Positions 1-64,000 of a DNA stretch of 64,000 nucleotides are shown here, one piece after another. The stretch is taken from assembly GCA_963752255.1 (NCBI GenBank), contig CAVVXT010000019.1, positions 512,001-576,000 of the forward strand, in the 5' to 3' direction. The DNA is from Nitrososphaeria archaeon (GTDB lineage Archaea > Thermoproteota > Nitrososphaeria > JACIWG01). The notes beneath the pieces were generated by a model, which did not search any database, had not been told where the DNA came from, and was given only the letters and a program-made list of their open reading frames with translations. How positions within the stretch are numbered: the stretch's first letter is position 1; every line of letters starts with the position of its first letter. The position numbers and the translations under genes were made by a program.

Positions 1-23
1 GGTTTTAAGTGTTTTGGAAGCTT

Positions 24-2189
24 CTAGCGGGGCCTTAAAATCTGCTCCTTTATCCGTTTAGCGATAACGGGACCAAGCTTTGGAATTCTTGCGATATCTA
101 ATTCCTTAGCCTTACGGAGATCGTTTAAATTCCTAAAACCTCTTGAGTACAGCAGTCGTGCCCTGATGCGGCCTACACCTTCGAGCTGTATAAGCTCTAT
201 AAGTTCCTTCTTGACGCCATATTTTATACGTTCTTCGAGCTCTGACGCCACCACCTGAAGTTCCCTCAGCTCCAGAAGCGAAGCGATTCTAGAGAAGGCG
301 TGAACCAACCATTCTATGGATTCGACTTGGCGATAAAGGTCACCTGGTTCGATGGAGAACTTGTCATATATTTCGTTTTCAGTCTTTTCATTTAACCATT
401 CTCTGAGGGACATGAAGCTTCTCCCTACCTCATTAAATTGATAAACAGAGAACAAATTTCCGAAGATCGAGCCGAATGAGGATTCTATTTCGTCTTTGAG
501 AATGTCATAAGATTCCATATCAGCCCTTCTTAATGAAAATTTTGGCTGGAAGTCATTTGATAATATAACTGAAAGGAGAACCAGATCTTCATTGGACGAT
601 ATGTCATCTTTATGCCTAGCGTAGTACTCCATTATCGTCTTATAGTGTATTCCAGTTGATGTCGATATATAGAGGAAAGATATGTTCTTACCGAATTCTG
701 TAGCGATATATCTTCCGTTTTCCTCTTCAATAAGGTCGTTGATCTTTAAATATGACAAATTAACTCTAATTTTAGAAGAAATAAACTGAGGACGCCTTTG
801 ATATCCTAGGAATGTTTTAGAAAAGAATGCGCAAAGCTCTTTTTCTGATGCTCCTGGGTAGCTTACGATGGTGGCGAGCAGATGATCTCTCAATATCTCG
901 TTGTCTATCAGCTTTGAATACAAAGGCTCAGGAGTGCCGTTAACGTAATGTTCAAAGAATGATTCAACATCGTCAAATCTAAGTATTGTTATCGCATACC
1001 CTATTTTATCGTATTGTGGTCTACCAGCTCTACCACAAAATTGTTTATACTCTAGAACACCTATATCCTCGTTCTGTCCCCATTCACTGTTATATCTTGA
1101 AAGGCTGTTGATTATGACTGTTCTTGCAGGTAAGTTAACGCCTGCTGCCAAGGTTGGCGTCGAACAGAGCACCTTGATAAGCCCCTCCTTAAACGCCCTT
1201 TCGATAATTCTTCTGCAAGATGAAGACAACCCAGCATGATGGAATGATGAGCCCTTGATTACGATACCAGCCAGTTTCCTTCCCACTTCTGTGATTTCAT
1301 CTGAAGTCATGATTTCTTCGTAGACATCCCTAAGCTTCTTGCTTTCTTCCTCCGACAGAAGATTCGAAGTTATTGATGTGGCCTTCTCTGCCAAAGACAC
1401 AGCATTCCGTCTATTCTCTGCAAATATCAACACCTGTCCTCCATCCTTTAACATGACATACGCAGAATCTATAGCTGGGCCGTATTTGCTTTGTAGGGTA
1501 TTATAGCTCTGACCATCATAGAAGACGATCTTACCCGAAGAATAAGCCCCTTCAAGTAGTTTCACCGGCCTCCACTTGTTGTTGACAACTTCAGCCTTAA
1601 GCCAGGAAGCGATATCTCTAAAGTTCGAAACTGTCGCACTTAAAGCGATGATCTGAGTTTTAGTTGGAGATGAAAGAAAACGAGAAACCAGCATTTCGAC
1701 GACCGGGCCCCGGTCGTCTTGGTTTAAAAGATGGATTTCATCAAACACTATCAGCCCTATCTTCTCTATCCAGCCTGGATCAAGCCTGAGCATTGAATCA
1801 AACTTCTCGTTCGTTAAAATGAGAAGATCTTTGTTCTTCAAATAGTCGCTCTTCTTATCGTAATCACCGGTCGAAATCGCTATGGCAGGTTTGGATCCAT
1901 CCGGCTTAACTAGAGAAGAGAGGGGAGAGAATTCTTCATATTTTTCACTTGCCAAAGCTCTTAGTGGTGTGAGGTATACAACTCTCCTATCTTCTAATAT
2001 GGCTTTAGCGGCACACATCATTGCAACTAGGGTCTTGCCACTGGCCGTCGGAGACGTTATCAGAACGTTCGCACCTTCCAAAACCCCCTTGTTTACAGCC
2101 TCTTCTTGGGGAGGATAAAGTGTCTGATAGCCTAGATTCTTCAGAAGTTCTTTAACCTGATTCGGAAGTTGCAGTTCTTCAACATGCAT
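24..2189 (-). CDS. hel308: Hel308/Ski2-like SF2 DNA helicase
   Basis: Q motif LYPPQ, Walker A SPTASGKT, DEIH, SAT, TLAAGVNLP, QFCGRAGRP, C-terminal HhH (GVGRIRARLL); 721 aa. Confidence 0.93.
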   Translation of the reverse strand: MHVEELQLPNQVKELLKNLGYQTLYPPQEEAVNKGVLEGANVLITSPTASGKTLVAMMCAAKAILEDRRVVYLTPLRALASEKYEEFSPLSSLVKPDGSKPAIAISTGDYDKKSDYLKNKDLLILTNEKFDSMLRLDPGWIEKIGLIVFDEIHLLNQDDRGPVVEMLVSRFLSSPTKTQIIALSATVSNFRDIASWLKAEVVNNKWRPVKLLEGAYSSGKIVFYDGQSYNTLQSKYGPAIDSAYVMLKDGGQVLIFAENRRNAVSLAEKATSITSNLLSEEESKKLRDVYEEIMTSDEITEVGRKLAGIVIKGSSFHHAGLSSSCRRIIERAFKEGLIKVLCSTPTLAAGVNLPARTVIINSLSRYNSEWGQNEDIGVLEYKQFCGRAGRPQYDKIGYAITILRFDDVESFFEHYVNGTPEPLYSKLIDNEILRDHLLATIVSYPGASEKELCAFFSKTFLGYQRRPQFISSKIRVNLSYLKINDLIEEENGRYIATEFGKNISFLYISTSTGIHYKTIMEYYARHKDDISSNEDLVLLSVILSNDFQPKFSLRRADMESYDILKDEIESSFGSIFGNLFSVYQFNEVGRSFMSLREWLNEKTENEIYDKFSIEPGDLYRQVESIEWLVHAFSRIASLLELRELQVVASELEERIKYGVKKELIELIQLEGVGRIRARLLYSRGFRNLNDLRKAKELDIARIPKLGPVIAKRIKEQILRPR

Positions 2190-2191
2190 AC

Positions 2192-4234
2192 CTAAGCCCT
2201 TCTATAAAAGCCAGGTTTAACCATATAGAAGACCCCTTTCTGCTCAAGTTGTGAAAAGTACATTTTAGCGTCTACTTCATTAAATTTGCCGGTTTCGACG
2301 ACGGATCTTATTAAACCATTCAGTTCTACAGCTTCATTTGTCGGCCCAGAAAGTTCCTTATACTTCTGGAAGATTATTTCAAGCTTACTTCTTTCACTTG
2401 CAGGTGTGCCCGTGATCGTGCCCATGTCCATCTTTCCAGTCTTCTGGTCTATAGCTACGGTATAGAGCATGTTCTTAGTCAGCGTTATTGCTTCAGCCAC
2501 GTCATCCTTGGTGACCTCGTTTCTGAGTAGAAGTCTTGCTCTTGCCATAGAAAGTCTAATCAGGGATTCTAACTGTCGAGGTGTGACCGGTATAGCTTGA
2601 CTTTCTGTCTGAGTACGCATTTCAAGGTAAAAGTCGATCATCATCTTCTCCGCTTCAGGCGTTATAGTAGGGCTGGTATTTTTACAGTACATCAGATACT
2701 TCCTGAGAAACGCGATATCTAATGGAGGTTTCTGAACAAATGAACGAGAACTACGAATTGCCATTATGTGAGAAGCTATCTGCTCATCAATAACCCTTTC
2801 AGGCACATCCCTTATTACAAATATCAGGTCAAACCTCGTTAAGAGGGGGGATGGAAGGTTTATATTCTCAGACAGGTTCTTGTAAGGATCATACTTCCCT
2901 AATAATGGGTTAGCTGCAGACAGAATAGATGTTCGAGCATTCAATGTCACAACAATGCCACCTTTCGCTACAGAAACCGTCTGCTGTTCCATAGCTTCAT
3001 GTAGAGCCTGACGATCAATATTAGTCATCTTATCAAATTCGTCTATTGCACAAATTCCCTGGTCAGCCAGAACTATGGCCCCAGCTTCAAGCATCAGCAT
3101 TCCACTCTTTTCACGAACAACAGCAGCCGTCAGACCAGCAGCAGTTGTACCTTTTCCAGAAGTATACAAACCCCTTGGAGCAAGCCTTACTGAATACTTA
3201 AGAAGCTCACTCTTGGCCGTTCCAGGGTCGCCAATTAACAAAATATTAATGTCACCCCTTAATGTAGTTCCGTCTGGAAGAGTTATCTGAGGCGCACCAA
3301 CGATCAGAAACAGGATAGCTTCCTTCAGAAGATCATGCCCATATATAGATGGCGAAAAAGAGCTGATGATCGTCTTCACCCAGTCAGGACGCCTTGCAAG
3401 CTCCCTGAACTTGAGTTCATCGGCTTTTTCTATCATTACATCCTCAGGTGCCTTCCCTAAGACCTCAACATGATTGCCCTCAAGTAGGGCGTTGAAAGTT
3501 CTTAATCGTCCACCTCTTACACTAAATTCTTCCTCCGCCTTAAGAATGCCAGTTATAATTACTCTATCACCGGGTCTTGCAATGTCAACAATATCACTGT
3601 ACAGTCTTATGTCAAGTTGCCTTGGAAGTTGTCCCGGCGGAAGCTCTTCAGGAAGTTCTTGTACACGAAGAACCTGATAATTGATGTAAGTGCCTTTGAA
3701 GTCGTCAAGCTTTAAATTTTCTTCATTACATTCCATACATCTTTCCGGTTTCCTTACAATTCGCTCTTTTTGTAGGATAAAGGTAACATGGCCGCATTTT
3801 TGACAGACCCACGCTGCTTCTATTAGGTAAGGCTTCACTTCTGAAACCCTCACTATGATCCCTGTTATTGCTACAAGGGTACTAAGGGTGCTGACGTCAA
3901 GCTTTCTTAGGGGATACCTTTCTGGAAGATTCCTGAAACGTACGATAAAATATTTTTCGACCCTCTTTGCGTAATCAGGATCTGTCTCCTTGAGAAATTC
4001 TAACGCTGACCTAGAGAACATGTCTAAATACTTGTTCGGATCCTTGGTGGAGGCGGCTGCAAGATCACTATCATACTTTGAGAGATCTGCATAATCTACA
4101 ACTAGCGAGTTAGAATTCTTTTGTATAATATTGTTCAATTGAACTCTATACTTCGGCTGATTAGATTCGTCGAGCTGGCCTCGTATGAAGTTTGAAAAGT
4201 TATCCTTCAGACGGGAATCAGAAGAAACTTCCAT
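2192..4234 (-). CDS. mcm: MCM replicative helicase
   Basis: Zn finger CQKC..CMEC, GDPGTAKS, IDEFDKM, Arg finger LLTRFDL; 680 aa. Confidence 0.97.
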   Translation of the reverse strand: MEVSSDSRLKDNFSNFIRGQLDESNQPKYRVQLNNIIQKNSNSLVVDYADLSKYDSDLAAASTKDPNKYLDMFSRSALEFLKETDPDYAKRVEKYFIVRFRNLPERYPLRKLDVSTLSTLVAITGIIVRVSEVKPYLIEAAWVCQKCGHVTFILQKERIVRKPERCMECNEENLKLDDFKGTYINYQVLRVQELPEELPPGQLPRQLDIRLYSDIVDIARPGDRVIITGILKAEEEFSVRGGRLRTFNALLEGNHVEVLGKAPEDVMIEKADELKFRELARRPDWVKTIISSFSPSIYGHDLLKEAILFLIVGAPQITLPDGTTLRGDINILLIGDPGTAKSELLKYSVRLAPRGLYTSGKGTTAAGLTAAVVREKSGMLMLEAGAIVLADQGICAIDEFDKMTNIDRQALHEAMEQQTVSVAKGGIVVTLNARTSILSAANPLLGKYDPYKNLSENINLPSPLLTRFDLIFVIRDVPERVIDEQIASHIMAIRSSRSFVQKPPLDIAFLRKYLMYCKNTSPTITPEAEKMMIDFYLEMRTQTESQAIPVTPRQLESLIRLSMARARLLLRNEVTKDDVAEAITLTKNMLYTVAIDQKTGKMDMGTITGTPASERSKLEIIFQKYKELSGPTNEAVELNGLIRSVVETGKFNEVDAKMYFSQLEQKGVFYMVKPGFYRRA

Positions 4235-4236
4235 GC

Positions 4237-4860
4237 TTACTCACCTTTCTCAAATATGGAGGAAGTGAGCTCATTTACATCCTTTTGGAGTGTCTGAAGC
4301 AGAATACGCTCCTCCAACGTGAGTTTAGGAAGAACATCACTAGTTTCAGAGTAGGTTCGAGCATAGTGCAGAATTTTTCTTATCCTTATGCTGACCAGAT
4401 CTGATGCGTCATTATGGATTTTAAGGAAATCATTCCTTAAAGGAACGTCAGAGGAGTTTTCCGTACGTTTCCTTTTAATGAAATCAATCAGATTTATGTA
4501 AAAGCCATCATCCAGCTGTGAAAGGTTTACTGAATCCTTTAGAAGTTTCTCCTTTGCAACACTCCTAAAGAAATCATCGCTAAAATTTTCCTCTTGAACG
4601 TCTACAAATCCGTTTTTAGCAAGCACATCTGCAGCCCAAAGGGGCAGAGACATGCTTGAACCCTCCATAACAGCTTCTATTTGGAGACTTCCAAGCCTTA
4701 TGTTCGATACCGATGATTTAAAAACTACTTTAACTGGGCTTATAAGAAAACCCATTCTTCTTATTTCAAACAACTCTTTGATCGACACGGACACCTTTAA
4801 TCGCAACATAAGGATGTTCCGACAATTAAAAGCTTTAAAAAAGAAAATGAGACAAGGCAT
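4237..4860 (-). CDS. GINS complex subunit (Gins23-like); true start probably downstream of the ORF-track start
   Basis: LPLWAADVL beta-domain motif followed by helical domain (IRIRKI, LTLEER); immediately upstream of mcm. Confidence 0.75.
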   Translation of the reverse strand: MPCLIFFFKAFNCRNILMLRLKVSVSIKELFEIRRMGFLISPVKVVFKSSVSNIRLGSLQIEAVMEGSSMSLPLWAADVLAKNGFVDVQEENFSDDFFRSVAKEKLLKDSVNLSQLDDGFYINLIDFIKRKRTENSSDVPLRNDFLKIHNDASDLVSIRIRKILHYARTYSETSDVLPKLTLEERILLQTLQKDVNELTSSIFEKGE

Positions 4861-4943
4861 GATTCATAGAGCTTGCTGTTAGCCTAATAATCGATAAAAA
4901 TGTCTGTAATTTACGCTTATATCCACAATGTTTTATTGGTAAA

Positions 4944-5912
4944 GTGAGAAAAACAATGAGCCAAGAAGAACTGATGTGGGTTGAAAAATACAGACCGAAA
5001 GAACTGGAAGATGTTGTAAACCAAAAAGAAGTTATCGAAAGAATCGTACCACTTATTGATAAGCCCCTTGAGATGCCTCATTTCCTTTTTGCAGGACCAC
5101 CTGGCACAGGAAAGACTACGGTAGCTTTAATCTTGGCACATAAGCTTCTGGGAAATGTCTGGAGAGATTATACCCTAGAACTTAACGCCTCAGATGAGAG
5201 GGGAATAAAGATCGTGAGGGAAAGAATCAAGACTTTTGCTGGGTACGTAGATAGAAGTGTTAACATTCCCTTCAGACTTATAATCTTGGATGAAGCTGAC
5301 GAAATGACACATGATGCTCAGACCGCATTAAGGAGGATAATGGAAGAGAGTTCCAAGTATACAAGGTTCATAATGGTATGTAACTATTCTTCTCAGATCA
5401 TTGAGCCTTTACAGAGTCGATGCGCAATCTTCAGATTCCAAAGACTCGATAGGGAGGGGGTTGTTCAACAGATGATTAAAATATGCAAAAATGAGCACAT
5501 TAAACCAGAAGAAGGAGCACTAGACCTTCTATACGATATTACAGAAGGTGATTTAAGGCAGACAATAAATCTTCTCCAATCTGCTGTCATAGACGAAAAG
5601 ATTACAAAAGAAAGTGTCAAGAAACAGGCTGGAATGATGGGTGAAGAGACCATTAAAAGAATGGTCGAACATGCGCTGAAAGGAAGGTTCAATGATTCAA
5701 GAAAGATTTTGGTAGAACTTCTAAAAATAGACGGTGTATCAGAAACTGAAATCTTGAAGATTGTAGGTAATGTTTTGATGGAGGATGATAGGATCGACCA
5801 CGGAAAGGCCGCAGAAATTCTTGCCGAATATGATTATCGGATTATAATGGGTGCAAATCCTGAGATACAACTTACAGCCCTGCTCTCAGAAATAGAGGAC
5901 ACTCTAAAGTGA
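4944..5912 (+). CDS. rfcS: Replication factor C small subunit
   Basis: WVEKYRP, GPPGTGKT, LNASDERG, ILDEAD, LQSRC. Confidence 0.96.
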   Translation: MRKTMSQEELMWVEKYRPKELEDVVNQKEVIERIVPLIDKPLEMPHFLFAGPPGTGKTTVALILAHKLLGNVWRDYTLELNASDERGIKIVRERIKTFAGYVDRSVNIPFRLIILDEADEMTHDAQTALRRIMEESSKYTRFIMVCNYSSQIIEPLQSRCAIFRFQRLDREGVVQQMIKICKNEHIKPEEGALDLLYDITEGDLRQTINLLQSAVIDEKITKESVKKQAGMMGEETIKRMVEHALKGRFNDSRKILVELLKIDGVSETEILKIVGNVLMEDDRIDHGKAAEILAEYDYRIIMGANPEIQLTALLSEIEDTLK

Positions 5913-5918
5913 TAGAAT

Positions 5919-7205
5919 TTGAAGCTTGAACTTCCCCGTGGGCTAAGGGATATCGAACCCCAGGAATTCGTTAAGATGGAATGGCTAAGAGAAAAGTTCG
6001 TAGAAACATTAGGACTTTTTGGCTTCAACAAAATGGAACCGTCTCCCCTAGAAAATCTGAGCACATTGGAGACGAAAAGTGGTTCTTCAATAATAGATGA
6101 AATCTATTGCTTCAAGGATAAAGCTCAGAGAGATTTAGGCTTAAGATTTGATCTAACTGTCGGAATTAGCAGGTATGTTGCTTCAAGAAGAGATTTGGAG
6201 TTCCCGACAAAAATTGGAGCATTTTCAGGTGTTTGGAGATACGATGAGCCTCAGCACGGACGATATCGATGGTTTTATCAATGGGATTCAGAGATATATG
6301 GGAAGCCCCGAATAGAATCAGACGCCGAAATCGTTGAACTATCAACAACCTATTTTGACAAAGTTGGACTAAAAGGCGTGCAAGTAGAACTGAATGATAG
6401 AAAGATCGTAGAAGAATACATAATTGAGATTTTAGGAGTGAAAGAGGAAGAAGCAGTCAATGAGCTCCTAAGACTGCTAGACAAGACCACAAAGAAGGGT
6501 GAGGAAGAAATTTTGGAAGAATACACGTCTAAGGGATTTACCGAGGAAAAAGTAAGAAAGGTTTTATCAATAGGAAAAATCTCAGGTGAGCCTAGTAGCG
6601 CGCTGTCGCAGTTGGATGAACTTCATCTGAAAAAAACAAACGATTTAAGATACATTGTTGAAGAATTAGATAGCAGAGGAATAAAGAACTTCCACATAAA
6701 TCTAGGAATCGTCAGAGGAATAGACTATTATAGTGGAATCGTCTACGAATTCTATGAAGGCTCTTTAAGCAAACTTGCTATCGCAGGAGGAGGCAGATAC
6801 GATAAACTTATGCAAGTCTTTGGAAGAGATGATATTTCAGCTACAGGTGTTGCAGGAGGAGTTGAAAGGTTGATGATGGTGCTTGAACAAAAAGAAAACC
6901 TTTCAAACGCCAAGAAAAAAATGATTTTTGTAGCAAATGCAACTGAAGACCTAAAACACAAGGCTCAAAAAATAGCTGCAGAACTTAGAAGGGAAGGATA
7001 CCCTGCAATAACCGATCTGTACTCTAGAGATCTAAGGAAACAATTTGCATACGCTTCAAAGCATTGCAGTTATGCTATAATCGTGGCTCCAAAAGAAGAT
7101 AAGGAAAATTGTTGTATCACAAAGAATTTAGAAAGCGGAAGAGAGAAGATAATCGAATATGAAAGACTTGCTAACTGGCTAAAAGAACAATTCTTTGACT
7201 CCTAA
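5919..7205 (+). CDS. hisS: Histidine-tRNA ligase
   Basis: PRGLRD, LRFDLT, RYDEPQHGRYRWFYQ, RGIDYYSG, GGGRYD, C-terminal anticodon-binding domain. Confidence 0.95.
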   Translation: MKLELPRGLRDIEPQEFVKMEWLREKFVETLGLFGFNKMEPSPLENLSTLETKSGSSIIDEIYCFKDKAQRDLGLRFDLTVGISRYVASRRDLEFPTKIGAFSGVWRYDEPQHGRYRWFYQWDSEIYGKPRIESDAEIVELSTTYFDKVGLKGVQVELNDRKIVEEYIIEILGVKEEEAVNELLRLLDKTTKKGEEEILEEYTSKGFTEEKVRKVLSIGKISGEPSSALSQLDELHLKKTNDLRYIVEELDSRGIKNFHINLGIVRGIDYYSGIVYEFYEGSLSKLAIAGGGRYDKLMQVFGRDDISATGVAGGVERLMMVLEQKENLSNAKKKMIFVANATEDLKHKAQKIAAELRREGYPAITDLYSRDLRKQFAYASKHCSYAIIVAPKEDKENCCITKNLESGREKIIEYERLANWLKEQFFDS

Positions 7206-7363
7206 AGTCGACTCATGGAAGATCTTTAAAAGTCAAGTACCTCTCCATTTTTATGTAAACCGAGGATTCAGGAAGCATATCAATAGATATTATTTTAAAC
7301 CTGCCTGAAGAACGAAAGAATCTTAAAGGAGCCTATTCTGAACTTTGGAAACTGTTTATGAGA

Positions 7364-7436
7364 TAGCCCGGACCAGATTCGAACTGGTGTCAACGGGTCC
7401 AAAGCCCGCTATGTTTGACCACTGCACCACCGGGCT
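7364..7436 (-). tRNA. tRNA-Gln(UUG)
   Basis: AGCCCGG acceptor stem, anticodon arm GCGGG-CT-TTG-GA-CCCGT, T loop GTTCGAATC; no intron. Confidence 0.95.
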
Positions 7437-7463
7437 ATATGCTCACCTTTTGAAGAGATAGGT

Positions 7464-8522
7464 TTAAACCTTTTTCCCGATCGTCTCGATCTTTGAAATA
7501 ATTTTTTCGTGAGGGTCTTCCAGAGAATCCCAAAATTCATGAGAACGCTTCCTGTACTTAATCCTCCAATCATCATCGCAACATACAAGGGAAAGAAATT
7601 TCATAAAAGCATTAACATTATCATATTTAAAAATCAGTTTCTTTTTTATTAGAAACTCTTCAATCAACGTTGCTTTACTTGGATAAGCAGATATTGCTGG
7701 CACACCTAGAAGAGCAGCTTCATGAGTCATGGTGCCACCCATTCCAACAAAGACGTCAGAGCTCTTGATCAAACTAGGCCCATCTACGGCTGAATCTAAA
7801 AGGGTGATATCGTCTCCAAATTCTGTCTTCAGATTGCTATTCCCGTTCTGATATCTGGATAATATGATGATATTGGCTTTATCGGCATATTGGTTGACGA
7901 TCTCCCTCACAAAACCAAGCACATTACCACCTTTTCCGAGGAGATAGGACGCGTACTCTTCATGCATTCTTATTGTGATGGTTAACCTCTTCTCCAGACC
8001 TAGCTCCTTCTTCATGTCTCTAAAGTGCCAGTTCCTCAACCATATAGATGCATCAATTGCTCTGTAATGAATAACGTTTTTCGCTTCAATACCGTACTTG
8101 GTCCAAACGTTCGTAGGAATGATCCAAGGTGTGAATAGAAGCCTAGAAAGGGGGACGGTTAATTTTGATGCGTGAACGGCATGCGGGCTATCACTAAAGT
8201 TTAGATGTGGAATTCCAAGGCCGAAGGATACTCTCGCACATTCTGGAGATGAAAAGGACAAAGCTAAGTCGAAGCATCCATCGTAAATGATTTTTGAAAG
8301 AGCTTGAATTCTTCTTGAACTTTCGACAAGTTTCTCGAAAGGTGTAAGCCCATGTTTTCCAACAACTTCTAAATAATAGTTAACGATTGACCCTAATTCG
8401 TAACCTCCGTAACCAGCCCGAGTTGTAGAAAAGACTTCATGCCCATCACTCTTCAACCAGTCTTTAACTACATTAAAGAAAAGGGCCTGTTTTGGCGTTA
8501 ATGCGTCAATCCAAACTTTCAT
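7464..8522 (-). CDS. DUF354 family (GT-B-fold, LpxB-like) protein
   Basis: MKVWIDALTPKQ N-terminus and GGTMTHEAALLGVP motif. Confidence 0.85.
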   Translation of the reverse strand: MKVWIDALTPKQALFFNVVKDWLKSDGHEVFSTTRAGYGGYELGSIVNYYLEVVGKHGLTPFEKLVESSRRIQALSKIIYDGCFDLALSFSSPECARVSFGLGIPHLNFSDSPHAVHASKLTVPLSRLLFTPWIIPTNVWTKYGIEAKNVIHYRAIDASIWLRNWHFRDMKKELGLEKRLTITIRMHEEYASYLLGKGGNVLGFVREIVNQYADKANIIILSRYQNGNSNLKTEFGDDITLLDSAVDGPSLIKSSDVFVGMGGTMTHEAALLGVPAISAYPSKATLIEEFLIKKKLIFKYDNVNAFMKFLSLVCCDDDWRIKYRKRSHEFWDSLEDPHEKIISKIETIGKKV

Positions 8523-8562
8523 ATTTTTAGCACAAAACTATATAATAGTTGAGGTTTTAAAT

Positions 8563-9702
8563 TTGTTGATGACGTGGAGCAAAAAACACCTCACGGTATA
8601 CGGTCTGAGTAAAGAAGGATATGACATGGCTTCAAAATTCTCTGAAAAGGGGTTTGAGACCTCAATAATCGATGAAAGACTCAATTCACCCATGAAGGTG
8701 AGCAGAAAAGACTTCTCCAAAAGTCAAACTGTTGACGATTTTTTTGAAGAAGAAACTTTAGCTGAAATCACATCCCTCCAAGACACTATATCGAATTCAG
8801 ACGTTCTCGTCTACTGTCCAAAGATAAGATGTGAAGTCACTGAAATCTATCACCAATATGAGCGTTCATTAAAGGAGATAATACCAATTATGTCTAAAGG
8901 ATCAGTCCTCATATTTTCGGTGCCATTGGGTTTCGATGGGCAAAAGGAAATAGTAAAAATAGTCAGAAAATATACAAATCTCGATGAAAGTGAATACGGC
9001 GTAATCTTTTTACCACCATTCTTTGACGGAAAAACAACCGTTGTGGGAACATTCGGAAACGTGGAAGGTGTCCAAAAGATGTTGAGCGAAGCACTAGGAC
9101 AAAACATCCAAGAGTTCACGCTTGAAGAGGCCGAGAAGATCTTCTTCAGCAAAATACTGGAAAGGTTCTCATACTACACAGCTCAGATGATCACTTCGAC
9201 CGCCGCTACCAATCCTGAAGAAGAACATCCCTATTACAGCAATCTCTTCTCTTACTATACGGATCTGAAAATGATCTATATAACAACAGGAAGAGGAACG
9301 CAGTTGAAGAGTTTTTCAAGTTCCTTGATCAGAATAGTGGAAAGCTACCCAAAAAACCTATTAAACTACCTAAAAGGATTAACTAAAGAAAATAACGTAA
9401 AACCTAGCAGGGCAAGAATAATTGCATTATGGAGCAAGAGCAGCTATCATATAAGACCGGACATAGAAAAGGCATCGCAGGATCTGATTTTATTGCTGCA
9501 GGACATCTTTGTTGACGTACAAGTCTTTTCATACCAAGAGTTAGTGCAGAAAAAAATTCTTTCTTCAGCCCTGAACAGGAACCCTACATTTTTAATAGCC
9601 TGCTCAGATTTAGATTACCAGAGTGTTTCAAACCAGATAAAAGGGAAAAATCAGATGATTACGGTTATTAAGGCTACGTTGCCTCCGTCAAGGTGGCCAT
9701 GA
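8563..9702 (+). CDS. Divergent nucleotide-sugar (UDP-glucose/GDP-mannose family) dehydrogenase-like protein
   Basis: Degenerate N-terminal Rossmann (VYGLSKEG), size and position in a sugar-nucleotide cluster. Confidence 0.5.
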   Translation: MLMTWSKKHLTVYGLSKEGYDMASKFSEKGFETSIIDERLNSPMKVSRKDFSKSQTVDDFFEEETLAEITSLQDTISNSDVLVYCPKIRCEVTEIYHQYERSLKEIIPIMSKGSVLIFSVPLGFDGQKEIVKIVRKYTNLDESEYGVIFLPPFFDGKTTVVGTFGNVEGVQKMLSEALGQNIQEFTLEEAEKIFFSKILERFSYYTAQMITSTAATNPEEEHPYYSNLFSYYTDLKMIYITTGRGTQLKSFSSSLIRIVESYPKNLLNYLKGLTKENNVKPSRARIIALWSKSSYHIRPDIEKASQDLILLLQDIFVDVQVFSYQELVQKKILSSALNRNPTFLIACSDLDYQSVSNQIKGKNQMITVIKATLPPSRWP

Positions 9703-9703
9703 A

Positions 9704-10642
9704 ATGGCAGACGTCAAGATAGGTGTTATAGGCACAGGTGGCTGGGGTAAGAACCATCTGAGGGTGTTAAACGAGCTAAAAGTATTGGGGGCGATCTGTG
9801 ACCTAAACGAAGACAGGGCTAGAGAGAATTCTAAGAAATATGGGGTTGAGGCTTATACAGATGTTGACAGTTTTCTTAAACATGACCTTGATGGTGTAAT
9901 CGTTAGCACACCTACGAAAACCCATTTCCAAATAGCTTCAAAGGTTATAGAAAGCGGAAGAAACCTTCTGGTAGAAAAACCTTTCACATATGATGTTGAG
10001 GAAGGAGAACACCTTGTTAAGAAGGCTAAAGAAAAAAAGACGATTATGACTGTTGGATTTATAGAACGATTTAATCCAGCCATGAGAGAAGCTAAAAATC
10101 TCGTCGCAAAGGGAAAAATAGGAGACCCACTTTATCTGATGTTCATCAGAGAAAACAGATGGCCCGCTCATATTCTTGACGTAGGAGTTATTTTGGACAC
10201 AACAATACACGATATCGATCTGTCAAGATGGTTCTTCGGTAAAGAACCAACATTGATATTTGCAAGAACAGGAAATTTCGGATTAGACAGAGAAAGGGTT
10301 TCAGCCTTAACTTTAGGATTTCCAGAAGAACGTTCATCGTTGATAATATCAAACTGGATAACACCAAGAAAACTCAGGCAACTTGAAATTGTCGGAGAAA
10401 ACGGGATAATATCCTTAGACTTTATTACACAGGAAATCAAGATCGACCTAGAGGATAGAATAGACATACCCAGAATCAAATATGAAGAACCGCTCACATT
10501 AGAACTAAGGCATTTTGTGGAGTCTATCAAAGAAAAGAAGCAACCAGAAGTTACGGGAGAGGATGGTGTGAAGGCAACCAAGATAGCCCAAGCCGCATTA
10601 ACTTCAAACAGGCTTGGATCAGCGATATTTATAGAGCTCTGA
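9704..10642 (+). CDS. Gfo/Idh/MocA oxidoreductase (WlbA/WbpB-like)
   Basis: GVIGTGGWG, VEKP, GFIERFNP, DTTIHDID. Confidence 0.9.
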   Translation: MADVKIGVIGTGGWGKNHLRVLNELKVLGAICDLNEDRARENSKKYGVEAYTDVDSFLKHDLDGVIVSTPTKTHFQIASKVIESGRNLLVEKPFTYDVEEGEHLVKKAKEKKTIMTVGFIERFNPAMREAKNLVAKGKIGDPLYLMFIRENRWPAHILDVGVILDTTIHDIDLSRWFFGKEPTLIFARTGNFGLDRERVSALTLGFPEERSSLIISNWITPRKLRQLEIVGENGIISLDFITQEIKIDLEDRIDIPRIKYEEPLTLELRHFVESIKEKKQPEVTGEDGVKATKIAQAALTSNRLGSAIFIEL

Positions 10643-10692
10643 ACAAAAACGTAAAAATAGTAGGATAACAGAAATGTGGATTTAAGATAGGG

Positions 10693-11181
10693 ATGAATAA
10701 AGTAATTAATTATGTCAGCAAAAAAGCCAAGCTGGGAAGAAATGTGAAAGTTTGGCATTTCACCTATGTAGGAGATAACACGATTATAGGAGACGATGTC
10801 ATGATAGGATCTTTATGTCACATAGACTATAACGTCAAGATAGGGAGTCATGTTCGAATAGAAGGATTGACGTATATACCTCCGCAAACGGTTATAGGTG
10901 ACAATGTTTTCATAGGTCCAGCTACGGTCTTTACCAACGACCCTTATCCACCAAGCAAGAAGATGGCAGGTGTAATCGTAGAAAATGATGTTTCAATAGG
11001 TGCGAGGTCGGTCATAAAGGCAGGAGTAAGGCTTGGAAGAGGCTGTGTAATAGCGATGGGATCTGTTGTAACAAAAGATGTCCCCTCTGAAACTCTTGTC
11101 ATAGGTTCCCCCGCAAACCCAGTCTACGACAGGAAAACATACGATGAAAAAAGGAAGACGTGGGAAAAAAATTCTACCTAA
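10693..11181 (+). CDS. Hexapeptide-repeat N-acetyltransferase (WbpD-like)
   Basis: Left-handed beta-helix repeats, FIGPATVFTNDPYP, GSVVTKDVP. Confidence 0.88.
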   Translation: MNKVINYVSKKAKLGRNVKVWHFTYVGDNTIIGDDVMIGSLCHIDYNVKIGSHVRIEGLTYIPPQTVIGDNVFIGPATVFTNDPYPPSKKMAGVIVENDVSIGARSVIKAGVRLGRGCVIAMGSVVTKDVPSETLVIGSPANPVYDRKTYDEKRKTWEKNST

Positions 11182-11419
11182 AAACACTTCTCCTCGCTAT
11201 ATAATTCCTTATCAAAAGCAGCAAGGCAAGCCATGCCATGGAGAGGACCAATGAGAAAAAGGCTTTAAGAACACTTGTAATTACCCTTCCGTTAAAATCG
11301 TTTGATATTCCAGGAAAAGGAACAATTAGCAGGAACACGACGAAAGTTAAAAGCAATAAGCTTATCCAAGAAAAAGTTACAAGAAGAATAAGATAGATAA
11401 AGTTCTTCAACGGCTTCAC
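11174..11419 (-). CDS. Small two-TM membrane protein
   Basis: Two hydrophobic helices; start overlaps the stop of the MraY-like gene. Confidence 0.6.
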   Translation of the reverse strand: MKPLKNFIYLILLVTFSWISLLLLTFVVFLLIVPFPGISNDFNGRVITSVLKAFFSLVLSMAWLALLLLIRNYIARRSVFR

Positions 11420-12429
11420 CCCTTTATCAGTAACGAAGTAAGAATCGCCAAAATAGTGCTGTAGGCAAACAAAAGTAGAATCCTCGTCGAAGCCTTCTTT
11501 TCGGACATGGGTCCGTCGGCAACAATCAGACGCGCTAGAGTCATCGGGGCGGCCTTATCTCTCGATGCCACCAAGAGCCCACCTTCATTCATGTAAACAG
11601 GTCGCGCCTTTATTGATCGATGCTCAACCACACCCTTGATGCTTGCAAGAATGAAGAATCCATTCAATATCGCAGGAACAAAGGCGATAAGTGAAGGAAT
11701 CTCTGTCCTAGTAACTATTGCGCTTGCACCAAACAAAGCACCTAACATCAAGCTTCCTGAGTCACCAGCAAATATCTTCGAAGGATATTTGTTGAATAGA
11801 AAAAGTGCAAATGATGCGGCAAATATTAGTAGCGGGAAGATCACGTTTTCATAGTTCCCATATAGCAGTATAGGAATTATTTGAGAAAAGCATAGTAAAG
11901 CACTCGAACCACTTATTGTTCCGTTATAGACGTCTATCATGTTAAACGCGTTCGCAACTACAGGAATAGCTAAAAGAACAATTATCGGATAAATTATGGT
12001 TAGCCTAGTCGAACCAAATATGGGAAAAAGCAGATGTGAATCATAGACTCCAAAGAAAAGCAGTGGAAATGATCCAAGTATTGTTAAAGATGTCTTCAAT
12101 TTCCCGCTTAGAACCTTCAGGTCGTCGACTAGACCGATCAAGAATATTATTGATATAGACAAAAAAACAGCAAAATACTTTATTTCAGATGTGTAAGCAA
12201 AAAGGAAAATAAGCGGTATACTTATACCGGCAAAAATGGCTGGGCCAGCGGGTTTGGGAACAAGTCTTTTATCTTTCTTATGGAAATCTTCAACAACGAA
12301 ACCCTTCTTTCTAAGAAAAATTATTGAATAAGATATTAGTAAGAATGATATAGTAAAACAGATGAGAGACAGAACGATTATAAGATATGAGGGCTCCAAG
12401 TCAATTCTTGGCTCTAGGTTTAAATTCAC
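11416..12429 (-). CDS. MraY/GPT-family polyprenyl-phosphate HexNAc-1-phosphate transferase (AglH-like)
   Basis: GLVDD, NAFNMIDVYNG, FNKYPSKIFAGDSG; multi-TM. Confidence 0.88.
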   Translation of the reverse strand: MNLNLEPRIDLEPSYLIIVLSLICFTISFLLISYSIIFLRKKGFVVEDFHKKDKRLVPKPAGPAIFAGISIPLIFLFAYTSEIKYFAVFLSISIIFLIGLVDDLKVLSGKLKTSLTILGSFPLLFFGVYDSHLLFPIFGSTRLTIIYPIIVLLAIPVVANAFNMIDVYNGTISGSSALLCFSQIIPILLYGNYENVIFPLLIFAASFALFLFNKYPSKIFAGDSGSLMLGALFGASAIVTRTEIPSLIAFVPAILNGFFILASIKGVVEHRSIKARPVYMNEGGLLVASRDKAAPMTLARLIVADGPMSEKKASTRILLLFAYSTILAILTSLLIKG

Positions 12430-12458
12430 AGACTTATTAAGATACGCTCAGATGAAGG

Positions 12459-13490
12459 ATGAATCATATACAGTGGACAAAAAACAGATTAAAGATAATC
12501 GATCAAAGTAAACTCCCAGGACAGGTAAAATATCTTTACTTAGACGACTTAGAAGATTGTTATAGATCTATAGTATCAATGCAAGTTAGAGGGGCGCCTC
12601 TAATTGGTGTAGTGGGTGCGTTTGGTCTGGCACTACTTGCAATAAGCATCAAAACAGATTCGATTAAAGAGTTTTTAGAAAAAATTGAGAAAGGAGCAGC
12701 GTATCTGTCAGATGCAAGGCCAACAGCATACAATCTTGGATATTGTGTAGGGCTTGTTCTTAAAGCAATAAAGGCTCAGAAGAGTATCATCACAATGAAG
12801 GAGCAGGCAATAAATGAAGCTTTAACAATTATGATGACGGAGGAAGGGAACAGCAAGAAAATAGGAGAATTTGGGGAATCCTTGCTAGAGGACGGAGATA
12901 CTGTTCTAACTCATTGTAATGCAGGAGCACTCGCCACAATCAAATATGGAACAGCTCTAGCCCCAATACGAATAGCTGTCGAGAGAGGAAAATGTCTATA
13001 TGTCATTGCAACCGAAACCAGGCCAGGACAGCAGGGTGCCAGGCTTACAGCCTGGGAGCTTTTTGCAGATGGTATACCTGTAACCGTGATTGCGGATACT
13101 GCTGTAGGATATTTGATGAGTAAGGGGATGATTAGCAAGGTGATCGTTGGAGCCGATAGGATTACATCCGATGGATATGTTTTCAACAAAATTGGAACGT
13201 ATCAGATCGCAGTCCTAGCAGCAGAGCATCATATACCATTTTATGTTGCGGCACCCTCTTCAACCTTTGACCTGAAGACAGCCCACAATGAAGTCGTTAT
13301 TGAGGAAAGGGAAGCAAAAGAGATTGCAATTGTAGGCAGAAAGAGAATAGTTCCGAAGGGTGTAAGAGTATTCAATCCTGTATTTGATGAGACACCACCA
13401 ACATTTGTTGAAGCAATAATAACAGAAAAAGGTATAATCCTGCCACCATATGTTGAAAGTATAAGGAAAACGATTTCTGATAGAATTTAA
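12459..13490 (+). CDS. mtnA: Methylthioribose-1-phosphate isomerase (eIF2B-alpha-like family)
   Basis: MQVRGAPLIG, ARPTA, LTHCNAGALAT, ETRP, NKIGTY. Confidence 0.88.
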   Translation: MNHIQWTKNRLKIIDQSKLPGQVKYLYLDDLEDCYRSIVSMQVRGAPLIGVVGAFGLALLAISIKTDSIKEFLEKIEKGAAYLSDARPTAYNLGYCVGLVLKAIKAQKSIITMKEQAINEALTIMMTEEGNSKKIGEFGESLLEDGDTVLTHCNAGALATIKYGTALAPIRIAVERGKCLYVIATETRPGQQGARLTAWELFADGIPVTVIADTAVGYLMSKGMISKVIVGADRITSDGYVFNKIGTYQIAVLAAEHHIPFYVAAPSSTFDLKTAHNEVVIEEREAKEIAIVGRKRIVPKGVRVFNPVFDETPPTFVEAIITEKGIILPPYVESIRKTISDRI

Positions 13491-13625
13491 TAGGGTGGAA
13501 GTTACTAAAGATATTTACACGATTTATATCTGATAGAGCTTACATATTAGTAGGATAAAAATGTCTATAACTGTTTTCTTAGAGGATAATTAATGAATTG
13601 ATATTAATTAACATACCTTAAAAAC

Positions 13626-13802
13626 ATGGTGAAAGGAAATAATTCACTTCAAAGAGTAAAAATGACGATGAAAAAGTATTATTTAGAACAAGAAAAAATA
13701 AGAGAACGATTAATTGCCAATTGTGAAACAAGAGATAAACCTAAGATAAGGTCGGATCAAAATAATATCAGGAAATTTGCATCGAACGTGTTAACTTCAT
13801 AG
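13626..13802 (+). CDS. Possible 58-aa basic protein (MVKGNNSLQRVK...)
   Basis: Open frame in AT-rich intergenic DNA, below the ORF-track cutoff; no recognisable motif. Confidence 0.3.
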   Translation: MVKGNNSLQRVKMTMKKYYLEQEKIRERLIANCETRDKPKIRSDQNNIRKFASNVLTS

Positions 13803-13900
13803 ATCTATTATTTAATAAAGATTTTAACCCTGGAAAATTTGTGTAGAAGATGTTACTAGCAAAATTAATAATGCACATAACATAAACAATGATGAGATAA

Positions 13901-13975
13901 GGGCCCGTGGCCCAGTAAGGATAAGGCATTGGCCTTCGGAGCCAAGGATCGTGGGTTCAAATCCCACCGGGCCCG
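13901..13975 (+). tRNA. tRNA-Arg(UCG), integration target
   Basis: GGGCCCG acceptor stem, anticodon arm TTGGC-CT-TCG-GA-GCCAA, T arm GTGGG-TTCAAAT-CCCAC. Confidence 0.96.
13962..13975 (+). repeat. attL core (3' end of tRNA-Arg)
   Basis: TCCCACCGGGCCCG, identical to 35231-35244. Confidence 0.9.
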
Positions 13976-14027
13976 TTCCATTTACGGTTTAAAACCTTTA
14001 ATATTAGACAGTACTATACCAGAGGTA

Positions 14028-15302
14028 ATGTCCACCAAGTACGCTAATCTCTTAGATGATACAGAAATTAGAAGATGGTACGATAATGTTTCCCGAGGTT
14101 CAAAGGTCACGGCAGACGTTTACTTGAGAAGATTAGGTGCATTCTGCCAGACAAAACAATTAACACCTAAGAATCTTATTTCATTAAAGGAGCAGGAAAT
14201 AGAAAACATCCTTTTGGATTACATAACTTCCATGGAGAAAAAAGGATTTGCTGGAAGCTACACGAAATCAACAGTAAAAGCCGTACGTTCTTGGCTTTCA
14301 TTCAACAGAAAGGAGATAAAGGTCAGACTGAAGATAAGAGGAGTAGAAGAGACACCATCCCTGAAAGATGAGCGGGTTCCAACAAAGGAAGAGCTGAAGA
14401 AGATATTCCTATCTGGTGACAAGAGATCAAGGGTAGCCTCCGTTCTTATTGCTCATTCTGGTCTGAGGATTGAAGTCTTAGGCAACTACTTAGGCGATGA
14501 CGGGCTAAGGCTAAAGGACCTGCCTGAAGTTCAGATTAAAGATGGAATCGTAGAACTTGGTAAAATCCCCACTATGATAGTGGTTAGAAAGGAGCTAAGC
14601 AAGGCAAGACACCAGTACTTCACATTTCTGTCCGAGGAAGGATGCGAATACTTGAAGGACTATCTGGATGAAAGAATGAGGCAAGGAGAAAAGCTGACAC
14701 CAGAATCTCCCATCATGACTCCAAAGCAGAAGATGAAACCATTTATCAGAGGAATCAACATTGGAGATCTAATAAGGGATCCAATGAGAAAGGCAGGTTT
14801 TCAATGGAGACCCTACGTTCTCCGAAGCTACTTTGACACACAACTTATGCTTGCAGAATCTAAAGGCTTGGTTTTGAGGGATTATCGTGCTTTTTGGATG
14901 GGGCATAAAGGTGACATCGAAAATCGATACACTACGAACAAGCAGAATCTTCCAGAACAGGTCATAGAGGACATGAGAGAAGCTTATAGAAGGTCTCAGG
15001 AATTCCTTCAGACAACTAATGGTGAGTCATCAAGTGAAAAGAAGATAGAAGATTCCATGAGAAAACATCTGCTATTGATAGCCGGGTTCAAACAGGATGA
15101 AGTAGAAAAGATGGATCTGCCGTCAATAAGCAGCGAAGACTTCAACAAGATGGTGAGAAACAAGCTGCTCGGCGCAATGGCCAACAACGGAGCAAAACAG
15201 AAGATAGTCGAAGTAAAAGAACTGGACACGTACTTGGGAAGCGGATGGGAGTTCCAAGCCGTACTACCAGACGACAAGGCAATAGTAAAACTGCCCTTCT
15301 AA
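14028..15302 (+). CDS. Tyrosine recombinase/integrase, 424 aa
   Basis: SGLR (R), LSKAR (K), YVLRSYF (H/YxxR), MGH, NRYT (Y); ATG at 14028 preceded by GAGGT and AAAACCTTTAATA BRE/TATA-like box. Confidence 0.92.
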   Translation: MSTKYANLLDDTEIRRWYDNVSRGSKVTADVYLRRLGAFCQTKQLTPKNLISLKEQEIENILLDYITSMEKKGFAGSYTKSTVKAVRSWLSFNRKEIKVRLKIRGVEETPSLKDERVPTKEELKKIFLSGDKRSRVASVLIAHSGLRIEVLGNYLGDDGLRLKDLPEVQIKDGIVELGKIPTMIVVRKELSKARHQYFTFLSEEGCEYLKDYLDERMRQGEKLTPESPIMTPKQKMKPFIRGINIGDLIRDPMRKAGFQWRPYVLRSYFDTQLMLAESKGLVLRDYRAFWMGHKGDIENRYTTNKQNLPEQVIEDMREAYRRSQEFLQTTNGESSSEKKIEDSMRKHLLLIAGFKQDEVEKMDLPSISSEDFNKMVRNKLLGAMANNGAKQKIVEVKELDTYLGSGWEFQAVLPDDKAIVKLPF

Positions 15303-15347
15303 TGCACAAAGGTTTACCTTTGACCCAAAACCAAAAATTTCCACCGC

Positions 15348-15405
15348 AAAAAAAAGACCCTAAAAAGACAGGAAAAGACCCTGAAAAAAGCCGAAAAAGG
15401 CCAAA
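15348..15405. repeat. Helically phased A-tract / AAAAGAC(CCT) repeats
   Basis: A-runs starting near 15348-15351, 15362, 15373, 15384, 15394, 15403. Confidence 0.6.
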
Positions 15406-15986
15406 TACTTCCATAGATGATCAATAAACAAATTTATTGATTAGAAACGTTAGTGTACGCGCATCTAAAAATCGATATTCTTTTGTCAAAAGGTCAAGAA
15501 CAAGGATCGGAAGAAAGTCAAAACGTGTTAAGGTCCATTAACTTTAACCAACACCATTATTAGCCAATGGAAAATCAATCTAATTCACATCTGTCTGCAT
15601 CTAAACATAGCCAAACTGGTTTGGATTTTTGGCTGATGGAGTTAAATCCTGTTACGTGAAGGGACATCATAAATTTAATGAATGGATTGAGCAAAATAGT
15701 AATTTGTGCCCTATTCATCATACGAAGTTGAAGCTGATTGAAAAATGGCTTGATAGACCTCCTCCTGACGCCGTTTATTTGCCTGTCTAATACCTTGAAA
15801 TCTTAATGTTTTAGATTAAGACATCATGGGAGGACCTTGGACTAATAGAAAAATCAACTTAAATCAACTTAATACTACTTTACGGGACTTTTGGGGGGAT
15901 CTAAAACCACTTATTGATAAAAAAAGGGGGTCCACTAGAGCCTTTTTCCTAGGGAAATCTACTTTGCTGGTCCTTTCCTTCCAGCG

Positions 15987-16199
15987 TTAAAGTATTATTG
16001 AAGCGACGATTAACGCTGTTATAAATGCACCGACGATGGCCCATGATTTTAATGAGAAACCTAGAATGGTCGCCGGTAATATGAGATTTGCTATTTTTAT
16101 GGTTTTAATTGATGGCTGAACTGTTGAGGGTGTCGCTGTTACAAATGGCGGTCTAGGCTTTGTCCTAACTGGAGGCGTTGAATATGTTGAAATGGACAT
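15987..16199 (-). CDS. Small Pro/Thr-rich protein with C-terminal TM (possibly a fragment)
   Basis: 70 aa ORF ending in a hydrophobic helix. Confidence 0.35.
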   Translation of the reverse strand: MSISTYSTPPVRTKPRPPFVTATPSTVQPSIKTIKIANLILPATILGFSLKSWAIVGAFITALIVASIIL

Positions 16200-16407
16200 T
16201 GTGGCCTCGGAGTTTTGGCTCTATCTAAGCAACATAGTTTCGTATCCCTCCTTTCAAACGGTCTTCAAAAGATCGGATTTCGTATCTATCTTTCCAAATG
16301 ACTTCGTATCCTTGATTTGAAAAGAAAAGTGGACCAAGGTAGATAAGGTCAACGCAATTGTCGGGAAAATGTTCTAAAACTTCCTTACAGTCTCCACAAT
16401 AGATGGC
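16200..16407 (-). pseudogene. N-terminal relic of an N4/N6 site-specific DNA methyltransferase
   Basis: Manual translation AIYCGDCKEVLEHFPDNCVDLIYLGPLFFSNQGYEVIWKDRYEIRSFEDRLKGGIRNYVA*IEPKLR; DPPF motif decayed to GPLF, internal stop, no start. Confidence 0.8.
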
Positions 16408-16493
16408 TTAGGAAGTCTTATAAAAAAGAAGGATTAGTAAAAGGTGTATAAAGTGGATACATAGATGTTGACAAAAGAACATGGTGAGCAGCA

Positions 16494-17348
16494 TTGAGGT
16501 TTGAAAGAATTACACTCAAAAACTTCATGCAGTACAGGGACACGGAAATACCTCTTAGCAGGAAGCCTGGCAGAAACGACCTCCACATCTTCGTCGGAGG
16601 AGGCGGCACGGGGAAGACGAACCTGTTTAGAGCGATCAGATGGTGCCTCTACGGTGACAAGCCACATCATCCAAGTCCGCGGCAGTCGCCTATTCTAAAC
16701 ATCAAAGCAGCCGAAGCCTCAGACGACATGAAAGATCGAAAGGTTGCAGTAGAAATTGTGGCTAGAGAGGGGGACCAAATCTTCCTGTTCTCAAGGAAGG
16801 CCATGTTCAAGGTCTACAGATACGCAGGCTACTTTAATTCAGTTAGCACAGAGCAGACAGGATTCTACTGGAACGTTCTTGCCGTAATGAGGCAGCAGAA
16901 GAAGCTCACAGGGGAAAGGATCAGACAGGAAGTTGGGCCTCGACTAGAAGAACTACTTGGCCTGATTATGAATAGAAACCTCTTAGCCGATATTGATGAA
17001 GACTGCTTCGCCTCTAAACCAAATGAAATAGGATACAGCAATAGCCCACTGCTGTCTTCTGGAGAACGCCGACTGCTCACGCTATCATCTAAGCTGGCCG
17101 CATGTCAACTGTCAGCGTTTAACGTGCCTATCGTGATGGATGCGCCTTTAGCATGGATGAGCGATGGAGTAATGGAGAGTTTTGCAGACATGATTTTGGC
17201 AGTTAGCAGGGTCAGGCAGGTGATACTGTTGCTCTCAACTTTAGAATATTCTCATGAAGTTAGCGAGCACTTGGACAGAAGCTGCAGCAGCAGATTCGCT
17301 CTCAAGCCAGGAAAGGACGGGCGTGAAACAGATGTGGAGACATGTTAG
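16494..17348 (+). CDS. Rad50/SMC-type (DndD-like) ABC ATPase head with almost no coiled coil
   Basis: ITLKNFMQY, Walker A GGGGTGKT, signature LSSGE, Walker B PIVMD; only 284 aa. Confidence 0.75.
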   Translation: MRFERITLKNFMQYRDTEIPLSRKPGRNDLHIFVGGGGTGKTNLFRAIRWCLYGDKPHHPSPRQSPILNIKAAEASDDMKDRKVAVEIVAREGDQIFLFSRKAMFKVYRYAGYFNSVSTEQTGFYWNVLAVMRQQKKLTGERIRQEVGPRLEELLGLIMNRNLLADIDEDCFASKPNEIGYSNSPLLSSGERRLLTLSSKLAACQLSAFNVPIVMDAPLAWMSDGVMESFADMILAVSRVRQVILLLSTLEYSHEVSEHLDRSCSSRFALKPGKDGRETDVETC

Positions 17349-17525
17349 GGACAGCAACATCTAGGTTAGCAAAACACCGATGGATTTCTATACTTCTTAG
17401 TGAAATTCAAGCTGGCGCTATTTCTATAATTATCCCTTGCTAGAATACTAAGCAACAGACATATATAAGATTATTACAGACTTACCATTAGACAAACTTG
17501 GTACGAAAATCAATTATAGAGCGCA

Positions 17526-17852
17526 TTAGAAAAATAGGGGTTCGACATGTGCTACTTTATAATGGCTTTTCTTTTTCTTAGTCTTCTTCTGCAGCTTTGA
17601 GAGTTTCGACCCTCCACTTTTAACTTCGACAAGTCCACTTTTTATAACCTTACCTGTAAGTGGATGTCTTGTCCTGACACGTAAATCAGAACCTTTTCCT
17701 GTTCTTTCGACTTCTTTCCCCTGAAGAGTTTGAGACATTGCAAATTGTTGTTCTGCCATTTTACCTTTTGCACGAATATACGCCATTTTCTCTTTATTCT
17801 TTTGCTTCTTGCTTTTCTTACCACCGAAGATTATATTTGAAATGTTACTCAA
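17526..17852 (-). CDS. Small basic PD-(D/E)XK nuclease-like protein
   Basis: GKMAE...GSD...VEVKSG catalytic pattern. Confidence 0.65.
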   Translation of the reverse strand: MSNISNIIFGGKKSKKQKNKEKMAYIRAKGKMAEQQFAMSQTLQGKEVERTGKGSDLRVRTRHPLTGKVIKSGLVEVKSGGSKLSKLQKKTKKKKSHYKVAHVEPLFF

Positions 17853-18133
17853 TGCAAGTTATTATTTGTCAAAACCGTTTATAATCTTTTCCTCTATTTA
17901 TTGACATTTTATCATATTTAGATAATTTATAGGCTATCGCTATCGCAAAAGATTGACTGCAAGTATTCCAAGCTTCTGCTGTAACATTTGATCAACAGTG
18001 TCTTCGGAGATGCTGTGTCAGAGATTCACACATAAAAATCATCTAAAAAAATTTACCTTTTATAATCCAATATATTATTTTCTTTAGTATATCTCTTGAT
18101 AACTACATTACATTCAATTAAAAAGGCTTTTAT

Positions 18134-18388
18134 ATGGAATACTTTCTTTTTATAATTATGCCTGATTGCCAATCGCTTAAAGTTGGTGATAAGTGTGATC
18201 AATGTGGTAAGGGAACTATGCGTCCTACTGGTCGAAAGTGGTGGGATTATCACAAATGGAAAAACACATTTAGGAAGTCTAACGAAGGAGAAGAAATCGA
18301 GTGTGACGAATGCGGTCATAGACATACTAATTTCGGTGTTGTAGAATATTTTTCAGCATCAGAAAGAGTTTCCGTGAACAATAAATAA
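18134..18388 (+). CDS. Zn-ribbon protein
   Basis: CDQC...CDEC pairs. Confidence 0.6.
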   Translation: MEYFLFIIMPDCQSLKVGDKCDQCGKGTMRPTGRKWWDYHKWKNTFRKSNEGEEIECDECGHRHTNFGVVEYFSASERVSVNNK

Positions 18389-18630
18389 GATACCGCTATC
18401 AATCTACTTTAACTTCATATCTTTTGACGATTAATTCTAATATAACCAAATCTTTGAAGTCTCCGAATTCGATTAGTTTGCCAAAAGAAAGATTACATTA
18501 CACACCCCTATAGAGATCAAGAAGAACCTAAAGAGGAGCGAAAGATAACTTTTGTTCTATCAAAGAATTAACTTCGAGCCTAAAAGTTGTTGTTAAGATT
18601 CGGTTAGAAATTCAAAAGATTAAAAAGCTT

Positions 18631-19179
18631 TCATATTGAATTAGCATCATAATGATTCAATTTATTTTGGCAAGAAGGACATTTTTTTCTTCTGAAAATC
18701 CATATACCTACTTCAGGAGAGCAACTTAGACAATATGACCTTTTACATTTTTCACACCAATATAACTGATCTACAATATTCTTTTTACATAAACTACAAT
18801 TGGAGTATCCATCATAAAATTGCTTAGCTTTATCAATTAATCGATCCAAAAAGACCTTAGGATAAACCTTCCAACCTGGTTCATCCATTAGGTAGAATTG
18901 AATAACGTCAGTAGATTCCTGATGAAAATATGGCATAGTATTAAAATTTTCTTTGAACACTACTTTAGCTGCTTCACTTGCTGCTAATAGAAGGAATTTT
19001 TGATCTTGTCTGATCCCTTTAAGAAACGCGTAGAATCCTCCACCAGATTTCTCTATGAAATCGTAGTTTCCTCCACTTCGACCAATCGATGTTGCTCTAC
19101 CCTCTTTCCTAAGAAGCCCTATTCTTATATCATGTCGACCAATTTTAGTAGTGGTATCATAATCGACATCTGGCCACAT
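18631..19179 (-). CDS. Hypothetical protein with C-terminal Cys8 Zn-finger
   Basis: CSLC, CEKC, CLSC, CPSC. Confidence 0.6.
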   Translation of the reverse strand: MWPDVDYDTTTKIGRHDIRIGLLRKEGRATSIGRSGGNYDFIEKSGGGFYAFLKGIRQDQKFLLLAASEAAKVVFKENFNTMPYFHQESTDVIQFYLMDEPGWKVYPKVFLDRLIDKAKQFYDGYSNCSLCKKNIVDQLYWCEKCKRSYCLSCSPEVGIWIFRRKKCPSCQNKLNHYDANSI

Positions 19180-19284
19180 AAAAAAATAATTGGTAGTACA
19201 TTCTATTTAACTTTTCAATATTTTGGAATATACAATCTTTTCTTAATGCAATTAAATTGATTTCCAAGGCGCTCTAAGAAGTAG

Positions 19285-19578
19285 TTACTTTAGTTCATTT
19301 TTTTCTATTGATCGTAACTTCCAATATGAAAGTAAGAAAAGAATCATATAAATTGCAAATGTTACCCAAAGCACGTATGGATAATCTTTTGCAAGATCAT
19401 ATGCCGCTGCAAACCCAAAGCTAATAGAGGCTATAAGGACAAAGTATAATCGATCTTTTATGATTCTGTATTTTCTGTCTTTTTCAAGAGAAGAAGTAAT
19501 TTTAACTATTTTTTCCTCTATTCCATTAAATCTTTTTTCTAAGCTCTCAAATTTTTCGTTTATCTGCTTGTCTTCCAT
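19285..19578 (-). CDS. Coiled-coil plus two-TM small membrane protein
   Basis: Charged heptad N-terminus followed by two hydrophobic helices. Confidence 0.55.
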   Translation of the reverse strand: MEDKQINEKFESLEKRFNGIEEKIVKITSSLEKDRKYRIIKDRLYFVLIASISFGFAAAYDLAKDYPYVLWVTFAIYMILFLLSYWKLRSIEKNELK

Positions 19579-19889
19579 AAAGAAATATTAGAGTGCTTTT
19601 ATAAAACCTTTGGAGAAAGAAATGTTTGACACTACGATCAAACCGTATTAATTTCAATTTAAACAAACGAGTAGTTGGGTAAGTATGAATGATATGTCAA
19701 GAACACACATGGTAAGATCAGTGTATCAAGAGCGTATATCAAAAAATTGTATCAATGGACGTAGGCTACTACAAATATAAAAGACAATTTTATTAACTTT
19801 ATATTTCTTTAAAAAAATTCTTCTCAGAATACAGAAATGTTAGAGTTAAGGCCTCAGCGCTGCAAGAAAAAATCGTGACCTCAGTCTAC

Positions 19890-20189
19890 TTAACCTATTC
19901 TTTTATTATATTTAGGATAGCGCCCATTTTTTCTATAATATCTTTTTAGTTCAGCTCGTTCTCTTTCTTCTGCTCTTTCTTTACTTCCTGTGTATTCTAC
20001 TCTATAATAAGAAATCCCTACCATTGGGTCAGAAGCGTCTGGGAAGTGTATCATAAGACGGGTATAAAGCTGTCCGTGACCTATATACAAAATATCGTCC
20101 TTATTTCCAAGTTCATAAACACCATAGTTGTCGCCTTCACGCTTCACATTTTCTTTCGTAAAATATGACCATCTAATAGCTAATGGCAT
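19890..20189 (-). CDS. Stand-alone GIY-YIG-like nuclease domain protein
   Basis: GVY...LYIG, conserved R (TRL..H), E (ERAE), N (PKYN). Confidence 0.72.
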   Translation of the reverse strand: MPLAIRWSYFTKENVKREGDNYGVYELGNKDDILYIGHGQLYTRLMIHFPDASDPMVGISYYRVEYTGSKERAEERERAELKRYYRKNGRYPKYNKRIG

Positions 20190-20286
20190 TATGTTCTATT
20201 AATAAAAATGCTATATAAAAATATTATAGACGATAATAAGTTTGGTCTAGACCGAAATTGCTCGCTTAACCAAAGCAGGTATTAAG

Positions 20287-20348
20287 ATGTTAAGTATTGT
20301 TGACATAATGTAATGCTTATATAACATTTTGTCATATACCTATAACGT
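20287..20348. promoter_or_regulatory. Three tandem TGT-N12-ACA-type operator palindromes
   Basis: 20-bp units at 20287, 20308, 20329 (21-bp period) upstream of the DUF2178/HTH pair. Confidence 0.65.
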
Positions 20349-20355
20349 TGATGGT

Positions 20356-20742
20356 ATGAACAGGAAGCAATTTGGACAATATGAGGCCATAATTGTAACG
20401 GCCATGGTGGCCGTAATTGGTGGCTCTGTGGCAATTGGTAATGCAGTATTTCCGTTAGTTGCAGTTATTGTTGGAATGACGGCCTTGTATTTAGCCGGAC
20501 GTAGAGTAAAAGAAGTGAAAGAAGATGAACGGACGTACAGAATAAGTGAAAAAGCATCGAGAATGGCGCTCCAGATCGTTATTTTAGCAACTACATTTAC
20601 CGGGGTACTTCTGATAGTATTGAGCAATAGTGGATACGCCGCCGTTGGACAAATCGGTACCTCATTGGCTTTTTCTGCCTCTGCTATATACATGCTGTAC
20701 TGGGTACTTTGCATATACTACGGTAAGAAATTCGGGGACTAG
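20356..20742 (+). CDS. DUF2178 family membrane protein (likely start ATG 20356)
   Basis: Four TM helices with central EDERTYRISEKAS motif; followed by an XRE HTH gene. Confidence 0.8.
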   Translation: MNRKQFGQYEAIIVTAMVAVIGGSVAIGNAVFPLVAVIVGMTALYLAGRRVKEVKEDERTYRISEKASRMALQIVILATTFTGVLLIVLSNSGYAAVGQIGTSLAFSASAIYMLYWVLCIYYGKKFGD

Positions 20743-20948
20743 TGGTACAGATGAAGAATAAGCTTAAGGTGTATAGAGCGATGCATGATCTGACACAAGA
20801 GGGACTTGCGGAAAAGATGAGGGTAGTAAGACAAACGATACTTGCCATAGAAAAAGGACAATTTGATCCGTCGCTGGAACTTGCCTTCAAAATCGCAAGA
20901 TTCTTTGAAGTCAGAATTGAAGATATTTTTATCCCTGAACCAAGTTAA
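20742..20948 (+). CDS. XRE/Cro-C1 HTH transcriptional regulator
   Basis: MKNKLKVYRAMHDLTQEGLA...RQTILAIEKGQFDPSLELAFKIA. Confidence 0.9.
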   Translation: MVQMKNKLKVYRAMHDLTQEGLAEKMRVVRQTILAIEKGQFDPSLELAFKIARFFEVRIEDIFIPEPS

Positions 20949-21128
20949 TATTTAAGATATTTTCATCCCATCCCCGTGCATAAAAGCTAGAAATCATTTG
21001 AATCGAATAGACATCTACTATGAAGAATCTCAAAGGATAAAGAATCTTATTAGAGCTATGCTGGTTTGTTTCAGATTGTATACAACCAACCTCTGAGCGA
21101 TTATACGACTTTTACTGAAGTGTATGAT

Positions 21129-21653
21129 TTAACTGGAAATTCGACCTTGGACGAGAAGGTAGAACCCAAGAGCTATAAATGAATCATTGTATGGACCCTG
21201 CAGTATTACTCCCGCCTTCGGGTTGCTGTGGTTCGTGAAAACTACATCTGAGCCTCCTGTAGGACAATATTCTACACCTATCTGTTCTGAAGTTCCATCA
21301 GGAAAGCTGACCGTGATGTTATATATTGTACACCCTGAACTTGTAAAGTTGAGTGATACACTATAGAAAGTTACATTCCAGAACATAACAGATGTCCCAA
21401 CAGGCAAGTCTGACAGCCTCTTGTACTGAAAGTAGCCTATGCCAGAAAAATAAATGCTACCTACATCATGAACAGTCGGAACCGAAGCAGTAACGGTGAT
21501 ATTTTCCAAAAGAGAATTAGTAAACAAAGTAGTTGAACCTGAACTCTTTAACTGCTGAATTTGAAAAAAATCGTAGATAGACAGAGAACCAAAGACGAGA
21601 GTGAGCACTACAAATGTTGCTAATAATATATTTCTTGTCTTCGAAGATGACAT
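21129..21653 (-). CDS. Membrane-anchored extracellular protein, paralogue of 21656-22234
   Basis: N-terminal TM; shared motifs YKR.SD...GTSVMF.NVTFYS, GC, FPDGT, SNPKAGVI. Confidence 0.75.
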   Translation of the reverse strand: MSSSKTRNILLATFVVLTLVFGSLSIYDFFQIQQLKSSGSTTLFTNSLLENITVTASVPTVHDVGSIYFSGIGYFQYKRLSDLPVGTSVMFWNVTFYSVSLNFTSSGCTIYNITVSFPDGTSEQIGVEYCPTGGSDVVFTNHSNPKAGVILQGPYNDSFIALGFYLLVQGRISS

Positions 21654-21655
21654 TA

Positions 21656-22234
21656 TTAGCTCCCCCCGCTGACCATAAGGTAGATTCCTTTTGAGATAGG
21701 ATGCGATAATGCCTTGTCATCTAATTGATACTCGCCTGGAGAAAATATTACCCCCGCCTTCGGGTTGCTGTACGTCGTGAAAGCTATAGAAGGATAAAAG
21801 GAAACACAAGTCCCAACATTAACCCTCTCAAAAGTTCCGTCTGGAAAAGTGACTCTGACGTAGTAGACTTCGCAGCCCGTAAGTGAAGTGTTGAGCGGCA
21901 TGCTGTAGAATGTGACGTTTCTAAACATGACTGAAGTCCCAGCTCCAAAGTCTGAAACCCTTTTGTACGCAAAAACTCCTTCGTACGGTCCATATCCAAA
22001 ACCAATTAGACCCTCATCCGGCACATTTGGCACCGTAGCAGTGACAGTTATAGTAGAGGTGGTGAATAGAGTTTCTGTGGTTTTGGTAATGGTAGAAGTG
22101 GTAGACGAGGTGTTTGAGCTTGTACTCCCCACCTGCTGAACTTGGAAGAACTCATAAGCGGATAGGGAACCGAATATTATCGTTAACACTACAAATGTCA
22201 CCAACAACACGTTCCTTGCCTTTATAGATGACAT
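21656..22234 (-). CDS. Membrane-anchored extracellular protein with Thr/Ser linker, paralogue of 21129-21653
   Basis: N-terminal TM, S/T-rich stalk, same Cys-pair domain. Confidence 0.75.
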   Translation of the reverse strand: MSSIKARNVLLVTFVVLTIIFGSLSAYEFFQVQQVGSTSSNTSSTTSTITKTTETLFTTSTITVTATVPNVPDEGLIGFGYGPYEGVFAYKRVSDFGAGTSVMFRNVTFYSMPLNTSLTGCEVYYVRVTFPDGTFERVNVGTCVSFYPSIAFTTYSNPKAGVIFSPGEYQLDDKALSHPISKGIYLMVSGGS

Positions 22235-22238
22235 TATC

Positions 22239-22661
22239 TTACACCTTCTTCAACGCTCTAATCACTTCATACAGGGATGTTACAACCCCCACCAAGCACA
22301 CCACCAAAGCGAAACCATACGTGGACGTTATCTGAGACGGCCTCAGATAGGTCAACAGAATCAGGAATGCTACAGCGAAGAACGCCATGTACGCCGTCTG
22401 GAAGGGTATGAGCATCCTCCTCACCCTGACCATGTTCTCGAAAACAACCTTATCCACCACGTAGCCCTTGTCCTGCTCCCTGATGAGCCCGGCCTCGAGA
22501 AGCTTGCTGACGTGATATGATGCAACGGACGAAGAGCTGAAGCCAAGACCCTCCTGCACGCCACTAATCCCAACAGGCCTTCCCTCCTTAAATATGAAAC
22601 GGTAAACTCTAAGAGTTGTACCCCTCAAAAGTTTTGCTTCATCCTCTTCCTTCGCACCCAA
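22239..22661 (-). CDS. Winged-helix regulator with two C-terminal TM helices
   Basis: LRGTTLRVY...SSSSVASYHVSKLLEAGLI wHTH followed by two hydrophobic helices. Confidence 0.82.
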   Translation of the reverse strand: MGAKEEDEAKLLRGTTLRVYRFIFKEGRPVGISGVQEGLGFSSSSVASYHVSKLLEAGLIREQDKGYVVDKVVFENMVRVRRMLIPFQTAYMAFFAVAFLILLTYLRPSQITSTYGFALVVCLVGVVTSLYEVIRALKKV

Positions 22662-22708
22662 CGGTCTTCAATTTAGCGATAAACGATAACGTATTAAGCC
22701 TTACTAAA

Positions 22709-22743
22709 TTCTAAAATTAGAAGAACACTTTCTAAAATTAGAA
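22709..22743. promoter_or_regulatory. Two identical TTCTAA-AA-TTAGAA palindromes (putative operators)
   Basis: Copies at 22709-22722 and 22730-22743 between divergent genes. Confidence 0.7.
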
Positions 22744-22791
22744 AACAGCGCTTTCCAGTCTTTCTATTAATAGCGCTATATCCAGGTTCAT

Positions 22792-23514
22792 GTGTACTGG
22801 CTGATGAGCACAATGTCAGAGTATAAGAGGCAGATAGTTGTAGGAGTTTTCGTAGCTGCTGTAATAGCGTTGGTTCTGGCAGGTGGAGCAATCTACCTTC
22901 TTCCAATGCAGCCAACGCAGACGACTACCACAACATTTCCCACTTCTACAACTACAGCTACAGCTACGGCTTCTATGACCAGTACAGCTACAAGCACAGC
23001 TACAGCAACTACTACACAGTCAACTTCATCTGGTACGACGTCTACTACATCTATTACAACTATTGGTACGACTACACCTATTACAATAACTACAACAGCT
23101 ACTACAAGTGGTTCTACGACTATGACGACCGGACCTACTGTAACTGTTACTGTGACAGAAATAGTCGGTACTGCAACTGTGACCGTAACAACAACTCAAA
23201 CACAAGGTTTGACGACAACTGTGACAACAACCACTACAGTAACAAGTATAGGAAGACTTGAAATAACAAACGCTTACGCCAATAGTCCATCTCAAGTGGT
23301 TGTAAGCGTCAAAAACAGCGGTAGCACAGACCAGACCATTACAGACATACTCATAAACGGAAAACCCCTGTCAAGCGTGAACGGCGGCACTTCAAACCCA
23401 AGCCTACCTATCAAAGTGGCAGCGGGAACATCTCAAACCATCAATCTAAACTTTAGTTCTCCACTATCATCAAACACAATATATTTTGTAGCAATTCAAA
23501 CCAGCTCAAGCTGA
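22792..23514 (+). CDS. Thr-rich surface protein with C-terminal Ig/pilin-like beta domain
   Basis: N-terminal TM, ~110 aa Thr-rich stalk, VKNSGSTDQTITDILING motif. Confidence 0.72.
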   Translation: MYWLMSTMSEYKRQIVVGVFVAAVIALVLAGGAIYLLPMQPTQTTTTTFPTSTTTATATASMTSTATSTATATTTQSTSSGTTSTTSITTIGTTTPITITTTATTSGSTTMTTGPTVTVTVTEIVGTATVTVTTTQTQGLTTTVTTTTTVTSIGRLEITNAYANSPSQVVVSVKNSGSTDQTITDILINGKPLSSVNGGTSNPSLPIKVAAGTSQTINLNFSSPLSSNTIYFVAIQTSSS

Positions 23515-23531
23515 TCTAAAGGTGTAGTGAT

Positions 23532-24242
23532 ATGATCAAACAATCGGTAGATAAATCCTCCTATAAGATAGCTTTTGTCGCCCTTATAGTTACGGCTGTA
23601 GTTGTTGGAAGTATCATCTACTCTAACCCAACATTATTCAGAAGCTCAACAAGCCCTCCAAATACAAATACAACCACAGCACAGTTCCATTCAAATACAA
23701 CTACTACCGCAGCACAGTTCTCTCGAACAATTTCTCTCACGACACCGTTCACGACATCGTTCCCATTTAACAACAACTTCTCCGAACAAGCTGGTGGTGT
23801 CTTGGTTTCGGTGTGGGTCGAAGAGCAGGGTATTTTACTTAATCTAACCTACACTCCGTCATTTAAGGTTGGCGGCATCTTCAAATATTTCGCTTCAATG
23901 ACAAATGTCAACAACTCGTCACATCTTTCACTGCTTGAATACTATGGCATGTTTAACATGACAATTTACAACGAAAAAGGTAACGCTGTATGGTGGGAGT
24001 GGTCTCCTTACGCTACAGGCCCCACAGGTCCTCCACCACCGAACTTCATCAAAGGTTATAGCTGGGCCCTCAGTGGTACGTGGGATACGGGCGAAAACCT
24101 GCCAAACCAACTAGGCCCAGGGAGCCCCCCTGCTAAACAAACCCCTGGTAATTATACCATCATTGTTGAAGGTGTTTACTACAACATCGACCTTAACGAG
24201 ATTGAACAGGTAGAGCTACAGGCTCCTCTAATAATTGCTTAG
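23532..24242 (+). CDS. Membrane-anchored beta-sandwich surface protein
   Basis: N-terminal TM, NTTT(T)AQF repeated twice, W..W..PGNY pattern. Confidence 0.65.
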   Translation: MIKQSVDKSSYKIAFVALIVTAVVVGSIIYSNPTLFRSSTSPPNTNTTTAQFHSNTTTTAAQFSRTISLTTPFTTSFPFNNNFSEQAGGVLVSVWVEEQGILLNLTYTPSFKVGGIFKYFASMTNVNNSSHLSLLEYYGMFNMTIYNEKGNAVWWEWSPYATGPTGPPPPNFIKGYSWALSGTWDTGENLPNQLGPGSPPAKQTPGNYTIIVEGVYYNIDLNEIEQVELQAPLIIA

Positions 24243-26086
24243 TGTGGTGTAGTGGTGATGCTGTGAGCTCAGCAGGTTTGAAGGCCAAGAATGTTGTAGG
24301 CTCTTACACTACAATAATCCTCACTGTAATAATAACTCTAGTAGTTTTAGTGATGGCCACCTTGTTAGTTTTGCCAAACATTGCAGGTACCACTCCAACA
24401 GCTACTTCAACGACAACTTCAACTTCTCCACCCACCACTACTTCGACAACTACTACAACTTCGCCACCTACCGAGTTCATCGGTCCAACGCTGACCAACG
24501 AAACCTCAGGGCTGAAACTGGAGGTTACACTTTCAAGTACCTCTGTGAATCCTAACGGTTACCTCGGGGTACGCTTCAATCTGACAGGGGCACAGGAAGT
24601 CAACGCCTCGTACGTGGAGTTGGACGTTTTTAATTCTCAAAACCAGCAGGTCAAAGGGTTAGCATATCGACTCGGGCACACGACTCAAACGCCTCAGCCT
24701 GGTCCTCAAGGACAGATGGGTACTCTCTACTGGCAAGCAAGTACAGATTCATATTTTAAAGTGGACGTTACGCCTGGAACATACACATTGATAATCGGAG
24801 TTACGTACGAAAACCTGACAATAAAGACGTCAATAAACGTGCTCGGCGGCACCACTTCGACAGTTTCCACAAGTCCGTCCAGCAGTTCAACAACAAATCG
24901 TTCCCTATCAGATTATGTCTGTGTTCGTGTCATTTCAGACTATGATGGAATACCGATTGAAGGGGTGGAGTTTCACTGCTCGCCTGCGACCGTCCAAAAC
25001 GGAACCACCACAGTGACTACAATACTTCTGGACGTGAAGACAAATTCCAGTGGATGGGTATGTGTCCACTGGACACATTCAGACGTTATGACACTTGAAA
25101 CCGAATATCAAGGGAAAGCGTATAATTTTAGTATTCCTATGTTCCTTGGAGATAACTATGCACTTTTCAGTGTCCCCTCAGGCAATGTTACAAAAACAAC
25201 ACGAACAACGACTGTGACTGGATGGGAAGACGCAGTAAGACTGATAATTTCAGAATCGGAAAACGTAGAAGTCAAACAATATACGATGAAAAAAGGAATA
25301 ACATTCAATCGAGGGGATGCGGCCTTCAGCCAAATACTTCACCTTCTAAACAACACAAAGGTCGTTCGCGAAACGCTTAAGACCAAGATAGTTAACAACA
25401 ACACAGTTTCAGTCACAATCCCATACGTATATGATTGGTTTCTCACCTTCAGGCTCAGGGACTCGACACTTATCAAACTCGACCTAGTTCAACTAAGTGA
25501 ATCTGAAGCCACGATCTGGTTTGAGACTGAAACAACAATCTATGAGGTTTCAGTAAGCCACGACCTGATGCCAGAATGGAATGCGATCATAGCAAGCGTC
25601 ACCTCGACAAACACCAAGACGAGCGTGCCTACCACGACCTGTATCATAGAAATAGATCCTATCCCGATCCCCAACTTGCGGAGTCTGAAGGGCAACTCCT
25701 CCGAGGTAGTTGTGGGAACAGTTGTAGAGAAGACGGATCTCAAGTTTTCGAATGGCGATCTGTCAACGGTCTTTAAGGTCTATGTAAACCAGACCGTCAA
25801 AGGAGATTTTAAAGAGGGTTCAATTATACTGGTTGGACAAACTGGCACCGAATTGTGCCCAGCCCGTCAAGATCCTCTGATGGAGGCAGGTGATCAGGTG
25901 GTCCTCTTTCTGGCAGAGTATCCTAACTCGACCATAAGGAGCATATTCGCCGCTCAACAAGGGAGATTTATAATTCAAGACAGTAAAGTAAGTTCTTTGA
26001 ACTTCATCTATCCAGATTCTTGGACCTTTATACAGGTGCATGATATTCAACTGGATACTTTTCTAGACATGATCAAAGGCGCATAA
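24242..26086 (+). CDS. Multidomain Thr-rich surface protein
   Basis: N-terminal TM, several T/S linkers separating globular domains; many N-x-S/T sequons. Confidence 0.7.
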   Translation: MWCSGDAVSSAGLKAKNVVGSYTTIILTVIITLVVLVMATLLVLPNIAGTTPTATSTTTSTSPPTTTSTTTTTSPPTEFIGPTLTNETSGLKLEVTLSSTSVNPNGYLGVRFNLTGAQEVNASYVELDVFNSQNQQVKGLAYRLGHTTQTPQPGPQGQMGTLYWQASTDSYFKVDVTPGTYTLIIGVTYENLTIKTSINVLGGTTSTVSTSPSSSSTTNRSLSDYVCVRVISDYDGIPIEGVEFHCSPATVQNGTTTVTTILLDVKTNSSGWVCVHWTHSDVMTLETEYQGKAYNFSIPMFLGDNYALFSVPSGNVTKTTRTTTVTGWEDAVRLIISESENVEVKQYTMKKGITFNRGDAAFSQILHLLNNTKVVRETLKTKIVNNNTVSVTIPYVYDWFLTFRLRDSTLIKLDLVQLSESEATIWFETETTIYEVSVSHDLMPEWNAIIASVTSTNTKTSVPTTTCIIEIDPIPIPNLRSLKGNSSEVVVGTVVEKTDLKFSNGDLSTVFKVYVNQTVKGDFKEGSIILVGQTGTELCPARQDPLMEAGDQVVLFLAEYPNSTIRSIFAAQQGRFIIQDSKVSSLNFIYPDSWTFIQVHDIQLDTFLDMIKGA

Positions 26087-26268
26087 ATCTTTATTGATTT
26101 GATTTCGCCTAAACCAAGCGTCACAACGATCAGAAACTTGATTTTGCGACTTTGTTCATTTTTGCGGCTTATAGTTGTAGGAAAACTTGGTAAGTTAGGT
26201 TCTTTGGGGAGCCAGCCACGAATTCGATTTTCAAGGTATTTCTTAGGATTCATGTAATTGAAGCCCAA
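26047..26268 (-). pseudogene. Truncated membrane-protein fragment with LENRIRGWLPKEP N-terminal motif
   Basis: Motif recalled from archaeal membrane proteins; ORF short and overlaps the convergent gene end. Confidence 0.4.
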
Positions 26269-26319
26269 TTATTTACGATAATAATATGCAACAAAGTTTA
26301 CGTTGAAAGGATGTCTGAT

Positions 26320-26526
26320 TCAATCAGAACCCCAATCCGATTTCCAGATTTTTCGTACCACCGCGAACCAGAAAAGGAATACAATTCCTAAAACTGCAAC
26401 CATTACCCACCATGGTGTTCCAATGTATACATAGGATGCACCAGCCCAAATACTGAGAGCTATAAAGAGGATTGAAAGAACAGTTATTACAACAATCTTG
26501 GTAATATTTTTACTTTGATTTTCCAT
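26320..26526 (-). CDS. Small two-TM protein
   Basis: 68 aa, two hydrophobic helices. Confidence 0.55.
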   Translation of the reverse strand: MENQSKNITKIVVITVLSILFIALSIWAGASYVYIGTPWWVMVAVLGIVFLFWFAVVRKIWKSDWGSD

Positions 26527-26631
26527 CTATATCATCTATCCATCAATACTAACAGTTACCTAAAAAGGACTATTTTATTCCATCTTATGTTTAACATGGT
26601 TAGTTGAACCTAAAACAGAAGTCTAAATAAA

Positions 26632-26851
26632 ATGTCGTTGTCCCTCGCATGTTTCCACATTTGTTTCACGTACGTCCTTTCCTGGCTTGAGAGCGAATCT
26701 GTTGCTGCAGTTTCTGTCCAGGTGCTCACTTACTCCATGAGAATAATCTAAGGTTGGGAGCGTCAGTATTACCTGTATGCCCCTGCCTAGCTGCTAATAT
26801 CATGTCTGCAAAACTCCACATTACTTCATCGCCCATTCCGGCTAGAGGTGC
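26632..26851 (-). pseudogene. Inverted, diverged copy of the 3' end of the ATPase gene (17142-17360)
   Basis: Shared blocks GAGTTTTGCAGACATGAT, TATTCTCATG, CAGATTCGCTCTCAAGCCAGGAAAGGACG, AGGGACA. Confidence 0.85.
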
Positions 26852-27186
26852 TCGTGCGTTGATGAGAGATGTAGTTCCCTCCCACAATGCATATGTAACG
26901 TGGCGTTTGCTCGGCGATAGACAATCTGACAGTCTCGTTGACTTACTATTCCTTCCGACTTGGGAATGTGCTTTACAACGGCTACTATCAATTCCGTGAG
27001 GGGAATTAGCCGCTCTCTCAACTTCCTTTCCAACTCAAGCTCAACTTTAAGGATATCATAATCCTTTCCAGTAGCAACAGATATTCGAAACTCCAAACGA
27101 TTCCAACCACTCGTCTCGAACTGTTGACTTCTGGTCAAGGATAGAGGAATTAAATAGCTTCGAACCGTAGAGCACCCTGAGAGGCA

Positions 27187-27687
27187 ATGTCCAGCTCAGC
27201 CGAGCTCTTTGAGAAGATCGCCCATCCTACGCGAATCAGGGTTCTGGAAGTTCTCGAGTCCACTCCCCTGAGCTTTGGAAAGCTGAAGAATGAGCTGGGA
27301 ATCTCCAGCAGCGGCAACTTGGACTACCACCTGAAGAAACTGGAAGGGTTGATTGTCCTCGATCCTGAAGGGAACTATCGGCTTTCCGATGAAGGGAAGG
27401 AAGCCTTGGTGGCGGTCCGAATCATAGAGTCAAGTGCAGCTGCTAGAGACCAAGCGGGTCAGAGGAAGACTGGGGTCGCCGACTCCATCTCCAACGTGTT
27501 CATCCTGATCTGGATGATATCTGCCTTCATTTCTTTCGGAGTGGTTTCATACCTTGCGCTTGGCCAGCCTCTTGGCTACTCCATAGGGCAGGGGTCTTTC
27601 ATTTCGTTGTTCATGGGAGCGTCCATGCTACTCATTAGGTGGATCGCCAGGAGGATGTCATCGCGGCGCAACGTTGGCAATCCTTGA
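27187..27687 (+). CDS. ArsR-type wHTH regulator with two C-terminal TM helices
   Basis: HPTRIRVL...FGKLKNELGISSSGNLDYHLKKL followed by hydrophobic helices. Confidence 0.82.
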   Translation: MSSSAELFEKIAHPTRIRVLEVLESTPLSFGKLKNELGISSSGNLDYHLKKLEGLIVLDPEGNYRLSDEGKEALVAVRIIESSAAARDQAGQRKTGVADSISNVFILIWMISAFISFGVVSYLALGQPLGYSIGQGSFISLFMGASMLLIRWIARRMSSRRNVGNP

Positions 27688-27863
27688 GTTAACCTTCCGC
27701 ATCCCTCCATCGTCCCACTTTTTCCTGCATCGCAGTAGAGGATGCTCCATGTTCTGCACAGATGAACTCAGCTGACGCCCTGGTATTGTCCCAGATGAAG
27801 GAATAGTTCCCATCTAACTCGCTCCCCGAGTGCTGTCTGATAATCTACTGGTAGATTAATGCG

Positions 27864-27881
27864 CGAATCCCACCCCCCGCA
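27864..27881 (+). repeat. tRNA-Leu-like 3' end fragment (relic att site)
   Basis: CGAATCCCACCCCCCGCA = part of T loop, T stem, acceptor strand and discriminator; preceded by palindrome TAATCTAC-TG-GTAGATTA. Confidence 0.6.
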
Positions 27882-27943
27882 CTAATAGACCGAACATGCG
27901 ATCTCATCTTCAAATAAAACTTTTAGGAAGCCACCGTCCGGCA

Positions 27944-28294
27944 TCAGATCACTGCAACAATCTCGTTGTAGAGTTTAACAAGGATCCTTCCCGTCGCCTC
28001 GAACAGCCGCCACTTATGCTTCCTCGCCTCAACTACTTGGCTTCTGTGTTCGGCGTTAACTCTCCCCCTTATAGCTAGAGCGTTGAAGGCCACATTCTTT
28101 GGCAGTAGACGGCCTTTGTACCAGACTAGTCCAGTTTCTCCGAATGTGTCATGGGACGATTGAGCGAACCGCCTCTCCTGCTCTCTCTTAGCAGGGCTCT
28201 TCAATGCAGGGTTCTTGTAGTCTTTGCGCTGCCTTCTAAAGTAGGTTTTACCGTTCTTTTTCTTAACAAGTATAAGGTCGTCGCTTACCTTCAT
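27944..28294 (-). CDS. Basic hypothetical protein (mobile-element type)
   Basis: K/R-rich N-terminus GKTYFRR...NP...SPAKREQERRF; last gene of a tightly packed operon. Confidence 0.55.
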   Translation of the reverse strand: MKVSDDLILVKKKNGKTYFRRQRKDYKNPALKSPAKREQERRFAQSSHDTFGETGLVWYKGRLLPKNVAFNALAIRGRVNAEHRSQVVEARKHKWRLFEATGRILVKLYNEIVAVI

Positions 28295-28331
28295 TTAAGG
28301 TCGCCTTCCCAGAAACAAACCTCTTTCCACA

Positions 28332-28514
28332 CTACTTGGCGCATTCCATTTTGACCAGCTTCAGCCAGACATCCATCTTAGCCAAAAACTCCTCCACGTT
28401 TAGCATATCCTTCTCGGTTAATATCAGCTCCCTCAATTTAGAATCTTTCGGTAGGCCTTCTACAGCAAAGACCTTTAACCTCGCTATGTCAACAGTTTTA
28501 GCCATTACGTTCAC
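28332..28514 (-). CDS. Small hypothetical protein of archaeal integrated elements
   Basis: LKVFA..LP..SKLRELIL.E.D...EEFLAK...WL pattern; coupled to neighbours. Confidence 0.6.
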   Translation of the reverse strand: MNVMAKTVDIARLKVFAVEGLPKDSKLRELILTEKDMLNVEEFLAKMDVWLKLVKMECAK

Positions 28515-28692
28515 CTAGTTCCTTCGATAACTGTGTTGTCAATAGGTCGACAACCTCTTTTAGCAGATTTTGGCTGGGTTCTTCTGCCAGAAACACGCTT
28601 TTGCTGAACACCGGCTTATGCTTAACCCCCTTTGTTAGGGGGTTCCAATAATATTTTATTATGCGGATCAAATAATGTGGCATCGGTTGCAT
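28498..28692 (-). CDS. Small hypothetical protein
   Basis: 64 aa ORF in the compact operon. Confidence 0.5.
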   Translation of the reverse strand: MQPMPHYLIRIIKYYWNPLTKGVKHKPVFSKSVFLAEEPSQNLLKEVVDLLTTQLSKELGERNG

Positions 28693-28698
28693 CCCCTT

Positions 28699-28866
28699 TT
28701 ACCTTTGTATAGCCTTCCTAACCTTCTGTGAATAGATTTCTAATTCAAGGCGGCACGATACTATATCCCTCCCAAGTGTTTTTATCTTATCTAACAGCTT
28801 TGCCAAAATTTCTTCTTCATTTCTAGGATATATAGTATCGCCTTTTGTCAATTTTATCAAAGACAT
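28699..28866 (-). CDS. 55-aa hypothetical protein (MSLIKLTKGDTIYPRNEEEIL...), missed by the ORF track
   Basis: Manual translation; first gene of the operon divergent from 28978. Confidence 0.55.
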   Translation of the reverse strand: MSLIKLTKGDTIYPRNEEEILAKLLDKIKTLGRDIVSCRLELEIYSQKVRKAIQR

Positions 28867-28977
28867 TCTAAAAAATGTATGTATATAAACCTTTGTCGTT
28901 TCATTTTTGTCGCTTATGTTTTTAAAGAGAAATATTTAATAATAAATTCTTAATATACGTCATCTGGTTGCGACAAA

Positions 28978-29919
28978 ATGATATGGGAACAAGCTCTAAA
29001 ATTGATCGTATCAAACGTTAGAACGCGCGGGGAAATGGAGCACGACGAGCTAGTAGATGTTCTTATGAAGGAAATCAAGGGAAAAAAGGGCCTTAAAAGA
29101 ACTGTTGAGAGATGCCTAAAAACCCTTGTCGAAGCAGGGATTCTAGTAAAGGAGGAAAGAGGTGTCTACAAATGGTTCGAATCGGTTGAAATGTTCGCTA
29201 CGGCTGAGAAGTATGAAGCTGCGTTGGAGCACAGCAAGAACCTGGTGGCAGGCTTCATATCACTATCTCACAATTATGGGGGAACACTTGAAGAATACGT
29301 TCCACCCAGCATTTTAAGAGAGTATGTTGGGGAGGATAAGCATGACATAATATCGTCTAATCTACGGTTCAGCTCCGGCTACATGATGCAGACCAAACCG
29401 TATGCGATATCTCATCTGCAAGCCTATCTTATGGAAAAGAAGAAGGTGGATGAAGCCGTGTCACTTATGGCCGAAAGAGCGGGGAAGGAGAAACTCTTAA
29501 AAGAAGAAGCCAAGCGTATGATAAGAGAAAGATTTGATGAAGGAAAAGTTCCAGAAGATTTACTTGAGAATCCAGTGATACTGGTTTCTGTTGAGATTGA
29601 GGGAAAGCTCAGGGGATATAAGTCTGAAGAGCTTGATAAGCAAATCGACACTTCAAGTTCTGACTATGACTACTTACTTGGTAGGGGGATCTCCGCCAAG
29701 GGGTACGGAGAAGAGGTCCGGAGTTTCTTGAAAGAGCTGAGAAATGATGAAAAATTGAGGACGACGTGTGATGAAAAGATTGTTGCAGAGTCAAAGTATT
29801 ATGACGCAAAAAAGTTAGCTGATGAAGTGTTGTCAAAGGTCGTATTGAAGATAGCTTCAGGCGAGCCTTTAAAGGGCAAGTGCGAGATCTGCTTGGGACT
29901 AACGACATTAATGAAGTAA
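28978..29919 (+). CDS. N-terminal wHTH protein with C-terminal PLKGKCEIC motif (putative element repressor)
   Basis: KRTVERCLKTLVEAGILVKEERGVYKW wing motif; divergent from small-gene operon. Confidence 0.6.
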   Translation: MIWEQALKLIVSNVRTRGEMEHDELVDVLMKEIKGKKGLKRTVERCLKTLVEAGILVKEERGVYKWFESVEMFATAEKYEAALEHSKNLVAGFISLSHNYGGTLEEYVPPSILREYVGEDKHDIISSNLRFSSGYMMQTKPYAISHLQAYLMEKKKVDEAVSLMAERAGKEKLLKEEAKRMIRERFDEGKVPEDLLENPVILVSVEIEGKLRGYKSEELDKQIDTSSSDYDYLLGRGISAKGYGEEVRSFLKELRNDEKLRTTCDEKIVAESKYYDAKKLADEVLSKVVLKIASGEPLKGKCEICLGLTTLMK

Positions 29920-30208
29920 GCTAACTCCGAAATCTTGGGCTTTGTGAAATCATAACCATGTAAATGGAAAATTCGATCTAAATTATACACTGATTAAAAG
30001 ATAATGGAAACCCCTAAGAGTTATCAGAACCGATATAATGATTAAAGAAATGGGAATAGTTACTATAATCGCAGCAATAATCAGCATTTGGAGGAGTATA
30101 TTACAGTAAGGAATTGAAGGTATTCCACGACATGAAAAGTCAATCAACAACTTTACAGCACTTTAGCTCATATCATATTTATAAGAGAATTATTGATTAG
30201 GATGAATA

Positions 30209-32309
30209 ATGAGAATAACATCGTTTGAAGCAGAGAACATCCTCTCATTTTCAGAGTTCAAACTAACAAACTTGAACAAGGATTTGAACATTATAGTTGG
30301 TCCCAATAATTGTGGCAAAACCAATTTCTTTAGAGTACTAAAAATAATCAGTGAGCTTAGCAAATCACCTTTCAACTCGAAGAAGGAGTGGGACGTGTTC
30401 ACGCGAGATAAGAAATCTAATAAAAGTTTCACAGTTAAAGTGGGTTTAGAATTCAACGAAAAAGAAGTGTCTTCAATCCAAAAACTTTTAGAATTATGTA
30501 TCCGATATAACTTCTTAAGACTTGATGTTCATTTTCTCGAGAATACTGAGATAAATCGTTATATTAGAAAGCTATTTTCTAACGAATCTTCGGTTCAACA
30601 GCTTACCAAATCTATAGATCCAAATAACGAAAAAAATCTTGAGATATTTAGAACCATAAAGTCTTTTGCCATTGGTCATGCAGAAAAAATTGCAAAGGCA
30701 GTATGCGACAGCATCTCAAAAGGAACTATTGTACTGCGTTATGAGGGTCCTCCAAATTGGAGACCAGAACTCTCTTACGACTTTAGAATAGACAACAAAA
30801 GAATTGCAAAAATATTCCAACGACAAAATTTCATTTCCAGCGAGAGCACACTATACCCCCAAGAGATTTCTATTGCTTTTGGAAACTATATAGGGCAAAT
30901 TTTGACAGACAAGAACACAACTCCAGAAAAATTGTCTTCAACGTTGAACGAAGATGTAGAAACTGACGCGTTCTTAAAATATGCTTTTGACCACGGAGGC
31001 TTAGGAAAAATCGAGATTTCGTCTTCTGATTTAAACACCGCTGGAACAAACTATGAAAAGGCAATGGCTGAACTATACGAGATAATCTTTTCACTTGAAG
31101 GAGAATTCACCGATGCTGGCAACTTCTATTTAGGACGATCCTTTTTCAAGATGATTCCAAGCCACATAATCTTTACTGATGAGCTAAGGATCAGACCACG
31201 CGGAGAAGTGGCGAATCTGGAAATGCTTGGTCATAAAGGGGATGAATTACTAAAATTAGAGGATCTAAGCGTTTTATTACTAAACCTAAGGAATAGTGAG
31301 GATCCAGAATGACCGAAAAAGGTATCAAGAAGTCAAAGATAGTTTTTCTAAATTATTTGATAGCGAATTTGATGTAACTTTAGGTCAAAGAGTTGAGGAG
31401 GATAAGGGTCAAACACCTGATCGTACTCCAAAATACAAGCATTTTGCTAATATAGTCGTTAGAGCAAAAGGTTCAGATAGGTGGATTCCTCTTGAATATT
31501 CTGGTTCTGGAATTTTTGAAGCCCTTTACCTGCTAACGCATGTTTTAGGGTGGTCTGACAGAGTGATATTGATTGATGAACCAGCTTCACATCTTCATCC
31601 TACAAAACAGAAAGATTTTCTGACAAAACTTGGAGAATTGATCCATGAAGGAAGCAATCCAGAGAAAGTCAAGAACCAAGTATTCATTATTACGCATTCT
31701 CCCTATTTTGTTGGTCAAAGATATCTTTTCAACATTCTACGATTTCAACTTGAACAAAAAGGGACAGTACCCTACAGATTTGAACTTGAAGACATGGATT
31801 CAAGAAAAAAGATCGAAAAAGAAATCGAGCAGAATCCTAAGGTGAAATTAGTACCATTCTCCAGATTTGTGATACTTACTGAAGGAGATGATGAAGAAGT
31901 GCTTTTGCCAATATGGTTTGGAAAGCGGGGTCTAGATCTTGATGAAAAGAACATTCACTTATACACTGTTGGCGGTGAAAAGAGTTTTGAAAAACATGTT
32001 AAGATCATAGAAGGATGGGGTATCCCGTACTTCCTAATCTGTGATAATAAAGCTGCAAAAAATGTGGAAAAGTTTGATCAGAACAAGGTACACAAATGGA
32101 AAGAAAACGACTTTAGTGACATACTGAAAAAAACTAATCCTGAGCTTTTTAAACAGGCTATTTTTGACCTTTATGGCAAAACAGTCGATGAAATTAAAGA
32201 TGATTACCAGAAACCTGTTGTTGCGAGATATTTCATTGAAGAAGAGCCACCCATAGAGATAGATGAATGTTTGGAAAACATAAAGAAATTCATCTCTTTA
32301 TATTTATAA
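30209..32309 (+). pseudogene. OLD-family ATP-dependent nuclease (ABC ATPase + TOPRIM) split by a frameshift near 31310
   Basis: Walker A GPNNCGKT in ORF 30209-31312; SGSG, IDEPASHLHP, THSP, TOPRIM TEG..E, GG, CD in ORF 31296-32309. Confidence 0.8.
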
Positions 32310-32703
32310 TGTGCTTTAGTTCTAACTGAGTTTAGGTCTTCCAGAAACTGTCTGCGTTCTTAAAGGTCAATCGCTCATTTAACATCGTATGTTTTCTAAA
32401 TCAACGTAAGATGTCGAAAAATAGGATAAAATTGACGTCTTATGATTGTAATATGCTAAATCTTAGAACTTCCTATTGTTGAACTACTTTAAGGATAATA
32501 CATGTACTCTCGAATAAAAAAATTACGGAAGAGAAATAATCTGAATCTTGTGAGGTTTATTAAAGAAAATAGAAGAAATCCTGTTCCTTGGAGGGACATT
32601 TGTTAGTCATGATAAATTCAGGATTCTATCTGTTAATCCGCTGGCTTGAATGATCTTATCTTACGAACTCAAGTCAATTTAGAAACGATACTTTAGTCCT
32701 CCA

Positions 32704-34080
32704 TTAAACAGGAGGTAAAGAACGGACATCACTGAATTTAATCCAATTGCTCTTCACTAAATCATAGTATTGGTTGTCATACTTTAACATAGCAAGAAAA
32801 ATCCTAGTCAATATCATCATTAGAGCATAGTGCGCATGAATCAGTTTCTCCCCATTTTCCTTTGAGGGACCAATTACACCACGGTGAGTTATCTGATTGC
32901 GAATTTCCACTATCTCCTCAAATGTGATATTTAAATCATCATACTTAACGTGCCAGAAGTCAAGCAGTTTTTTTGCCTTGTCAACATACTGTTTTCTATT
33001 AATGCCATCAAGTGCACTATACAGTGCAGCTCGCGTACTTTTATCAACATTGTTCTCTTTTAGCCATGACCTTGCATCGTCCTTGATACGATTCATGAAT
33101 TCTTTGAATATTGGATCAGGAAGTAGATATTCAATACTCTCTTTTGTATGATATTTGTCCATTAAGAGTTCTAGACATGTAGTTGCACTTAGGAACTTAG
33201 ATTCAATTACACTTGCAATATTCGCCTCTGTATACCATTCAAGAGCAAGATTGAACCCATATTGTGTGTTTAGTTCATCAGAGTATCCTTTCCATGCAGA
33301 TCGGATAAATTCCCCTGAATGTACTTTATTAGTAATACCTAACTTATACGGTATCTTGTTCTTTGGGGATGATATTTTCATAGAAATAAGTTTATTCGAA
33401 CTAGCACTATAAACTGAGACGGATACCCAATCATGCCATGCACCTTGTGAAAGAGTTGTTATTTTTAGAAAGCTTTCAACAATTTTAGTTGCCTTGTCAA
33501 TAATAGTATCCAAAGTTGTTGTCCCGTCAGTGCTGACATTTAGAATTGCTAATGATGTGATTAATTGCATTCGATAGTTCCTCATAACTTCATCCAAATC
33601 TATTACATCCTTGAAGTGACGTAATTCAAGCCTTCCAAGGTCTGTCTCTACAGAAACTCGGAATGTTTGAAAGATGTTAGTAAGTGTGAATTGGATTATA
33701 AGCTCATTTGATGGTTGACTTGTCATTGATTCTTCACTAAGAATGACTAGGCCTATAAAAAATTCACTTTTAAGATTCAACCCTACTTGACCAGATGACA
33801 TACTGAAGGCAGTCAAAAAACAATTAAGCATCGATATACTTAATTTCTGATCATTTAAATCAGCCATTCCATTTAATGAAAATTCATTTACCTTATTTAG
33901 AGTCATTAACTTATTGAATTCAGATAAAAAGCTGGGTGGAAATGCTATTTCACCTAAAGTAATACCGTTTGTCAATAAACTTAGGTGAAATGATGCAGGA
34001 GTCTGAGAACCGTTCTTGAACTGTACTGTACCAGTACCTTTGGTCTCAAAAATAGGCTTGAAAAGATAAAGGCTTTCCAT
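32704..34080 (-). CDS. ApeA-like HEPN RNase-domain protein (putative defence)
   Basis: KFLSATTCLE helix and R-x4-H motif RNQITH in C-terminal domain; beta-rich N-terminus. Confidence 0.72.
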   Translation of the reverse strand: MESLYLFKPIFETKGTGTVQFKNGSQTPASFHLSLLTNGITLGEIAFPPSFLSEFNKLMTLNKVNEFSLNGMADLNDQKLSISMLNCFLTAFSMSSGQVGLNLKSEFFIGLVILSEESMTSQPSNELIIQFTLTNIFQTFRVSVETDLGRLELRHFKDVIDLDEVMRNYRMQLITSLAILNVSTDGTTTLDTIIDKATKIVESFLKITTLSQGAWHDWVSVSVYSASSNKLISMKISSPKNKIPYKLGITNKVHSGEFIRSAWKGYSDELNTQYGFNLALEWYTEANIASVIESKFLSATTCLELLMDKYHTKESIEYLLPDPIFKEFMNRIKDDARSWLKENNVDKSTRAALYSALDGINRKQYVDKAKKLLDFWHVKYDDLNITFEEIVEIRNQITHRGVIGPSKENGEKLIHAHYALMMILTRIFLAMLKYDNQYYDLVKSNWIKFSDVRSLPPV

Positions 34081-34438
34081 ATTGCGTTATTAGCTTATAC
34101 AGAATATAAACTTGAACCAAAATGGATTGAAATCTTAAGATAATGTGGTATTATCTAGTCGTGTTCGCAGAGTTTTAAATAAAAGTTAAAAGGGGATAAG
34201 ACGAATTTTAGAAAGTCAATATAATCAATACCATGTACGTTGTGTACATTCGATGTATTTTCCTGTAGAGGGTATTTTGGGTTAAAATAGTGTGGACATT
34301 GGTGGAGTGAACTGGTTGAAGCGAATAAAACCTTTTTCTTGTTGAAAATTAAATAATACAAAAATATTATTACAATAATGACACTCATACGATGTTTAAC
34401 TAAAACATCCCTTGAAATGTGTTTAATAAAGAGCTGGA

Positions 34439-34996
34439 CTAAACATATCCCATGTAATTAAACAGAACATGAATTATTATAGCACACGAAACCAGTACTA
34501 AAACAAAGATCATTTTCCTTTTTGACTTCAATGCCCAAATAATAACTATACTATAGGAAAGGAGAGTCGAAGTTGTCATATGCATGAGCCATGTTGTGAA
34601 ACCACGAAAAATTATCACTAAGAGACCAGAGTAGCCAATAGTCTCAAAAAAAGCAAAGCCAAGTCCGACACTTGCACCTACTGTAAGCTCTTTTTTACAT
34701 AACATTATTTCATACGTTTTTGGTTTAAGTTTAAGAATCCAAAAAGTTAAGAATATTAAAAGAAATTTTAATGTCTCTTCTATTACAGGAAAGTAAATAA
34801 TGTTGCCTTGGCTTTCTTTTAAATATATACCAGTTAAAGTTGGCCAATAGAATTCTAAGGTACCAGCTAAAGGAAAAACAAGTAGACCAAATATGATTCC
34901 AATAAATAATAAGCGAAATGGGCTTCGACCAATACGATATAAAATAAGTACATATAACATGAGAAGAAGAACTGAGACAACGAGTTCAAGTATCAT
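34439..34996 (-). CDS. PrsW-family intramembrane glutamic protease
   Basis: PVIEETLK, GLGFAFFE, H, IHVLFN motifs. Confidence 0.82.
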   Translation of the reverse strand: MILELVVSVLLLMLYVLILYRIGRSPFRLLFIGIIFGLLVFPLAGTLEFYWPTLTGIYLKESQGNIIYFPVIEETLKFLLIFLTFWILKLKPKTYEIMLCKKELTVGASVGLGFAFFETIGYSGLLVIIFRGFTTWLMHMTTSTLLSYSIVIIWALKSKRKMIFVLVLVSCAIIIHVLFNYMGYV

Positions 34997-35230
34997 AACA
35001 ATTATATGTTGTATGACTGTTCTTTTAAATATTCTTAATACTTTTTAAAAGAATATTAGATTTTCGATCAATTTTCATAGAATATTCATCACACAAGTGA
35101 GAAATCCTTTACCTTTATATATCAGCAAAAATAAAATAGTGTTCCAAGCATTTATATGGATTCCTCTCAGAGTTCAGAGATATCTTAAGAACGTTTAATT
35201 TTTAGGGGCTTAAACCCTTTTAGGTATAAG

Positions 35231-35244
35231 TCCCACCGGGCCCG
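35231..35244 (+). repeat. attR core
   Basis: TCCCACCGGGCCCG, identical to the tRNA-Arg 3' end. Confidence 0.9.
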
Positions 35245-35484
35245 CTTCTTCTATTTCTTTTCGATGGAAAGGCTAAACTATATCATATGACACCGGCTTT
35301 TCTTAATGAGTAGTTCATCATTATAATTTTAGAGAAATTTAATATAGCTAATAGAGAAAACTATCATAAAAAATAATTTATCTTCAGAGAATATTAACGA
35401 TATTTTATTCGAGCCACCTAACATATAGCTTTTTTTTAACACTTTTAAATTCTTAAATATTCCAATTCTCACCTTTCTAAACAA

Positions 35485-38223
35485 ATGGAAACTGAGGAAA
35501 AAGGTAGTGCAGAATTTATCAGGAAATCAATCTGGGTACTCTTAGGTCTCATCGCTACTATCGTGATCCTTTCTCTTGCATGGGTAATACTCATGTGGTC
35601 AATCAACGAGTATGTGTATTCAATAAAAGCGGGGGTTGACTGGTTTGGGATTACGTTCTACCACGGCTACATCTTTGTAGCGGCAGCTCTCTTTTCCCTT
35701 CTATTAGTCTACCCTAAGGTAGGAGGAAGCGACCTCCGGCAGCTTGCTGATACAATCATAAGGTACGTTAGGAGATACGAATTTGAGGAGATGGAACTGA
35801 AAAGTGAGGGAAGGGTAAATGACTGGATCTGGGCCCTATGGCAGACGCTTAAGTGGTCAATCGGATTCCTATTATTTGTAACTCTACACGGCTTCCTGAT
35901 TCAGGGGGAGATAATGAATCCAATAATGATGTTAGCAAAGGGCTTAGGGAGCTGGGGAAACGTGCCCAGAATATTCATGCTTCCGCTGCTTCCAGCTTCA
36001 GGTAAAGAGCTCGTCGAGCTTATGCCTTCTATGCAAATTCAATACGAAGTGCTGTCCTATGTCCTCGCTTCCTTTCTTCTGGTCTTTATAGTAAGGATGA
36101 TTCTACGTCTTTTGACCAACCTGAGAACAAAAAGAAGCAGCGTATGGTTAAGGAACATACTCGCTGTGGTCGCTGCGGTCATCTTCGAAGTAATACTCGG
36201 AGCTCCGTACTGGCTAATGAACATCGCCACCCCCTACGTGTACGGAATAGCTTGGACTGCATTAATTCTTACCATAGTAGGCATCTTCTACGTTTCAAGA
36301 AGAAATGTTTTAATGTCAAGGTTGAACATCTTCAAGTGGGTCGCGATACTGCTCTCCCTAATGCTATTGATTCAGTTAGGGGCTTACACGTATCTCTTCC
36401 TTAATTGGAATAATAACTACTTGTCGTATGAATGGTACCCTCAGACACAGAAGGAAATTGCGGTGACTAGATGGTCCGCGGGTCTGGGCGGCATTCAGGT
36501 CAGCAACATTACCGACCTGCCCACAAGCAACCCCTCTACAATTCTCAATCTAGTTAGACAATGGGACCAACAGGCGGCTGCCGTAACAAATACGAAGGAA
36601 ATCGGTGCATACAATTGGATGGGGTTAGCGAGCTCCGAAATAGTATTTTACAATGATACCGAATACTGGGTTTCACCTACGACACCTACCTTTCCCCAGA
36701 CCAACTGGATAAGCGAGCATCTGATCTATACGCACGCGGCCAAAGTTCTTGTAATAAACACCCACAACGGATCAGTCATACCCGCGACCAAGGCCTATAG
36801 CATTCCTGCAGAACCTCTGATCTACTACGGTGAAGGAGCTGGATTCGACCAAAGCGTTTACGTACATGTGCCAGGCTACGATGAGGTTCAGAACGCATCA
36901 TATCTTGGGGCACCCGATTATGTACTAAACGGGTGGCAGAAAGCAATGTGGTTTACCTTCTCAGAAGGTCAGCTAGGTTTTGCCTTTTCAGGTCAATCTA
37001 TAAACATGCTCTGGAACAGAGATATTTTTACGAGAGTAGGGGATATACTTATTCCCGGCTTAACAATAGATCCTTCAGCCTACATGGTCTCAGATGGTAA
37101 GAACCTCTTTTATGCTGTACAAATCTACATAGACTACCCCCTTCAGTCAGGTTTCTCCGCGAGCCCATACCTAAGATTCTTCGGTGTGGTACTCGTGAAT
37201 GTTCAGGATGGGGCGATGCAGGGCTATACGGTTTCAAACCTTATTGGAATTAACAGCACAGACTTTATCACAAAGTATTATCAAGAATATTATGATAAGT
37301 GGACCGACCCACCCTCATGGCTTGTGCCTCAGCTGAGGTATCCTGAGCAGCTTCTTGGAACTCCAGGCATTGCCGGTCAGCTAGATTACGACTTCGTCTT
37401 TCACGTAAATGACCCCTTTGTTTTCAGATCGGGAACCCAGTTCTACGAGCGACCGGAGAACAATACTGTGCAGTACATTCCTTTTGCTGTAGAGAACAAG
37501 ACCTATTTCGTTGGCATACAACTAATCCACTACCAGAGCGCGATAAGCAAGAACCTTGCCGGTCTTTATGTAGCATATGGAGGGGATCGATTAGGACAGA
37601 TCTATCTCTACCAAAACCCATCACAGGCCACGGTTATAATCGGACCTTCTGCTGCTGAGAATGCGCTTACGACTAACAGTGAGGTTAGAACCCAGTTGAC
37701 TCTCCTCCCCAACTACAGGTTCGGTACCTACCTTCTTTATTCTGTTGGAGGGCAGCTCACCTATTTCGTGGCCGTATATACTAACCCTGGGACATCAGGG
37801 GTTGTTACACAGCTACCTTTTATGACATCAGTGAACCCGACCACAGGCGCGGTGGGTATAGGCCCTGATTCTACGACTGCGTTCCAGAATTTAGGCTTAG
37901 GCAACCAGTCAGAAGAGAGCGAAGATAGGGGAGCAGTAATTCACCAGATAGTAAATCTAATTAAATTAGAGGGCTATAATCTAGTGAACGCAACATCTGT
38001 CAACCCCACGGTCTGGATCAATGTGGGTACTGTATCATTTAACAGTGTAGGAGCGAACCAAACGATCGCTCAGGTCACAGGCCTGCTCAGAAATTATGGG
38101 CAAGGAAGCGTTGGGAAAGCTGTCTATGCTTGGGTTGACAGTTCTGAAAACCTTAACTTTGGCATCCTCAGAATCCCTGCCCAAGGTGTGACTGAGTTAT
38201 ACTATGTTACCATTAAGCCATAA
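35485..38223 (+). CDS. UPF0182 family membrane protein
   Basis: Multi-TM N-half, VRQWD, NWISEHLIYTH, IYYGEG, LRYPEQL; 912 aa. Confidence 0.85.
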   Translation: METEEKGSAEFIRKSIWVLLGLIATIVILSLAWVILMWSINEYVYSIKAGVDWFGITFYHGYIFVAAALFSLLLVYPKVGGSDLRQLADTIIRYVRRYEFEEMELKSEGRVNDWIWALWQTLKWSIGFLLFVTLHGFLIQGEIMNPIMMLAKGLGSWGNVPRIFMLPLLPASGKELVELMPSMQIQYEVLSYVLASFLLVFIVRMILRLLTNLRTKRSSVWLRNILAVVAAVIFEVILGAPYWLMNIATPYVYGIAWTALILTIVGIFYVSRRNVLMSRLNIFKWVAILLSLMLLIQLGAYTYLFLNWNNNYLSYEWYPQTQKEIAVTRWSAGLGGIQVSNITDLPTSNPSTILNLVRQWDQQAAAVTNTKEIGAYNWMGLASSEIVFYNDTEYWVSPTTPTFPQTNWISEHLIYTHAAKVLVINTHNGSVIPATKAYSIPAEPLIYYGEGAGFDQSVYVHVPGYDEVQNASYLGAPDYVLNGWQKAMWFTFSEGQLGFAFSGQSINMLWNRDIFTRVGDILIPGLTIDPSAYMVSDGKNLFYAVQIYIDYPLQSGFSASPYLRFFGVVLVNVQDGAMQGYTVSNLIGINSTDFITKYYQEYYDKWTDPPSWLVPQLRYPEQLLGTPGIAGQLDYDFVFHVNDPFVFRSGTQFYERPENNTVQYIPFAVENKTYFVGIQLIHYQSAISKNLAGLYVAYGGDRLGQIYLYQNPSQATVIIGPSAAENALTTNSEVRTQLTLLPNYRFGTYLLYSVGGQLTYFVAVYTNPGTSGVVTQLPFMTSVNPTTGAVGIGPDSTTAFQNLGLGNQSEESEDRGAVIHQIVNLIKLEGYNLVNATSVNPTVWINVGTVSFNSVGANQTIAQVTGLLRNYGQGSVGKAVYAWVDSSENLNFGILRIPAQGVTELYYVTIKP

Positions 38224-38234
38224 CAGTTCAGAGT

Positions 38235-38642
38235 CTAGTGCCTAGCAAGAATTATAACGATAACGAGAATAACTGCTATCAGGGCCAAGACGACCAAGCG
38301 AAGAATCCCATTCCGTTCCCAAATCATTACGCTGGCATTGATTTGCGCAAAGGGATTCCTGGAGTTAAGCATTCTCACCAGCTGCAATGCCTCTTCGTAC
38401 ACAAACTGTCCTCCATCAACCAAGATTATGTTATAACCCTTCATTACGAACGAGTGCCCCTTAACTGCGAGGGGTAGGCGTGATCTACTATTGACCCATT
38501 CACGAAACTGATCTTCACTCATTAGGCTTTTACCGCCATTTATTATGTAAAACGTTATATTTTTCCTTTTCCTTGAGAAGGAAAATAAAGAATGACCACA
38601 CATGCTGTTTATATTTTGGCTACCCTCCCTTTTTTGTTCCAA
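38235..38642 (-). CDS. Hypothetical protein with C-terminal TM (probable start near MSEDQF, ~38522)
   Basis: ORF with terminal hydrophobic helix. Confidence 0.55.
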   Translation of the reverse strand: MEQKREGSQNINSMCGHSLFSFSRKRKNITFYIINGGKSLMSEDQFREWVNSRSRLPLAVKGHSFVMKGYNIILVDGGQFVYEEALQLVRMLNSRNPFAQINASVMIWERNGILRLVVLALIAVILVIVIILARH

Positions 38643-38855
38643 TTCGTATTTGCAACCATTGACGTAATCAAAACCCTGGAAATTATGGTATTAAAACGGT
38701 CAAAAATGATGTCTTAGAAGAAACTTCTGGAGTCATGACCACTCTATTCCAACTCAGCTTAACATTTTGTTTGCTAACAAAAAGTTGTTATAAACAAGTT
38801 GGATGTTAGAAAGCAATAAATAACATTTAATTGCATAAAAACTTTTCAATTTTAA

Positions 38856-38931
38856 TGGGGTCGGTGGGATTTGAACCCACGTCCGCGCGGTCCCAAGCCG
38901 CGCAGCGTAGACCAGACTGGCCCACGACCCC
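38856..38931 (-). tRNA. tRNA-Pro(UGG)
   Basis: GGGGTCG acceptor stem, CGCGG-CT-TGG-GA-CCGCG anticodon arm, GTTCAAATC. Confidence 0.94.
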
Positions 38932-39019
38932 TTACTCATGTCTTACGGAATATTGTGTATATAATTATTGATTTGTTCTTAAACATTTTTTAGTTGTCTA
39001 ACCATATCTTGATGGTTGG

Positions 39020-41098
39020 TTGGCTATAATGTCTGATGACCTCGTCAATTTTGAAAGTGTCTATTCGGCTCTCGGATCAAATGAACGTTTGTCCATTTTA
39101 AGGGAGCTGAATAAAAGCGGTTCCCTTTCTTACACTGAATTAAAGAATAACTGTGGTTTTGTTAAGAAAAGGGAGTCCGGTAGGTTTGCCTATCATTTGA
39201 GACTTCTCTCTGCTGTTAACTTAATTTCCTTGAATAAAAATACTCGAAAATATTCTCTGACACCTTTTGGAAGAGTAGTACTTACCGTAACAAATGAGTT
39301 GAAGGATGCGGCACTTCAGTCATCAGGTAAAATCTATGTTAGAACATCTAGACATAAAATAGAGGAATTCGACAGCGACAAGATTTATCAGTCGTTGATA
39401 AGGGAAGCCAATATTCCGAGAGAGCTAGCTTCAAAGATTACAGCAGAAGCGGAGTCAAGAATAAGTAAACTAGAGAATGTCCACTTGACCGCTCCCTTGA
39501 TCCGTGAACTAGTAAACTCAATACTTGTCGAGAAGGGCTTAGACGAATATAGAAATAAACTTACTAGATTAGGTCTACCGGTAAAGGATGTAGCAGAAAG
39601 AATATATCAGATAGGACTTTCCGAGGGTGATGTCCTTTCTCTCAGATTAGCGGCTGCAGATGCAGTATTCACCGACTATCTTCTTCTAACGCAGATAGGT
39701 TCTGAAGCGCTTGACATGCACCTTTCAGGAGATATTGGTATTGTCAACTCTGGATGCTGGGGAATAATGCCAGATAGTGTATTCTTCGATGCGTTATGCT
39801 TGATTTCATCAGATGTTAAGTTCGGGGTAAAGAATCCTGCAATGTCAAGGGTGAGCAATGGAAAAGACAGCGAACCCGCTTTAATGAAAATAAAACTTAT
39901 TATTAAAAAAATGCTTGAGGAAACCTCTGACGAAATAGTGATCGAAAATTTTGTTGAATTCATTTCCCAGATAAGTGGAAATCAAGATAGACAAATGATA
40001 AAAGAAAAGGTCTACGAGCTGATCTCCAATTCAATATTAAATATAAATCCTATATCTAAAAACATTTTGAGCTTCCAGATCAACCTGAATGCGGAGACCG
40101 ACAGGAAGGCTTTGGAATGCATCATAGATGCCTACATGCTATATCTAAGAGGAACACTAAGATCTAGAGTAAAGCTGGTCCTAAATGTCTACGATAGAAC
40201 CTTGTTCAAAGAGGAACTAGGTTCGTTCATAACAATCTTAAATAATGGAGGAAACATCATGATCGCTTCACAGCCAACCAGACCCATTTCCTACCTCGGC
40301 ATAAGGAAGAACTTCGAAGATAACGATATTTTACCAGCGGGAACAATAGTCCTGCACTCACTAGCGTTAAATCTACCAAGATTTTTTTTCAGTGGAACAG
40401 AAGAATCCTACCTTAAGAGTCTACTCAAGATCAGACTCCAGAAGACATATAACATCATGGAAACAAGGAAAAATATCCTAATAGATTTGATGGAGAAAAA
40501 ACTTTTATATGTTTACGAATACAATAGTGATCTTTTTCCAAAGAACAGTATAGAAATAGTACTTAATATGGTTGGCTTAGAAGAGCTTGTAAGATATCTT
40601 ATACCCCAAGACGTGGAAGAACAAAATAAAATGTGGATCAAGCTGATTGATTTTTCTCAGAAAATACTAGAAGTAGAAAAGACAAAATCAAGAGTCTTCA
40701 CTTCAGTTTACGTGGATAGCTCAGCAGAAAGATTCTATGAGCTTGACAGAGAACTTTTTCCAGAAACCGCCCAAAGTAAGACCCTATCAACCACCGGAAG
40801 GTATTCACAAATACCGGTTCTTGGGATTAAGGCATTAGAAGATGAGAACTTTATTAAAAGGATACAGACTAGGATAGACAAGACAAAGGGAGGATATCAT
40901 GCGATATTAGATGTTTCAACACTAACTGATGAACTTGAGATAGGGGACGTCATAGAGAATACGCTTTCGAGACTTGGTGTTTTTAAAGTAAGGAAGAATC
41001 TTATCTCTTGCGGGACATGCGGTGCTAAGAGCCCATCAGTTTCTAGATGCCCAAAATGTGGCTCAGCATCAATACTGAATATTCAGACAGATAACTAG
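39020..41098 (+). CDS. ArsR-wHTH + ATP-cone + degenerate class III RNR (NrdD-like) fusion
   Basis: wHTH (SGRFAYHLR), ATP cone (IEEFDSDKI...LTAPLIRELVN), RLGLP, C-terminal CxxC..CPKC; no radical motifs. Confidence 0.75.
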   Translation: MAIMSDDLVNFESVYSALGSNERLSILRELNKSGSLSYTELKNNCGFVKKRESGRFAYHLRLLSAVNLISLNKNTRKYSLTPFGRVVLTVTNELKDAALQSSGKIYVRTSRHKIEEFDSDKIYQSLIREANIPRELASKITAEAESRISKLENVHLTAPLIRELVNSILVEKGLDEYRNKLTRLGLPVKDVAERIYQIGLSEGDVLSLRLAAADAVFTDYLLLTQIGSEALDMHLSGDIGIVNSGCWGIMPDSVFFDALCLISSDVKFGVKNPAMSRVSNGKDSEPALMKIKLIIKKMLEETSDEIVIENFVEFISQISGNQDRQMIKEKVYELISNSILNINPISKNILSFQINLNAETDRKALECIIDAYMLYLRGTLRSRVKLVLNVYDRTLFKEELGSFITILNNGGNIMIASQPTRPISYLGIRKNFEDNDILPAGTIVLHSLALNLPRFFFSGTEESYLKSLLKIRLQKTYNIMETRKNILIDLMEKKLLYVYEYNSDLFPKNSIEIVLNMVGLEELVRYLIPQDVEEQNKMWIKLIDFSQKILEVEKTKSRVFTSVYVDSSAERFYELDRELFPETAQSKTLSTTGRYSQIPVLGIKALEDENFIKRIQTRIDKTKGGYHAILDVSTLTDELEIGDVIENTLSRLGVFKVRKNLISCGTCGAKSPSVSRCPKCGSASILNIQTDN

Positions 41099-41116
41099 TA
41101 TTTTTCAGCATCACAC

Positions 41117-41440
41117 TTATTCGTTGGTAATAACATATAGCTTTCCAAAACGTCCGACGTTAAGACGGATTTCCCCTTTGAAACTGTTGACGTAACCATT
41201 TTCTATCTTAGCAGTATCGTTAACATCAACCTTATCAATTTGGTCATCCCAAAGAGTAAGCTTTACCTTACCAGTTTCATCAGTGATTGTAAGGTCTGCT
41301 ACCCGGGCTTTCTGACCAGTTCTTAACATTACCTCGCGAGGCTCTGGCTTATCAGTTATCCTACCAACAATATCAACCTGTTTCATGCCATCCCTTAGCT
41401 GGGAGATGTTCAAATTATTCACACCCAGTCTCCCCAACAT
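41117..41440 (-). CDS. ssb: Single-OB-fold ssDNA-binding protein (crenarchaeal-type SSB)
   Basis: DETGKVKLTLW, IENGY, LNVGRFG. Confidence 0.88.
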   Translation of the reverse strand: MLGRLGVNNLNISQLRDGMKQVDIVGRITDKPEPREVMLRTGQKARVADLTITDETGKVKLTLWDDQIDKVDVNDTAKIENGYVNSFKGEIRLNVGRFGKLYVITNE

Positions 41441-41526
41441 CTCTTTAAAAGCTTTATTTATAACAAATTTTCGAAATAGGATTATTTTATCAAGAACTTT
41501 AAATCATGCTTTTATGGTAGAGACGA

Positions 41527-42069
41527 GTGGTTATGGGGCAGGAAACAAGACTTTCTGGAAAGTTAAAATTAAATCGTATTGTCATTGAAAATTTTGATGA
41601 TGCCCAAGAACTTTACCAGAGTGGATTTGGAGAAAAGGAAAGGAAGAGTCTTGTGTTGAACCCCTATGAAGCGCTCTATCTTTGCAGCATTAATAGGGTT
41701 GACGTGATTGGAAAGAAGAAGATCATAAACTTTGAAAATTTAATAGGCATACTCTACAATAAAGATAAGGAAATTCTAACCAGATTTCTAGTCTATAGGG
41801 ACCTGAGGAGCAGAGGTTTTATTGTCAAAGAAGGCTTCGGTTTCGGGGTTGACTTTAGGGTCTACGATAAAGGGGAATATGGTAAAAAGACAGCAAAATA
41901 TGTCGTCTTCGTTTTAAATGAAGGAAATGATGTTAGATTTGAGAAGATCGTACAGGATGCTATCGATATTAAAAGGATGGGGAAGAAATCTATCATGGCA
42001 GTTATAGATAGAAGGGGAGAAGTGATATATTATCAGATATCTGAGGCGGTCTTTAATGCAGAAAGTTAG
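41527..42069 (+). CDS. endA: tRNA-splicing endonuclease subunit (likely structural/beta-type: catalytic His not evident)
   Basis: EALYL, VYRDLRSRGF, GFGFGVDFRVY, VIYY; KTAKYVV where H-S/A-x-Y/F is expected. Confidence 0.85.
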   Translation: MVMGQETRLSGKLKLNRIVIENFDDAQELYQSGFGEKERKSLVLNPYEALYLCSINRVDVIGKKKIINFENLIGILYNKDKEILTRFLVYRDLRSRGFIVKEGFGFGVDFRVYDKGEYGKKTAKYVVFVLNEGNDVRFEKIVQDAIDIKRMGKKSIMAVIDRRGEVIYYQISEAVFNAES

Positions 42070-42946
42070 TTTAAACGCGTACCTTAAGATGATCAGGCCT
42101 ACAAATAGCATTATGGTAGGTGCAGCTGTAATTATCGGTGTCATTCTTACTTCTTTGCAGGCGGTTCTCACATGGAAAACTCTTTTTGGATTTTTAACTG
42201 GCTTCTTTGTCGCAAGCTTCTCGATGGTAGTCAATGATATTTATGATGTAGAGGTTGACCGTGCAAATCTGCTGAATAGACCCCTTGTCAGAGGTGAAAT
42301 AAAAATTTCGGCAGCTTGGGCTTATTCTATAACATTACTTTTTCTTGGCATAGTATTCTCATTATTAACAAGCCTGACAGGATTCATCATCGCTGTAGTA
42401 TTTGGATTCATATCTTGGTTTTACAATTTCTATCTAAAGAAACAGGGAATTATTGGGAATCTGACGGTCGCACTCTCAACCTCGATTCCCTATATCTACG
42501 GTAGCGTGGTCTCAGCTGCTGTGGTTCCAATTCTTCAAGGCACATTTTTTCTAGGCTCATCTTACTTGCTTCTCTGGGCTGTTATGGTGTCCTTTTTAGC
42601 TGTTACCGGGAGAGAAGTCATAAAAACGATATCTGACGCAGAAGGAGATAGAATAAGAGGAATCAAATCAATAACTCATTCCATCGGAGAAGAAAATTCT
42701 GCTAGAGCTGGTGCAACTTTTTTTATCCTAGCGGTGTTTTTCACCTTAGGACCTTACCTCTCAAAACAAGCAGGAATATTTTATTTGGCCATGGTGATGG
42801 TTCCTGATATACTGTTTGTTTATCTCTCTTACTCAATACTAAAAGACTATTCGAGCGCAAATGTACATCGTGTAAAAAAATTTGCTTTAATTGGAATGCT
42901 GTTTGGTTTCATAGCATTTATTGCCGAAAAAATGGTGATTCGATAG
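42056..42946 (+). CDS. Digeranylgeranylglyceryl phosphate synthase (UbiA family)
   Basis: NDIYDVEVDRAN..RPL and REVIKTISDAEGD motifs; multi-TM. Confidence 0.88.
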   Translation: MQKVSLNAYLKMIRPTNSIMVGAAVIIGVILTSLQAVLTWKTLFGFLTGFFVASFSMVVNDIYDVEVDRANLLNRPLVRGEIKISAAWAYSITLLFLGIVFSLLTSLTGFIIAVVFGFISWFYNFYLKKQGIIGNLTVALSTSIPYIYGSVVSAAVVPILQGTFFLGSSYLLLWAVMVSFLAVTGREVIKTISDAEGDRIRGIKSITHSIGEENSARAGATFFILAVFFTLGPYLSKQAGIFYLAMVMVPDILFVYLSYSILKDYSSANVHRVKKFALIGMLFGFIAFIAEKMVIR

Positions 42947-42947
42947 C

Positions 42948-44153
42948 ATGGCGGCGCAGATGTGGACAGAAAAATATAGGAACATAAAATTTAACCAGAT
43001 CATCGGTAATGAGAAAGCAAAAGAGTCCTTCTACAACTGGCTAAAGAACTGGAAGAGAGGAGACAAAGCTGTGCTCTTGGTAGGCCAAGCAGGTACCGGA
43101 AAAAATACATCAGTATATGCAGCAGCTCGTGAACTCAAATATCATATCATAGAACTTAACGCCAGTGACATAAGAACGAAAGAGAATCTCACTAAGAAGC
43201 TTGGAAACTCTCTCTACACCTCAGATCTCTTTGATGAAAAGAGAATGGTCCTACTTGATGAAGTAGACGGAATATATGGAAGAGAAGACTACGGGGGAAC
43301 AGAATACGTAAACCAGCTATTGGAAAAACCGCCTGTTCCGATAGTGTTAACAGCGAACGACATCCTAAATGGGAGTGTTATAAAACTCTCTAAAAAAACC
43401 AACATGATATCCTTTCAGAAAGTGCCGTTGAGAATGATTGCCATGTACTTAAAACATATTGCTAACCTAGAAAAAATTAGCGTCAGCGACAAATTGCTCA
43501 GCAAGGTCGCAACAAAGAGCGGTGGGGATGTTAGAGCAGCCATAAATCTCCTCCAGAGTGTGATAAAGGTACCAGATACGATAGAACAGATGAAAATATT
43601 AAAGGATGCAATTATCTCAAGACAGGATGCAGCACTCGCATTATTCCAAGAGAAGACATTTGAGGAAGCGTATAACAAGTTCTCAAAAATAGATGCTGAC
43701 GCCAGAGAAAAACTACAAATCTTATTCTATTCGATCTTGGCGTCTTACCTCGAAAAAGGACAGAGGAAAGCTGGGTTGAAGGCAATAGCAGACATAGACG
43801 TGTTTGAGAGAAGATTAGAGAGCACGCAAGAGTGGCGGATGCTAAGATGGTATGATAGAATTATAGTTGGACGATTTCGTACATTAGATGTTGGACAAGG
43901 ATTCAGATATTCTGAGCAAGAGCCTATCTGGGATCTGAAACTAAAGTATTGGACGGAATTAAGAGTGTTTAAAGGTATGAAGGAGAGAATTAATCAGAAG
44001 TATCACATCTCTGAGGGAGAGTTTTCACTGTATTATTTACCATGCCTAATCAGTTTAGCTAGAAAAGATAAAGGAACGGTTCTAAGCTATCTAGAGCGCA
44101 TGGGCTTTGATGACAGTATAATTTCATTTTTCGAGAAAAAGGTGAAGAGCTGA
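42948..44153 (+). CDS. rfcL: Replication factor C large subunit
   Basis: WTEKYR, GQAGTGKN, ELNASDIR, LDEVDG, GDVRAAIN. Confidence 0.9.
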   Translation: MAAQMWTEKYRNIKFNQIIGNEKAKESFYNWLKNWKRGDKAVLLVGQAGTGKNTSVYAAARELKYHIIELNASDIRTKENLTKKLGNSLYTSDLFDEKRMVLLDEVDGIYGREDYGGTEYVNQLLEKPPVPIVLTANDILNGSVIKLSKKTNMISFQKVPLRMIAMYLKHIANLEKISVSDKLLSKVATKSGGDVRAAINLLQSVIKVPDTIEQMKILKDAIISRQDAALALFQEKTFEEAYNKFSKIDADAREKLQILFYSILASYLEKGQRKAGLKAIADIDVFERRLESTQEWRMLRWYDRIIVGRFRTLDVGQGFRYSEQEPIWDLKLKYWTELRVFKGMKERINQKYHISEGEFSLYYLPCLISLARKDKGTVLSYLERMGFDDSIISFFEKKVKS

Positions 44154-44485
44154 TGGAAATACTTGAAGGAGAATGGTTTAAACTTCCATATGTTGGCACG
44201 GACGATTTTAAAACATTAATGTCCTTGGGCTTAAAATATGATAAATCAAAGGGAATGCTGATTGATGATGGAACTAACAAGAAACTCCTTGTAACTTTTT
44301 TGACAGAAGTTTTAAAAGAGGATGTCATTATATACAAGAAATGTGCCATTTGTTTGAAAGAAGTAGATTGCCGAACTTGTGAATATAATCATAAATGCGA
44401 TTATTATAACTCATCCACACTATGTCTCTGCAAAGATTGTTTAAAAAGCGAAGAAAATTATGCTAGCTATATTATAAGCGCTTAA
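44153..44485 (+). CDS. Cys-rich Zn-binding hypothetical protein
   Basis: CAIC, CRTC, C..CLCKDC. Confidence 0.65.
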   Translation: MEILEGEWFKLPYVGTDDFKTLMSLGLKYDKSKGMLIDDGTNKKLLVTFLTEVLKEDVIIYKKCAICLKEVDCRTCEYNHKCDYYNSSTLCLCKDCLKSEENYASYIISA

Positions 44486-44487
44486 TA

Positions 44488-45402
44488 TCAAGCTGTACAG
44501 AATGGTTTCCTTATCATAACTGCTTGAAGAAACGCATATCTTAATCCATCATAGTCTTTAGAGTCCAGATACTTTTTGGCGTCAATCTGATTATTTGAAA
44601 GCATCAAACAAGGTTTGAAAGAGCCATCGTACGTCACCCTAAGGCGATTGCAATGCGAACAAAACTCAGTGTTTTCAATTGGATGAACCACTTCAACCTT
44701 TGCTGAATCAAGTTCAAATATCTTCCTCTTATGCATGTCATCTCTAAAATATACAGCCTTTGCCATATTAGCCAATCTTTCCTCTAAAACATTAATCGGC
44801 TCATGGTATTTGGAATAAAACTTCGACGATATTCTCACCGGTTCAAGTTCGATAATCTGCAATAATGTACCAGATTTTACAGAATATGATATCATAGAAT
44901 CGATTTCATGTTCGTTAATGCCTTTCAGCAGCACCATATTTATTTTAATTGGATCAAGACCTACTTTCGAAGCCTCACTTATACCATCAAGAACAGGTTT
45001 TAAACTTCCTCCAGTTATTTCTTTATAATTTTTTTCATTCAAGGTGGGAAGGCTAACGTTAACTCTCTTCAGCCCTGCAGACTTCAGTTTCAAAGCGTAC
45101 TTTTTTAAAAGCTGACCGTTTGTCACCATCGATAACTCTGAAAAGGCTTCAATGTCTCGAAGAGATTTCACAATTTCTATTATATCATTCCTTAAGAGAG
45201 GTTCCCCGCCTGTCAACTTTATCGTCTTTACACCGTATGAAGCGGCCAACCTAGCTATCATAATGACATCGTCGATTGACATTTCTTCATTTTCTTTGTT
45301 CATAACCCCTTCGGAATGGCAATAGAAACAATCCTGATTACATTTTGAGGTAACCGAAATTCTCAGATTATAAACTGGACGGTTGTACAAATCCAACAAC
45401 AT
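44488..45402 (-). CDS. moaA: GTP 3',8-cyclase
   Basis: Radical SAM CNQDCFYC, TGGEP, C-terminal FCSHCNRLR...KPCL. Confidence 0.95.
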   Translation of the reverse strand: MLLDLYNRPVYNLRISVTSKCNQDCFYCHSEGVMNKENEEMSIDDVIMIARLAASYGVKTIKLTGGEPLLRNDIIEIVKSLRDIEAFSELSMVTNGQLLKKYALKLKSAGLKRVNVSLPTLNEKNYKEITGGSLKPVLDGISEASKVGLDPIKINMVLLKGINEHEIDSMISYSVKSGTLLQIIELEPVRISSKFYSKYHEPINVLEERLANMAKAVYFRDDMHKRKIFELDSAKVEVVHPIENTEFCSHCNRLRVTYDGSFKPCLMLSNNQIDAKKYLDSKDYDGLRYAFLQAVMIRKPFCTA

Positions 45403-45404
45403 AT

Positions 45405-45929
45405 TTATTCACGAGCATGTTTCACTATATGTGGTAATTCGTCGACCATTATGTCCAGAGCTGTGTCGACTGCATCAGGCGAACCTGGCATACAAAAGAC
45501 GATAGAAGAGGCGATTATTCCCGCTTTTGCCCTAGAAATTAGGGCCGCACCCTTAGCCTTTAAGAAAGTTTGCGCTCTAAATATTTCTCCAAATCCGGGA
45601 AGCTCCTTATCAAAAAGAGATGACAAAGCTTCAACAGTCACATCTGATGATGTTACACCTGTCCCACCAGTTAGAACAACCACGCTACAGCCCTCCTCGT
45701 AAATTGACCTCAAGGTCTCCTTTCTAATCATGCCAATATCGTCTGATACTATCTTCCTAGACGCGACGATATACCCATTTTTCATCAACTTCTCGGCAAT
45801 TTTCAGACCGGACACATCGTCTAACTTGTGGCCTTTAGAAGCTTCAATATACCTCGAAGTACTAACAGTCACTACGGAACATCGTATTTTAGAGGGAGCA
45901 GAAGCCCTATGAATTTCATAACTCTTCAT
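45405..45929 (-). CDS. moaB: Molybdopterin adenylyltransferase MoaB/Mog
   Basis: TGGTG...DVT, LPGFGEIFR, SRA.AG, MPGSP. Confidence 0.92.
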   Translation of the reverse strand: MKSYEIHRASAPSKIRCSVVTVSTSRYIEASKGHKLDDVSGLKIAEKLMKNGYIVASRKIVSDDIGMIRKETLRSIYEEGCSVVVLTGGTGVTSSDVTVEALSSLFDKELPGFGEIFRAQTFLKAKGAALISRAKAGIIASSIVFCMPGSPDAVDTALDIMVDELPHIVKHARE

Positions 45930-46360
45930 TAACCCTTCACTTTACTAACTACGCGAACATCCTTTATGAAGGTGAATGGATAATTTCCAGAGTCATCTTT
46001 TTCATACTTTTTGACGACGTCCCAAATGTTCAAAAGAGCGTTTAAGACACCTGAAAGAGCCTCCATCTCAACACCTGTCTTGGAAGTCGATTTCACCTTA
46101 ACCCTGACAGTGATAGAGAAATTTTCTACAACAAAGCTAACCTTAATATCTTCCAGTAAAATAAAATGACAAAAAGGTACGAGTTCGGGAGTTCTTTTGA
46201 CAGCATTGGTAGCAGAGACCGAGGATATCTGTAGGGGGTCACCTTTTTCTATCTTCTTCTCTCTGATCAAATTTATTGTTTCAGGCTTTAAAATTATTTT
46301 ACCTTCAGCGATAGCTTCCCTTTTGACCTCTTTCTTTTCAGAGATATCGACCATCCCCAA
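45929..46360 (-). CDS. moaC: Cyclic pyranopterin monophosphate synthase
   Basis: MVDISEK, KGD, PFCH, TGVEMEAL, WDVVK. Confidence 0.95.
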   Translation of the reverse strand: MGMVDISEKKEVKREAIAEGKIILKPETINLIREKKIEKGDPLQISSVSATNAVKRTPELVPFCHFILLEDIKVSFVVENFSITVRVKVKSTSKTGVEMEALSGVLNALLNIWDVVKKYEKDDSGNYPFTFIKDVRVVSKVKG

Positions 46361-46511
46361 GATGTATCACCTATTCATAGAAACCGAAGTGACGGGTATA
46401 AAAAGAAAACGTTGTATAGAGACGATTTAGTTAAACTGTTTTTTATAGCCCTTACAAACGTTAAACCATATCTATAATCTTCTTACTACTTAAAGAAAGG
46501 AAGTGGAAGAG

Positions 46512-46556
46512 AAGAATAAGCAGGATAGACAGGATAAGCAGGAAATACAGGAAGAT
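46512..46556 (+). repeat. Degenerate 9-nt tandem repeat (CAGGAWRRR)
   Basis: aagaataag caggataga caggataag caggaaata caggaagat. Confidence 0.6.
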
Positions 46557-46715
46557 AGCGACCCATCAAATTATATAAAGCGTCTCCGATGTTAGGGCGT
46601 GTGACTAGTTCTAGATAGCTCGCTCAGAAGAACTTTAAATTGTGTACACCACTAATTATTATATATAAGTTAATATGATTGGATATGGCTCTATAGTTAA
46701 TAACGGCGTATCAAG

Positions 46716-47186
46716 ATGAAAAGAATTCCTGAACTACAAAAAGTGAAAGTTTTGGAATTAATAACTGTCTTGGCTGCCTTGTCGGGTATAATTCTCACTC
46801 TAATTCACGGTAATCTCTACGACTACTTCTTTAATCTGTTCTCGATTCCAGGGATAATGAATTTTAGGCTTCTTTATGTTAGTTTGCTTATGTATAGCGC
46901 TTTAGCCCTCGTGATTTTCTCTTCTTTATTCTTTTTTCGTGAAAAGAATTCTATGATAAGACTTTATAGTTATTTTCAGGGGTGGCTTTTTTTAACAATG
47001 GCTGCATCCAGCTATGAACTGATTGATGGGATGATGAATTGGTATACAAAGACTATTCTTAACCAGCAGTTTTCTGAATTTCCTTATACCTTTTATACAA
47101 AAAGTGTAAGCGTTATTTTTTTTGGCGCTTTGTTTGGTTTCTGGCTACTAGAGAAAGATAAGAAAAGATTGGAACTTGAGGTGTAG
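46716..47186 (+). CDS. Four-TM hypothetical membrane protein
   Basis: Hydrophobic helices; AT-rich islet beside tRNA-Gly. Confidence 0.6.
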   Translation: MKRIPELQKVKVLELITVLAALSGIILTLIHGNLYDYFFNLFSIPGIMNFRLLYVSLLMYSALALVIFSSLFFFREKNSMIRLYSYFQGWLFLTMAASSYELIDGMMNWYTKTILNQQFSEFPYTFYTKSVSVIFFGALFGFWLLEKDKKRLELEV

Positions 47187-47263
47187 TGTTTCTTGTTAAC
47201 CATTGCTGCGCTACTTAACTTCCAGATAATATGTAACTGAATATGTATCTCTTATAGCAACTA

Positions 47264-47710
47264 CTATACTATTGCCGTTTTGCCTTCCCTCGTTTCCCAT
47301 TTTATGATTATAATGCCTATGGGCAAAACCGCCACAATTCCAAGAAAAATTGGAAGGGAATTAGTGAATATCATCCCAAGGTTTGTCCGTATCTTACTCC
47401 AATATAGACCAATCCATACAGCGAGGAAACCGAGTCCTACGATGAACAAGGGTTTCTTCAGCAAGTCCCGATGTTGCAGCATTTTCTGAGGCAGTATTCT
47501 GAGAGGTTTGTCCTTATCCCTGTCCTTTCTATCGAGTTCGCCAGCCCAATAGACGAAAACAAAGAACAAATATCCAGTTACATATGGAAGGTAGAACTGT
47601 AGGTTTTTAAGAACAGAGACATGTGGGAGAAGTTAGGTGCTACATAAACACGAACAAAAAATAGAAATCCTATGGCAATACCAAATGCCAAATACGTCGT
47701 TAATTCCAAA
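47264..47710 (-). pseudogene. Membrane protein, apparently frameshifted near 47635
   Basis: Upstream hydrophobic frame (LELTTYLAFGIAIGFLFFVRVYVAP) continues in another frame (LLPHVSVLKNLQFYLPYVTGYLFFVFVYW). Confidence 0.4.
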
Positions 47711-47832
47711 ATCAGTCGAGTTTATTATTCGTATGTAATCATATATAAATCTCAAAGAAGAGCTGAAGTAAGTGGGGTTTGAACCAATTTCCGTAAGTCC
47801 TCTTTTCCATTAGTTTAATTTCTAAAGGAAAA

Positions 47833-47906
47833 TGCGGCGTCCGGGATTTGAACCCGGGCTGTCCAGCTTGGGAGGCTGGCATCTTTGGCCACTGGATCAA
47901 CGCCGC
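47833..47906 (-). tRNA. tRNA-Gly(CCC)
   Basis: GCGGCGT acceptor stem, CCAGC-CT-CCC-AA-GCTGG anticodon arm, GTTCAAATC. Confidence 0.95.
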
Positions 47907-47917
47907 ATGTTATTTTT

Positions 47918-48247
47918 TTACTCAGGTAGCTTAAATATCATTCTTTCTTTTTCGAAAGTCATTTCGTAGGTATCGTTCACATTCATCGGAACTTGGAGCT
48001 GATCAAATTCATTTTCGGTAAGAAAGAGGATGACTTTAGGGTATGTAATCTCCTTTGGCATGGGAGGAAAGATCCCCATAGACTGTATCTGTGATATTAT
48101 TGATTGAGTAACACGAGTTGTATCATCACCATATTGCTGGCCCATAACCGGTTGTCTTTTTACTTCAACTAGCTCTATCTGTTTTCCTTGAGCTCCTGTA
48201 TCAGGGGCATTGTAGCTAGTTATTCTGAATACTTTAACTAATACCAT
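47918..48247 (-). CDS. Arcadin-1-like protein
   Basis: VKVFRI...GKQIELVE...PKVILFLTE.E...VNDTYE pattern recalled from TACK arcadin-1 annotations. Confidence 0.55.
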   Translation of the reverse strand: MVLVKVFRITSYNAPDTGAQGKQIELVEVKRQPVMGQQYGDDTTRVTQSIISQIQSMGIFPPMPKEITYPKVILFLTENEFDQLQVPMNVNDTYEMTFEKERMIFKLPE

Positions 48248-48320
48248 GCTTTTGCACCATCACCACTATATTTACCCAGAAATAAAAATTAATCTTCTAC
48301 CATTTAATACCCCCCGTTGA

Positions 48321-49292
48321 TTGAAAATACTAGTCAAGCCACTATGCGCTGAAAGCCTAGGAGTCAGGTCTACCTCAACATATGTAGAAACACCTGATAT
48401 CAAAGTTCTAATAGATGCGGGTGCAGCTCTAGGTCCAAGGAATGGTTTACTCCCCCATACATTAGAATATAAGGCTCTAGGAGAGGCTAAGAAAAAGATA
48501 GCTTATTACGCAGCAAAAAGTGATGTGGTAGTCATTTCCCATTATCATTATGATCATTTCTCACCGTTTTTCAGCACTTTGGACACTAAGTGGACCTGGT
48601 GCGACAAGAAAGTGGCAGAGGAAGTGTATTCAAACAAAATAGTATACATCAAGGATTTTAAGTCCTCCATCAATTATAGTCAGAAAGGAAGGGGATGGAT
48701 CTTCTCTAAATTACTCAAAAATGTTGCCAAAATTGTTTACATAGCAGATGGCAGGAGTTTTTACTATGGAGGAACTACGATCCAATTCAGTGAACCACTG
48801 TATCATGGAGAAGAGGGCAGCAAACTAGGATATGTTCTAGCAACAATATTCAGAAGTAGAGACTTAACTTTTATACACGCATCAGACGTCCAAGGTCCAA
48901 TATCGAATAAAACGCTTGACTTTATTTTAAAGGAGAAACCCGATGTCTTAATTATAGGGGGACCACCAACTTACCTAAGCAACGTAAATGAAGAAAATAT
49001 TGAGCAGGCGAAAAGAAATCTCAGTAGACTTGTAGAAGGGACGAAGCTGATGATACTTGACCATCACCTCCTAAGAGACCTTAGAACATTAGACTTTGTA
49101 AGAGAATTAAACAGGAAGGCTAAAAAATTTGGAAACAGAGTGCAAACCTTTGCGGAATATCAAGATAAGCCAAACCTACTGCTGGAGGCAAAGCGTGAAG
49201 AACTTTATCAAAATGAAAGACCAAGCGAAGAATTTATGAGATGGACTAAACTTCCTTTGGAGGCTCAGAAGGCGACTCTTCCTCCTGTTTAG
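48321..49292 (+). CDS. UPF0282 metallo-beta-lactamase-fold hydrolase
   Basis: ESLGVRS, SHYHYDH, HASDVQGP, DHHLLRD. Confidence 0.88.
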   Translation: MKILVKPLCAESLGVRSTSTYVETPDIKVLIDAGAALGPRNGLLPHTLEYKALGEAKKKIAYYAAKSDVVVISHYHYDHFSPFFSTLDTKWTWCDKKVAEEVYSNKIVYIKDFKSSINYSQKGRGWIFSKLLKNVAKIVYIADGRSFYYGGTTIQFSEPLYHGEEGSKLGYVLATIFRSRDLTFIHASDVQGPISNKTLDFILKEKPDVLIIGGPPTYLSNVNEENIEQAKRNLSRLVEGTKLMILDHHLLRDLRTLDFVRELNRKAKKFGNRVQTFAEYQDKPNLLLEAKREELYQNERPSEEFMRWTKLPLEAQKATLPPV

Positions 49293-49665
49293 AGACAATA
49301 GTCCTTACCTGATCAACTGATAAAATCCCAGATTCTACCAAGTTGGCCAAGGAATTCGTGGAAGCCTTACCAATCAGTTTCCCCATCCTTCCCCTTATCT
49401 GCCTCCACTTCAACTTAGTATTACCACTTTTTGATACGTATATGATTCCTAAAATATCTTTGGCGTCAACGAATGTGATATCTTGAATTTTTGTTAAGGT
49501 CACTTTATCAACAGCTTCGATGTATATCGATCCTGGGCCGTTCTCTTTTTCGGGAAAGACTTCTGGATCTTTAAGATAACTAATAGGCATGAAAGAGCGA
49601 CATGTGCTATCTATGAGAAAATACCTTACTTTATCCAAATGTACAGTCAGATTTATTTCTACCAT
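49246..49665 (-). CDS. Conserved hypothetical protein
   Basis: 139 aa ORF with protein-like composition (SKSGNTKLKWRQ). Confidence 0.65.
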   Translation of the reverse strand: MVEINLTVHLDKVRYFLIDSTCRSFMPISYLKDPEVFPEKENGPGSIYIEAVDKVTLTKIQDITFVDAKDILGIIYVSKSGNTKLKWRQIRGRMGKLIGKASTNSLANLVESGILSVDQVRTIVSKQEEESPSEPPKEV

Positions 49666-49730
49666 ATCATCGCCTGTCTGCTTGGTTCCAAGACAAACGT
49701 CTATAAATTAGCTATTAAATATATTTTTGT

Positions 49731-49790
49731 AGGGCGATGAGGAAAAACGGCATCGATCATTCATGAGATAGATCTTGAGTGCTGAGCCCT
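49731..49790 (+). ncRNA. Candidate C/D-box sRNA; D guide complementary to the tRNA-Leu(CAA) anticodon loop
   Basis: Terminal stem AGGGC/GCCCT, C-like ATGAGGA, C'-like ATGAGA, D box CTGA; guide TAGATCTTGAGT. Confidence 0.65.
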
Positions 49791-49826
49791 AACATATGAG
49801 AAAACATGGGAAAAGGGTATGGATGA

Positions 49827-52050
49827 TCATTCTTTGTCGATGAACTCATCCGGTGTAGGTGGCGTTTCGCTTAGACCCTTCCTCTTCCTTATTGATACGA
49901 TTAACTGCGGCAATAGACTTTGGGGAACTATATTCCATTCTTTGAAATGAGTATTCCACATAGCTTTCCCTGCCGTAGCTCCCCTCATAGCTTCACTAAG
50001 ATCGAATGTTTCAGATGCAGGAATTACGCCCTCGATTATCGTCAGAATACCCTTTTGTTGGACGTCAAGCATTCTTCCTCTTCTACCTGAAATAACACCT
50101 GCGATAGCACCTATAAGATCGCTGCTTCCTTTGACTTCGATACCTAATATCGGTTCGAGAAGCGTTGGATTCGCTAGAAGCATTGCACCCAATATTGCAC
50201 CTCTAGAAGCCGGTAGAAGCTGTGCATATGTTCTATGTGCTGAATCCTCGTGAAATTCTGCGTGATGAAGTATAACTTTAATGCCTCTACACGCTTCCTG
50301 CGCTAAAGGACCATTCTCCATCACATCCGAAAAGCCAACCTTTATCGAATCTATTGACTCTTGCATGAATTGCACACCCTTAGTTGCGTCAACGAATAAG
50401 TTTCCTTTGTTATCAACTGAAACAACATTCCTCGCTTCATCTGCGTCCCAGCCGTGCTCTCTTAATATTTTGGCCACCGTCTTTTTATCAAGTTGTTCGT
50501 TAATTGTATTATTCCTGATTAATTCAATTATTTCGGGGGTAAGGGGTTCTACTTTCATGAAGATGCGGTTATGTTTATTAGGTGATTTGGACATGATTGG
50601 ACCTGCTGAACTTCTGATTGTCTCACGATAGTTAATCAAAGGTTCAGTCGTCACAATTTCGAGTCCTGCCTGTTGTATGAGAGTGGTTGCGATTTCAAGA
50701 TGTAATACACCCATACCGGCCATCAGCATTTCTCCTGTTTCTTCATTGATCTTGACGACGAGGTTTGGGTCTTCGATAGAGATTCTTCTTAGGGTATCAA
50801 TCAATTTAGGTAGATCACGCGGAAACTTTGGCTCAACAGCAATTGTGACAACAGGTTCGGAAACGTATTTTATCACCTCAAATGGTGTTACATCTTTGAC
50901 TGAGGAAACCGTTTCTCCTGACCTGGCGGCGTCCAGTCCTAGCAGAGCAGGTATATTACCACAACCCATGAAACCTACGAGTTCTCTAAAAGGACCCATG
51001 AACATGTTAACCGATTGTATCCTCGCTTGAGTCTTAGCGTCGTGCAGGTATACTACATCACCATCATGAACTGTTCCAGAGAACAGCCTTCCAACGGCGA
51101 CGACTCCGGCTTGAGGGTCAACTACAACGTTTGTAACCATCATTACGACTGGACCCTTTTCATCACAGTTAACCAACGATTGACCGATTTCAGAATTCGG
51201 GTCACCCTTCCATATTTTTGGAATACGATATCGTTGAGCGACGTGTGGAGGTGGGTGATGTTTAATAACCATTGAAAGAATGGCTTCGTGCAACGGAAAA
51301 TTTTCCGAGAGAGTTTTCATGTCACCTTCTTCATAAGCCTTGTAGATATCGCTGAATTTTACACTTTTCTTCTGAGTGGTCGTAAAGTTGAAGCCCCATC
51401 TGTCTTTTGCTGAACCAAAAGCGACGCTGCTATCTTGTATGCTAACCTTCCACTTATCTTTATATTCGGGCTCAGCATAAATATCAATCAGATTATTAAA
51501 ATCGTTAACAATGTCCCCAAGCCAAGCCTGCATCTTTTCAGGTGAAAGCTTAAGTTCCTTGATTAACCGATCAATCTTATTAATATAAAGTACAGGACGA
51601 ACCCTCTCTTCTAAAGCCTGCCTAGTAACGGTTTCAGTCTGCGTCATCACACCTTCAACTGCATCTGAAACTACAACAACACCATCGATCGCGCGCAAAC
51701 TTCTCGTAACTCTACCGGTAAAGTCGATGTGACCAGGTGTATCAATAAGGTTAATAACATATGGAACGTTGTCTTGCTCATAGTAAAGTGTGACGTTTGC
51801 TGCTTTGATGGTCATCTGCCTTTGCTGTTCCAAGTCCATATAATCCAGAGCTAGCGCTTGCCCAGCGAGGGAAGGATTGAGCATACCGCATGCGGCGAGG
51901 AGGCTATCGCTCATCGTCGTTTTACCGTGGTCTACGTGAGCAACAACGCCCAGATAATTCGGGCTAGAATTGTTATTTCTAGGCCTTTCGAATCTGGTCT
52001 TTGTTGCCTATAATCTTTAATGCTTCCGTTGTAGACTTATATCTTGGCAT
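49827..52050 (-). CDS. fusA: Elongation factor 2, two exons: join(52050..51987, 51955..49827), 730 aa after splicing
   Basis: Exon 1 MPRYKSTTEALKIIGNKDQIR; exon 2 (N)LGVVAHVDHGKTTMSD, DTPGH, NKID, diphthamide-loop HEDSAHR. Confidence 0.93.
51956..51986 (-). other. 31-nt bulge-helix-bulge (tRNA-type) intron in the EF-2 mRNA
   Basis: CCAGA-TTCG-AA|A-GGCCTAGAA..TTCTAGCC-CGAA-TT|A-TCTGG; removal restores frame and the conserved IRN.G..AHVDHGKT. Confidence 0.88.
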
Positions 52051-52104
52051 AGTAAATCATACACTAAACCACTAAACAGATACTTTTAAAAGATTTTGGT
52101 AAAT

Positions 52105-52707
52105 CTATTCGATGTTGGCATGTCTCCTACGCATCTCTGCCTCTTCAACATTAAGTTGCTCCATCAATGATGCTACGACAGAATCCAGAAGCAACATCGC
52201 GCTATCCTCAAAGACAGTGCCGAGAGGGGCTAGAGGTTCATGCAAACCTAATATCTGCCTTGCAAAATAGTCTTTTGTAGACACTTCTATTCGACCTCTA
52301 AGAAGTACCGTATGAGTTGATAGTTTAGCAAGTGATGAAGAAGGATAAGACGTTAAGGATACAATTCTAGCGCCAACTTGTTGAGCTGCTTGGGCGGCTG
52401 CGACAATCAGTTTTGTTGAACCAGAGCCAGATATAGCAATAACTAAGTCGTCCTTGTCTATTGAAGGCACGATTGTATCTCCAAGGACGAATGCATTAAA
52501 GCCTAGGTGAAGTAAACGCATTGCGAAGGCCCGTCCGACAAGTCCACTTCTTCCTGCACCCATTATGAGGACTTTGTTACTTTTATGGGATTTAAGAATT
52601 TCGATGAACTGTTCAACTTCTTTTTCTTCGAGTTGGGATAGATTTTCCTTGATGACATCTAAGAGAATAATAGCTTTGTCTTTGACCTTTGTGCTATTAT
52701 TGCTCAT
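52105..52707 (-). CDS. hxlB: 6-phospho-3-hexuloisomerase (SIS domain)
   Basis: GAGRSGLV, FAMRL, ISGSG, APLGTVFE, RRHANIE. Confidence 0.92.
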   Translation of the reverse strand: MSNNSTKVKDKAIILLDVIKENLSQLEEKEVEQFIEILKSHKSNKVLIMGAGRSGLVGRAFAMRLLHLGFNAFVLGDTIVPSIDKDDLVIAISGSGSTKLIVAAAQAAQQVGARIVSLTSYPSSSLAKLSTHTVLLRGRIEVSTKDYFARQILGLHEPLAPLGTVFEDSAMLLLDSVVASLMEQLNVEEAEMRRRHANIE

Positions 52708-52739
52708 GTTTTTTGGTTGATTTTAAGGGAATAAAAAGG

Positions 52740-53411
52740 TTATTTGCCTATGTTTTCGAAGTAATTTCTGTATCTTTTCCATGAAGTATCAAGCAATGAT
52801 CTTATTTCTCTTGCTCTTTTAGGCCCTAAGCCTTTAATTTTTGCAAGTTTGTCGGTAGAGGCTAGGAAAACTTCCTTGGGGGAACCAAACTGCTCCAGAA
52901 GCCTAGTGGCAATCGTTTTTCCCACACTTGGCAGAGAAGAAATAACGTAAACCTGTTGGTCTATGAAGCTTTCTTTCTTTGCATGTTTTATGGAGTAAGA
53001 GGGCTTTCTAGAAAATTGTTTAGCTAATGAAGACAGCACAACAGCTGTTTCTCTTTCAGAAGGTACATTGATCAAATTAATCCTATAGATCAGCAGAAGG
53101 GACACTAATGCACCGTATACTGACTTCGGATTTTGAACGTATGCCTCAATTTCGTTGTAGTTCCCTTCAACTATCAGAAAAGGTGAAGAATAATTTGATG
53201 AGAGACGGTCTACCTGTTGAAATAGGCGGCCATCAAATAGAGAGGAAATAAAATCGTGTAGAGTCTTCCTTTCAACAGCTATTTCAGGGTTTATAATGTA
53301 ATCACCAATTTCCAAAAATTTGAATTCAACTCTGATACCCATTTCCTTTAACAGAAATGGCACCGTAGATTTGGACTCTCTGTGATCCACGATGATGTAA
53401 CTCATACCCAT
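52740..53411 (-). CDS. xpf: Short XPF/ERCC4 structure-specific endonuclease
   Basis: VDHRE, GDY, VERKT..DF..S..DGRL, tandem HhH. Confidence 0.92.
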   Translation of the reverse strand: MGMSYIIVDHRESKSTVPFLLKEMGIRVEFKFLEIGDYIINPEIAVERKTLHDFISSLFDGRLFQQVDRLSSNYSSPFLIVEGNYNEIEAYVQNPKSVYGALVSLLLIYRINLINVPSERETAVVLSSLAKQFSRKPSYSIKHAKKESFIDQQVYVISSLPSVGKTIATRLLEQFGSPKEVFLASTDKLAKIKGLGPKRAREIRSLLDTSWKRYRNYFENIGK

Positions 53412-53414
53412 CTG

Positions 53415-54149
53415 CTATATGTGCAAGAAGTATACTAGTATTATAAACTGTATTATGAAAATCAAACATAGAAAAGAAGCCATGTAATCCCTTTTCCTAA
53501 GATGCAAAGAATAATATGATGTCTTTTTCTTGGAGAAACCGTACGCCCTTGACTCCATTGCTTCAGCAAGCTCTTCACTTCTGATTATTGACTGAACTAT
53601 CAAAGGAACCAGAACAGGAAGATAGTTCCTTATTCTCTTCGTAATGTTACCTTTTTCTATTTCTAGACCCCTTGATTTTTGGGAATCCAAGATCTGAAGT
53701 GCATCAAGCATTATTACAGGGACAAATCGTACCGCGGTCACAAAAGCAAAAATCAGATCATATGGTAAACGTAATGATTTCATTACAAGCTCAAGTTCGT
53801 CGGGAGATGTGGTTAAGAAGAATATAGAAGAAGAAGAGACCACAGAGACGAATCTTAAGGATACTATTACGGAGAAGAGTATGTTATATCCAACCAATAC
53901 ATTTATTATAAATATCATAACTAAAAAGGAAGCCGAAAAAACTATTGTCTTAGCCATCCTCTTAATAACCTTAGAGACAAGTCCTATGAGGAGGATTATT
54001 GATAGGATTACAATAAATTCTAGTATCGTGTTACTTAATAATGATAGTGAAAACAGCATTATTGAGACAAACAATTTGATCCTCGGATCAAGTGAATGGA
54101 AAGGGCTTTTCTGACTTCGGTAGATTAAGCCTTGAGCAAGCCAGAACAA
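53415..54149 (-). CDS. ecfT: ECF transporter T component
   Basis: LDPRIK, SQKSRG, AMESRAY. Confidence 0.9.
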   Translation of the reverse strand: MFWLAQGLIYRSQKSPFHSLDPRIKLFVSIMLFSLSLLSNTILEFIVILSIILLIGLVSKVIKRMAKTIVFSASFLVMIFIINVLVGYNILFSVIVSLRFVSVVSSSSIFFLTTSPDELELVMKSLRLPYDLIFAFVTAVRFVPVIMLDALQILDSQKSRGLEIEKGNITKRIRNYLPVLVPLIVQSIIRSEELAEAMESRAYGFSKKKTSYYSLHLRKRDYMASFLCLIFIIQFIILVYFLHI

Positions 54150-54151
54150 TA

Positions 54152-54973
54152 TTACGTACCCTCCTTGAAAAGATTTAAGAGAACGGTTCTTGATTCAAGA
54201 ACGTCTATCGGAGGACTTGAGATCAAAGGGGAAAGCTCTTCTTGGAGCTCAACGAACTGAGGATCTATTATTTCGCATCTTTCTAGAGAATCTTTGTCCT
54301 TGAAGACGTTAATACATTTATCGTCTTTGACCACTTCACCGTTAGACAACAAAACCGATCTCGGTTGCAGAAGCCATACGAATTCGACATCGTGCGATAC
54401 TATTATAACCGATTTATTCTGTGTAATCAACATCTTGATAACTTCCCTAAGTTTTTCCTTTTGAAGAAAATCTTGGCCAACTGTAGGCTCGTCTAGAATA
54501 ACATAATCTGGATTCCAAGCTAGAACGGATGCTAGACATAACCTCTTCTTTTCGCCACCACTTAGGAGGAGCGGAGAGGTGTCTTTATATTGTGTTAAGT
54601 TAAAAAACTCTAGAGCCCATTTAACCCTCTTCTTTATAACCTCTTCTTCTAAGTTAAAGTTCTTCAGTGCAAAGGCTAATTCATTCCAAACTGTATCAGA
54701 AAATATCTGATGTCCAGGATTTTGAAAAACCAGACCAACCCTCTTTGAGAGGGAAGCCACTGATTCATTACGGGTATCTTTCCCAAAAACCTTGACTGAA
54801 CCTTCATTAGGCTTGAGCAAACCATTGAAATGCTTTATAAGAGTAGTTTTTCCAGAACCATTGCTGCCCATTATAGCAACAGCTTCACCTAAACCAATTT
54901 TTAGATTAATGTTCTTTAAGATGTTATCTTTTGCCATCGGATACTTGAAGTAGAGAGAATCGATTTCTATCAT
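54152..54973 (-). CDS. ecfA: ECF transporter ATPase
   Basis: GSNGSGKT, FQNP, LSGGEKK, LDEPT. Confidence 0.9.
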   Translation of the reverse strand: MIEIDSLYFKYPMAKDNILKNINLKIGLGEAVAIMGSNGSGKTTLIKHFNGLLKPNEGSVKVFGKDTRNESVASLSKRVGLVFQNPGHQIFSDTVWNELAFALKNFNLEEEVIKKRVKWALEFFNLTQYKDTSPLLLSGGEKKRLCLASVLAWNPDYVILDEPTVGQDFLQKEKLREVIKMLITQNKSVIIVSHDVEFVWLLQPRSVLLSNGEVVKDDKCINVFKDKDSLERCEIIDPQFVELQEELSPLISSPPIDVLESRTVLLNLFKEGT

Positions 54974-55830
54974 TTACTAGAAACCTCTTCTTTTACCATT
55001 TTGGCAAAGTCTTTAACATTCAAACAAAAATTTGGTAGTTTTATTTGAGATTCAGAAAGACTGTTTTGCAGCGCTATTATCGGAGGAACAGAGACACCGT
55101 AAAGATACAAATCTTTCAGCTTTATTATGTCTCTTAAAGAACCGTCATGCATGATCTTTCCATTATCCATAACGATAATTCTGTCCGCAACATTTGTAAG
55201 TAAGTCGATTCTGTGTTCTACAACAATTACTGTTATACCAAGTTCTACGTTCAACCTTTTCAGTGTAAGAATAAATTCGTAGGCCGTTCGGGGATCTAAA
55301 AGGGAGGTAGGTTCATCGAGTATCAATATCTTCGGATTCATAACAAGCGTTCCTGCAATCGCAACCCTCTGTTTCTGTCCATCCGATAGCTCGTAAGGAG
55401 CTCGATATTTTAATTGCTCTATATTTAATGTCTTTAGAACCCAAGAAATTCGTCTACTTATTTCTTCCTTATCAACCCCTATGTTCTCTAGGCCAAAGAC
55501 GATGTCCTTTTCGACACTAAACATAAAAATCTGGTTTTCAGGGTTCTGAAAGACAAAACCAACCTTCGTCGCTAACTCACTAACACTTTTTTCAGACACA
55601 ATTTCCCCGTCTACGATGACCTTACCCTGATATACTCCATTGTATAAATGAGGGATAAGACCATTAACACATCTCAATAGAGTTGACTTTCCACAACCGC
55701 TTGGGCCTACTAATAGGACAAACTCACCTTCATTAATTTCCAAATTGATATTCTTCAGAATAGGGGTGGATGATCCTAGATAGGAAAAGCTGAAGTCGAC
55801 AAACTGTATTGAGGGGGCCAACGTTTCCAC
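54970..55830 (-). CDS. ecfA: ECF transporter ATPase
   Basis: GPSGCGKS, FQNPENQ, LSDGQKQ, LDEPT, VEH. Confidence 0.9.
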   Translation of the reverse strand: METLAPSIQFVDFSFSYLGSSTPILKNINLEINEGEFVLLVGPSGCGKSTLLRCVNGLIPHLYNGVYQGKVIVDGEIVSEKSVSELATKVGFVFQNPENQIFMFSVEKDIVFGLENIGVDKEEISRRISWVLKTLNIEQLKYRAPYELSDGQKQRVAIAGTLVMNPKILILDEPTSLLDPRTAYEFILTLKRLNVELGITVIVVEHRIDLLTNVADRIIVMDNGKIMHDGSLRDIIKLKDLYLYGVSVPPIIALQNSLSESQIKLPNFCLNVKDFAKMVKEEVSSK

Positions 55831-55864
55831 ATAGCAGACAAAAATACAATATAAAAGGATATTA

Positions 55865-56878
55865 CTATTTTAATGGTAGTTTACTTATTTTTTTCGATAA
55901 CATGTTCTCAATTAAATTAAGAGTTGTCGAAATAAACTCGTTTTCATCGGATTGAATATTAAAGGAAGAGGCTAGCCTGTGACCTCCCCCAACACCATTA
56001 AATTTCTTCCCAAGAGTTTCGGCTAGAACGTTTAGTGTGACCAGTTCGTTCCTACCTACTTCGATAGAGCATCTGATACTTCCTTTAAGAAGACTGTCCT
56101 CTTTCCCATAAGCTATTACAATATCACAGCCTGCGCCAACGAGAAAATTTGCGACTGATACATGGAATGATCCGACCTTGACAATAGCTACTATTATTTC
56201 GCCGGCTTCATATAGACTGAGTCTTGATAGTGATTTCAGTTTAGCGATAACCTCCGAGCGATCATGTTTATGTGTGAGAAGACTTTGACCCCAATCTAAT
56301 CTAGCCCCCGATTCTATTAAAAATGAAACGTTTTTTATAGTCTCTTCATGCGCCACCAGAAGATGCCTCGTATCGAAAAGGACCCCTAATAAAAGGAGGT
56401 TTGACATATCAGATGGAAGAGTGACAGAATACTTCCTAAATAATGTGAGAACCATTTCAGAAGAAGAGGTAGTCTCTTGATTAACATAAAGGTAATTGTA
56501 AAAGAACTTACTTTCTTCCTGTATTGGATGATGGTCTATTAATAGCTTTTGAGCCACAGTATCTTTTAGAATTTCAAAGTACTCGTCTAGTAGTTTAGGA
56601 GAACCAGTGTCAACCACGATTATAAAGTCAGATTTGTCGAAGACCTTTGTTTCTGACGATTCTACTAAGAAGTACTTCCTAAGATCTTCAGCTTTAGAGT
56701 CTAAACCGCAGGGAAATATGAAACCAATTTGTATCGATGGCTTCTTTTTCTTTAAAAGAAAATTTAAGGCATATGTTGCGCAGAAAGCGTCCACATCGCC
56801 AAGCCTATGTGTAACAATGAAAACCCTCTTAACTGTCAGTAATTCAAGACGATCTATATTCGAAAAAAGAGATTCCAT
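55865..56878 (-). CDS. DHH/DHHA1 phosphoesterase
   Basis: TH..GDVDA, VDT, IDHH, GGGH. Confidence 0.88.
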   Translation of the reverse strand: MESLFSNIDRLELLTVKRVFIVTHRLGDVDAFCATYALNFLLKKKKPSIQIGFIFPCGLDSKAEDLRKYFLVESSETKVFDKSDFIIVVDTGSPKLLDEYFEILKDTVAQKLLIDHHPIQEESKFFYNYLYVNQETTSSSEMVLTLFRKYSVTLPSDMSNLLLLGVLFDTRHLLVAHEETIKNVSFLIESGARLDWGQSLLTHKHDRSEVIAKLKSLSRLSLYEAGEIIVAIVKVGSFHVSVANFLVGAGCDIVIAYGKEDSLLKGSIRCSIEVGRNELVTLNVLAETLGKKFNGVGGGHRLASSFNIQSDENEFISTTLNLIENMLSKKISKLPLK

Positions 56879-56880
56879 GC

Positions 56881-57252
56881 TTAGCTTTCTTTCAAACCCT
56901 GATCAGGCTGATTTGAAAGTGCACCACTTATTTTGCTTTGAATTTCAGCAAGACTTTGTTTAAGCTTCTCTTCTTGCCTAGTCAAGATTGTTGTTCTTGT
57001 CTTGTCTAGCTCCAATTTTTCTTCTAGCTCCTTAAGAAGATCATCTTTGTTAACCTTAATCAATACCTGACCTGAAAATCTGTACGTGAGATCTTCAGCT
57101 GCCGTCTTCTTTAGTTCATTTAGAGCGTGTTCGACATCGTTGATTTCTAGTTCGACCTGCCTCTTCTGTATCTGAACCGATTGAAGGTTTCTCTGTGTTT
57201 CTTCAAATCTTGCAAGCCTTTCTTTTAACCATGGAGGGATTTCTTCACTCAT
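56881..57252 (-). CDS. pfdB: Prefoldin beta subunit
   Basis: IPPWL, coiled coils flanking YRFSGQVLIK hairpin. Confidence 0.9.
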   Translation of the reverse strand: MSEEIPPWLKERLARFEETQRNLQSVQIQKRQVELEINDVEHALNELKKTAAEDLTYRFSGQVLIKVNKDDLLKELEEKLELDKTRTTILTRQEEKLKQSLAEIQSKISGALSNQPDQGLKES

Positions 57253-57268
57253 GCCATATCACCAAATT

Positions 57269-57481
57269 CTATAGTTCGTAAGCTCCACCTGCAACGACGT
57301 AACCACATTTTTTACACGCCCATATACCAGTATTAGTTCTCTTAAATCTTTCAGAACCACATGATGGGCACTGCCTAACTTGCCTGAGAACAGTTATAAC
57401 CTTAGAAGTGCGTTTTCTGACAGTAGAACCGTAGCGTGGACCTAGTCCTTTAGTGCTTCTTGGTGTTTTTGCTTTAGGCAG
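57269..57481 (-). CDS. rpl37ae: 50S ribosomal protein L37Ae (eL43), CTG start, missed by the ORF track
   Basis: Manual translation (M)PKAKTPRSTKGLGPRYGSTVRKR...CPSCG...TGIWACKKCGYVVAGGAYEL. Confidence 0.92.
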   Translation of the reverse strand: MPKAKTPRSTKGLGPRYGSTVRKRTSKVITVLRQVRQCPSCGSERFKRTNTGIWACKKCGYVVAGGAYEL

Positions 57482-58289
57482 TCTCCATCACTTTCTTAAT
57501 CATCAACAGTATTTCTTCTGCTTTAGCCTTGGAAATGCTAACTATTTTAAATAACTGTTCCACAGAAAGACCATTAGATCCGCCTTTTTGCCCTGCGCAT
57601 ATATGTCCTTGTTCATCGAAGGTTATTGTCATCCTAGAATCAAGTACAGAATCTTCTTCTGCAGTTGGGTCAAGTATTATGTTATCGCCGATTGTTATTG
57701 ATGTAACAGACACTGGGATCGTACGCAATGGCAACGATACCTTCTGGGTTTCTTCTGTTCCATCCTCCTTCACTATCTTCTTATCAAATTTCGCGGTAGC
57801 AATCGACAAAGCGGCTGCTATGAAAGCTACATCAAAGAGGTTTCCATCCATGTTCAATATATCTACATCAACGAATACACAGTTGACTAATTTCCCTGTT
57901 TCTATCACTAAAGCTTTCAGGTCCATCATTTGGGATTCCCTTATTCCACGATCCACTACCCTTGAAACTTCTATTGAATCTTCGTCGGGTGGACCAGGTT
58001 CGATCAACGGGGAAGATAATGGAAGAAATTCTGCGTTGACCACTAAGAGACCCTGATCTGGTGTATCAGGGAAAGGTGTCCCAGTTTCTATTTTGACTCC
58101 CGCAATTACCTTTGTATTACCTATAGATACTTCTGCTGAGCCATTAGCCTTCTGTATTGGATTCAGCTTTACCGTAATTGGACGATATTCATTAAACGCT
58201 CTTCCATCAACTCTTTTCTGCTTTGACATTAGATCAAGCATTTGTGTCTTTCTTAGGTTCTCTACTATTGGAGATTTTTTAAGAGACAT
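57474..58289 (-). CDS. rrp42: Exosome subunit Rrp42
   Basis: RVDGR, KANGSA, EPGPPDE, VVDRGIRES, DGNLFD. Confidence 0.94.
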   Translation of the reverse strand: MSLKKSPIVENLRKTQMLDLMSKQKRVDGRAFNEYRPITVKLNPIQKANGSAEVSIGNTKVIAGVKIETGTPFPDTPDQGLLVVNAEFLPLSSPLIEPGPPDEDSIEVSRVVDRGIRESQMMDLKALVIETGKLVNCVFVDVDILNMDGNLFDVAFIAAALSIATAKFDKKIVKEDGTEETQKVSLPLRTIPVSVTSITIGDNIILDPTAEEDSVLDSRMTITFDEQGHICAGQKGGSNGLSVEQLFKIVSISKAKAEEILLMIKKVMETA

Positions 58290-59039
58290 TTATTTTTCCT
58301 CTCCTAATTTAAAGTACTTTTCTGTTAACGCGTTCCTTAAGATTTCATAGACTTTCTTGTTTCCTATAATCGCTAGTTCGATAGCCTTCTTGAACTCCTC
58401 TTCAGTGAATATTCCATCAAATTGGAGTAGGGTAATCCTATCTAGATTTGGCATATATGCAACAGGAATATCACCCTGACCTTCCTTGTCTTCCTTATCG
58501 CTTAAGTCCAAGATTATTTGATCATCTGCCTTTCCTACGGCACAACCAACTACTAGATCTTTCATAGCTATACCACTATCTGCTAAAGCAGCAGATACCG
58601 CTGTAATACTAGCACATCGGGAACCACCATCAGACTGAAGAACTTCAACATAGACGTCAATTATTGACCTCGGATACTCTTCTAGGAAGACAGTGCATTC
58701 CATGGCTCTGCGTAAAACTAGCGAAATTTCAATTTCTCTTCTTGTTGGTTGTGGCGGCTTCCTTTCTTCCGTGGAAAACGGTGACATATGATATCTGCAT
58801 CTAATGAACGCCTTATCTGGAAGAGAAAGGTGTTTTGGATGCGCTTCTCGAGGTCCATAAACTGCAGCGATAATCTTATTATGGCCGAATTCTATGCTCG
58901 CTGAACCATCCGCATTCTTTATTACTCCTACCTCAATCTTTACAGGTCTTAGTTCGTCTAACTTACGCCCATCAAGGCGTATACCTTTTTCGTCGATCAA
59001 TTCTCCCATGTTAAACATCCTCTTTTGACAATAATTCAT
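58290..59039 (-). CDS. rrp41: Exosome subunit Rrp41
   Basis: RLDGR, AVYGPRE, RREIE, QSDGGSR, DKEGQGD. Confidence 0.95.
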   Translation of the reverse strand: MNYCQKRMFNMGELIDEKGIRLDGRKLDELRPVKIEVGVIKNADGSASIEFGHNKIIAAVYGPREAHPKHLSLPDKAFIRCRYHMSPFSTEERKPPQPTRREIEISLVLRRAMECTVFLEEYPRSIIDVYVEVLQSDGGSRCASITAVSAALADSGIAMKDLVVGCAVGKADDQIILDLSDKEDKEGQGDIPVAYMPNLDRITLLQFDGIFTEEEFKKAIELAIIGNKKVYEILRNALTEKYFKLGEEK

Positions 59040-59730
59040 TAATCATATTTGTAAGGGAAGCGACGTGCGACTTTTCTTCTATCAATCGAATAGCTTTAAT
59101 TGCTAAGACTATTCCGTCAGGAGGACCTTGAACAATTATAATACCATTCTGTCCGATGAATAGCTTTGTCTTTGTCTTTGATTCGATGATTTTAGCCATC
59201 GAACCCTTTTTGCCGATTAGCCGTGGAATCTTCGAAGAAGAAAGCTTGACAGGCTCACCTTTTACTACTTTACCGAGTCCAGGTTCGCGGATCGTCAACA
59301 ACGGATCCCTTGTCCTATCATATGTTACAATCTTTGCGATCATCATGTCACCGACTCTAAACTGTTCAGTTAAAGAATTTGATACAGATGAGAAATTTCT
59401 TCCAAAGACATCTTGTGCTGGAAGATGAGCCATATACAAGGAGTTGATGTCGACATCCCAGGTAAAAGCATTAAGATCGACTACAGTCCCGATAACGAAA
59501 TCATCTATCCGTGGAATATAGGTCCCTGAGAGAGGAATGAACTTTACTTCTTTATCTTCAACTTCCGCTAGTCCGACCTTTAATGAGTAGAGTTTGTTTC
59601 CAATCCTATAAGTGTTAAAGGGTAGAGGCCCTGGAGGTACGTCTCCAATGAGATCACCAGGTAGAACTTTTGACCGAACAACCGTCATTTTAGAATCACT
59701 TCCTCGCCACCACGTTAACTTCGGTTTCAC
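59011..59730 (-). CDS. rrp4: Exosome RNA-binding subunit Rrp4 (probable start at MTVVRS, 59688)
   Basis: YIPRIDDFVIG S1 domain, KH IPRLIGKKGSM, GQNG. Confidence 0.93.
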   Translation of the reverse strand: MKPKLTWWRGSDSKMTVVRSKVLPGDLIGDVPPGPLPFNTYRIGNKLYSLKVGLAEVEDKEVKFIPLSGTYIPRIDDFVIGTVVDLNAFTWDVDINSLYMAHLPAQDVFGRNFSSVSNSLTEQFRVGDMMIAKIVTYDRTRDPLLTIREPGLGKVVKGEPVKLSSSKIPRLIGKKGSMAKIIESKTKTKLFIGQNGIIIVQGPPDGIVLAIKAIRLIEEKSHVASLTNMINELLSKEDV

Positions 59731-60391
59731 CTTTTGTTAGTGAACCAAGCTTCTCGATAAGGGCAGGATGTAAACCGGCTGGAATTTCTAGTTCAACCGT
59801 ATATGAGCCGTCAGGAAGCCAATGTTCTTTAGAGAGTTTTCCAAAAGACTTGAGGAGACCAATGGACTTGGATGAATACTGAGCAGGAACCTTTATTTGA
59901 AGAATTACATTCTGTGATTTTAATGGCATTATTGGACGCAGCGCGTCCACAACATTCTGAAGTTGTTCTTCTGCAGGGCGGAATGGATCTATTGACAAAT
60001 GAACCTGTTCTAGAGCCTGTTCAAATCTGGTTGGTGGATGAGGAGAATTCGTTCTTGGATCAACGAAATTTTTCGACAGTATTGCAATTATTGCCTTCTT
60101 CTTTTCTTCTATAAGCTTCCTTCTTTGCTCTAAAGTTAGTTGAAGCTCGCCCTTTTTAAGGATGGTTTCTGCAATAGTATAGAAATCAGTGGTATGAAAA
60201 ACCTTTTTTAGTTTATCTTCAGAAATACGCAGCCCCTTAGCTGAATCTGAGAATACCTCTTCTATACCTATTATTTGGGAGAGCTCTAAGGGTTTACCTG
60301 TTTTATAGTTAAGAGCTGGATCGGGACGGACAAGGAGCTCAAAACGTTCCCCATCCACTGTCAAGCGGACACTTGTAAATTTACTACTCAT
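59696..60391 (-). CDS. Ribosome maturation factor SBDS/Sdo1
   Basis: GERFELLV, GELQLT, DPRTNSPHPPTR. Confidence 0.93.
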   Translation of the reverse strand: MSSKFTSVRLTVDGERFELLVRPDPALNYKTGKPLELSQIIGIEEVFSDSAKGLRISEDKLKKVFHTTDFYTIAETILKKGELQLTLEQRRKLIEEKKKAIIAILSKNFVDPRTNSPHPPTRFEQALEQVHLSIDPFRPAEEQLQNVVDALRPIMPLKSQNVILQIKVPAQYSSKSIGLLKSFGKLSKEHWLPDGSYTVELEIPAGLHPALIEKLGSLTKGETEVNVVARK

Positions 60392-60403
60392 TCCTTTTAC
60401 ACC

Positions 60404-61135
60404 TTATGGAGGGTTGAATTTTTCCTTGGCCATTGCTGCAAACTTCATAGCTTCTTCCTCCGTATATCTCCTAAGTTTCTTAGTTTTATTATCTATAGAA
60501 GCTATCCTTATGTGACTGACGCTTGCCTTATCCTCGCTCACTAAATAAATCGATTTAACAGACAGAACAGCCAATTCTTCAATGGACATCGAGGTATTAA
60601 AGTTGGTTTCGAGAAATTGGGTTACTTGGTCAGAGCCAGCTCCTATGGATACAGCTTCGTATTGTAGATAGCTTCCACTGGGGTCAACTAGAAAAACAGA
60701 GGAGCCTCTTCTATCAACTCCAGCTATTATTAGCGAAACACCAAAGGGGCGAACACCCGCGTATTGCGTGAATTCCTGTGTTAAGTCACCTAGATACTTA
60801 GCTACTGATTCAACGTCAACAGATTCGTCGTAAAGAAGATGATTAGATTGAGAGAAGACTCGTGCTTTATCCACTAAAACCCTTGCGTCTGGTACGTATC
60901 CGGCTGCGGCAACTCCCACATGATCGTCTACTTGAAAAATCTTTTGTGAAAGAGTTGGAGTTTGAAGTTTGCGTGTTCTTTCTTCCACAGCTAATATTAC
61001 TCCATCAACTCCACGCAAGCCAAGAGCTATTGTACCTCTCCTAACCGTCTCTAAAGCATATTCCACTTGATATAGGCGTCCATCAGGCGAAAATATTGTT
61101 AACGCCCGATCGTAGCCTGCCGAAGGTCCGAAAAT
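60404..61135 (-). CDS. psmA: Proteasome alpha subunit, 243 aa with apparent ATT start
   Basis: N-terminal (M)FGPSAGYDRALTIFSPDGRLYQVEYA lies in frame upstream of the track start; RPFGVSL, DPSG. Confidence 0.92.
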   Translation of the reverse strand: MFGPSAGYDRALTIFSPDGRLYQVEYALETVRRGTIALGLRGVDGVILAVEERTRKLQTPTLSQKIFQVDDHVGVAAAGYVPDARVLVDKARVFSQSNHLLYDESVDVESVAKYLGDLTQEFTQYAGVRPFGVSLIIAGVDRRGSSVFLVDPSGSYLQYEAVSIGAGSDQVTQFLETNFNTSMSIEELAVLSVKSIYLVSEDKASVSHIRIASIDNKTKKLRRYTEEEAMKFAAMAKEKFNPP

Positions 61136-61229
61136 ATTCCTACACCTCTTTTTTTCTAAACAGTAGTCTTCTAAAACGTATGTTTAAACCTTTTTATTTT
61201 AACCATCCAATCAAAATGAAGAAAATATT

Positions 61230-61300
61230 TTGGTCAGTGTAGTTGTTAATTCTTCAATGCCTTCAAGGCTCAGTCTGGGACGGCTTGCACTTCATCCCAA
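61230..61300 (-). ncRNA. Candidate C/D-box sRNA
   Basis: Stem TTGG/CCAA, C-like ATGAAG, D' CTGA, GCCT/AGGC hairpin, C'-like TTGAAGA, D CTGA. Confidence 0.5.
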
Positions 61301-61324
61301 GTCTTTAATAGTCATGATAACAAT

Positions 61325-61813
61325 TTAAAGGTTTCCCTCTGCATCATCAGAGTCTAAAATTAATTTCTTGTAAAAATCAGACGCCTCTGTTAAATATCTC
61401 ACCCTAGGTTTAAATTTGAAATGGAAGGTGTTAGACCCATTAATTCTAAATCGATCCTCAAAGAGACTTGATTTGTCCAACCTCACGTACAGAGACTTTG
61501 TTGAATCAATATTCTGAGAGATATCTTCTAACAACTTTTTTTTATCGTTAGAGGACAACTTTTTAAAAATTATATTAAAAATGTTCTGCGCCAAGGCATC
61601 TGTTATTGTAGCATTATATTTGGAAATAGGATTACCGTGATATCCTTCAAAAACTGTTTTAAAAAAGGCAGATTCTTCAATACCAAAATTATTTTTCAGA
61701 ATACCTAAAAGTTTCTTCTCATCTTCTGTAGCGTGAACACTAAACGACATTTCCAAAACCACCATATTTTTGTGCTTCTGTCCCATCTTTAATTCGCTGA
61801 TTACTATAAACAT
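61325..61813 (-). CDS. DUF54 exosome-associated RNA-binding protein
   Basis: VHATEDEKK, GYHGNPI, LYVRLDK. Confidence 0.85.
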   Translation of the reverse strand: MFIVISELKMGQKHKNMVVLEMSFSVHATEDEKKLLGILKNNFGIEESAFFKTVFEGYHGNPISKYNATITDALAQNIFNIIFKKLSSNDKKKLLEDISQNIDSTKSLYVRLDKSSLFEDRFRINGSNTFHFKFKPRVRYLTEASDFYKKLILDSDDAEGNL

Positions 61814-61845
61814 AAATAAATAAATTTTTAACCCAAAATGAACAA

Positions 61846-62841
61846 ATGGAAAAAGAACAAATCTGTCTTGGTATAGAGTCTACGGCCCACACCTTTTCAG
61901 TGGCAATAATATCGAATGACAGAATAATTTCGAATGAAAAGGATACCTATGTACCCCCCATAGGCGAAGGAATTCATCCATATGAGGCAGCACAACACCA
62001 TGTTAGGGTAGCTAGAAGAGTCTTACAGAATGCACTTGAAAAGAGTGGAAAACGTGTAGAAGATGTAGACGTCATAGCATATTCAGCAGGGCCAGGCTTA
62101 GGCCCATGTCTAAGAGTAGGAGCGGTCGTGGCGAGAAGCCTTGCCGCCTACTATGATAAACCTTTGACAGCTGTCAATCACGCGATAGGGCACATCGAAT
62201 TGGCGAACTTCTTTGCGAAATCAAGAGATCCTGTAATAGTCTTGGTTTCAGGAGGACACACGCTAGTTTCAACGTACCTAGTAAAAAGATGGAGGATATT
62301 TGGAGAAACGTTAGATATCACTTTAGGGCAGCTATTTGATCAACTCGGACGCGAGCTTGGTTATAATTCCCCGGCAGGAAAGCGTATTGAAGTTTTAGCG
62401 AGCCAAAGTAAGAACTACTTAGAAATGCCATATACGGTTAAGGGCAACGATGTTTCTTATTCCGGTCTATTAACATACGCAAAAAATTTGATCAAGAAAG
62501 GAAGCCGGATAGAAGATGTTTGCTTCTCAGTTCAAGAAACAGCTTTTGCAATGCTAACAGAGGTAACCGAAAGGCTACTTGCGTTCTCAGAAAAAAATGA
62601 AATAATATTAACCGGTGGGGTCGCTGCAAACAGAAGACTCCAAGATATGATAAAAGGTTTGAGTGAAGTACACAGCTCAAGTTTCTCTGCAATACCAAAG
62701 GAATTTAGCGGTGATTGTGGAGCCCAAATTTCGTTAGTAGGGCTACTGCAATATCGATCTAACAATTTGATAAGTATTGACAGGAGCCAAGTAAGACAGT
62801 CATGGAGGATAGATGAGGTTGATGTAACTTGGAGAGACTAG
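61846..62841 (+). CDS. kae1: KEOPS t6A synthase Kae1
   Basis: GIESTAH, VNHAIGHIE, VSGGHT, GETLD, GGVAAN, DCGAQI. Confidence 0.95.
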   Translation: MEKEQICLGIESTAHTFSVAIISNDRIISNEKDTYVPPIGEGIHPYEAAQHHVRVARRVLQNALEKSGKRVEDVDVIAYSAGPGLGPCLRVGAVVARSLAAYYDKPLTAVNHAIGHIELANFFAKSRDPVIVLVSGGHTLVSTYLVKRWRIFGETLDITLGQLFDQLGRELGYNSPAGKRIEVLASQSKNYLEMPYTVKGNDVSYSGLLTYAKNLIKKGSRIEDVCFSVQETAFAMLTEVTERLLAFSEKNEIILTGGVAANRRLQDMIKGLSEVHSSSFSAIPKEFSGDCGAQISLVGLLQYRSNNLISIDRSQVRQSWRIDEVDVTWRD

Positions 62842-63455
62842 TTAGGATGGGTGCTGAAGCTAACATATACCTTGACCACTGGGGTGGATCAGAAGTAATT
62901 AGAAAGGTGAGAAGACCTAAACCTTATTGGAGAGAGGAATTAGACAAGAAGCTAAGAAGGGTTAGAACAATAAGGGAAGCGGAGTTCATCTCCACCGTTA
63001 AGAAGTACGGCGTTCTAACGCCCACTATTTATTTTGTAGACCCTTTTAAGGGAGAGATAATTATGGAATACATAAATGGTGAAAGGGTTAAAGACTTGCT
63101 AAAGAAGGACACTCAAAAAGGGTACAGCATGCTCTACGAGGCAGGCAAAGACCTTGCGTGTATGCATGCCCATAATGTCATACACGGTGATCCAACAACT
63201 TCAAACTTTATTGTTAGGGAAGATAAACTCTATTTCATAGACTTTGGACTTGCTTTTCATTCCCTAAGGCTTGAAGACAAGGCGGTTGACCTTCATCTGT
63301 TAAAACAGGTCATGAAAAGCGCACATTCAGAATTTTATGAAACTGGATACCAAAAAATTTTAACGGGATATGGCAGCGTGTTCACGTCGCTTAAAGAAAT
63401 TCTAGAGAACGTTAAAGAAATCGAGATGAGAGGACGATATGCGGCCCCTGATTAA
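62829..63455 (+). CDS. bud32: KEOPS kinase Bud32
   Basis: GAEA, HGDPTTSN, IDFGL, EDKAVDL, RGRY. Confidence 0.94.
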   Translation: MERLVRMGAEANIYLDHWGGSEVIRKVRRPKPYWREELDKKLRRVRTIREAEFISTVKKYGVLTPTIYFVDPFKGEIIMEYINGERVKDLLKKDTQKGYSMLYEAGKDLACMHAHNVIHGDPTTSNFIVREDKLYFIDFGLAFHSLRLEDKAVDLHLLKQVMKSAHSEFYETGYQKILTGYGSVFTSLKEILENVKEIEMRGRYAAPD

Positions 63456-64000
63456 AATATTTTTTGCAACAAAAAACAAAAATAAAATTTATGAGGCAAG
63501 ACAGATACTTTCAAAATTTGGGATAAAAGTAGAACCGGTGTACACTGAAAAAGTAGAATTGCAGGCTGAAAAACTTGAAGAAATAGTCGTCTATGCGCTG
63601 AAGCAAATCAAAAAACAGAATAGAATTGTTGTCATCGAAGATTCAGGCCTGTTTATTGACAAGTTAAATGGTTTTCCAGGACCCTACTCTTCTTTTGTCT
63701 TCAAAAAAATCGGATGTGATGGAATTTTGAGGCTAATTGCAAACGAACAGGTCAGAAAAGCGGAATTTATTTCGGTAGTAGGCTACAAATATGGAGGAAG
63801 AAAAATGCTCTTTAAAGAAGAAACAGCTGGGACAATATCAAACATTAAAGTTGGGAAATCAGGATTCGGGTTCGATCCAATATTTATTCCGGAAGGAAAT
63901 GTGAAGACTTTCGCTCAAATGAGTTTATTTGAGAAGAACCAACTCTCACACCGAGGAAAAGCATTCAGGGCGCTAGGAGAATGGTTACAAAAGACAAAAT
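63439..64000 (+). CDS. rdgB: RdgB/HAM1 non-canonical purine NTP pyrophosphatase (runs off the window end)
   Basis: FATKNKNK, EDSGLFIDKLNGFPGPYS, GFGFDPIF, SHRGKA. Confidence 0.92.
   Translation, partial: MRPLIKIFFATKNKNKIYEARQILSKFGIKVEPVYTEKVELQAEKLEEIVVYALKQIKKQNRIVVIEDSGLFIDKLNGFPGPYSSFVFKKIGCDGILRLIANEQVRKAEFISVVGYKYGGRKMLFKEETAGTISNIKVGKSGFGFDPIFIPEGNVKTFAQMSLFEKNQLSHRGKAFRALGEWLQKTK

What the first reader, a model, noticed from the sequence alone, without database searches (positions are those of the whole stretch)
51950..51997. Bulge-helix-bulge intron in the elongation factor 2 mRNA
Seen: the EF-2 frame starts at 52050 (MPRYKSTTEALKIIGNKDQIR), hits in-frame stops, and resumes in another frame with LGVVAHVDHGKTTMSD. 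The intervening RNA folds as a canonical BHB: exon-exon helix CCAGA/UCUGG, 3-nt bulge AAA, central 4-bp helix UUCG/CGAA, 3-nt bulge UUA, and an intron hairpin (GGC/GCC + UAGAA/UUCUA). Established: EndA cuts BHB motifs after the second nucleotide of each bulge. Those cuts remove exactly 31 nt (51956-51986) and give CAG ATT CGA AAT CTG GGC = QIRNLG, a full 730-aa EF-2 with an intact P-loop. Archaeal BHB introns are typical of tRNA and rRNA; the mRNA example I know well is crenarchaeal cbf5. Inference: an essential translation GTPase here depends on tRNA-type splicing, which would couple elongation capacity to EndA/RtcB activity and suggests a wider, annotation-invisible class of mRNA introns.
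Basis: partly seen in the sequence, partly recalled or inferred. Interest (0 to 1): 0.96.

Follow-up and report, generated by a model that had tools for sequence, protein, structure and literature searches.

The report
tRNA-type intron interrupting the EF-2 gene
The only gene for translation elongation factor 2 in this archaeon is broken by a 31-base tRNA-style (bulge-helix-bulge) intron that must be cut out of the messenger RNA, and the same hidden intron is conserved in many related archaeal lineages where databases list the gene as truncated.

Summary
The single EF-2 gene (minus strand) has a 64-nt exon 1 (52050-51987), a 31-nt insert (51986-51956) and exon 2 (51955-49827). The insert and its flanks form a canonical bulge-helix-bulge (BHB) motif. 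Cutting after the second base of each bulge gives QIR|NLG and a 730-aa EF-2.

Contigs from four independent studies carry the insert as DNA. No RNA data were available, so splicing is inferred from comparison.

- The same-site intron is in 45 genomes of 14 families plus 4 metagenome contigs.
- Lengths run from 16 to 63 nt, in all three classes modulo 3. Removal at the BHB sites restores ..RN(L/F/I)G..AH(V/I)DHGK in 49 of 49.
- The 4-bp central helix pairs in 48 of 48 aligned sequences and covaries (U-A 37, C-G 11). The hairpin covaries freely.
- A second BHB intron site (AH|VDHGK) occurs in 10 genomes of three other families.
- The genome encodes two EndA subunits and RtcB.
- Public annotations truncate these genes, including RefSeq Ca. 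Nitrosocaldus.
- No paper in the held library describes this; only cbf5 is cited as an ORF-interrupting example.

Verdict: a real, apparently undescribed mRNA BHB intron. The proposed regulatory role is untested. Scans found no further mRNA introns in this genome.

The parts
51987..52050 (-). EF-2 exon 1: 64 nt, 21 codons plus the first base of the Asn codon (MPRYKSTTEALKIIGNKDQIR + A)
   Evidence: It matches the N-termini of intron-less homologues such as P0012 (MPRYKTTSEALKIIRNKDQIRN..). It is always 64 nt in 29 of 29 sequences of the class, with mostly synonymous or conservative change.
51956..51986 (-). 31-nt BHB intron: third base of bulge 1, a 24-nt hairpin, the central-helix 3' strand CGAA, and the first two bases of bulge 2
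   Evidence: Contigs from four studies carry it as DNA with no gaps. Same-site homologues occur in 45 genomes and 4 metagenome contigs.
49827..51955 (-). EF-2 exon 2: 2129 nt including the stop codon, beginning AT CTG GGC (..N)LGVVAHVDHGKTT
   Evidence: It is the only strong EF-2 match in the genome. Pfam EF-2 domains are recorded for the identical 695-aa product P0087.
51950..51997 (-). Complete hBHBh' motif: outer helix 51997-51993 with 51954-51950; central helix 51992-51989 with 51961-51958; bulges 51988-51986 and 51957-51955. Predicted cuts fall after 51987 and after 51956.
   Evidence: The cut register is fixed by relatives whose bulge 1 is AAU.
41527..42069 (+). EndA-family gene, 180 aa, structural (beta-like) subunit of the splicing endonuclease; about 10 kb from EF-2 in the same window
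   Evidence: TIGR00324 scores 68.1 bits against a cut-off of 59.6. It matches the N-terminal halves of two-repeat EndA models. It is 29% identical to the second copy on contig C12.
52083..52091 (-). TTTTAAAAG, a TATA-box-like element 33-41 nt upstream of the ATG (inferred promoter)
   Evidence: Read directly from the sequence. The same motif stands at the same distance in the other loci of the family. Not tested further.

Best explanation
The 31 nt at 51986-51956 are an archaeal bulge-helix-bulge intron inside the coding sequence of the only EF-2 gene.

Proposed mechanism:
1. In the pre-mRNA, exon 1 bases pair with exon 2 bases to form the outer helix.
2. The last exon 1 codons (AUU CGA) pair with the intron's 3' end (CGAA) to form the 4-bp central helix. 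This presents two 3-nt bulges on opposite strands.
3. The heteromeric splicing endonuclease cuts after the second base of each bulge. Its catalytic EndA subunit is on contig C12 and its structural subunit is in this window.
4. RtcB joins the exons, and probably circularises the intron.
5. The product reads ..CAG AUU CGA A|AU CUG GGC.. (QIRNLG) and encodes a 730-aa EF-2 with an intact first beta-strand and P-loop.

Unspliced mRNA can only give a 23-residue peptide, because a stop lies three codons into the intron.

What is shown: the DNA insert is real; the motif, its conservation and its covariation; the frame logic; and the enzyme genes. What is inferred: cleavage, ligation and the spliced mRNA.

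The intron is old and widespread. It sits at the same site in 14 families of the phylum, including lineages labelled Ca. Nitrosocaldus and Ca. Nitrosomirales and a Bathyarchaeia-labelled lineage. Its distribution is patchy, which fits repeated precise loss or lateral spread.
For: Gene copy number and reality of the insert:
- There is one EF-2 gene. The only other hit is weak (E 1.5e-4).
- DNA contigs from four studies span the insert with 0 gaps and no joints.

Distribution:
- 9 of 9 genomes of the family with the gene's 5' end recovered carry an insert at the same site. Lengths are 31, 31, 30, 32, 31, 31, 26, 31 and 30 nt.
- In the order, 9 of 10 genomes have it. The tenth is 76% complete and has no EF-2 match.
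- In a class sample, 25 of 401 genomes match: f1 9/10 counting the window's own genome, f11 10/10, f14 4/4, f19 1/1, f20 1/1. There were 0 hits to the reversed control pattern.
- In a phylum sample, 22 of 401 genomes match, adding ten families outside the class.

Frame logic and structure across the 49 sequences:
- All 49 parse as BHB.
- There are 17 different lengths from 16 to 63 nt; modulo 3 they split 24, 13 and 12.
- All 49 give ..RN(L/F/I)G(V/I)(V/I)AH(V/I)DHGK after removal at the BHB sites.

Covariation on 48 distinct sequences:
- 88.1% of cells are paired, against 77.7% in shuffles (0 of 500 shuffles reach it).
- The covariation score is 0.347 against 0.148 (0 of 500).
- Sliding partners by +/-1 column drops pairing to 50-59%.
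- The central helix is paired in 100% of cells, with U-A 37 and C-G 11 at one pair.
- The inner helix is 96.8% paired, with 3-6 pair types at two positions.

Cut register: in f14 and f20, bulge 1 is AAU. Only the canonical cut after the second bulge base gives RNFG there.

Exon constraint:
- 18 of 21 exon 1 codons vary in DNA while the peptide is conserved.
- Codons 20-21 (ATT CGA), which form the central helix, are invariant in 29 of 29.

Enzymes and local precedent:
- Two EndA paralogues and RtcB are present.
- tRNA introns of this genome fold with the same topology.

Literature: cleavage between the second and third bulge residues, and cbf5 as a precedent for mRNA BHB introns, come from passages of PMC2738675.
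Against: - There is no direct RNA evidence. No RNA run holds the locus.
- No record with the two exons adjacent was found in the metagenome collection (0 of 7 hits).
- None of the 240 listed database proteins carries the RNLGVVAH junction.
- The outer helix is weak or irregular in many relatives: 71.7% of cells paired, and one pair mostly unpaired in a fixed register.
- The related sequences are not independent, so the shuffle statistics overstate significance.
- A BHB-like fold alone is common in this genome (342 hits against 353 mirror hits).
Confidence: 0.9

Rival explanations
1. Translational recoding instead of splicing: the ribosome frameshifts, reads through stops, or hops over the insert, as in phage T4 gene 60.
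For: The insert lies 22 codons into the ORF, carries an early stop and forms a hairpin. These features are superficially like a bypass element.
Against: - Insert lengths fall in all three classes modulo 3 (24, 13, 12 of 49). No single frameshift works for all.
- The 12 in-frame inserts contain stops.
- The only repeated codon that could serve for take-off and landing (CGA) sits at a fixed offset out of frame with exon 2. This is read from the sequences.
- Recoding does not explain conservation of two 3-nt bulges and a covarying 4-bp helix.
Confidence: 0.02
2. The gene is functionally truncated or a pseudogene: EF-2 is translated from an internal start (as annotated: MSD.., MAHVDHGK..), or the gene is decaying.
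For: Public gene calls give 695-, 705- and 714-727-aa products.
Against: - It is the only EF-2 copy.
- No ATG, GTG or TTG lies upstream of the P-loop in the exon 2 frame. A product that starts after the P-loop, or with no first beta-strand, should not form a working G domain; this point rests on general knowledge and was not tested here.
- Exon 1 remains a conserved 64-nt coding unit across 29 of 29 sequences of the class, although it is disconnected from exon 2. The same holds in other classes.
- Exon 2 is 85-97% identical in protein across the family.
Confidence: 0.03
3. The intron is removed at the RNA level but by another mechanism: a different nuclease and ligase, or different cut sites.
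For: No enzymology was done. The outer helix is relaxed in many lineages.
Against: - The geometry is exactly that recognised by EndA, and the frame demands the canonical cut positions.
- 16-63 nt is far too small for a self-splicing ribozyme.
- Rfam finds nothing: the best match is 19.4 bits against a gathering score of 100.
Confidence: 0.04
4. The insert is an assembly or sequencing artefact.
For: The window comes from a 19-contig draft genome.
Against: - Contigs from four studies span it without gaps.
- It is present in 45 independent genomes and 4 metagenome contigs, with diverged sequences.
Confidence: 0.01

Closest known systems
cbf5 pre-mRNA BHB intron of Crenarchaeota (Watanabe 2002; Yokobori 2009, PMC2738675, passages read)
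   Same: - A short BHB intron inside a protein-coding ORF.
- It sits at a codon for a functionally critical, highly conserved residue.
- Cut sites are predicted between bulge residues 2 and 3.
- It is linked to heteromeric (alpha-beta)2 EndA.
- Its distribution is patchy and read as gain and loss.
   Different: - The host gene differs: EF-2, an essential translation GTPase. cbf5 is uninterrupted in this genome.
- The lineages differ: Nitrososphaeria and other classes.
- There are two separate insertion sites in EF-2.
- The motif here is canonical rather than relaxed.
- Splicing has been shown experimentally for cbf5, but not here.
Archaeal tRNA and rRNA BHB introns
   Same: The same motif and, presumably, the same enzymes. 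tRNA introns of this genome fold with the same topology, for example the 32-nt tRNA-Met intron.
   Different: - The substrate is an mRNA that ribosomes can enter.
- Both outer-helix strands and one central-helix strand are coding sequence, so they are doubly constrained.
- No sequence similarity to this genome's tRNA introns was found.
BHB intron in the 5' UTR of HVO_1309, Haloferax volcanii (PMC7714728, passages read)
   Same: An mRNA processed by the splicing endonuclease.
   Different: That intron lies in the untranslated leader and does not interrupt the reading frame.
HAC1/XBP1 unconventional mRNA splicing in eukaryotes (recalled; named in PMC13149111 passages)
   Same: - Spliceosome-independent removal of a short intron from an mRNA.
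- Ligation by RtcB in metazoa.
- Splicing changes the reading frame and so the protein.
   Different: The endonuclease is IRE1, not EndA. That splicing is a regulated stress switch; no regulation is shown here.
Inteins in archaeal EF-2
   Same: Another selfish-type insertion in the same P-loop-coding region. One relative (G008) carries the intron and, 11 codons downstream of it, an intein directly after AHVDHGK.
   Different: Inteins are removed at the protein level and keep the reading frame open.

Membership tests
Archaeal BHB intron (EndA/RtcB-spliced) | Two 3-nt bulges on opposite strands separated by a 4-bp helix, each bulge 3' of its central-helix strand | tested here: met
   The sequence shows it directly and so does the centroid fold. 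The same geometry holds in 49 of 49 site-A sequences. The central helix is paired in 100% of cells.
Archaeal BHB intron (EndA/RtcB-spliced) | Flanking helices on both sides (the h and h' of hBHBh') | tested here: met
   In the window the outer helix has 5 bp and the inner hairpin 3 + 5 bp. Across relatives the inner helix is 96.8% paired. The outer helix is 71.7% paired, that is, relaxed in some lineages.
Archaeal BHB intron (EndA/RtcB-spliced) | Cuts after the second base of each bulge give a functional product | tested here: met
   The frame and the conserved RN(L/F/I)G junction are restored in 49 of 49 sequences. In f14 and f20 only this register works. This is a test in silico only.
Archaeal BHB intron (EndA/RtcB-spliced) | Base pairs maintained by compensatory change | tested here: met
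   One search found 7 pairs with changes on both sides, in 77 cells, against 12-26 cells when partners are slid by one column. The covariation score was 0.347 against 0.148 in shuffles (0 of 500 reach it).
Archaeal BHB intron (EndA/RtcB-spliced) | The host encodes the splicing endonuclease and the RNA ligase RtcB | tested here: met
   PF01974 gave 2 hits over its cut-off. PF01139 gave 1 hit at 563.9 bits. TIGR00324 scored over its cut-off for both EndA genes.
Archaeal BHB intron (EndA/RtcB-spliced) | Spliced RNA and an excised (often circular) intron observed; cleavage by EndA in vitro | not testable with these tools
   No RNA run holds the locus. No record with adjacent exons was found.
cbf5-type pre-mRNA intron family | Located in cbf5 at the catalytic Asp codon | tested here: not met
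   cbf5 of this genome matches TIGR00425 over positions 5-322 with no interruption. This intron works like the cbf5 intron but is not a member of that family.
Self-splicing group I/II intron or other curated RNA family | Ribozyme core recognisable by a covariance model | tested here: not met
   An Rfam scan of 51700-52300 gave only a chance 19.4-bit match against a gathering score of 100. The introns are 16-63 nt long.

The most novel reading that the evidence does not exclude
EF-2 BHB introns may be more than leftover insertions. On this reading they are an ancient, phylum-wide device kept by selection. Production of the translocation GTPase would be gated by the tRNA-splicing machinery (EndA/RtcB) and by a race between splicing and the first ribosomes, making this an archaeal analogue of HAC1/XBP1 splicing.

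Hints in favour:
- The intron is retained at one site in 14 families, and at a second site 8 codons away in three more.
- An in-frame stop is kept at exactly the third intron codon in 39 of 47 distinct sequences while it changes identity (TAG 20, TAA 10, TGA 9). Shuffled interiors give 5.8%.
- Synonymous sites in the pairing exon bases are frozen.

A variant of this reading is that the introns are, or were, mobile and home to P-loop-coding DNA.
Probability: 0.15. Interest if true: 0.92.

Novelty: new member of a known kind. Interest (0 to 1): 0.85.

Why it matters
- **Scarcity of examples.** Passages read in papers from 2018, 2019, 2020 and 2025 (PMC5829648, PMC6379350, PMC7714728, PMC12397907) cite cbf5 of Crenarchaeota as the only archaeal ORF known to be interrupted by a BHB intron. 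PMC7714728 adds one further mRNA BHB intron, in the 5' untranslated leader of Haloferax volcanii HVO_1309, which does not interrupt an ORF. This would be a second ORF-interrupting case.
- **Importance of the host gene.** EF-2 is essential and highly expressed, and is a core translation factor.
- **Breadth.** The intron occurs in far more lineages than cbf5's, including ammonia oxidisers labelled Ca. Nitrosocaldus and Ca. Nitrosomirales, and at two sites.
- **Testability.** mRNA splicing in archaea becomes directly testable in existing enrichment cultures.
- **Annotation.** Gene callers systematically mis-annotate such genes. RefSeq lists a 705-aa 'MAHVDHGK..' EF-2 for Ca. Nitrosocaldus.
- **Downstream analyses.** From my own knowledge, untested here, EF-2 is often used as a phylogenetic marker. 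If so, truncated gene calls could affect marker-gene trees and protein family models.
- **Open question.** It raises how splicing competes with coupled translation.

Tried and rejected
**RNA evidence.**
- The look-up of sequencing runs listed no RNA holder for the locus. This says nothing about expression.
- A metagenome-collection scan used the two exon flanks separated by 0-30 free bases. It returned 7 records: 6 EF-2 introns of 26-30 nt, 1 chance match (L051), and none with the exons adjacent.
- Protein-database searches for a product carrying the spliced junction found none. That is 0 of 120 near-length hits and 0 of 120 shorter hits. In the search with a Ca. Nitrosocaldus-like exon 2, every listed hit of 90% identity or more was a 578-727-aa truncated or read-through form; no 730-aa form appeared.

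**Other mRNA introns in this genome.**
- A strict hBHBh' scan gave 342 hits against 353 for a mirror-image control. Hits that join ORFs numbered 14 against 32.
- A relaxed scan (outer helix of at least 3 bp, inner helix of at least 6 bp, intron of 80 nt or less) gave 236 against 223 hits, and 12 against 15 that join ORFs.
- There was no enrichment. None of the other hits looked convincing by eye, and I did not check them by homology.
- The strict scan recovers only 1 of 6 tRNA introns called by aragorn. The relaxed scan misses EF-2 itself. Absence is therefore not shown.

**Other checks that led nowhere.**
- cbf5 is uninterrupted.
- No second copy of the intron sequence occurs in the genome at up to 9 mismatches.
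- Rfam finds nothing.
- One phylum-wide pattern search used a mistyped pattern that did not match even the window's own genome. It carries no information. It was repeated correctly.
- One literature search was too loose to be useful.

**Literature.** Searches found no description of a BHB intron in EF-2. I read passages only, in PMC2738675, PMC7714728, PMC13149111, PMC3082918, PMC6563490, PMC5829648, PMC12397907 and PMC6379350. The library lacks most subscription journals, and supplements were not consulted, so prior description elsewhere cannot be excluded.

**Single origin.** A single-clade origin of the intron was considered and is not supported by the EF-2 tree. The tree needs 4 changes of state, at least 3 of them forced by starred branches. 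This is a quick single-gene tree, so gain and loss cannot be told apart.
Full report
**What is in the window.**

On the minus strand, an ATG at 52050 opens MPRYKSTTEALKIIGNKDQIR. The frame then runs into KA* inside a short insert. The body of EF-2 (..LGVVAHVDHGKTTMSD..) continues in another frame down to 49827. In that frame the first ATG, GTG or TTG lies after the P-loop, so mechanical gene calling gives a 695-aa product starting MSD.

The 48 bases 51997-51950 read CCAGA-UUCG-AAA-[24-nt hairpin]-CGAA-UUA-UCUGG.
- CCAGA pairs with UCUGG, and UUCG pairs with CGAA.
- The two 3-nt bulges lie on opposite strands, each 3' of its central-helix strand.
- This is the arrangement of archaeal tRNA introns.

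Cutting after the second base of each bulge removes 51986-51956 (31 nt). That position is the one stated for BHB motifs in PMC2738675 (passage read). The result is ..CAG AUU CGA A|AU CUG GGC.., that is QIRNLG, and an ORF of 730 codons.

The region folds more stably than all 200 shuffles (MFE -20 kcal/mol, z = -4.1), and the centroid shows the BHB.

**Is it real DNA, and is there another EF-2?**
- The draft genome has 2.1 Mb in 19 contigs and is 94.7% complete.
- It holds one EF-2 gene. The only other hit is a weak match to another GTPase (E 1.5e-4).
- Contigs from four different studies (soil and peat metagenomes) span 51956-51986 with no gaps and no joints: X1 record 2, X4 record 9, X6 record 13 and X8 record 18. 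One of these may be the window's own source.
- An assembly artefact is excluded.

**Comparative evidence within the family and order.**

The window's order holds 10 species genomes in one family.
- Nine carry an insert at the identical position.
- The tenth is 76% complete and has no EF-2 match at all.
- The nine inserts are 31, 31, 30, 32, 31, 31, 26, 31 and 30 nt long.
- Removal at the BHB sites gives the same junction, QIRNLGVVAHVDHGK, in all nine.
- Their hairpins differ by compensatory changes, and each folds as a BHB.

In the first sample of other families of the class, 19 of 19 loci examined read straight through (QIRNFG).

**Wider distribution.**

Database proteins gave the next lead. 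Several EF-2 entries have odd N-termini (MASPNDFGVIAH.., MKTKFERFNPNNFGVIAH.., MAIKTRFEWCEGKTFRPNNFGVIAH..). These are what one gets by reading exon 2's frame back through a BHB 3' half.

A pattern for that 3' half plus the P-loop codons was run on 401 genomes of the class. It hit 25 genomes:

| Family | Genomes with the pattern |
|---|---|
| f1 | 9 of 10, counting the window's own genome |
| f11 | 10 of 10 |
| f14 | 4 of 4 |
| f19 | 1 of 1 |
| f20 | 1 of 1 |
| f5 | 0 of 224 |
| f12 | 0 of 78 |
| f13 | 0 of 11 |
| Reversed control pattern | 0 |

Names of matching proteins place two of these families.
- f11 falls with Ca. Nitrosocaldaceae / Ca. Nitrosocaldus. P0062 carries that label. P0265 is 99% identical to the f11 locus.
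- f14 falls with Ca. Nitrosomirales. P0251 carries that label and lies in the cluster of P0094.

Proteins labelled Bathyarchaeia start at MGIIAH. That prompted a protein search over a phylum sample and a generalised pattern search.
- 22 of 401 genomes matched.
- Ten families outside the class were added: f26, f28 (7 of 8), f34 (4 of 4), f39 (2 of 2), f43, f47 (2 of 2), f61, f63 and f76.
- No hits came from f5, f22, f25, f27, f29, f30, f31, f35, f38 and others.
- These are samples and the patterns are strict, so the counts are lower bounds.

**The 49-sequence set.**

I parsed 45 genomes of 14 families and 4 metagenome contigs. All 49 have the motif.

| Feature | Counts among the 49 |
|---|---|
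| Central helix | UUCG/CGAA 35; UCCG/CGGA 11; UUCG/CGAG 2; UCCG/CGGG 1 |
| Bulge 1 | AAA 43; AAU 5; UAA 1 |
| Bulge 2 | third base always A |
| Intron length | 17 different values, 16-63 nt |
| Length modulo 3 | 1 in 24; 2 in 13; 0 in 12 |

In every case, removal at the canonical sites gives ..(I/V/L)RN(L/F/I)G(V/I)(V/I)AH(V/I)DHGK.

Where bulge 1 is AAU (f14, f20), only the cut after the second bulge base gives RNFG. In the window itself, a cut after base 2 or base 3 would give the same product, so these relatives fix the register.

On a MAFFT alignment of the 48 distinct sequences, 13 pairs were counted.

| Measure | Observed | Control |
|---|---|---|
| Cells paired | 88.1% | 77.7% in shuffles (0 of 500 reach it); 50.1% and 58.7% with partners slid by one column |
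| Covariation score | 0.347 | 0.148 in shuffles (0 of 500) |
| Cells changed on both sides | 77 | 12-26 when slid by one column |
| Central helix paired | 100% (one pair U-A 37, C-G 11) | |
| Inner helix paired | 96.8% | |
| Outer helix paired | 71.7% | |

The U-A to C-G change in the central helix is a synonymous Ile-codon change in the exon, matched by a change in the intron. The outer helix is weaker partly because its register shifts by a bulged base in many lineages. The sequences are related, so these statistics overstate independence. The double changes within single families (for example f28) are still hard to explain otherwise.

**Exon constraint.**

In the 29 sequences of the class, exon 1 is always 64 nt.
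- 18 of 21 codons vary in DNA, with synonymous or conservative outcomes. The peptide is therefore under selection although it is disconnected from the rest of the gene.
- Codons 20-21 (ATT CGA), which form the central helix, never vary. Arg at codon 3, by contrast, uses five different codons.

**A second site.**

Ten genomes of three further families have a canonical BHB intron 8 codons downstream, between AH and VDHGK. They are f35 genus g96 (6), f51 (3) and f53 (1).
- The central helix is GCCC/GGGU in 6, GCGC/GCGU in 3, and GCGC/GCGA (one mismatch) in 1.
- The bulges are AUA or ACA, and AAG or UGG.
- Lengths are 30-36 nt.

**Machinery.**
- The genome has two EndA-family genes, 29% identical to each other.
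- The copy in this window (41527-42069) matches the N-terminal, structural halves of two-repeat EndA models.
- The copy on contig C12 matches the C-terminal, catalytic halves.
- Both score over the TIGR00324 cut-off.
- That the window copy lacks the catalytic His is my reading of the alignment against a recalled catalytic triad.
- RtcB is present.
- (alpha-beta)2 enzymes are stated to be typical of Thaumarchaeota and to accept relaxed motifs (PMC5829648, passages read).
- Aragorn finds 35 tRNAs, 6 of them with introns. Several fold with the same BHB topology.

**Rivals.**
- Frameshifting, readthrough and hopping fail on the length classes, the in-frame stops and the fixed out-of-frame position of the only repeated codon.
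- A truncated protein or pseudogene fails on single copy, the missing start codon and the conserved exon 1.
- A self-splicing ribozyme fails on size and on Rfam.
- What remains unproven is the RNA event itself.
  - No RNA run holds the locus.
  - No exon-exon record exists in the metagenome collection.
  - No junction-bearing protein was found in the databases.

**History and function.**

On a quick EF-2 tree (95 rows, LG+G4), the intron state needs 4 changes, at least 3 of them forced by starred branches.
- f11 and f14 form one clade.
- The window's family is sister to an intron-less group.
- Given one identical site and a shared core (AU(U/C)CGAA | A GG..CC CG(A/G)A), I favour one old gain with several precise losses, as argued for cbf5.
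- A single-gene tree cannot separate this from lateral spread.

One unexpected regularity concerns the exon 1 frame of the unspliced RNA.
- It stops at exactly the third intron codon in 39 of 47 distinct sequences.
- All three stop codons are used: TAG 20, TAA 10, TGA 9.
- Shuffled interiors give 5.8%, and the other two frames give 0 of 49.
- This may mean that quick termination on unspliced mRNA is selected. It could also be shared ancestry plus hairpin constraint.
- A regulatory role (coupling EF-2 output to EndA/RtcB) is possible but untested.

**Other mRNA introns in this genome.**

Two motif scans with a mirror-image control gave no enrichment, and cbf5 is intact. The scans are insensitive, so this is no proof of absence.

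**Novelty.**
- Passages read in papers of 2018, 2019, 2020 and 2025 cite only the cbf5 work for pre-mRNA BHB introns.
- The 2020 paper adds one 5'-UTR case.
- Seven full-text searches found nothing on EF-2.
- Public annotation treats these genes as truncated. An example is the RefSeq 'MULTISPECIES' Ca. Nitrosocaldus EF-2 of 705 aa, which starts MAHVDHGKTT.
- I file this as a new member of a known kind: it uses the cbf5 mechanism in a new and more consequential host gene, and is far more widespread.

Noticed in passing
L093, L094, L099, L111-L117 (genomes G416, G430, G437, G444, G493, G595, G514, G600, G690, G561): A second canonical BHB intron site in EF-2, between the codons for AH and VDHGK. 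It lies 8 codons downstream of the window's site and occurs in three other families of the phylum. The introns are 30-36 nt. The central helix is GCCC/GGGU or GCGC/GCGU.
   Followed up: partly
L005/L032 (G008:C2, about 49300-51300): One relative's EF-2 carries both the BHB intron and an intein inserted directly after AHVDHGK (..GK|CVSEDS....VHN|TTMSD), giving an open frame of 1339 aa. Three other genomes (G035, G010, G036) have EF-2 open frames of 1324-1372 aa, which suggests inteins there too.
   Followed up: partly
Site-A introns, 47 distinct sequences; in the window the stop TAG lies at 51981-51979 (-): In the exon 1 frame the unspliced RNA stops at exactly the third intron codon in 39 of 47 sequences. 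All three stop codons are used (TAG 20, TAA 10, TGA 9). Shuffled interiors give 5.8%, and the other two frames give 0 of 49.
   Followed up: partly
Public proteins P0265, P0087, P0119, P0002-P0007, P0062, P0070/71, P0077, P0088, P0094: Database EF-2 entries of intron-bearing lineages are mis-called. They start after the P-loop (MSD.., 690-695 aa), at MAHVDHGK (705 aa, RefSeq Ca. Nitrosocaldus), or read through the intron in exon 2's frame (714-727 aa).
   Followed up: yes
window 41527-42069 (+): The structural-type EndA subunit gene lies about 10 kb from the intron-bearing EF-2 gene. The catalytic-type copy is on another contig (C12:201075-201623).
   Followed up: partly
G000 whole genome: Aragorn finds only 35 tRNA genes, 6 of them with introns of 12-45 nt. 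Some of these introns are at non-canonical positions (for example tRNA-Ala at 32/33). Further intron-bearing or split tRNAs may be missed.
   Followed up: no
Literature: PMC6563490 (passages read): The ef-2 gene is described as the most common integration target of thaumarchaeal casposons. Together with the inteins and the two BHB intron sites seen here, this makes EF-2 a recurrent host of insertions.
   Followed up: no
L076 (G245, family f11): The shortest same-site intron is only 16 nt (A GGUUUAACC CGAAUA). Its hairpin has 3 bp and a 3-nt loop, which is close to the minimum that could still present a BHB.
   Followed up: no
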